Assembly: GCF_003334785.1 (NCBI RefSeq)
Contig: NZ_QOWV01000004.1
Origin: Escherichia coli
GTDB lineage: Bacteria > Pseudomonadota > Gammaproteobacteria > Enterobacterales > Enterobacteriaceae
DNA: 64,000 nt
Reading direction: 5' to 3' (one strand)
Below are positions 1 to 64,000 of the stretch, in pieces (the stretch's first letter is position 1; the number at the start of each line of letters is the position of its first letter). The notes beneath the pieces are model-generated. The model did no database searches and had not been told where the DNA came from. It worked only from the letters and a program-made list of their open reading frames with translations. The position numbers were made by a program, and so were the translations under genes.

Positions 1-378
1 GCCGTGAGCTTTAGTGCGATTGTTTCTGTCGATCAATAAGTTGCCGGTTAACCAGTACAACTGCCCGAAGAAGGGGATCCACAGCAAGCTCTTTTTACCT
101 ACCGTCACCGTCGGCGGTTGCACGATGTTCGATGCTGTCACCATGTCATAGTTGTTCTGGTGGTTAGCGATATAGATAGCATTGCCGTAGCTTTCAGCGT
201 CTGTAGGTTTACGGCACTCAACTTTCAGGCCAAACAGCGGCGCAAGACGGCCAAACATATGCCCAAAGGTGGCCACATGTTTCGGGTTACGCGGGCTGAA
301 AAGGCAGTAAATGGAGCCGAATACACAGACTAAGATGCTGTAAATCACGGTAATAATAAGACGAAAGATATATAGCAT
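1..378 (-). CDS. plsC: 1-acyl-sn-glycerol-3-phosphate acyltransferase, N-terminal part; gene continues beyond window start
   Basis: Minus-strand reading frame open to window edge; ATG at 376-378; N-terminus MLYIFRLIITVIYSILVCVFGSIY... with acyltransferase HX4D motif (NHQNNYD). Confidence 0.85.
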   Translation of the reverse strand, partial: MLYIFRLIITVIYSILVCVFGSIYCLFSPRNPKHVATFGHMFGRLAPLFGLKVECRKPTDAESYGNAIYIANHQNNYDMVTASNIVQPPTVTVGKKSLLWIPFFGQLYWLTGNLLIDRNNRTKAHG

Positions 379-611
379 AACACCCTCTGAAGGTCTGAGA
401 GACTGGCATTGTACGTCACCTGAAATCAGGTTAGGGCATTGTTAAAAGCCGCTCTCTGGAAAAGCGTATTGTTAATCGCAACGCATGAATAAACAACGGT
501 TTCAAGGGAATTTTTATCGTTTCCGGGGGTTGAATACGCTGCCGGATGACGACTTAACGTTTCATCCGGCGTTCCTTGCAAGCGGGAGGAAACAGCGCCC
601 TCCCCGGCATA

Positions 612-2870
612 TTACTCTTCGCTATCACCGCTGCTGGCACGGCGAGGAGAGTCGATCTCAACACGATCGATACGCTGCAAACCGCGCATCAACGTACCGC
701 GGCGTCCACGTTCGCCAGTGACTTTCTGTAACTCTTCCGGGCGCAGTTTAATTTTGCGTTTCCCAACATGAATGGTCAGCGTGCTTTGCGGCGGCAGAAC
801 GTACAATTGCGCCAGACCATCTTCTCCACGCGCGGCTTCTGCCGATGGAATGTTGATAATCTTGTTGCCTTTGCCCTTCGACAGCTGCGGCAGATCACTT
901 ACCGGGAACATCAACATACGGCCTGCCTGAGTGATTGCCAGCAGCATATCGGAAGCATCTTCAATCACCACCGGCGGCATAACATGGGCATTTTCCGGTA
1001 AGGTGATCAAAGCCTTACCTGCACGGTTACGCGCCACCAGATCGTTAAAGGTGCAGACGAAACCGTAACCCGCATCGGAAGCCATCAGCAGTTTCTGATC
1101 GTCGCTTTCCATCAGCATATGGTCAACGGTCGCCCCAGGCGGCAACGTTAATTTGCCGGTGAGCGGCTCGCCCTGACCACGCGCCGACGGCAGCGTAATC
1201 GGGTCAATGGCATAGCTACGACCGGTGGAATCAACAAACACTACCGGTTGGTTGCTCTTACCTTTCACCGCCGCTTTGAAGCTATCACCCGCTTTATAAT
1301 TCAGGCCCGGCGCGTCGATATCATGGCCTTTAGCGCTGCGTACCCAGCCCATCTGCGACAGCACAATGGTGACAGGTTCAGACGGCAGCATGTCGTGCTC
1401 GCTCATCGCTTTCGCTTCTTCGCGTTCCTGCAACGGCGAACGACGATCGTCACCGTAGGCTTGCGCGTCTGCCTGCAGTTCTTTCTTCAGCAGGTTATTC
1501 ATTTTACGCTCGGAAGCCAAAATGCCCTGCAACTGGTCGCGCTCTTTTTCCAGTTCACTCTGCTCACCGCGAATCTTCATCTCTTCCAGTTTGGCAAGAT
1601 GACGCAGTTTCAGTTCGAGGATCGCTTCCGCCTGGGTTTCCGTAAGGCCAAACCGCGACATCAGCGCCGGTTTCGGTTCATCTTCATTACGAATGATCTC
1701 AATCACTTCGTCGATATTGAGAAACGCCACCAGCAAACCTTCGAGGATATGCAGGCGCTTGAGGACTTTCTCCAGACGATAGTTCAGTCGGCGGCGCACG
1801 GTATCGCGGCGGAACACCAGCCATTCGGAGAGGATTTCCAGCAGGTTTTTCACCGCCGGACGACCATCCAGACCGATCATATTAAGGTTAATACGATAGC
1901 TCTTTTCCAGATCGGTGGTAGCGAAGAGGTGGTTCATCACCTGATCCATATCCACGCGGTTGGAACGCGGCACAATCACCAGGCGGGTCGGGTTCTCGTG
2001 GTCAGATTCATCGCGCAGATCGTCAACCATCGGCAGCTTTTTGTTGCGCATTTGCGCAGCAATTTGCTCCAGTACGCGCGCACCTGAAACCTGATGCGGC
2101 AATGCGCTGATAACCACCGCGCCATCTTCTTTCTTCCACACCGCGCGCATACGCACTGAACCACGTCCGTTCTCGTAGATTTTACGGATCTCGGCGCGCG
2201 AAGTGATAATTTCCGCTTCAGTCGGATAATCCGGCCCCTGCACGATATCCAGCAGCTGATCGAGCGTGGTTTTCGGCTGGTCGATTAATGCGATTGCCGC
2301 CTGAGCCACTTCACGCAGGTTATGCGGTGGAATATCGGTCGCCATGCCGACGGCAATACCGGTGGTGCCGTTAAGCAAAATGTTTGGCAGACGGGCAGGT
2401 AGCATTTTCGGCTCCTGCAAAGTGCCGTCGAAGTTTGGCACCCAGTCAGCCGTCCCCTGCCCCAGCTCGCTCAATAGCAGCTCGGAATATTTCGACAACC
2501 GGGATTCGGTGTAACGCATTGCCGCGAACGATTTCGGATCGTCCGGCGCGCCCCAGTTCCCCTGACCATCAACCAGCGGATAACGGTAAGAGAACGGTTG
2601 CGCCATCAGGACCATCGCTTCATAACAGGCGCTATCGCCGTGCGGATGGTATTTACCCAGTACGTCACCGACGGTACGGGCCGATTTTTTAAATTTGGCG
2701 CTGGCATTCAGGCCCAGTTCAGACATCGCATACACAATGCGGCGCTGAACAGGTTTCAGACCATCACCAATAAACGGCAACGCACGGTCCATGATCACGT
2801 ACATGGAGTAGTTTAAGTAGGCGTTTTCCGTAAATTCATGTAGCGCAAGGCGCTCTGCCATATCGCTCAT
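612..2870 (-). CDS. parC: DNA topoisomerase IV subunit A
   Basis: 752-aa ORF; GyrA/ParC family N-terminus and QRDR segment [13 protein letters not shown]. Confidence 0.95.
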
Positions 2871-3007
2871 TAATTCTGATTCCTCAACTTATTCGCCAGC
2901 CTTCAAAGGGGCAATATTGCCGGAGATACTACATTATCTGCCGCGTCGAGTCACAGGAGATCAGCGTGAATAGCGCCGCCGGACGTGCTCCGACGGCGAT
3001 AAAGGCA

Positions 3008-4615
3008 TCAATGTGCCTTGATATACAACTCTTTGCTGTAGACATAATCCTGGGGATTATGCAGCGGAAAACCGCCAACGTAGGGTTTAAGCAGTTTGAT
3101 TAACGGCTGATAGTAGATAGGAATCAGCGGTGCCTGTTGGTTGATGATCACTTCTGCCTGCTGATACAACGCATTACGCTTTGTCGCATCAGTGATCTGC
3201 GTGGCCTGGTTTAGTAAGGCGTCATACTGCGCATTTTTCCAGTGACCGACGTTTTCTTCACTATCGCTTTTGAGCGTGTTCAGGAAGCTGGAAGCATCAT
3301 TGTACGTCGCATCCCACGACTGCCGAGACAGCATGAAATCACCGGCTCGTCGGGCATCAAGATAGGTTTTCCACTCCATTGTGCGCAGCGTCACCTGTGC
3401 ACCCAGCCATTTTTTCCATTCGGAAGACAACGCTATCGCGGTCTTTTCATGCAGATCGTACTTGTTGTAGAACAGCTCAAAGCGTAGCGGATGAGAGGCG
3501 TCGTATCCCGCCTGTTTCAGCAAGGCTTTTGCCATCGCGACGCGCTCACTCATTGGCTTTTGCAGTTCATCGAACGTCGTCGCGCTAAAGCCTTTTACCT
3601 CTGGCGGCGTCAGCGTGGTTGCGGGCGTTCTCAACCCCAGTACCTTTTGCGCAATAAGCTGTCGATCAACCGTAAGATATAGCGCCCGACGCACTCGCAC
3701 ATCGTTAAATGGCGGTTTCTCAAGGTTGAAGTTGTAATATTCGCTGTTCAGACGCGGAATAATTCGTAGCTCGCCAGGCAGTGATTTTTCAATGGCGGGA
3801 ATTTGCTGCGCCGGAACCCAGGTGAGATCGACCTCTCCCGCGCGATAGCGGTTATAGCCGGTGACCGAATTATCTAGCGCCAGATACTCAACCTGTTGCA
3901 ATACTGTATGTTGCGCATCGCGGTACTTTGGATTTTTGCGTGCAGTAATCTTTTCGTTAACTACCCACTGATCAAGCACAAAGGCACCGTTGTAAACCAT
4001 GTTCTCTGGCTTACTCCAGCTATCGCCATGTTTAGCGATGACATGATGAGGAACCGGGAACAGCGTCGGCCAGGCGAGCATCGTCGTGAACCAAGGAACC
4101 GGCTGCTCAAGCGTAACTTCAAGAGTACGATCATCCGTCGCTTTGACACCCAGCGATGTAACATCTGCTTTACCCGCAACAATAGCTGCGGCATTGTTAA
4201 TGTGCGCCTGTGCCAGATAGCCAGCAAAAGGGCTTGCCGTTTTCGGGTCAACCGCGCGCTGCCAGCCGAGGACAAAATCCTCTGCCGTCAGAGGCTGACC
4301 GTCGGACCACTGCAAACCGCTACGCAGATGGAAAATATAGCGCTTGCCGCCGTCCAGTATCTCCCAGCGTTCAGCCTGAGCGGGCTGCACCTGGCCTTCA
4401 CCGTCCATCCATACCAGACCTTCAAACAGATCCAGCACAATCTGCGCGGCAGTATTCTCCTCCACCTTTTGCGGGTCGAGCGTACCTGGGTCGCTATGAT
4501 TGTTGTAACGAAAGACTTGTTGCGGGGCGAGCGGTGTGTTGGCGGGAACGTCAGCAGCGTAGAGAGGAGCCGCACTTACCAGGCTGACCAGCCATAATAA
4601 ATTTCGCGTATACAT
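3008..4615 (-). CDS. ygiS: periplasmic solute-binding protein (oligopeptide/bile-salt binding family)
   Basis: ORF-track frame 3008..4678; start trimmed to MYTRNLLWLVSLVSAAPLYA (signal peptide), giving 535 aa. Confidence 0.85.
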   Translation of the reverse strand: MYTRNLLWLVSLVSAAPLYAADVPANTPLAPQQVFRYNNHSDPGTLDPQKVEENTAAQIVLDLFEGLVWMDGEGQVQPAQAERWEILDGGKRYIFHLRSGLQWSDGQPLTAEDFVLGWQRAVDPKTASPFAGYLAQAHINNAAAIVAGKADVTSLGVKATDDRTLEVTLEQPVPWFTTMLAWPTLFPVPHHVIAKHGDSWSKPENMVYNGAFVLDQWVVNEKITARKNPKYRDAQHTVLQQVEYLALDNSVTGYNRYRAGEVDLTWVPAQQIPAIEKSLPGELRIIPRLNSEYYNFNLEKPPFNDVRVRRALYLTVDRQLIAQKVLGLRTPATTLTPPEVKGFSATTFDELQKPMSERVAMAKALLKQAGYDASHPLRFELFYNKYDLHEKTAIALSSEWKKWLGAQVTLRTMEWKTYLDARRAGDFMLSRQSWDATYNDASSFLNTLKSDSEENVGHWKNAQYDALLNQATQITDATKRNALYQQAEVIINQQAPLIPIYYQPLIKLLKPYVGGFPLHNPQDYVYSKELYIKAH

Positions 4616-4747
4616 GGTATTCCTTACCGGAGAAATTATAAGCCCAACAACAATACGCCTGTGGCATTGTTCGCTCAAACTTATCGCGAGTGATTTGGCT
4701 CACACTCCGGTAAAGAAAAAAGCGAGTTGCCCCCGCTTTTCCATTAA

Positions 4748-5143
4748 TTAACGGATTTCATTCAATAGTTCTGGATGCTTATCCAGAACACGTAAAAGTT
4801 TGATTGTGGAAGGATGAGGTTGGGCATTGCCTTTTTCGTAACGCGAAAACGCATTTACACCTCCCCCAAAAATTTCGCTTGCCTCTTTTTGGGTAAGAGA
4901 GAGCTTTTTTCGAACCTTCACTATAAATTCAGGTGCCACTGTTTCGGCATTCACCGAAGCCCGAAATGCCTTTACTTGCGCCATGAAAGCATCTGACTCT
5001 TCTTTATTCATGATGCTCTCTTCGCAATGGACACAATATAAACCGTGGATACCTTTCAATACTGTTTTTCGTCCACGGAAGGTGTATGGAATATCTTTAA
5101 TGCCAGAAACCATTTCTCCCTGGTGGCAAACCGGACATTTCAT
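4748..5143 (-). CDS. mqsA: antitoxin / HTH transcriptional regulator MqsA
   Basis: 131-aa ORF MKCPVCHQGEMVSGIKDIPYTFRGRKTVL... with zinc-binding CxxC..CxxC N-domain; immediately downstream of mqsR. Confidence 0.9.
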   Translation of the reverse strand: MKCPVCHQGEMVSGIKDIPYTFRGRKTVLKGIHGLYCVHCEESIMNKEESDAFMAQVKAFRASVNAETVAPEFIVKVRKKLSLTQKEASEIFGGGVNAFSRYEKGNAQPHPSTIKLLRVLDKHPELLNEIR

Positions 5144-5144
5144 A

Positions 5145-5441
5145 TTACTTCTCCTTAAACGAGACGATCAGTACGTCATGAATTACCGTAATTTTAAGAT
5201 AAACCTGGCCTGTAACAAGCCTGGGTCTGTAAACATCCTGTCAGATAGTATGATCAGAGTAGGTGGTCATGCTTTTATAAAAGTCGCTCTCTGATAATCC
5301 AATGATAACATTACACATACCATCAAAATCCAAACCTAACTCATCTGCATTTAACAGGGCACTACGTGTTGTACGAACTTGCCCGGCATTGACAAGTTTT
5401 TTAACCTGACTCAAACGTGTATGTGGTGTGCGTTTTTCCAT
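5145..5441 (-). pseudogene. mqsR: mRNA interferase toxin MqsR, interrupted by in-frame TGA at codon 67 (plus-strand 5241-5243)
   Basis: ORF track gives only 66 aa (MEKRTPHTRLSQVKKLVNAG...TTYSDHTI*); reading on in the same frame past the TGA gives QDVYRPRLVTGQVYLKITVIHDVLIVSFKEK*, the expected MqsR C-terminus. Confidence 0.8.
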
Positions 5442-5470
5442 AACCCCCGCCTCCCTGTTACTTTAGTTAT

Positions 5471-5515
5471 AACCTAAAAGGTTAATTACAGCAATGAAAA
5501 AGCACCTAAAAGGTT
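5471..5515 (-). promoter_or_regulatory. mqsRA promoter with two MqsA operator palindromes (ACCT-N3-AGGT type)
   Basis: aACCTAAAAGGTt at 5471-5483 and cACCTAAAAGGTt at 5503-5515, 30-75 bp upstream of the mqsR ATG (5441). Confidence 0.6.
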
Positions 5516-5645
5516 AGTTAGATGTACGGAGATAGTGACCACACAAAACGTATTCTTTAAGGAAAGTGATTGACCATATAAGAAAGTGGCGCATTAGTAG
5601 CGCCAGTTTGAAGCAGGAATTTATAAGGGAAGCTGGAGTCAGGCA

Positions 5646-6128
5646 TCACGCCAACGGCACATAAACATCCGTTTCCAGTCGCTGCTCTGTCACCCCTTCG
5701 GCAAGATTGGTGTAGTGAAACAGAATCGGTGCTTTACGCATTTTCTCGCCGCTTGCAGGCAGCCAGTGGCGAATGATGCCCCATACCGTGTGTGAAATAT
5801 CGTCCAGCTCGCCAACGTGGCGGGCCACGGCATAACGTCCACCGGTAAGTTCACCATTGCTCACACCATAACGATTATCGGGAATCGGTTCGCTAACGCT
5901 GCCGCAGATATCAAAGCGAAACGCTTCCGGTGCGGTGGTGGCAGGGTCGTCCCAGGCGACGCCAAAAGTCTGGCTTTGGTTAACAGGAGAAAGCCCCGTC
6001 TCTTTACGCCACATGATAAATTTCGCCACGCTGTAGTTGAGCAATTCAGGGCTACAGCGGTGCGGCAACATCGCCACAGGTATTGATGGGAAATCGATAA
6101 TGTTTACATCCAGTGTCAGGTTTGTCAT
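5646..6128 (-). CDS. ygiV: GyrI-like/AraC-effector-domain family regulator
   Basis: 160-aa ORF, position and length as expected for ygiV next to mqsR. Confidence 0.8.
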   Translation of the reverse strand: MTNLTLDVNIIDFPSIPVAMLPHRCSPELLNYSVAKFIMWRKETGLSPVNQSQTFGVAWDDPATTAPEAFRFDICGSVSEPIPDNRYGVSNGELTGGRYAVARHVGELDDISHTVWGIIRHWLPASGEKMRKAPILFHYTNLAEGVTEQRLETDVYVPLA

Positions 6129-6180
6129 TTTGCCTCCCTGCGAAATTATTCCCGGGAACGCGTCCCGGGAGCGGTAACAA

Positions 6181-6573
6181 TTACGGATTTACTTTGCGGA
6201 TCTGTTTGACGTCAATTTCAACAGAATTCCAGTCTTTATCGACTTCACCCTGAATCTCAACCGTATCTTTCGGCGTCACCGTCACGCCGTTCCAGCGTTT
6301 GTGGTCGATATCAACATTGATAGTACCGCTGGCATCTTTGAACACGTAGAGATCGTCAGAGATGCGTTCAACGATATTGCCGCGCAGGGTTACCCAGGTG
6401 TCGTCACGCAGGGATTTTGCGCTTTCTACAGTCGTTACGCTGCCGTTCGGCCCCTGGAATCCTCCGGCCTGACTTTGCGTTGCCGATGGGCCAGAAAAAC
6501 CGCCCTGCTCTGCTGCCATCACCGGTGCGCTGCACAGGGCCATTACTGCGATTACTGCTGCGAATTTTTTCAT
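6181..6573 (-). CDS. ygiW: periplasmic OB-fold (BOF/YgiW family) stress protein
   Basis: Frame 6181..6630; start trimmed to MKKFAAVIAVMALCSAPVMA (signal peptide), 130 aa; divergent from qseBC. Confidence 0.8.
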   Translation of the reverse strand: MKKFAAVIAVMALCSAPVMAAEQGGFSGPSATQSQAGGFQGPNGSVTTVESAKSLRDDTWVTLRGNIVERISDDLYVFKDASGTINVDIDHKRWNGVTVTPKDTVEIQGEVDKDWNSVEIDVKQIRKVNP

Positions 6574-6724
6574 GTTTATTACTCCCTTTAATGTCTGTTT
6601 CCGAGCATTTAACAAGATAGTCCTTAACAACTTCTTAAGGGAAAAAAATAAAATTTAGTGCTGTACAGAGCGCGTTACAACACGGTTTACTGGCAGCAAA
6701 TACGGTTATCGCAGGGATGAAAAA

Positions 6725-7384
6725 ATGCGAATTTTACTGATAGAAGATGACATGCTGATTGGCGACGGCATCAAAACGGGCCTTAGTAAAATGGGTTTTA
6801 GCGTCGACTGGTTTACACAAGGTCGTCAGGGAAAAGAGGCGCTTTATAGCGCACCTTATGATGCGGTGATCCTGGATTTAACCTTACCAGGCATGGATGG
6901 TCGCGATATTTTGCGCGAATGGCGAGAAAAAGGTCAGCGTGAGCCGGTACTGATCCTGACCGCGCGCGATGCGCTGGCGGAACGTGTAGAAGGGCTGCGT
7001 CTGGGAGCTGACGATTATCTGTGTAAACCTTTTGCGTTGATAGAAGTCGCCGCCAGGCTGGAAGCTCTGATGCGCCGAACCAACGGCCAGGCCAGCAACG
7101 AGCTGCGCCACGGTAACGTCATGCTCGACCCCGGCAAACGTATCGCCACGCTGGCTGGCGAACCCTTAACACTGAAACCAAAAGAATTTGCCCTGCTGGA
7201 ATTACTGATGCGTAACGCTGGTCGGGTACTGCCGCGCAAACTGATTGAAGAGAAACTGTATACCTGGGACGAAGAGGTCACCAGTAATGCCGTTGAAGTG
7301 CATGTGCATCATCTGCGACGCAAACTCGGTAGTGATTTTATTCGTACCGTGCATGGTATTGGTTACACATTAGGTGAGAAATGA
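6725..7384 (+). CDS. qseB: two-component response regulator QseB (OmpR family)
   Basis: 219-aa [23 protein letters not shown]..., receiver plus winged-helix domains; 4-bp overlap with qseC. Confidence 0.9.
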
Positions 7385-8730
7385 AATTTACCCAACGTCT
7401 TAGTCTGCGCGTCAGGCTGACGCTAATCTTTTTAATTCTGGCCTCGGTGACCTGGCTGCTTTCCAGCTTTGTCGCCTGGAAACAAACAACGGATAACGTC
7501 GATGAATTGTTCGACACCCAACTGATGCTGTTTGCCAAGCGGTTAAGTACGCTCGATCTCAACGAAATCAACGCGGCGGATCGCATGGCACAGACGCCAA
7601 ATAGATTAAAACACGGTCATGTTGATGACGATGCGCTGACCTTTGCCATCTTTACCCACGACGGCAGAATGGTCCTTAATGATGGCGATAACGGAGAAGA
7701 TATTCCCTATAGCTATCAACGGGAAGGTTTTGCTGACGGGCAACTGGTCGGTGAAGACGATCCTTGGCGTTTTGTCTGGATGACCTCACCTGATGGCAAA
7801 TATCGCATCGTTGTTGGCCAGGAATGGGAATACCGTGAAGACATGGCGCTGGCGATTGTTGCCGGGCAATTGATCCCGTGGCTGGTCGCACTGCCGATTA
7901 TGTTAATCATCATGATGGTACTACTGGGTCGTGAACTCGCGCCGCTGAACAAACTGGCGCTGGCACTACGTATGCGTGACCCTGACTCGGAAAAACCACT
8001 AAACGCGACTGGCGTACCCAGCGAAGTGCGGCCACTGGTTGAGTCGCTAAATCAACTGTTCGCCCGCACACATGCGATGATGGTTCGTGAACGACGCTTT
8101 ACCTCCGACGCAGCTCACGAACTTCGTAGCCCGTTAACGGCGCTGAAAGTGCAAACCGAAGTTGCGCAGCTCTCTGACGATGATCCGCAGGCGCGGAAAA
8201 AAGCACTGCTCCAATTACATTCCGGGATCGATCGCGCTACTCGTCTGGTTGATCAACTGCTCACGCTATCGCGGCTGGACTCACTGGATAACCTTCAGGA
8301 CGTCGCGGAGATCCCGCTTGAAGATCTCCTGCAATCGTCGGTGATGGATATTTACCACACGGCGCAGCAGGCGAAAATTGACGTGCGACTGACACTCAAT
8401 GCCCACAGCATCAAACGCACCGGGCAACCGCTATTGCTAAGTTTGTTGGTGCGAAATTTGCTGGATAACGCCGTGCGCTACAGTCCACAGGGCAGCGTGG
8501 TAGACGTCACGCTGAATGCTGATAATTTCATCGTGAGGGATAACGGCCCCGGTGTGACACCAGAGGCACTGGCGCGAATTGGCGAACGCTTCTATCGCCC
8601 ACCCGGACAAACCGCTACCGGCAGCGGGCTTGGGCTATCGATTGTCCAGCGAATCGCCAAATTGCATGGCATGAATGTTGAATTTGGGAATGCGGAACAA
8701 GGTGGATTTGAGGCGAAGGTAAGCTGGTAA
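7381..8730 (+). CDS. qseC: sensor histidine kinase QseC
   Basis: 449-aa ORF with two TM segments and H-box ...[12 protein letters not shown]... Confidence 0.9.
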
Positions 8731-8738
8731 CTTCTCTG

Positions 8739-8772
8739 TCTATGAGAGCCGTTAAAACGACTCTCATAGATT
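8739..8772. terminator. hairpin between convergent qseC and ygiZ (likely bidirectional terminator)
   Basis: Inverted repeat tctatgagag...ctctcataga followed by T-run. Confidence 0.5.
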
Positions 8773-8775
8773 TTA

Positions 8776-9108
8776 CTAATAGCAAAATATAAACCGTCCC
8801 CAAAAAAGCCACCAACCACAAACCAGACAAATACCGAGCGAGAATACATATACCCAAAACTCGAACATTTCCCGCATAAAGAGTTTTCTTAAGATAAGAA
8901 TAATAAGTGGCGTAAGAAGAAAAAATGCTGCAATCATTGCTTGCAATATACGATCTTCGCCTGAAACGGAAGGTATACTGCAAATATTTCCTCCCGACTC
9001 AAGCATCCAGTCATACTTATTGAAAGCAAAAAAAGAATCTATTAACCAATAAGTAAGCATTATATATAGCAATGCTTCAAATATTGTTTTAATTTTCTGC
9101 TTTAACAT
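8776..9108 (-). CDS. ygiZ: inner membrane protein
   Basis: 110-aa hydrophobic ORF in low-GC DNA at the expected position. Confidence 0.7.
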   Translation of the reverse strand: MLKQKIKTIFEALLYIMLTYWLIDSFFAFNKYDWMLESGGNICSIPSVSGEDRILQAMIAAFFLLTPLIILILRKLFMREMFEFWVYVFSLGICLVCGWWLFWGRFIFCY

Positions 9109-9426
9109 ATATCAGTACGCTCATAAAAATCCATTTATAATTATCAACATGACACGTTGATACTTTCATCTTTTACTTATTCAAAGCCATATTTTCAATC
9201 CCCAAAAAAACCGAACCAAACGTGTAAATTATTCCGGTGCGAGTAAGAATTATGAGGAATGGCTATCAGTATTGTCATTTTCAGAAAATATTTATCCTGC
9301 ATCGGTGAGTCAGAGTAAGATCAGACTTTTGCTAAATTCGCAAAAGACTTTGCACATTTTGCTAATTTCACCGTACCGCTCTGTGACGTACTATAGTCGG
9401 CAAACGTCTCACCTTGAGGTTAAAAA

Positions 9427-10008
9427 ATGAGCAACATCCTGATTATCAACGGCGCGAAAAAATTCGCCCACTCCAATGGTCAACTGAACGACACCCTGAC
9501 CGAAGTCGCGGATGGCACACTGCGCGACCTTGGGCATGATGTCCGCATCGTTCGCGCCGACAGCGACTACGATGTCAAAGCGGAAGTACAAAACTTTCTC
9601 TGGGCTGATGTGGTGATCTGGCAGATGCCAGGCTGGTGGATGGGCGCGCCGTGGACAGTGAAAAAATACATTGATGATGTATTCACCGAAGGTCACGGGA
9701 CGCTGTATGCCAGCGATGGTCGTACCCGCAAAGATCCGTCGAAAAAATACGGTTCCGGCGGCCTGGTACAGGGCAAAAAATATATGCTTTCTCTGACCTG
9801 GAACGCACCAATGGAAGCCTTCACCGAAAAAGATCAGTTCTTCCACGGCGTTGGCGTTGACGGTGTGTATCTGCCGTTCCATAAAGCAAACCAATTCCTC
9901 GGTATGGAACCGCTGCCGACATTTATCGCTAATGACGTGATAAAAATGCCTGATGTTCCCCGCTATACTGAAGAATATCGCAAGCATCTTGTGGAAATTT
10001 TTGGTTAA
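9427..10008 (+). CDS. mdaB: NADPH:quinone oxidoreductase MdaB
   Basis: 193-aa ORF MSNILIINGAKKFAHSNGQLN... Confidence 0.9.
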   Translation: MSNILIINGAKKFAHSNGQLNDTLTEVADGTLRDLGHDVRIVRADSDYDVKAEVQNFLWADVVIWQMPGWWMGAPWTVKKYIDDVFTEGHGTLYASDGRTRKDPSKKYGSGGLVQGKKYMLSLTWNAPMEAFTEKDQFFHGVGVDGVYLPFHKANQFLGMEPLPTFIANDVIKMPDVPRYTEEYRKHLVEIFG

Positions 10009-10038
10009 CTAGAGCTCAGGCTTTAGAAGGAGTTAACC

Positions 10039-10353
10039 ATGCTTACCGTAATCGCAGAAATCCGTACTCGTCCTGGTCAACATCACCGTCAGGCGGTATT
10101 GGATCAGTTTGCTAAAATCGTTCCAACCGTACTGAAAGAAGAAGGTTGCCACGGCTATGCGCCAATGGTGGATTGCGCAGCTGGCGTGAGTTTCCAGTCT
10201 ATGGCACCGGATTCTATCGTGATGATTGAGCAGTGGGAAAGCATCGCGCATCTTGAAGCGCATCTGCAAACCCCGCACATGAAGGCGTATAGCGAAGCCG
10301 TAAAAGGTGACGTGCTGGAGATGAATATCCGTATTCTGCAGCCAGGGATTTAA
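10039..10353 (+). CDS. ygiN: quinol monooxygenase (ABM family)
   Basis: 104-aa ORF immediately downstream of mdaB. Confidence 0.85.
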   Translation: MLTVIAEIRTRPGQHHRQAVLDQFAKIVPTVLKEEGCHGYAPMVDCAAGVSFQSMAPDSIVMIEQWESIAHLEAHLQTPHMKAYSEAVKGDVLEMNIRILQPGI

Positions 10354-10400
10354 TCCTGCCTTGTTTGCCCGGCCATCCTGACCGGGCAATGTTCTTTCCT

Positions 10401-12296
<1,896 letters not shown>

Positions 12297-12321
12297 TTAA
12301 GTTAGTAATTCGAGTTGATCG

Positions 12322-12903
12322 TCAGAGATGGTGCAGACCAAGAAAATCGACGATCGGGTTGAAATAATCTTCGAAGCCCGTGAATGCGTGGTTGCCGCCT
12401 TCTATGACAGTCTGGCGGCAGGAAGCGTAGTACGCCACCGCCTGGCGGTAATCCAGCACTTCATCTCCCGTCTGTTGCAGCAGCCAGATCAAATCCGGCG
12501 CTTCCAGCGGGTCAATCTGCATGACTTTAAGATCGTAAATATGGCGTGACTCTAGCACATATTGCTGCCCGGTGTAGGGGTTCTCGTTCTGACCGAGATA
12601 GTCCGTCAGCAGTTCAAACGGGCGCACCGCCGGGTTTACCACCACTGCGGGCAGCATAAAACATTGTGACAACCAGGTGGCGTAATATCCCCCCAGTGAC
12701 GAACCGACAATACCCAGCGAATCACCGCCATGTTCCAGGACAATGGATTCCAGCAGCTCTGCCGCGTCGGAAGGATACGGCGGCAACTGCGGAATGATCA
12801 TCTCAACGTCAGGGTGATGTTCCGCCAGCCAGTTTTTTAACAAGCTCGCTTTTGCAGAGCGCGGCGAGCTGTTGAAACCGTGTAAATAAAGAAGCGTAGA
12901 CAT
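12322..12903 (-). CDS. yqiA: esterase YqiA (alpha/beta hydrolase)
   Basis: 193-aa [22 protein letters not shown]...; start overlaps cpdA stop. Confidence 0.85.
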
Positions 12904-13730
12904 CAGTAGCCTTCTGAAGCGGTATCAGGTTGGAAACGTGTGTCCGCCAGGCGATGCACCTCGGTGGTCAGCGTGCCATCAGCATGTAACTCGAGAGTAC
13001 GCCAGCCGGGCGCGATGGTATCCAGCGTAAAGTTGGAACAGTGCGGCTTAAACTGCACACAGGTCGACGGCGTTGCCAGCAGGCGGCGACCATTCCAGTC
13101 GAGATCCAGCTCCTGATGAATATGACCGCACAGCAAGTATTTGACGTGCGGAAACTTCGCCAGCACGGTATCCAGTTCGCCCGCGTTACGCAGACTGTGT
13201 TGATCGAGCCAACTACAACCCGCAGGTAGCGGATGATGATGCAGCAGCAGCAACGTATGGCGTTCTGGCGCATCGGCCAGTTTACGTTCCAGCCACTCAA
13301 GCTGAAACTCGCTCAGCTCACCGTGCGGCACGCCAAACACCTGGCTATCCAGCAACAGGATTTGCCATTGCTCACCAATAAACACGCGCTTCGCCGGGGA
13401 GATACCCGCATCCTGTAACGCGCTGTACATCGCGGGCTGGAAATCGTGGTTGCCCGGCAGCCAGACGCAGGGCGCACGAAAACTTGCGATGCCTTCAGCG
13501 AAATGCTGATAGGCCGCAGAGGATTGATCCTGCGCTAAATCACCTGTCGCGACAATCAGGTCGAATTCGTGCTGGTGTGGCCGAATCGCCTCCAGCACCG
13601 CCTGGTAACTCTCCCAGGTGTTTACCCCTAACAGGGCTTCGTGCTTTTGTGCAAACAGGTGAGTGTCGGTAATTTGTAAAATCCTGACTCTGGCCTCACC
13701 AGCCAGAGGAAGGGTTAACAGGCTTTCCAA
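12903..13730 (-). CDS. cpdA: 3',5'-cyclic AMP phosphodiesterase
   Basis: 275-aa ORF with metallophosphoesterase motifs (ITDTH, GDL, GNHD). Confidence 0.9.
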
Positions 13731-13754
13731 ATGGTGTCCTTAGGTTTCACGACG

Positions 13755-14177
13755 CTAATAAACCGGAATCGCCATCGCTCCATGTGCTAAACAGTATCGC
13801 AACCAGTCCGCTAAAAACTGATTAATTTGATGCTTTTCGTCGCGTTGATGCAACTTTTTATTAGGATAATCATACCGCGCTTTGAAGCGAAAAATCTGCT
13901 GGCTTGAACACACTTCAGCCACCATCGCGTCATGATACAGACGCACCGTCATTGACGGAAGGCTCCAGTAACTGATCGCGGGCGCAGTCTGTTCTATTGT
14001 CACCAGGGTAGTGTATCGGGTCGATTCCACAATCGTCAGCCGATATTGTGCGTTTGCCACCTGATAGCTTACAGTTTCGCCGGGTGCGTCATTGCGCGGT
14101 AACAAACGGCGCAATTGTGAAAAGTTCATCTCGCACAGGCGCATCATTTCAGGAAAGTCAGGTGTGTAACGCTTCAT
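13755..14177 (-). CDS. yqiB: DUF1249 protein
   Basis: 140-aa ORF directly abutting nudF. Confidence 0.8.
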
Positions 14178-14807
14178 TTATGCCCACTCATTTTTTAACG
14201 CTTGATGATGCAGCTGCAGCCATTGCAAAGCGATGACCGACGCTGCGTTGTCGATTTTCCCCTCTTCTACCCACTGGTATGCCTGTTCCCGGCTTACCAC
14301 ATGAACGCGAATATCTTCGTTTTCATCAGCCAGACCGTGAATACCGCTTGCGGTCGTGGCGTCCACTTCGCCCACCATAATTGACGAACGCTCACTGGTG
14401 CCCCCCGGGCTTGCCAGGAAACTTAACACCGGTTTGGTCCGTTTGACTATCAGTCCCGCCTCTTCAATCGCTTCGCGACGGGCAACATCTTCCACACTTT
14501 CACCCTCTTCAATCATCCCGGCAACCATCTCCAGTAGCCAAGGGGTTTCGCTGGTGTCGTACGCGGCAATCCGAATCTGCTCAATCAGCACAACTTCATC
14601 ACGCACTGGGTCAAAGGGTAGCAAGACTGCGGCGTGACCGCGCTCAAAAATTTCCCGCCGCACCTCATGACTCATTTGCCCGTTGAATAGACGATGACGA
14701 AATCTATAAAGATCTAATGAAAAAAAGCCGCGATAAAGTGTTTCTCGTGCAATAATTTCTACATCGTTTTTGCCAAATGTAACGGGCAGGTTGTCTGGCT
14801 TAAGCAT
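14178..14807 (-). CDS. nudF: ADP-ribose pyrophosphatase (Nudix)
   Basis: 209-aa ORF with Nudix box (...[26 protein letters not shown]...). Confidence 0.9.
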
Positions 14808-14907
14808 TGTTAATGTCCTGGCACTAATAGTGAATTAAATGTGAATTTCAGCGACGTTTGACTGCCGTTTGAGCAGTCATGTGTTAAATTGAGGCACATT
14901 AACGCCC

Positions 14908-14928
14908 TATGGCACGTAACGCCAACCT
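14908..14928 (+). promoter_or_regulatory. putative mar/sox/rob box in tolC promoter region
   Basis: atGGCACgtaacgccaacc about 85 bp upstream of tolC ATG resembles the marbox; recalled from literature, not verified. Confidence 0.4.
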
Positions 14929-15011
14929 TTTGCGGTAGCGGCTTCTGCTAGAATCCGCAATAATTTTACAGTTTGATCGCGCTAAATACTGCTTCACCAC
15001 AAGGAATGCAA

Positions 15012-16493
15012 ATGAAGAAATTGCTCCCCATTCTTATCGGCCTGAGCCTTTCTGGGTTCAGTTCGTTGAGCCAGGCCGAGAACCTGATGCAAGTTTATCA
15101 GCAAGCACGCCTTAGTAACCCGGAATTGCGTAAGTCTGCCGCCGATCGTGATGCTGCCTTTGAAAAAATTAATGAAGCGCGCAGTCCATTACTGCCACAG
15201 CTAGGTTTAGGTGCAGATTACACCTATAGCAACGGCTACCGCGACGCGAACGGCATCAACTCTAACGCGACCAGTGCGTCCTTGCAGTTAACTCAATCCA
15301 TTTTTGATATGTCGAAATGGCGTGCGTTAACGCTGCAGGAAAAAGCAGCAGGGATTCAGGACGTCACGTATCAGACCGATCAGCAAACCTTGATCCTCAA
15401 CACCGCGACCGCTTATTTCAACGTGTTGAATGCTATTGACGTTCTTTCCTATACACAGGCACAAAAAGAAGCGATCTACCGTCAATTAGATCAAACCACC
15501 CAACGTTTTAACGTGGGCCTGGTAGCGATCACCGACGTGCAGAACGCCCGCGCACAGTACGATACCGTGCTGGCGAACGAAGTGACCGCACGTAATAACC
15601 TTGATAACGCGGTAGAGCAGCTGCGCCAGATCACCGGTAACTACTATCCGGAACTGGCTGCGCTGAATGTCGAAAACTTTAAAACCGACAAACCACAGCC
15701 GGTTAACGCGCTGCTGAAAGAAGCCGAAAAACGCAACCTGTCGCTGTTACAGGCACGCTTGAGCCAGGACCTGGCGCGCGAGCAAATTCGCCAGGCGCAG
15801 GATGGTCACTTACCGACTCTGGATTTAACGGCTTCTACCGGGATTTCTGACACCTCTTATAGCGGTTCGAAAACCCGTGGTGCCGCTGGTACCCAGTATG
15901 ACGATAGCAATATGGGCCAGAACAAAGTTGGCCTGAGCTTCTCGCTGCCGATTTATCAGGGCGGAATGGTTAACTCGCAGGTGAAACAGGCACAGTACAA
16001 CTTTGTCGGTGCCAGCGAGCAACTGGAAAGTGCCCATCGTAGCGTCGTGCAGACCGTGCGTTCCTCCTTCAACAACATTAATGCATCTATCAGTAGCATT
16101 AACGCCTACAAACAAGCCGTAGTTTCCGCTCAAAGCTCATTAGACGCGATGGAAGCGGGCTACTCGGTCGGTACGCGTACCATTGTTGATGTGTTGGATG
16201 CGACCACCACGTTGTACAACGCCAAGCAAGAGCTGGCGAATGCGCGTTATAACTACCTGATTAATCAGCTGAATATTAAGTCAGCTCTGGGTACGTTGAA
16301 CGAGCAGGATCTGCTGGCACTGAACAATGCGCTGAGCAAACCGGTTTCCACTAATCCGGAAAACGTTGCACCGCAAACGCCGGAACAGAATGCTATTGCT
16401 GATGGTTATGCGCCTGATAGCCCGGCACCAGTCGTTCAGCAAACATCCGCACGCACTACCACCAGTAACGGTCATAACCCTTTCCGTAACTGA
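15012..16493 (+). CDS. tolC: outer membrane channel TolC
   Basis: ORF-track frame from 14973; start set at MKKLLPILIGLSLSGFSSLSQA (signal peptide), 493 aa. Confidence 0.95.
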   Translation: MKKLLPILIGLSLSGFSSLSQAENLMQVYQQARLSNPELRKSAADRDAAFEKINEARSPLLPQLGLGADYTYSNGYRDANGINSNATSASLQLTQSIFDMSKWRALTLQEKAAGIQDVTYQTDQQTLILNTATAYFNVLNAIDVLSYTQAQKEAIYRQLDQTTQRFNVGLVAITDVQNARAQYDTVLANEVTARNNLDNAVEQLRQITGNYYPELAALNVENFKTDKPQPVNALLKEAEKRNLSLLQARLSQDLAREQIRQAQDGHLPTLDLTASTGISDTSYSGSKTRGAAGTQYDDSNMGQNKVGLSFSLPIYQGGMVNSQVKQAQYNFVGASEQLESAHRSVVQTVRSSFNNINASISSINAYKQAVVSAQSSLDAMEAGYSVGTRTIVDVLDATTTLYNAKQELANARYNYLINQLNIKSALGTLNEQDLLALNNALSKPVSTNPENVAPQTPEQNAIADGYAPDSPAPVVQQTSARTTTSNGHNPFRN

Positions 16494-16640
16494 TGACGAC
16501 GACGGGGCTTCGGCCCCGTCTGAACGTAAGGCAACGTAAAGATACGGGTTATCTGCCGCATTCTTCCCCCTTCTCGCTTCAATTTCGACCAGCCATCCTC
16601 TATTCTGATGGGTATTTACCACTGGTCCCGGAAGACAAAA

Positions 16641-17312
16641 ATGAAACGGACAAAATCCATACGCCACGCATCGTTCCGCAAAAACTGGAGCGCACGCCAT
16701 CTGACACCAGTCGCTCTCGCGGTTGCCACTGTTTTTATGCTGGCTGGCTGTGAAAAGAGTGATGAAACAGTGTCTCTCTATCAAAATGCTGACGACTGTT
16801 CAGCTGCAAACCCAGGCAAAAGCGCCGAATGTACCACCGCGTACAACAATGCGCTGAAAGAAGCCGAACGTACTGCGCCGAAATACGCCACCCGTGAAGA
16901 CTGTGTTGCTGAATTTGGTGAAGGTCAGTGCCAGCAGGCACCAGCCCAGGCTGGCATGGCACCAGAAAACCAGGCGCAGGCCCAGCAATCCAGCGGGAGT
17001 TTCTGGATGCCGCTGATGGCCGGTTACATGATGGGGCGTCTGATGGGCGGCGGCGCGGGATTTGCACAGCAGCCGCTGTTCTCCTCGAAAAACCCAGCCA
17101 GTCCGGCTTACGGTAAATATACCGACGCGACGGGTAAAAACTATGGCGCAGCCCAGCCAGGCCGCACCATGACCGTACCGAAGACGGCAATGGCACCAAA
17201 ACCGGCGACCACCACTACCGTTACCCGTGGCGGTTTTGGTGAATCTGTTGCCAAACAAAGCACTATGCAGCGTAGTGCAACCGGTACCTCTTCTCGTTCA
17301 ATGGGTGGCTGA
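16641..17312 (+). CDS. ygiB: DUF1190 lipoprotein
   Basis: Start set at [12 protein letters not shown]..., 223 aa, lipobox LAGC. Confidence 0.8.
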
Positions 17313-17317
17313 TACCG

Positions 17318-18478
17318 ATGGAAAGAGTCAGTATTACCGAGCGCCCGGACTGGCGTGAGAAAGCCCACGAATACGGTTTCAATTTTCACACCATGTACGG
17401 CGAGCCGTACTGGTGTGAAGATGCTTACTACAAGTTGACCCTCGCCCAGGTTGAAAAGCTGGAAGAAGTCACCGCCGAACTGCACCAGATGTGCCTGAAA
17501 GTGGTGGAAAAAGTGATCGCCAGCGATGAGCTGATGACCAAATTCCGCATTCCAAAACACACCTGGAGTTTTGTGCGCCAGTCATGGCTGACGCACCAGC
17601 CATCGCTTTATTCGCGTCTTGATCTGGCGTGGGATGGCACTGGTGAACCTAAACTTCTGGAAAATAACGCCGATACGCCAACGTCACTATACGAGGCGGC
17701 GTTCTTTCAGTGGATCTGGCTGGAAGATCAGCTTAACGCCGGTAACTTGCCGGAGGGCAGCGACCAGTTTAACAGTCTGCAAGAAAAACTGATCGATCGC
17801 TTCGTTGAGCTGCGTGAACAGTATGGCTTCCAGTTGCTGCATCTCACCTGCTGTCGCGACACGGTGGAAGATCGCGGAACCATTCAGTATTTGCAGGACT
17901 GCGCAACGGAAGCTGAAATTGCTACTGAGTTCCTCTACATCGATGATATCGGGTTAGGTGAAAAAGGTCAGTTCACGGATTTACAGGATCAGGTAATTTC
18001 CAACCTGTTCAAACTGTATCCGTGGGAATTTATGTTGCGTGAGATGTTCTCAACCAAGCTGGAGGATGCAGGCGTACGCTGGCTGGAACCGGCGTGGAAG
18101 AGCATTATCTCCAACAAGGCACTTCTACCGCTACTGTGGGAGATGTTCCCGAATCACCCGAACCTGCTGCCCGCTTATTTTGCGGAAGATGATCATCCGC
18201 AAATGGAAAAATATGTGGTTAAACCGATCTTCTCCCGTGAAGGCGCAAACGTGTCGATCATTGAGAACGGCAAAACCATTGAAGCAGCGGAAGGTCCGTA
18301 TGGCGAAGAAGGGATGATTGTTCAGCAATTCCACCCGTTACCGAAATTCGGCGACAGCTATATGCTGATTGGTAGCTGGCTGGTGAACGATCAACCCGCC
18401 GGAATTGGCATTCGTGAAGACCGTGCATTGATCACCCAGGATATGTCTCGGTTTTATCCACATATTTTTGTTGAATAA
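17318..18478 (+). CDS. ygiC: glutathionylspermidine synthase-like ATP-grasp protein
   Basis: 386-aa ORF immediately downstream of ygiB. Confidence 0.85.
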
Positions 18479-18515
18479 GCCACGATACCGGATGGCACTC
18501 GCCATCCGGTAATTG

Positions 18516-19304
18516 TTAGCCTATCTGCACCGACAGCATACTCAGGCTGCCCATTTCTATACCCTCAACCGGAATGGTAATTGGCTCCTGCCCATCCCAC
18601 GCACCTAACACATACAACAACGGCAAATAATGCTCTGGCGTTGGGTTCGATAACGTGCCACCTTCATGGTCGAGGTAATTCACCAGAGGATGTTGTTCCA
18701 CTGGCCCTTGCCACGTCAGATTCGCTTTCACATACTCATTAAACGACGTCGCCCACGGATACGGTGAACTATCACCGTGCCACTTCACTGTGCGCAGGTT
18801 ATGCACCACGTTACCGCTGGCGACCAACATTATTCCTTCATCTCGCAGCGCTGCCAGTTTGCGCCCCATTTCGAAATGCCAGGCGGCAGGTTTGCTACTG
18901 TCGATACTCAACTGCACCATCGGGATATCAGCGTCAGGATACATCTTAATCAGCACGCCCCACGAGCCGTGGTCAAAGCCCCAGGCTTCTTTATCCAGCG
19001 TCACCGGGATCGGCGCTAACAGCTCAACCAGACGCTGTGCCAGCGCAGGCGAACCCGGAGCAGGATAATGCGTATCGTACAGCGCCTGCGGGAAGCCACC
19101 AAAGTCATGAATCGTGGGCGGCGTCTCCATCGCGGTCACTCCTGTTCCACGGGTAAACCAGTGAGCCGAAACCACCACAATCGCTTGCGGGCGTGGCAAT
19201 GTCATCCCCAACTTCTGCCAGCTGCGGGTATACAAATTATCTTCCAGCACGTTCATCGGACTACCGTGACCTAAAAACAATGCTGGCATACGTGTTGAAG
19301 ACAT
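18516..19304 (-). CDS. ygiD: 4,5-DOPA dioxygenase extradiol-like protein
   Basis: Frame 18516..19331; start probably the internal MSSTRMPALFLGHGSPMN (262 aa). Confidence 0.8.
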   Translation of the reverse strand: MSSTRMPALFLGHGSPMNVLEDNLYTRSWQKLGMTLPRPQAIVVVSAHWFTRGTGVTAMETPPTIHDFGGFPQALYDTHYPAPGSPALAQRLVELLAPIPVTLDKEAWGFDHGSWGVLIKMYPDADIPMVQLSIDSSKPAAWHFEMGRKLAALRDEGIMLVASGNVVHNLRTVKWHGDSSPYPWATSFNEYVKANLTWQGPVEQHPLVNYLDHEGGTLSNPTPEHYLPLLYVLGAWDGQEPITIPVEGIEMGSLSMLSVQIG

Positions 19305-19446
19305 GATGATATCCTTAACTAAAGGTGTCATTTTGATATCCTCACAATACGCTTGTTCGGCGGAGTAAGAACCCGGATAACAATGATGATGATCATCAGT
19401 TATTTTGACGATCTGCCTGAAGGTGAAGATTTATAAGGAGTTGTCG

Positions 19447-20220
19447 ATGTCAGTACCTCTCATTCTGACCATACTGGCGGGGGCAGCCACGTTTATTGGC
19501 GCGTTTCTCGGCGTTCTCGGGCAAAAACCCTCGAACCGCTTACTGGCGTTTTCGCTAGGTTTTGCGGCGGGGATCATGTTGCTCATCTCATTAATGGAAA
19601 TGCTTCCTGCCGCACTAGCAGCTGAAGGAATGTCGCCTGTGTTGGGTTATGGAATGTTTATCTTCGGTCTGCTTGGCTATTTTGGCCTGGACCGCATGTT
19701 GCCACATGCTCATCCGCAGGATTTAATGCAAAAATCGGTGCAGCCGTTGCCAAAATCGATCAAGCGCACAGCCATTCTGCTCACTCTCGGCATCAGTCTG
19801 CATAACTTCCCGGAAGGGATTGCCACCTTTGTCACGGCGAGCAGCAACCTGGAGCTGGGATTTGGCATCGCACTGGCCGTCGCGTTGCACAATATCCCTG
19901 AAGGTCTGGCAGTGGCAGGCCCGGTTTATGCGGCAACGGGGTCTAAACGCACCGCGATTCTGTGGGCGGGGATTTCTGGACTAGCAGAAATTCTTGGTGG
20001 TGTGCTGGCGTGGTTAATCCTCGGTAGCATGATTTCCCCGGTGGTCATGGCGGCAATCATGGCGGCGGTTGCAGGAATTATGGTGGCGCTCTCGGTTGAT
20101 GAATTAATGCCGCTCGCCAAAGAGATTGACCCTAATAATAACCCCAGCTATGGCGTACTATGTGGAATGTCAGTGATGGGATTCAGTTTAGTGCTGCTAC
20201 AAACGGCGGGAATTGGTTAA
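19447..20220 (+). CDS. zupT: zinc transporter ZupT (ZIP family)
   Basis: Start set at [20 protein letters not shown]..., 257 aa, multi-TM. Confidence 0.9.
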
Positions 20221-20277
20221 AAACAACATCAGAAGTTGTCCAGCGCATGGACAACTTCTGCCAGCTTCACGAAAGCC

Positions 20278-20448
20278 TTATTCTACCTTTTCGGCTGTCT
20301 CTTCTCTCGTACTGTTTAAGTATTTGTTCCGCGCTTCAAGCAGTGCGTCTCTGTCCTGGCGAAACGCCCGACAATAACGTTTCAAATGCAGGAAATAACC
20401 CACCACAACCAGAGCAATCAATACAATCCAGTACCAGGCGATAAACAT
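20278..20448 (-). CDS. hypothetical small membrane protein (about 56 aa, one N-terminal TM helix)
   Basis: ORF MFIAWYWIVLIALVVVGYFLHLKRY... with AAGGG Shine-Dalgarno-like sequence upstream; ORF track starts it at an upstream TTG. Confidence 0.3.
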   Translation of the reverse strand: MFIAWYWIVLIALVVVGYFLHLKRYCRAFRQDRDALLEARNKYLNSTREETAEKVE

Positions 20449-20641
20449 CCTTTTACCCTTAATATTTAACAATACTAAACATTTAGCGTATAAATTTCAC
20501 ATATCCTTTTTCGGATATATTCATATGGTCGCATAATAACGGAACAATTATATGATTTTGATCATAATGAAAAAGAATGCCTGATATTAATGAAATTTTC
20601 TCATAGAAAGAGAAGCGGAATTAACATCTTGCATAGCAGGG

Positions 20642-20676
20642 AAAAATAAAAACCGAAGCCTGCTACAACTTCGGTT
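20642..20676 (-). terminator. rho-independent terminator downstream of ribB
   Basis: aaccgaag...cttcggtt stem followed on the minus strand by a U-run, 34 bp past the ribB stop. Confidence 0.5.
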
Positions 20677-20709
20677 TCTTGATTAAGGCAGTAAATTAAG
20701 CAGCGGTTT

Positions 20710-21363
20710 TCAGCTGGCTTTACGCTCATGTGCCTGACGGTATGCCACCAGGTCTTCAATAGTCACGAGCGCCATATTGTGTTTATTGGCAAACTCAATA
20801 CACTCTGGTGCACGCGCCATCGTGCCATCGTCATTAGTCAGCTCACACAGTACACCAGCCGGTTTAAAGCCTGCCAGCGTCATCAGATCAATAGTTGCTT
20901 CAGTATGACCGCCACGCGTCAGTACACCACCTGCCTGAGCGCGAAGTGGGAAAACGTGGCCAGGACGATTCAGATCTGACGGTTTTGCGCCATCGGCAAT
21001 CGCTGCGCGAACGGTCGTAATACGGTCAGCGGCAGAAACACCGGTAGTCACACCTTCAGCTGCTTCAATGGTCACGGTAAAACCGGTGCCATAGGCGCTG
21101 GTGTTATTTTCTACCATCATTGGCAGATCGAGTTGTTTACGGCGATCTTCAGTAATGCACAGGCAAACAATACCGCTACCGTGGCGAATGGTCAGCGCCA
21201 TCTGCTCAACAGTCATGGTTTCTGCCGGGAAGATCATATCACCTTCGTTTTCACGGTCTTCATCATCAAGCACCATTACACCGCGTCCTTCACGCAGCGC
21301 AGCCAGTGCATTTTCAACACGTTCGAAAGGCGTACCAAAAGAGGAAAGTAGCGTCTGATTCAT
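20710..21363 (-). CDS. ribB: 3,4-dihydroxy-2-butanone-4-phosphate synthase
   Basis: 217-aa [45 protein letters not shown]... Confidence 0.95.
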
Positions 21364-21439
21364 GGTAAAAAAACCTCACTAAAATTATGGTTACCAGAAT
21401 CAGGGCAGTCTTAGGAGTGGCGGCATATAGCCAAAATAA

Positions 21440-21615
21440 CGTGAGCGGGTCCATGCCCGACAGAATCGTTACTCTCTCCCATCCGGACTCTAACCGTCGG
21501 CCCCGGAATTACACCGGATCTGCTGTCCTTTGAGTTCGCACCCAAAGCGCTCGCGGGCTTTCAACTGAGTTGATTTACCGCCGGTGGGGAATTTCGCCCC
21601 GCCCTGAGAATAAGC
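21440..21615 (-). promoter_or_regulatory. sroG: FMN riboswitch (RFN element) in ribB leader
   Basis: Minus strand reads ...ggggcagggtgaaattcccaccggcggtaaatcaactcagttgaaagcccgcgagcgctttgggtgcgaactcaaaggacagcagatccggtgtaattccggggccgacggttagagtccggatgggagagagtaacg... Confidence 0.85.
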
Positions 21616-21736
21616 GGATTCACTATAACGCTAATGATTAGCGGCAGCAACGCATAGCTTCACATAATTCTGGTTTATGACTTACCCTTATCGCACTACA
21701 ATGGCACTCAACACCTATCAGTACAGGGAAACTACA

Positions 21737-22027
21737 ATGATTGACCCGAAAAAAATTGAGCAAATCGCTCGCCAGGTTCACGAATCAATGCCTAAAGGAA
21801 TCAGGGAGTTCGGGGAAGATGTGGAGAAAAAAATCCGCCAAACCCTACAAGCGCAGCTGACGCGCCTCGACCTTGTAAGCCGTGAAGAGTTCGACGTCCA
21901 AACGCAAGTCCTGTTACGGACTCGTGAAAAACTGGCGCTGCTTGAACAAAGAATCAGCGAACTGGAAAATCGCAGTACTGAGATCAAAAAGCAGCCAGAT
22001 CCAGAGACTCTCCCCCCAACGCTGTAA
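21737..22027 (+). CDS. ubiK: ubiquinone biosynthesis accessory factor UbiK
   Basis: Start set at [21 protein letters not shown]..., 96-aa coiled-coil protein. Confidence 0.85.
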
Positions 22028-22310
22028 ACATTCGTCTTTAATGCACTGTAAATTATGAATTAATCCTCTAATTTATAGTGCTTTCTATTACCTTATCGCG
22101 TAATCCCATTCAGAAAACCATCACAAAAATGAATGAGTACAATTGAAAGTATAATTGCAATGTATTTTTTAAGTTTTACTTAATCGATATTTAGATAAAC
22201 TAATTTTATAAAAAACACAAAATAAAATATCATATTTCAATGATTAGTAGTCCTTAAATAACAGTTACTAATCATTCTCTTTTCTACTTATCTTTATATA
22301 AAGGAATATT

Positions 22311-22862
22311 ATGTCCGCTTTTAAAAAGTCACTTCTTGTTGCTGGCGTAGCAATGATTCTTTCCAATAACGTGTTTGCTGATGAAGGTCACGGTATTGTT
22401 AAATTTAAAGGTGAAGTTATCTCTGCTCCATGTTCTATTAAACCAGGTGACGAAGATTTAACTGTAAATCTGGGTGAAGTAGCAGATACCGTACTGAAAA
22501 GCGATCAGAAATCTTTGGCTGAACCTTTCACTATTCACCTGCAGGACTGCATGCTGAGTCAGGGTGGAACTACTTATTCAAAAGCGAAGGTTACTTTCAC
22601 TACAGCAAATACCATGACGGGTCAGTCTGATCTTCTGAAAAATACCAAAGAAACTGAAATCGGCGGCGCCACTGGCGTTGGCGTACGTATTCTGGACAGC
22701 CAGAGCGGCGAAGTAACTTTAGGTACTCCGGTAGTAATTACGTTCAACAATACCAACAGCTATCAGGAACTGAATTTCAAAGCTCGTATGGAATCCCCAA
22801 GCAAAGATGCCACCCCGGGCAACGTTTACGCTCAGGCTGACTACAAGATTGCTTACGAGTAA
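22311..22862 (+). CDS. ygiL: fimbrial major subunit protein
   Basis: 183-aa ORF with signal peptide and fimbrial-subunit C-terminus; low-GC region. Confidence 0.85.
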   Translation: MSAFKKSLLVAGVAMILSNNVFADEGHGIVKFKGEVISAPCSIKPGDEDLTVNLGEVADTVLKSDQKSLAEPFTIHLQDCMLSQGGTTYSKAKVTFTTANTMTGQSDLLKNTKETEIGGATGVGVRILDSQSGEVTLGTPVVITFNNTNSYQELNFKARMESPSKDATPGNVYAQADYKIAYE

Positions 22863-22912
22863 TCGCATTTGGCCGGGTTCGCCCGGCCACATCATTAACG
22901 GATTAATGATAA

Positions 22913-64000: not shown

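Follow-up and report, generated by a model that had tools for sequence, protein, structure and literature searches.

In a 64,000-nucleotide stretch of Escherichia coli DNA (contig NZ_QOWV01000004.1 of assembly GCF_003334785.1, referred to below as the window), the toxin gene mqsR of the mqsRA toxin-antitoxin (TA) locus was predicted to be interrupted by an in-frame TGA at codon 67, next to an intact antitoxin gene, mqsA. Such a locus raises the question of whether the stop codon is real and, if so, whether an antitoxin and regulator without a working toxin is what remains. Coordinates of the relevant features, all of them on the minus strand, are collected in Table 1.

Table 1. Features of the mqsRA locus, in positions of the window
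Feature	Position	Strand	Remarks
mqsR pseudogene	5145..5441	minus	98-codon frame plus TAA, broken at codon 67; RefSeq labels the identical sequence 'mqsR, pseudogene, internal stop'
Premature opal stop TGA, codon 67	5241..5243	minus	TGG (Trp) in K-12; mutated base 5241, next base C
Translated ORF, MqsR(1-66)	5244..5441	minus	retains Lys56 as well as beta2, the MqsA-docking strand; Pfam PF15723, model positions 1-63 of 95
3' part of mqsR past the stop (untranslated), codons 68-98 with TAA	5145..5240	minus	encodes Gln68, Arg72, Tyr81, Lys96 and Lys98
Predicted sigma-70-like promoter within mqsR (TTGTTA, 16-nt spacer, TAAAAT)	5191..5218	minus	downstream of the stop
mqsA Shine-Dalgarno sequence AAGGAG (putative)	5151..5156	minus	7 nt upstream of the mqsA ATG; unchanged
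mqsA, antitoxin and HTH-Xre repressor	4748..5143	minus	open, 131 aa, identical to K-12 WP_000650107.1
MqsA operator palindrome 1, ACCTTTTAGGT	5504..5514	minus	identical to MG1655
MqsA operator palindrome 2, ACCTTTTAGGT	5472..5482	minus	identical to MG1655

The codon 67 stop of mqsR and its carriers

The minus-strand open reading frame of mqsR starts with the ATG at 5441..5439, runs for 66 codons (MEKRT...YSDHTI) and meets the TGA at 5243..5241 (plus-strand tca), exactly where the original prediction had placed it, after ...TTYSDHTI. Beyond the stop the same frame reads QDVYRPRLVTGQVYLKITVIHDVLIVSFKEK and closes at the TAA at 5147..5145; a single base, 5144, sets it apart from the mqsA start codon (5143..5141), again as foreseen. 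When aligned to MG1655 over 6.8 kb, the window was mismatched at three positions. Within the 813 bp covering the mqsRA operon and its promoter, the sole difference was a G→A change at 5241 (coding strand), converting TGG into TGA. The proposal of a probable W67* change had assumed a tryptophan in the reference protein, and this was borne out by comparison with reference alleles: codon 67 is TGG in MG1655, and MqsR, both in K-12 and in the crystal structure PDB 3HI2, has 98 aa with Trp67, making the reference longer than the product encoded here.

For a single-base change of this sort the relevant test is whether it is real or not, and chance is not at issue. The mqsRA locus was present in 2298 of 5426 complete E. 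coli genomes, always on the chromosome and nearly always in a single copy, with all copies at least 99% identical over 813 bp. A search with a 61-mer centred on the stop returned full-length matches at 100% identity in 14 complete genomes, and 16 scored at least 99%; the TGA allele is thus found in 14-16 of the 2298 mqsR-bearing genomes, the other 2282 being one base off in this search. Carriers originated from human faeces (Mexico, Switzerland and Ecuador), swine in China, hospital wastewater in Japan and chicken in South Korea, and further included an NCTC strain as well as isolates from lettuce and coriander. RefSeq/PGAP annotation of strain HSP425 and of the seven carriers that were compared over 40 kb (see below) recorded mqsR as an 'internal stop' pseudogene and mqsA (WP_000650107.1) as intact. 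Exact matches to the 66-aa product were found under several NCBI nr accessions, in at least 1000 contigs and in 2487 index blocks of public assemblies, metagenome assemblies among them.

A sequencing or assembly error in the window, with TGG as the true codon, had been raised from the outset, and single-base differences are the commonest kind of error. Its probability is negligible, because the same allele occurs in many independently sequenced genomes and assemblies: the base is shared by 14-16 complete genomes obtained across laboratories, countries and platforms, recurs in thousands of draft and metagenome assemblies, and is present in descendants carrying extra insertion sequences (IS). 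Independent sequencing of many strains has in effect supplied the resequencing that was called for, and it gives TGA. The TGA allele is genuine, heritable and circulating in a K-12-like E. coli haplotype.

Over positions 1-25272 the window was identical to strain H3, and it differed from that strain at 7 SNPs over 25001-64000; judged by this identity, it represents a close relative of H3. Each of seven carriers compared to H3 over 40 kb had 0-7 private SNPs, and no SNP except the TGA was common to them; the extra mismatches of SHP24 in this comparison corresponded to an IS2 at the edge of the locus. The same haplotype also occurs with TGG, in strains that differ by one mismatch over 25 kb. The near identity of the carriers and the sharing of their haplotype by TGG strains point to a recent mutation on a common K-12-like background.

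Two of the carriers differed at codon 80 of parC (window ~2631-2633), where B2 had S80I and Z1323CEC0010 had S80R, two independent changes, while the window itself was wild type at codons 80 and 84. Changes at ParC Ser80 are typical fluoroquinolone-resistance mutations.

Coding capacity of the truncated toxin gene

Toxins of the MqsR family are characterised by growth arrest and GCU-specific cleavage of mRNA. When the 66-aa ORF was searched against Pfam, the PF15723 (MqsR_toxin) match ended at model position 63 of 95, with 67.7 bits, falling short of a full-length family match, whereas the frame with codon 67 read as Trp covered positions 1-95 of 95 with 120 bits. The gene is mqsR by descent, and its product is an incomplete member of the MqsR family (RelE-like RNase fold). 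An NCBIfam search with the 66-aa and 98-aa versions of MqsR gave no matches, as that collection has no MqsR model, and Pfam was used instead. AlphaFold2 run on the single MqsR sequence reached a mean pLDDT of only 45.6, and strand boundaries were taken from the published crystal structure.

The predicted loss of active-site residues agreed with the position of the stop relative to the published mutagenesis. Alanine scanning identified K56A, Q68A, Y81A and K96A as substitutions that each abolish toxicity (PMC2791442), and in NMR and cleavage assays Lys56 and Tyr81 were strictly required for RNA cleavage, with K56A and Y81A abolishing it (PMC9636575). Lys56 lies before the stop, and Gln68, Tyr81 and Lys96 lie after it, leaving the catalytic pair of Lys56 and Tyr81 incomplete. 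Altogether, the stop removes residues 67-98, the C-terminal third of the fold, to which Tyr81, Gln68, Arg72, Lys96 and Lys98 belong; the substrate is bound by a cluster on the central sheet made up of Arg72, Leu82, Lys96 and Lys98 (PMC9636575). In view of the published order of the six-stranded sheet, b1-b3-b4-b5-b6-b2 (PMC2791442), the truncation should also take away strands b4-b6 and thereby the link between b3 and b2.

The 66-residue fragment should be non-toxic, because Tyr81 and nearly the whole active-site cluster are lost, and it is probably unstable as well, considering the published structure and mutagenesis. A functional type II TA module has an active toxin to neutralise, which this locus would appear to lack. 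The view of the locus as an antitoxin and regulator without a working toxin stands in so far as Tyr81 is lost and mqsA is intact; its wording may be too absolute, since the UGA-C could be read through by Trp-tRNA.

The antitoxin gene, its operators and internal promoters

The claim that mqsA is intact was confirmed. The gene showed no difference to MG1655, and its product scored 146.7 bits against the MqsA family model TIGR03830 of NCBIfam (curated cut-off 61.8) over residues 3-131, placing it in this family, and 43.7 bits against the YgiT zinc finger model TIGR03831; PF15731 was recorded on mqsA in related contigs. All four cysteines known as zinc ligands of MqsA (Cys3, Cys6, Cys37 and Cys40; PMC2791442) are present (MKC3PVC6...LYC37VHC40). 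The locus has the reverse TA gene order, with the toxin gene directly upstream of mqsA (frame end at 5145, mqsA start at 5143), and K-12 synteny is preserved. The operator palindromes, likewise predicted to be intact, were both found without change, providing the two ACCT-N3-AGGT promoter palindromes of an autoregulated mqsRA operon.

Among the TGA carriers, strain B2 (NZ_CP082327.1) displayed a C→A change at position 19807 (window 5466), just after operator palindrome 2. It falls in the apparent -10 element of the operon promoter, converting TATAAC to TATAAA.

A stop within mqsR also raises the question of whether mqsA is still expressed. According to Fraikin et al., most mqsA transcription is supplied by pA1 and pA2, two promoters within the mqsR ORF that are constitutive and not autoregulated and that together are stronger than the operon promoter pRA, and the second internal start site lies 111 nt upstream of the first (PMC6918082). 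In a promoter scan of the minus strand, TTGTTA-16-TAAAAT at 5218..5191 was the only sigma-70-like site, located 23 nt downstream of the stop; by its position and geometry it probably corresponds to pA1. The 111-nt spacing then places the second internal start near 5294, upstream of the stop and well downstream of the mqsR start codon. Given the predicted pA1 site and the start near 5294, the mutated base would fall outside both core promoters. Transcripts from both should therefore be independent of mqsR translation, and, going by the published promoter work, the supply of MqsA should be essentially normal. On operon-length transcripts the early stop could affect mqsA translation, either through loss of translational coupling or through Rho polarity across 97 untranslated nt.

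Taken together, these observations make it very probable that a single G→A change created a W67* opal stop and left MqsR dead and MqsA intact, in a TA module that is decaying toxin first. Mechanistically, the G→A transition at 5241 would have turned Trp67 (TGG) into an opal stop, with translation ending after residue 66. The resulting fragment would be missing the last three of the six sheet strands, unable to fold or to cleave RNA and thus non-toxic. MqsA would still be made from its own Shine-Dalgarno sequence, mainly from the constitutive promoters within mqsR, at least one of which would start transcription downstream of the stop. What would then remain of the locus is a self-repressing MqsA: there would be no toxin for it to neutralise, and MqsR would not be there to relieve the repression. 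At most, Trp-tRNA readthrough of the UGA-C would yield a trace of wild-type MqsR, and the module would be one in decay, having lost its toxin first.

Readthrough, decay and related loci

The extent of such readthrough is where the main competing explanation departs from loss of the toxin: UGA-C could be decoded by Trp-tRNA(Trp) often enough to yield low but physiologically meaningful amounts of wild-type MqsR, giving an attenuated module with possible cell-to-cell heterogeneity. The stop in the window stands in the context AUC-UGA-C and, with Trp as the wild-type residue 67, a readthrough product would be authentic MqsR. UGA is the leakiest stop codon of E. coli, and UGA followed by C at +4 is its weakest context, with documented inefficient termination (PMC5289835); readthrough of UGA mostly inserts Trp (PMC11126739), and its frequency in K-12 is ~ 2% at 37 °C and ~ 4% at 25 °C, varying between single cells (PMC10570021). 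However, a comparison of prfB between H3, the closest complete genome, and MG1655 revealed RF2 proteins that differ at residue 246 alone (Ala in H3, Thr in K-12). The Thr246 form of RF2 found in K-12 is a weak allele. Because H3 RF2 carries Ala246, readthrough in this lineage is probably below that of K-12, whose rates should be taken as upper bounds. Moreover, MqsA is already in excess through its constitutive promoters (PMC6918082), so that 1-2% of the normal amount of toxin would be neutralised, and descendants have tolerated IS2 insertions in the 3' remnant (see below), which suggests no selection to keep it. Traces of wild-type MqsR may be produced, probably amounting to under 2%, and a physiologically meaningful leak is unlikely.

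Less likely still is the stronger proposition that the W67 opal allele is not null and that authentic MqsR would come from a small, noisy fraction of ribosomes, on which the near-cognate tRNA puts back the original Trp, giving a strongly attenuated, stochastic toxin in place of a constitutive module, with a level that tracks readthrough conditions such as low temperature, carbon source or tRNA-Trp level. Should a leaky trace have a phenotype (persistence, phage tolerance or GhoT activation), this would be a case from nature in which the efficiency of termination sets the dose of a toxin. The Trp→UGA-C geometry, potentially leaky and self-restoring, is the only mildly interesting angle of this allele.

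It is highly improbable that the 66-residue N-terminal fragment retains a function of its own, for instance by binding the zinc domain of MqsA through beta2 (Val22-Thr25) and so modulating repression without toxicity. Most residues of the primary interface with MqsA (Thr24, Thr25, Arg26, Leu29, Phe39, Asp33 and Asp40) do lie within residues 1-66 (PMC2791442), and the 66-aa ORF was unchanged in most carriers examined, the exception being GCA_000461015.1 with one extra SNP. Nevertheless, without b4-b6 the beta2 strand loses its neighbours and a stable fold is unlikely, the interface residue Ile92 is lost too (PMC2791442), and conservation says nothing among carriers that separated so recently (0-7 SNPs per 40 kb).

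Programmed recoding, by selenocysteine insertion or frameshifting, has practically no probability: the stop is a UGA with a small hairpin 19 nt downstream (5221..5207), but this hairpin, with its 3-nt loop UUA, occurs in identical form in every TGG allele, meaning that nothing has co-evolved with the stop, and the alternative frames after it are closed. Selenocysteine and other recoding were rejected on the strength of this pre-existing hairpin and of an Rfam scan of positions 4700-5650 at E ≤ 10, which detected no SECIS or recoding element and only a chance snoRNA match (E = 4.7). A product reinitiated past the stop or made in an alternative frame was also rejected, with no in-frame Met available and the other two frames closing quickly.

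Returning to toxin-first decay, further lesions at the locus were found in public genomes. An IS1 was inserted near mqsR nt ~ 130 in HUM3355 (NZ_CP093317.1) and a different IS1 copy, of different size, near the same position in 203740 (NZ_CP025913.1) and the related ETEC O25 records H13-H18; in CUPF09 (NZ_CP182142.1) an IS1 was located at the mqsR 5' end. In all of these mqsA was intact. The TGA allele itself has been hit as well: HSP425 (NZ_CM136999.1, locus 1802-3131, corresponding to window ~ 5215-5221), GCA_964050785.1 and GCA_000351985.1, and probably also OZ547038, carry an IS2 of 1331 bp, with a 5-bp target duplication, at mqsR nt ~ 221-227, 21-27 nt downstream of the stop. The insertion sits in the untranslated remnant, across the -35 element of the predicted pA1. 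HSP425 has retained an intact mqsA, and the short loci of GCA_964050785.1 and GCA_000351985.1 end before that gene. In GCA_000461015.1 (TGA allele, locus 1499-1873), which has its extra SNP at mqsR nt 84, mqsA is cut short after codon 106 by an IS30-like element, so that the HTH domain lacks its final 25 residues; both genes are decaying in this assembly.

As a separate observation, the annotation of strain 203740 (locus 1-115) also lists the neighbouring ygiV as a pseudogene, owing to an internal stop.

Loss of the antitoxin first would be lethal, and a toxin-first order is what is expected when a TA module decays. The independent IS1 insertions and the later IS2 on the TGA allele fit the progressive, toxin-first decay of a dispensable chromosomal TA module, in agreement with the report that deletion of mqsRA has no detectable phenotype (PMC6918082).

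Set against known systems, the locus is by descent the type II mqsRA module of E. coli K-12 (b3022/b3021). It occupies the same chromosomal site (ygiV-mqsR-mqsA-ygiS) and is identical at 812 of 813 bases, with promoter, both operator palindromes, MqsA and the 1-nt intergenic gap all as in K-12. It departs from K-12 in having TGA rather than TGG at codon 67, and consequently a toxin of 66 out of 98 residues that is devoid of Tyr81 and most of the substrate-binding residues. The IS1-disrupted alleles of HUM3355, 203740/ETEC O25 and CUPF09 likewise combine a broken toxin gene with an intact mqsA (WP_000650107.1) at the same locus, although there the lesion is an insertion sequence and here a point nonsense change, the events being independent and in other strain backgrounds. 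A further parallel is provided by antitoxin-only remnants of type II systems, in which the toxin is lost or dead and the DNA-binding antitoxin is kept, such as higA, kept without a parE partner in E. coli K-12 and HS (PMC7232551). Unlike these, the toxin gene here is complete but for one base, reversible by A→G and potentially leaky.

The allele is already catalogued, both as an 'internal stop' pseudogene in RefSeq and as a 66-aa protein in nr, while a search of the literature collection available to the analysis for a natural mqsR W67* or pseudogene allele returned no paper describing it. The event is of a known kind, a nonsense mutation that costs a TA module its toxin and leaves the antitoxin, and the gene is a well-known one; it represents ordinary TA decay that matters little beyond bookkeeping. 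In practical terms, a working MqsR should not be assumed in strains of this lineage, which bears on claims linking mqsRA to persistence, bile salts, GhoT/GhoS and phage inhibition. Carriers also constitute natural mqsR-null, mqsA+ backgrounds and are possible controls in the dispute over toxin-independent regulation by MqsA. Recurrent lesions on the toxin side (the opal stop, several IS1 and later IS2 insertions, with mqsA usually spared) add one more data point for the dispensability of mqsRA and for toxin-first decay.

Elsewhere in the window, two type I toxin genes of the Ibs family (ibsD/ibsE-like) were located between yqiK and hldE, at ~ 30327-30386 and ~ 30702-30761 according to the H3 annotation.

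Follow-up and report, generated by a model that had tools for sequence, protein, structure and literature searches.

Does an antitoxin that has outlived its toxin carry on as a regulator in its own right? The question is raised by the mqsRA locus of an Escherichia coli contig (NZ_QOWV01000004.1), of which a stretch of 64,000 nt, here called the window, was analysed. A sequence-only reading of the window had noticed two identical palindromes upstream of a truncated mqsR toxin gene and had proposed that MqsA, with its gene and operators intact, may persist as a stand-alone transcriptional regulator. The locus is that of the E. coli chromosome, with ygiW, ygiV, the palindromes, mqsR, mqsA and ygiS following one another on the minus strand and qseBC on the plus strand (Table 1). 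The first 25 kb of the window are 100% identical to the strains H3, LR-64-2 and NCTC9087, and the 4001 bp from 3397 to 7397 differ from K-12 MG1655 at two bases, 5241 and 7232, the latter in qseB. The module is a toxin-first operon of adjacent genes, and the original mqsR stop lies 1 nt ahead of the mqsA ATG.

Table 1. Features of the mqsRA locus, in window coordinates.
Feature	Position	Strand	Sequence or property	Basis
Terminator-like hairpin 3' of mqsA	4716..4742	-	fold energy -12.8 kcal/mol, z-score -2.49, followed by U-run	
mqsA, intact	4748..5143	-	131 aa; zinc-finger N-terminal domain, HTH C-terminal domain	PDB match, TIGR03830
mqsR pseudogene	5145..5441	-	98-codon frame; TGG>TGA at codon 67	translation; PGAP 'internal stop'
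mqsA ribosome-binding site	5151..5156	-	AAGGAG, 7 nt ahead of ATG; untouched	read from sequence
Promoter-like site within mqsR	5191..5218	-	TTGTTA, 16-bp spacer, TAAAAT; untouched	scan
Premature stop	5241..5243	-	TGA, next base C; mutated base 5241 is T (C in MG1655)	
Candidate pRA core	5466..5494	-	TTGCTG (5494-5489), 17-bp spacer, TATAAC (5471-5466)	relaxed consensus scan
MqsA operator, palindrome 1 (gene-proximal)	5470..5484	-	TAACCTTTTAGGTTA, 15 bp; core ACCTTTTAGGT at 5472-5482; U00096.2 3166595-3166609	exact match
MqsA operator, palindrome 2 (distal)	5504..5514	-	ACCTTTTAGGT; U00096.2 3166629-3166639	exact match
Terminator-like hairpin 3' of ygiV	5587..5605	-	splits ygiV from pRA	scan

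An exact search found ACCTAAAAGGT at the two places where it had been reported, 5472-5482 and 5504-5514, and no third copy in the 64 kb; on the coding (minus) strand the cores of both palindromes read ACCTTTTAGGT. Allowing up to one mismatch added a single further site in the window, 50509-50519, against 0.45 expected from shuffled sequence. Nowhere else in the window do two identical 4+3+4 inverted-repeat 11-mers lie within 60 bp, and 300 simulations of it by a first-order Markov model gave any such pair in 4 cases. The operator centres are 32 bp apart, or about three helical turns. The MqsA motif was described by Soo and Wood (2013, PMC4894380) as AACCT N3 AGGTT, present in two copies in p-mqsRA, and both copies were placed on the K-12 genome at the U00096.2 coordinates given in Table 1. 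The two sites in the window have the form ACCT N3 AGGT (extended AACCT N3 AGGTT) and the same two-copy placement directly upstream of mqsR, at the K-12 positions. A single offset maps both published palindromes onto 5470-5484 and 5504-5514, so that the window has the MqsA operators just as they were published. Judged by sequence and position, they are the canonical and already known operators of the mqsRA promoter pRA, which bears out how they had been read from the letters alone. The operator region as a whole is identical to K-12 MG1655, and the published EMSA and the crystal structure of MqsA on its operator concern the same DNA and the same protein as found here.

A relaxed scan of 5445-5600 (at least 8 of 12 consensus matches, with A at position 2) left TTGCTG-17-TATAAC as the sole sigma-70-like candidate for pRA. 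It was not reported by the default promoter scan, and its hexamers were assigned by hand. With the hexamers so placed, palindrome 1 fills the spacer between -35 and -10 and takes in the first two bases of the -10; on the upstream side, 10 bp separate the -35 from palindrome 2. Such an arrangement would suit repression by occlusion, the exact placement of the hexamers being what we infer from the scan. The promoter pRA has been characterised as weak and repressed by MqsA, with 111 AU in the wild type and 369 AU in an mqsRA deletion against a background of 104 AU, and two promoters within the mqsR ORF, pA1 and pA2, express mqsA constitutively and show no autoregulation (Fraikin et al., 2019). 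The position of the TTGTTA-16-TAAAAT site (5218-5191) fits that of pA1 of Fraikin et al., and the two are putatively the same promoter. The base change that disables the toxin lies 23 bp upstream of this pA1-like site.

Translation of 5441-5145 gives residues 1-66 of MqsR, a TGA and then the remaining frame, which is normal through the usual stop. The truncation on which the sequence-only reading had built is thus a single nonsense change, TGG>TGA at codon 67 (W67*), with the rest of the frame intact. Base 5241 is the sole difference from MG1655 at the mqsR locus, and PGAP calls mqsR a pseudogene with an 'internal stop' in the identical genomes. The 66-aa fragment had no match in NCBIfam; it is identified as MqsR because it matches PDB 3HI2 chain B at 66 of 66 residues. 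Residues 67-98 are lost with the truncation, and with them Q68, R72, Y81, K96, K98 and part of the central beta-sheet. K56 and Y81 of MqsR are strictly required for RNA cleavage, and Q68 and K96 are needed for toxicity. Y81 is missing from an ORF that ends after residue 66, and the fragment would be unfolded or inactive.

The antitoxin, by contrast with the toxin, is wild type in comparison with MG1655, as are both operators, so that on this point too the initial observation holds. MqsA is identical at 131 of 131 residues to the K-12 protein, the structures of which have been solved alone and on its operator (PDB 2KZ8, 3GN5 and 3O9X); it scores 146.7 bits on TIGR03830 (cut-off 61.8) and has both the zinc finger and the HTH of the intact antitoxin of an mqsRA module. 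The same protein, WP_000650107.1, was found in all carriers of W67* examined. MqsA is expected to be still expressed because the constitutive promoters inside the mqsR ORF and its own ribosome-binding site are untouched, and it is very probably still made from these promoters. An intact antitoxin adjoining an inactivated toxin remnant, the hallmark of orphan antitoxins and of degraded toxin-antitoxin loci, is what the window contains.

From these elements we arrive at an account of the locus that we consider likely, in which canonical operators, loss of the toxin through W67*, constitutive supply of MqsA and a pRA locked in the repressed state belong together. One MqsA dimer would sit on each operator through its C-terminal HTH domains; with the proximal site in the -35/-10 spacer and the distal one just upstream of the -35, bound MqsA would block RNA polymerase. 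The recent single-base change W67* (TGG>TGA) would have inactivated the toxin, and MqsA would still be supplied by the constitutive promoters inside the mqsR ORF, translated from its own ribosome-binding site. MqsR acts as a de-repressor and not as a co-repressor: it strips MqsA from the DNA at a ratio of about 1:1, because the surfaces of MqsA that contact MqsR and DNA overlap. Since MqsR normally pulls MqsA off the DNA, pRA should stay permanently repressed without functional MqsR, and this locked repression is a prediction of the account. The sole products of the repressed promoter would then be the transcript of a pseudogene and some additional mqsA message. Toxin-antitoxin decay, in which the toxin has to go first, would here be at an early stage, and nothing points to a new regulatory role. 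The account rests directly on the sequence identities, on the truncated mqsR and on the frequencies counted in the population; MqsA binding, repression of pRA, the internal promoters and de-repression by MqsR are taken from the literature on identical sequences.

To place W67* in the species we counted the alleles with 55-mers that have base 5241 at their middle, a design in which every megablast seed spans this base. Among 5426 complete genomes, TGA was present in 16 and TGG in 2282 (about 2298 bear mqsRA), and the module was wholly absent from approximately 3100. In a collection of 15 billion proteins the exact 66-aa product occurs on at least 1000 contigs. The 16 carriers were obtained from humans, pigs, chickens, lettuce, coriander and wastewater in the Americas, Europe and Asia, a range also counted as four continents. 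Over 25 kb each carrier differs from the window by 0-5 SNPs, with 21 SNP sites in total, and some non-carriers are one base away from the window; the allele is therefore recent and sits on a widespread phylogroup-A-like haplotype. W67* is a real, circulating, rare and young allele, and a literature search found no described natural nonsense allele of mqsR.

Both palindromes are kept in all 16 carriers, some of which have acquired further changes close by. A G>T change at 5466 (TATAAC>TATAAA on the coding strand), the last base of the candidate pRA -10, occurs in the strains B2, STK39-3-E, EC529 and P377, that is in 4 of the 5426 genomes, all of them carriers of the mqsR stop. These four also share a stop in a fimbrial usher gene (24610) and the parC change S80I, and form a nested sub-lineage. 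In two other carriers, HSP425 and OZ547038, an IS2 (1330 bp) has inserted at 5215-5220, downstream of the premature stop. The insertion parts mqsA from pRA and from the putative pA2, and the pA1-like hexamers (5218-5191) stay on the mqsA side.

Loss of the toxin alone is found well beyond W67*. With a 396-nt mqsA query, 2299 genomes were matched, one of them by a stray hit of 32 nt; the other 2298 were at least 80% covered, all at 99% identity or more. The mqsR query (297 nt) matched 2298 genomes, of which 2272 were at least 80% covered and 26 were broken; 305 fell below 99% identity, a number to be read in the light of the TGA change in the query, with which each wild-type genome begins one mismatch down. 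The operator pair (61 nt) was matched in 2296 genomes, all at least 80% covered, with 2142 at 99% identity or more and 154 below. Across the species the antitoxin thus appears more conserved than the toxin (at least 99% identity throughout versus 305 genomes below it). In the 2298 genomes mqsR is physically broken 26 times and mqsA never, and an inactive mqsR beside an intact mqsA is found in at least 40 genomes, the reverse in none. The three broken cases examined are independent IS1 events in mqsR on TGG backgrounds, and mqsA is unchanged in each. Two are insertions with 9-bp target duplications (5309-5317 and 5313-5321), and the third, in strain a7, is an IS1-mediated deletion with one end at 5311 that took out the operators as well as ygiV, ygiW and qseBC, with mqsA kept. 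All three events fall within 13 bp of one another, in an AT-rich stretch (5309-5321). The ETEC-like strain 203740, one of those with IS1 in mqsR, has an annotated internal stop in the upstream gene ygiV as well.

Toxin-first loss recurs, then, and that mqsR is found broken and mqsA never is explained by toxin-antitoxin logic, because losing the antidote first would be lethal; no extra role of MqsA is needed. Wherever mqsA was present in the 5426 genomes searched, at least a remnant of mqsR accompanied it. E. coli thus shows no long-lived solitary mqsA, and the module is either present or wholly gone. Across the carriers we counted 0 SNPs in mqsA against 0.33 expected and 0 in the operators against approximately 0.02 expected, figures that derive from 21 SNP sites in 25 kb and have no statistical power. 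With so young an allele and 0.33 mqsA SNPs expected, the intact state of mqsA and of the operators says nothing on selection. The interval 5145-5645, which comprises the mqsR remnant and the mqsR-ygiV intergenic region, has 2 SNPs against 0.42 expected (Poisson P of about 0.07), which is not significant.

Of the proposal that MqsA persists as a regulator, one part therefore stands: MqsA is probably still made and probably still represses its own promoter, pRA. The other part, a selected or wider role, is without a sign in our data, the allele being young and no other credible site having come to light in the 64 kb. In its full form this proposal holds that MqsA is kept by selection once the toxin is lost and works through these palindromes, and similar ones elsewhere, as a regulator on its own, perhaps a global one. 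It can draw on MqsA and both operators being intact in 16 of 16 carriers and MqsA in the three IS1-disrupted genomes, on an identity of at least 99% for mqsA in all 2298 genomes, which leaves room for a function beyond neutralising the toxin, and on the binding of MqsA that earlier work reported at rpoS, csgD, cspD, mcbR and spy. However, the intactness is statistically weightless, for the reason given above, and the asymmetry between broken mqsR and unbroken mqsA is predicted by toxin-antitoxin logic alone. With MqsA near its native level, the regulation of csgD, cspD and rpoS was not confirmed, and pRA is the only uncontested MqsA target. Strain a7 keeps mqsA though IS1 has deleted the operators, and no genome has mqsA without the mqsR remnant, whereas some 3100 lack the whole module. 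Nor did the window yield another credible site within its 64 kb, where a regulon-type search for ACCT N2-4 AGGT in relaxed form was carried out. The suggestion that the same palindrome might be found at other promoters led, in this window, to two loose matches. One of them, 9411-9420 (ACCTTGAGGT, a half-site pair with a 2-bp spacer), is at chance level, since at least 3 matches also arise in 13 of 100 shuffles; the other, 50509-50519, forms the stem of an intrinsic terminator (GCCACCTTTTCGGTGGCGTTTTTT) that lies between convergent ORFs. The pair at 9411-9420 lies 7 nt ahead of the mdaB ATG and probably overlaps the mdaB ribosome-binding site, and the terminator between the two convergent ORFs, at 50498-50523, reads GCCACCTTTTCGGTGGC followed by a T-run. 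That MqsA has become, or is kept as, an independent regulator is unsupported by these findings, and we hold selection for such a role to be quite unlikely. Taken with the three or more independent IS1 knock-outs and the 0 physical mqsA disruptions in 2298 genomes, W67* could mean that loss or reduction of MqsR is favoured and MqsA kept. W67* would in that case be a natural, possibly self-correcting toxin hypomorph that has spread in a phylogroup-A-like lineage in humans, livestock and produce, with loss of MqsR repeatedly favoured and MqsA retained for a function of its own. We consider this broader interpretation rather improbable; if it were true, W67* strains would be ready natural material for the dispute on MqsA targets beyond pRA.

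MqsA might also still be needed as an antidote, in what would be a toxin-antitoxin pair of very low dose, if Trp-tRNA(Trp) reads the UGA at codon 67 and a few per cent of wild-type MqsR is made. The change is indeed TGG>TGA with C as the next base, and UGA is the leakiest E. coli stop, at which Trp-tRNA(Trp) competes with RF2; in K-12 reporters read-through amounts to approximately 2% at 37°C and 4% at 25°C. Poole et al. (1995) reportedly found a UGA with C after it to be the weakest context for termination in E. coli. Because the mutated codon was one for Trp, read-through would restore wild-type MqsR, and the toxin may be strongly reduced instead of absent. The K-12 figures, however, are inflated by the weak RF2 variant of that strain, and repressed pRA is near background, so that a few per cent of its output would be very little toxin. 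In two carriers IS2 has later split the remnant with no apparent harm, and the IS1 knock-outs of mqsR indicate that its complete loss is tolerated. As the repressed pRA is very weak and the IS knock-outs are tolerated, any leak through the UGA would be of little physiological weight, and we regard this explanation as unlikely. Another way in which an orphan MqsA could be of use is in neutralising MqsR-family toxins that arrive on mobile elements. Such an anti-addiction role has been proposed for orphan antitoxins, a recognised class that is mostly read as remnants of decayed modules (PMC7354431). All 2323 mqsR matches in the 5426 genomes are chromosomal, however, and none is on a plasmid, which makes it very improbable here. 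Finally, a single-base change might be an error of sequencing or assembly, but this source of the stop is refuted by the same base in 16 independent complete genomes, by the at least 1000 contigs from several sources with the exact 66-aa product and by the nested derived mutations that define sub-lineages; its probability is negligible.

Decay of the module with the toxin lost first, which we prefer, places the locus among systems that are already known. The K-12 mqsRA operators (PDB 3O9X) have the same sequence, spacing, position and flanking genes and bind an MqsA identical at 131/131 residues, and the only local difference here is W67* in mqsR, 230 bp downstream. Operators, protein and mechanism are textbook for mqsRA; the sequence is identical to K-12, and there is nothing new in them. 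Laboratory K-12 strains with mqsR::Tn5 or an mqsR deletion likewise lack MqsR and have MqsA, and polar and regulatory side effects of mqsR knock-outs on pRA have been discussed by Fraikin et al. In contrast, the genotype in the window is due to a natural point mutation that brings neither cassette nor scar and leaves the internal mqsA promoters untouched, though its stop may be leaky. Degraded type II toxin-antitoxin loci, as surveyed in Klebsiella and Mycobacterium (PMC7354431), also have an intact antitoxin beside a recognisable toxin remnant; compared with them the decay of this locus has only just begun, with one SNP, and operator, promoters and antitoxin are all still wild type. The IS1- and IS2-disrupted mqsR alleles (ETEC O25 strains, HUM3355 and a7) share with it an inactive toxin and an unchanged mqsA (WP_000650107.1), but their mechanism is insertion or deletion (IS1 at 5309-5321; the a7 deletion ends at 5311) and not point mutation, and a7, unlike this strain, has lost the operators themselves along with ygiV, ygiW and qseBC.

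The value of the locus is modest and lies in a natural, scarless MqsR-minus, MqsA-plus genotype that is available from culture collections (e.g., NCTC9087). W67* strains could offer a clean background for the disputed MqsA regulon and for the prediction of locked repression, and the population counts illustrate the toxin-first order of toxin-antitoxin decay.

Some observations on the surrounding DNA concern the lineage more than the module. At parC codon 80 (2631-2633) the window has the wild-type serine (AGC), and of the carriers five have S80I and two S80R; one carrier of the mqsR stop has S458A at parE codon 458 (10922). As these classic quinolone-resistance changes in parC and parE arose repeatedly, parC cannot serve as a neutral marker when lineages are inferred. 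The fimbrial usher gene (22922-25000 and beyond) has been repeatedly inactivated in relatives of the window, by a C>G stop at 24610 in four genomes and by an IS2 after 24365 in strain SHP24. In the identical relatives the annotation places an FMN riboswitch at 21467-21615, upstream of ribB.

Follow-up and report, generated by a model that had tools for sequence, protein, structure and literature searches.

Introduction

Some membrane proteins of fewer than 60 residues, such as AcrZ, MgtS, MgrB, KdpF, CydX, and PmrR, are small modulator proteins located in the enterobacterial inner membrane. On the transcriptional side, the FNR consensus TTGAT-N4-ATCAA has TGAT-N4-ATCA as its core, and class II activation takes place from a site centered at -41.5. 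One small Escherichia coli gene to be compared with both is yqiD. VanOrsdel et al. (2018) placed it among 36 short ORFs for which a SPA-tagged chromosomal product was seen on an immunoblot, and among 13 small proteins that were also positive in a tetracycline ribosome-profiling screen (PMC6001520). YqiD was detected in aerobic LB cultures, and most of those 13 proteins, a set that includes YqiD, were found at high levels in growing cultures (PMC6001520). The b-number of the gene, b4756, appears in a 2026 paper. Our search of the literature on yqiD, b4756, DUF4051, and FNR in combination with zupT/ribB found no functional study of E. coli YqiD and no report on its interactions; most other papers that mention "yqiD" concern an unrelated Bacillus subtilis gene or misprint YqjD.

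Here, we analyzed the spacer between zupT and ribB in a 64,000-nt stretch of E. coli DNA (contig NZ_QOWV01000004.1; this whole stretch is called the window), for which an earlier note made from the letters alone had proposed a possible small membrane protein. With a probability of roughly 0.85, we conclude that this ORF is yqiD, an annotated gene for a predicted single-pass inner-membrane protein; the gene has its own, probably FNR-activated promoter, and its product is a candidate modulator of a larger membrane protein.

Results

The window segment is the zupT–ribB region of E. coli, with the gene order ygiC, ygiD, zupT, spacer, ribB, FMN riboswitch, ubiK, and a fimbrial operon. The spacer between zupT and ribB spans 489 bp (20221-20709). 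Its genes and transcript boundaries are as follows:

19447..20220, plus strand: zupT, the convergent downstream neighbor of yqiD and a candidate functional partner by position only
20220..20260, minus strand: yqiD terminator of the intrinsic type, which has a 13-bp stem (20260-20230) and then a T run and extends up to the zupT stop codon
20278..20448, minus strand: yqiD coding sequence, 56 codons and a TAA stop, from ORF calling and RefSeq annotation
20648..20679, minus strand: terminator of ribB, a unit boundary that separates ribB transcription from the yqiD promoter
20710-21363, minus strand: ribB
21467-21615: FMN riboswitch upstream of ribB, from Rfam

The coordinates and the translation of the minus-strand 56-aa ORF given by the earlier note were exact, with the ATG at 20448-20446 and the TAA at 20280-20278. 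When complete E. coli genomes in RefSeq were searched by megablast, the spacer matched, at 100% identity, DNA annotated as "yqiD: protein YqiD"; in strain NCM3722, this coding sequence is WP_000469266.1, which is 171 nt long and flanked by zupT and ribB. The 56-aa product of the window ORF is exactly the YqiD (b4756) sequence printed in PMC6001520, its strand and its zupT and ribB flanks are those of K-12 yqiD, and the yqiD spacer of the window is identical to that of K-12. yqiD is a known gene, whose name, annotation, and evidence of translation have been in place since 2018, and the earlier finding is correct but not new. Two of the checks that the note had proposed, ribosome profiling and an epitope-tagged chromosomal fusion, already exist in print as the tetracycline screen and the SPA-tag immunoblot (PMC6001520). 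Further along the window, the fimbrial operon begins after ubiK (22311 onward) and its usher ORF (22913-25426, 837 aa) is intact; in NCM3722, an IS2 lies shortly after ygiL. The window is therefore from an E. coli strain other than K-12 (neither MG1655 nor NCM3722), despite its K-12-like yqiD spacer.

The note had also left room for a chance ORF in AT-rich DNA, a reading in which any conservation would come from DNA or RNA elements. The spacer is indeed AT-rich, with a GC content of 38% over 20221-20709 and 31% upstream of the ORF, versus 51% for the whole window; however, it is not featureless as had been thought, since it contains two terminators, an FNR-type palindrome, and an extended -10 element. 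Length alone is no evidence for the ORF, because 473 out of 2000 shuffles that preserved the dinucleotides of the spacer (24%) yielded an ATG-started ORF of at least 56 aa. Nucleotide conservation also extends to the 5' UTR, which would fit a chance ORF as well. The conservation pattern and the published detection of the protein are what place yqiD beyond chance. A sensitive blastn search recovered the frame in 5425 of 5426 complete E. coli genomes, and protein searches found relatives only in Escherichia, Citrobacter, Salmonella, and a few further enterobacteria; a profile search of 1.84 billion representative proteins returned 25 clusters at E <= 0.001. We also scanned 100,044 species genomes with a degenerate DNA pattern encoding A-[FY]-R-Q-D-R-D-A-L. 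The pattern occurred in 27 enterobacterial genomes, belonging to Escherichia, Citrobacter, Salmonella, Intestinirhabdus alba, and "Enterobacter sp. kpr-6", and the ORF was intact in every one of these 27 species-representative genomes. Klebsiella and, with "kpr-6" set aside, Enterobacter did not appear among the hits. Another 12 matches fell in unrelated taxa, where eight had no ATG-started ORF and four lay in unrelated ORFs; these were treated as chance matches.

For the analysis of selection, we compared nine taxa over codons 1-42, the core that aligns without gaps. pS ranged from 0.45 to 0.94 for all pairs except E. coli/E. albertii (0.17), while pN was 0.03-0.25 and dN/dS was likewise 0.03-0.25. 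Variable columns numbered 20, 15, and 35 at codon positions 1, 2, and 3, respectively, and the annotated frame was the only one free of internal stops in all nine taxa. The yqiD frame is under purifying selection, and its synonymous sites are saturated, which bears out the conservation with mostly synonymous change that the note had named as a further check. The invariant or near-invariant residues are M1, I3, W5, Y6, W7, Y18, H21, K23, R24, Y25, C26, A28, F29, R30, D32, R33, D34, A35, and L36; the last ~14 residues are variable, yet charged throughout. A chance ORF accounts neither for amino acids that are kept while synonymous sites saturate, nor for variation that falls mostly on third codon positions in the one frame open in all taxa, nor for a SPA-tagged protein (PMC6001520), and we consider it next to impossible. 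RefSeq annotation, tagging, and purifying selection agree on a genuine small membrane protein.

Other observations concern the limits of the gene. A longer ORF of 64 aa starting at a TTG (20278-20472) was rejected as the coding frame; the ATG is preferred because a 1-nt indel in an upstream A run (AAAAGG versus AAAAAGG) shifts the frame of the TTG extension between species. In E. coli AVS0968, a wastewater isolate, IS1 interrupts yqiD after codon 30 (L004, 2501-3343), so the gene is dispensable at least there. Two database proteins are chimeric: one joins the 70 N-terminal residues of ZupT to a YqiD-like C terminus, and the other joins the N terminus of the UbiK ORF to the C terminus of YqiD (P0123 and P0103). 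Short contigs from metagenomes or read assemblies are the source of these two proteins, which are probably artefacts of assembly or gene calling.

The protein has three parts:

residues 2-20: predicted membrane helix, from hydropathy and charge
residues 21-42: conserved basic helix, HxKRYCRAFRQDRDALL
residues 43-56: variable charged tail

Residues 2-20 are hydrophobic and uncharged, with a Kyte–Doolittle mean of 2.43 over 19 residues, and residues 21-35 contain five K/R and two D/E, in line with the transmembrane helix and charged tail described in the note. With its predicted helix, YqiD falls within the size (less than about 60 aa) and single-transmembrane design of the small membrane-protein modulators. 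According to the positive-inside rule, which is well established, the basic stretch HLKRYCRAFRQDR should lie in the cytoplasm and the near-absent N terminus should be periplasmic. The predicted topology thus has a periplasmic N terminus, residues 2-20 spanning the membrane, and H21-x-KRYCRAFRQDRDALLEAR together with the charged tail on the cytoplasmic side. AlphaFold, run with the family alignment, gave a single continuous helix from residue 2 to 55 at moderate confidence (mean pLDDT 73, pTM 0.34). His21 is invariant and Cys26 near-invariant, and Citrobacter and Salmonella have an additional Cys20; judging from these residues, H21 and C26, with C20 in those two genera, could bind a metal.

Family searches gave no assignment. 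In NCBIfam, the best model was NF038143 (HYxxLL), at 18.2 bits versus a cut-off of 50, and in Pfam-A there were only weak matches driven by the membrane helix (DUF2621, DUF6526, and DUF4381), with an E value of 8e-4 for YqiD against DUF2621 and E <= 0.001 for two of the 27 aligned family members. Several Salmonella and Citrobacter orthologs carry the label DUF4051 in NCBI or UniRef, a name that is silent on function; the DUF4051 profile matched neither YqiD nor any of the 27 aligned members, and the model may be absent from the copy of Pfam-A used. PADLOC gave no match for YqiD, and a profile search of PDB sequences gave none at E <= 1.

Being small and hydrophobic, with a single helix, a promoter of its own, and no family assignment, YqiD might also be a type I toxin-like membrane peptide, restrained by an antisense RNA and involved in membrane damage or persistence. 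We found no promoter-like site on the strand opposite the ORF or its surroundings and no Rfam match to an antitoxin RNA, and each genome has one copy, which always occupies the same chromosomal position and is vertically conserved across several genera. To our knowledge, none of the Ibs, Ldr, Hok, and TisB peptides has a long conserved charged cytoplasmic helix like that of YqiD. Abundance in growing cultures, as reported for most of the 13 ribosome-profiled proteins to which YqiD belongs (PMC6001520), also speaks against a toxin, and we hold this reading to be extremely unlikely.

Upstream of yqiD, we aligned the 190 nt before the start codon in nine taxa whose upstream neighbors differ. The elements found on the window are as follows:

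20456..20460, minus strand: AAGGG, Shine–Dalgarno-like, 7 nt before the ATG; AAGG(G/A/T) is kept in eight taxa
20449..20518, minus strand: predicted 5' UTR of ~70 nt, its start site predicted from the -10
20525..20533, minus strand: extended -10 element TGCGACCAT (TG-n-xAxxAT), with the TG and the final AT invariant
20552..20565, minus strand: FNR-type inverted repeat ATGATCAAAATCAT, core TGAT-N4-ATCA
20558..20571, plus strand: overlapping site TTGATCATAATGAA, the weight-matrix prediction of Myers et al. (PMC3688515)

The AAGGG is the one already pointed out in the note, and it sits at 20460-20456. The palindrome ATGATC-N4-TCAT (20552-20565) is invariant in all nine taxa and in 27/27 species genomes, and downstream of it come an invariant TG and, five bases on, an invariant AT. 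The gap from the palindrome to the TG is 18 nt throughout (nine of nine taxa, 27/27 species genomes), even where the spacer sequence between them is unrelated (loci L009 and L049). ATGATCAAAATCAT agrees with TTGAT-N4-ATCAA at eight of ten consensus positions, including the full TGAT-N4-ATCA core. With a predicted start at 20518-20517, 7-8 nt after the -10, the palindrome is centered at -40.5 to -41.5. The more distant homologs (L016-L019) have no palindrome; two of them, L016 and L018, share CTACTTATAAAGTGGTA about 55-75 nt upstream, which suggests a different promoter arrangement there. The left half of the palindrome (20552-20557), and not the right, contains an invariant GATC, a site of Dam methylation, and the methylation state of this GATC might affect binding.

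Published ChIP data fall on the same place. Myers et al. (2013) reported an FNR peak at 3181647 (U00096.2), described as "5' of zupT/ribB" (PMC3688515, Table S5) and called by all three ChIP-seq peak callers as well as by ChIP-chip. A sigma70 ChIP-seq peak at 3181649 had a signal of 395 aerobically versus 1002 anaerobically (adjusted p 6.7e-83; PMC3688515, Table S2). The target of the FNR peak was listed as "Unknown" (PMC3688515, Table S9); yqiD was unannotated in 2013, when the fnr transcriptome was analyzed (PMC3688515). Their predicted FNR site, TTGATCATAATGAA, was placed at 3181683 (PMC3688515, Table S6). Since this sequence lies at 20558-20571 of the window, it fixes the conversion of coordinates, in which the window position equals the U00096.2 position minus 3161125. 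The difference between U00096.2 and U00096.3 we take to be ~1977 bp. After allowing for it, the offset is consistent with the U00096.3 coordinates in PMC6001520. In U00096.3, the palindrome would fall at ~3183655-3183668 and the predicted start, an A at 20518 (±1 nt), at ~3183621. Converted in this way, the FNR summit lies at ~20522 and the sigma70 summit at ~20524, that is, on the predicted -10 and start site of yqiD. yqiD is probably the target of this orphan FNR peak. As to the site itself, we favor the conserved palindrome over TTGATCATAATGAA, because TTGATCATAATGAA is not conserved outside E. coli and would be centered at ~-46.5.

From the comparative anatomy of the promoter and the published ChIP data, we infer that FNR activates yqiD at a class II sigma70 promoter. 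Some points run against activation: the outer T/A of the consensus is missing, the matrix of Myers et al. prefers the site 6 bp away, the distant homologs are without the palindrome, and the start site is a predicted one. Moreover, a scan for consensus promoters reports exactly TTAATA-18-TATGAT (20590-20561), in which the -10 TATGAT is the left half of the palindrome and is conserved as part of it. FNR bound there would repress a sigma70 promoter, and such an arrangement would suit a protein that is readily seen in aerobic LB (PMC6001520). However, taxa do not share the -35 region of that promoter, in contrast to the downstream TG-n-xAxxAT, which is conserved at its fixed 18 nt; sigma70 occupancy is 2.5 times higher, not lower, under anaerobic conditions (PMC3688515), and the sigma70 summit (~20524) is beside the downstream -10. 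We therefore regard repression as unlikely and retain activation through the downstream -10. Detection of the protein in aerobic LB (PMC6001520) does imply that the promoter is not strictly anaerobic.

A role for ArcA found no support. ArcA sites have a repeat spacing of 11 nt, and a candidate site in the UTR, with TGTTT/TGTTA repeats 10 nt apart, was rejected. zupT and ribB are absent from the ArcA ChIP supplements, which report no ArcA peak for the yqiD region. A second palindrome occurs on the other side of zupT: the ygiD–zupT intergenic sequence at 19384-19398, ATGATGATGATCATCA, contains the perfect 12-bp palindrome TGATGATCATCA with two overlapping TGAT-N4-ATCA matches. None of the FNR peaks of Myers et al. 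(PMC3688515) is at this position, and one possible role for TGATGATCATCA is that of an operator acting on the diverging promoters of ygiD and zupT.

Conservation of the predicted 5' UTR (20449-20518, …TAAATGTTTAGTAATGTTAAATTTTAAGGGTAAAAGG) is far stronger than that of synonymous sites in yqiD. A conserved fold was not supported (z-score -1.7; consensus structure energy -1.07 kcal/mol with one compensatory pair), and the constraint could reflect an operator, pairing with an sRNA, or a translation enhancer. An Rfam scan returned only the known FMN riboswitch upstream of ribB and otherwise noise below threshold. One such hit, at 20641-20711, where the ribB terminator lies, was to the enterobacterial sRNA STnc240 (29 bits versus a gathering score of 55, E 0.19); it probably represents the 3' end of ribB rather than a separate gene.

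At the 3' side, zupT is convergent and directly downstream of yqiD in all 30 loci that could be evaluated by tblastn, and in two taxa (L009 and L018), the yqiD homolog overlaps the 3' end of zupT by 4-18 bp. Read on the plus strand, the hairpin of the yqiD terminator has no T run. This layout would fit a locus that works mainly through its transcript, with convergent transcription or antisense to the zupT 3' end tuning zupT and the peptide being secondary: the convergent order never varies, the ORF reaches into zupT in two taxa, and the intergenic hairpin is without a T run on the zupT side. Yet this would leave the strong purifying selection on the YqiD protein unexplained, the E. coli yqiD terminator precedes zupT, and no conserved RNA structure was found. 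We consider a transcript-based function very unlikely, and a protein-coding role for yqiD is retained. The constant pairing with zupT may have a functional basis, or it may simply be inherited synteny, since insertions would seldom hit a gap of only ~60 bp.

The upstream neighbor is not fixed: K-12-type E. coli, C. freundii, and others have ribB there, whereas assT-dsbL-dsbI occupies this place in Salmonella, C. rodentium, and C. amalonaticus, and E. albertii and ~990 E. coli genomes have a fimbrial operon. Because of this variation, yqiD does not depend on ribB transcription.

E. coli itself has two classes of yqiD allele, with ~4430 genomes carrying the type of the window and ~990 carrying a second type. 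The second allele is 81% identical over the first 108 nt, has a tail ending in …LAARSKLDKRSDKE[L/V]FEKHQ, and is annotated only as "hypothetical protein". In the allele comparison (L003/L015 and L002), identity drops from ~96% to 58-84% right after the zupT stop codon, although the encoded ZupT does not differ. At synonymous sites, the two alleles are as far apart (pS 0.70) as E. coli is from Salmonella, and the pattern points to an old allelic replacement. In second-allele genomes, a fimbrial operon lies between yqiD and ribB (E. coli IPCEC42, L015, 8450-13422), and assT-dsbL-dsbI is inserted between ygiC and ygiD. The differing placements of the fimbrial and assT genes therefore represent the same kind of island at different insertion points around yqiD. 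In a published comparison of E. coli isolates, upstream non-coding variants, predicted promoter strength, and a GFP reporter all pointed to the same difference in expression among isolates for four genes, one of which was yqiD (bioRxiv 10.1101/2025.06.10.658842). That difference fits the two very different upstream contexts.

Discussion

Judged from its sequence, yqiD is a monocistronic gene: it has a promoter of its own, a predicted 5' UTR of ~70 nt, a Shine–Dalgarno site, and, directly against the zupT stop codon, an intrinsic terminator. FNR bound to the palindrome near -41.5, together with the extended -10 element, would activate the sigma70 promoter, and the level of YqiD would rise without oxygen. 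In the manner of other bacterial membrane proteins of this size, YqiD would most likely dock through its membrane helix on a larger membrane protein, and its conserved membrane-adjacent helix would modulate that partner, for which the divalent-metal importer ZupT is the sole candidate by position. Such a role of YqiD as a small-protein modulator is speculative, though we favor it over other functions. A narrower version, in which FNR-induced YqiD docks on ZupT or another anaerobic membrane complex and tunes divalent-metal uptake through a metal-sensing site made of His21 and Cys26 (with Cys20 in Citrobacter and Salmonella) on the cytoplasmic face of the membrane, seems distinctly unlikely to us; if it were true, the orphan FNR peak would gain a target and YqiD would be a new small-protein regulator of a ZIP-family transporter. 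The analysis adds to the known gene a testable regulatory context, namely a conserved class II FNR-type promoter on an orphan peak, and one fixed neighbor, zupT. These two leads could guide a first functional experiment on YqiD.

Compared with known systems, the window ORF shows no difference from E. coli K-12 YqiD (b4756; WP_000469266.1) and is the same gene. With class II FNR-activated promoters, the yqiD promoter shares the TGAT-N4-ATCA core and a predicted center at -40.5/-41.5, and the published ChIP data at yqiD add FNR occupancy in vivo and higher sigma70 occupancy without oxygen; it differs from the FNR consensus in that the outer positions are swapped, with A...T in place of T...A. 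Type I toxin peptides (Ibs, Ldr, Hok, TisB, and ShoB) are, like YqiD, small, hydrophobic membrane products of intergenic genes, but YqiD has no antisense partner that we could find, a single conserved copy, a likely high abundance during normal growth, and a long charged tail. The label DUF4051 links YqiD to orthologs and to no described function. Finally, YqiD shares with AcrZ, MgtS, MgrB, KdpF, CydX, and PmrR a length of less than 60 residues, one membrane helix, a small gene of its own, and a promoter linked to a growth condition, but it has no sequence similarity to any of them, and its charged, conserved cytoplasmic helix is unusually long.
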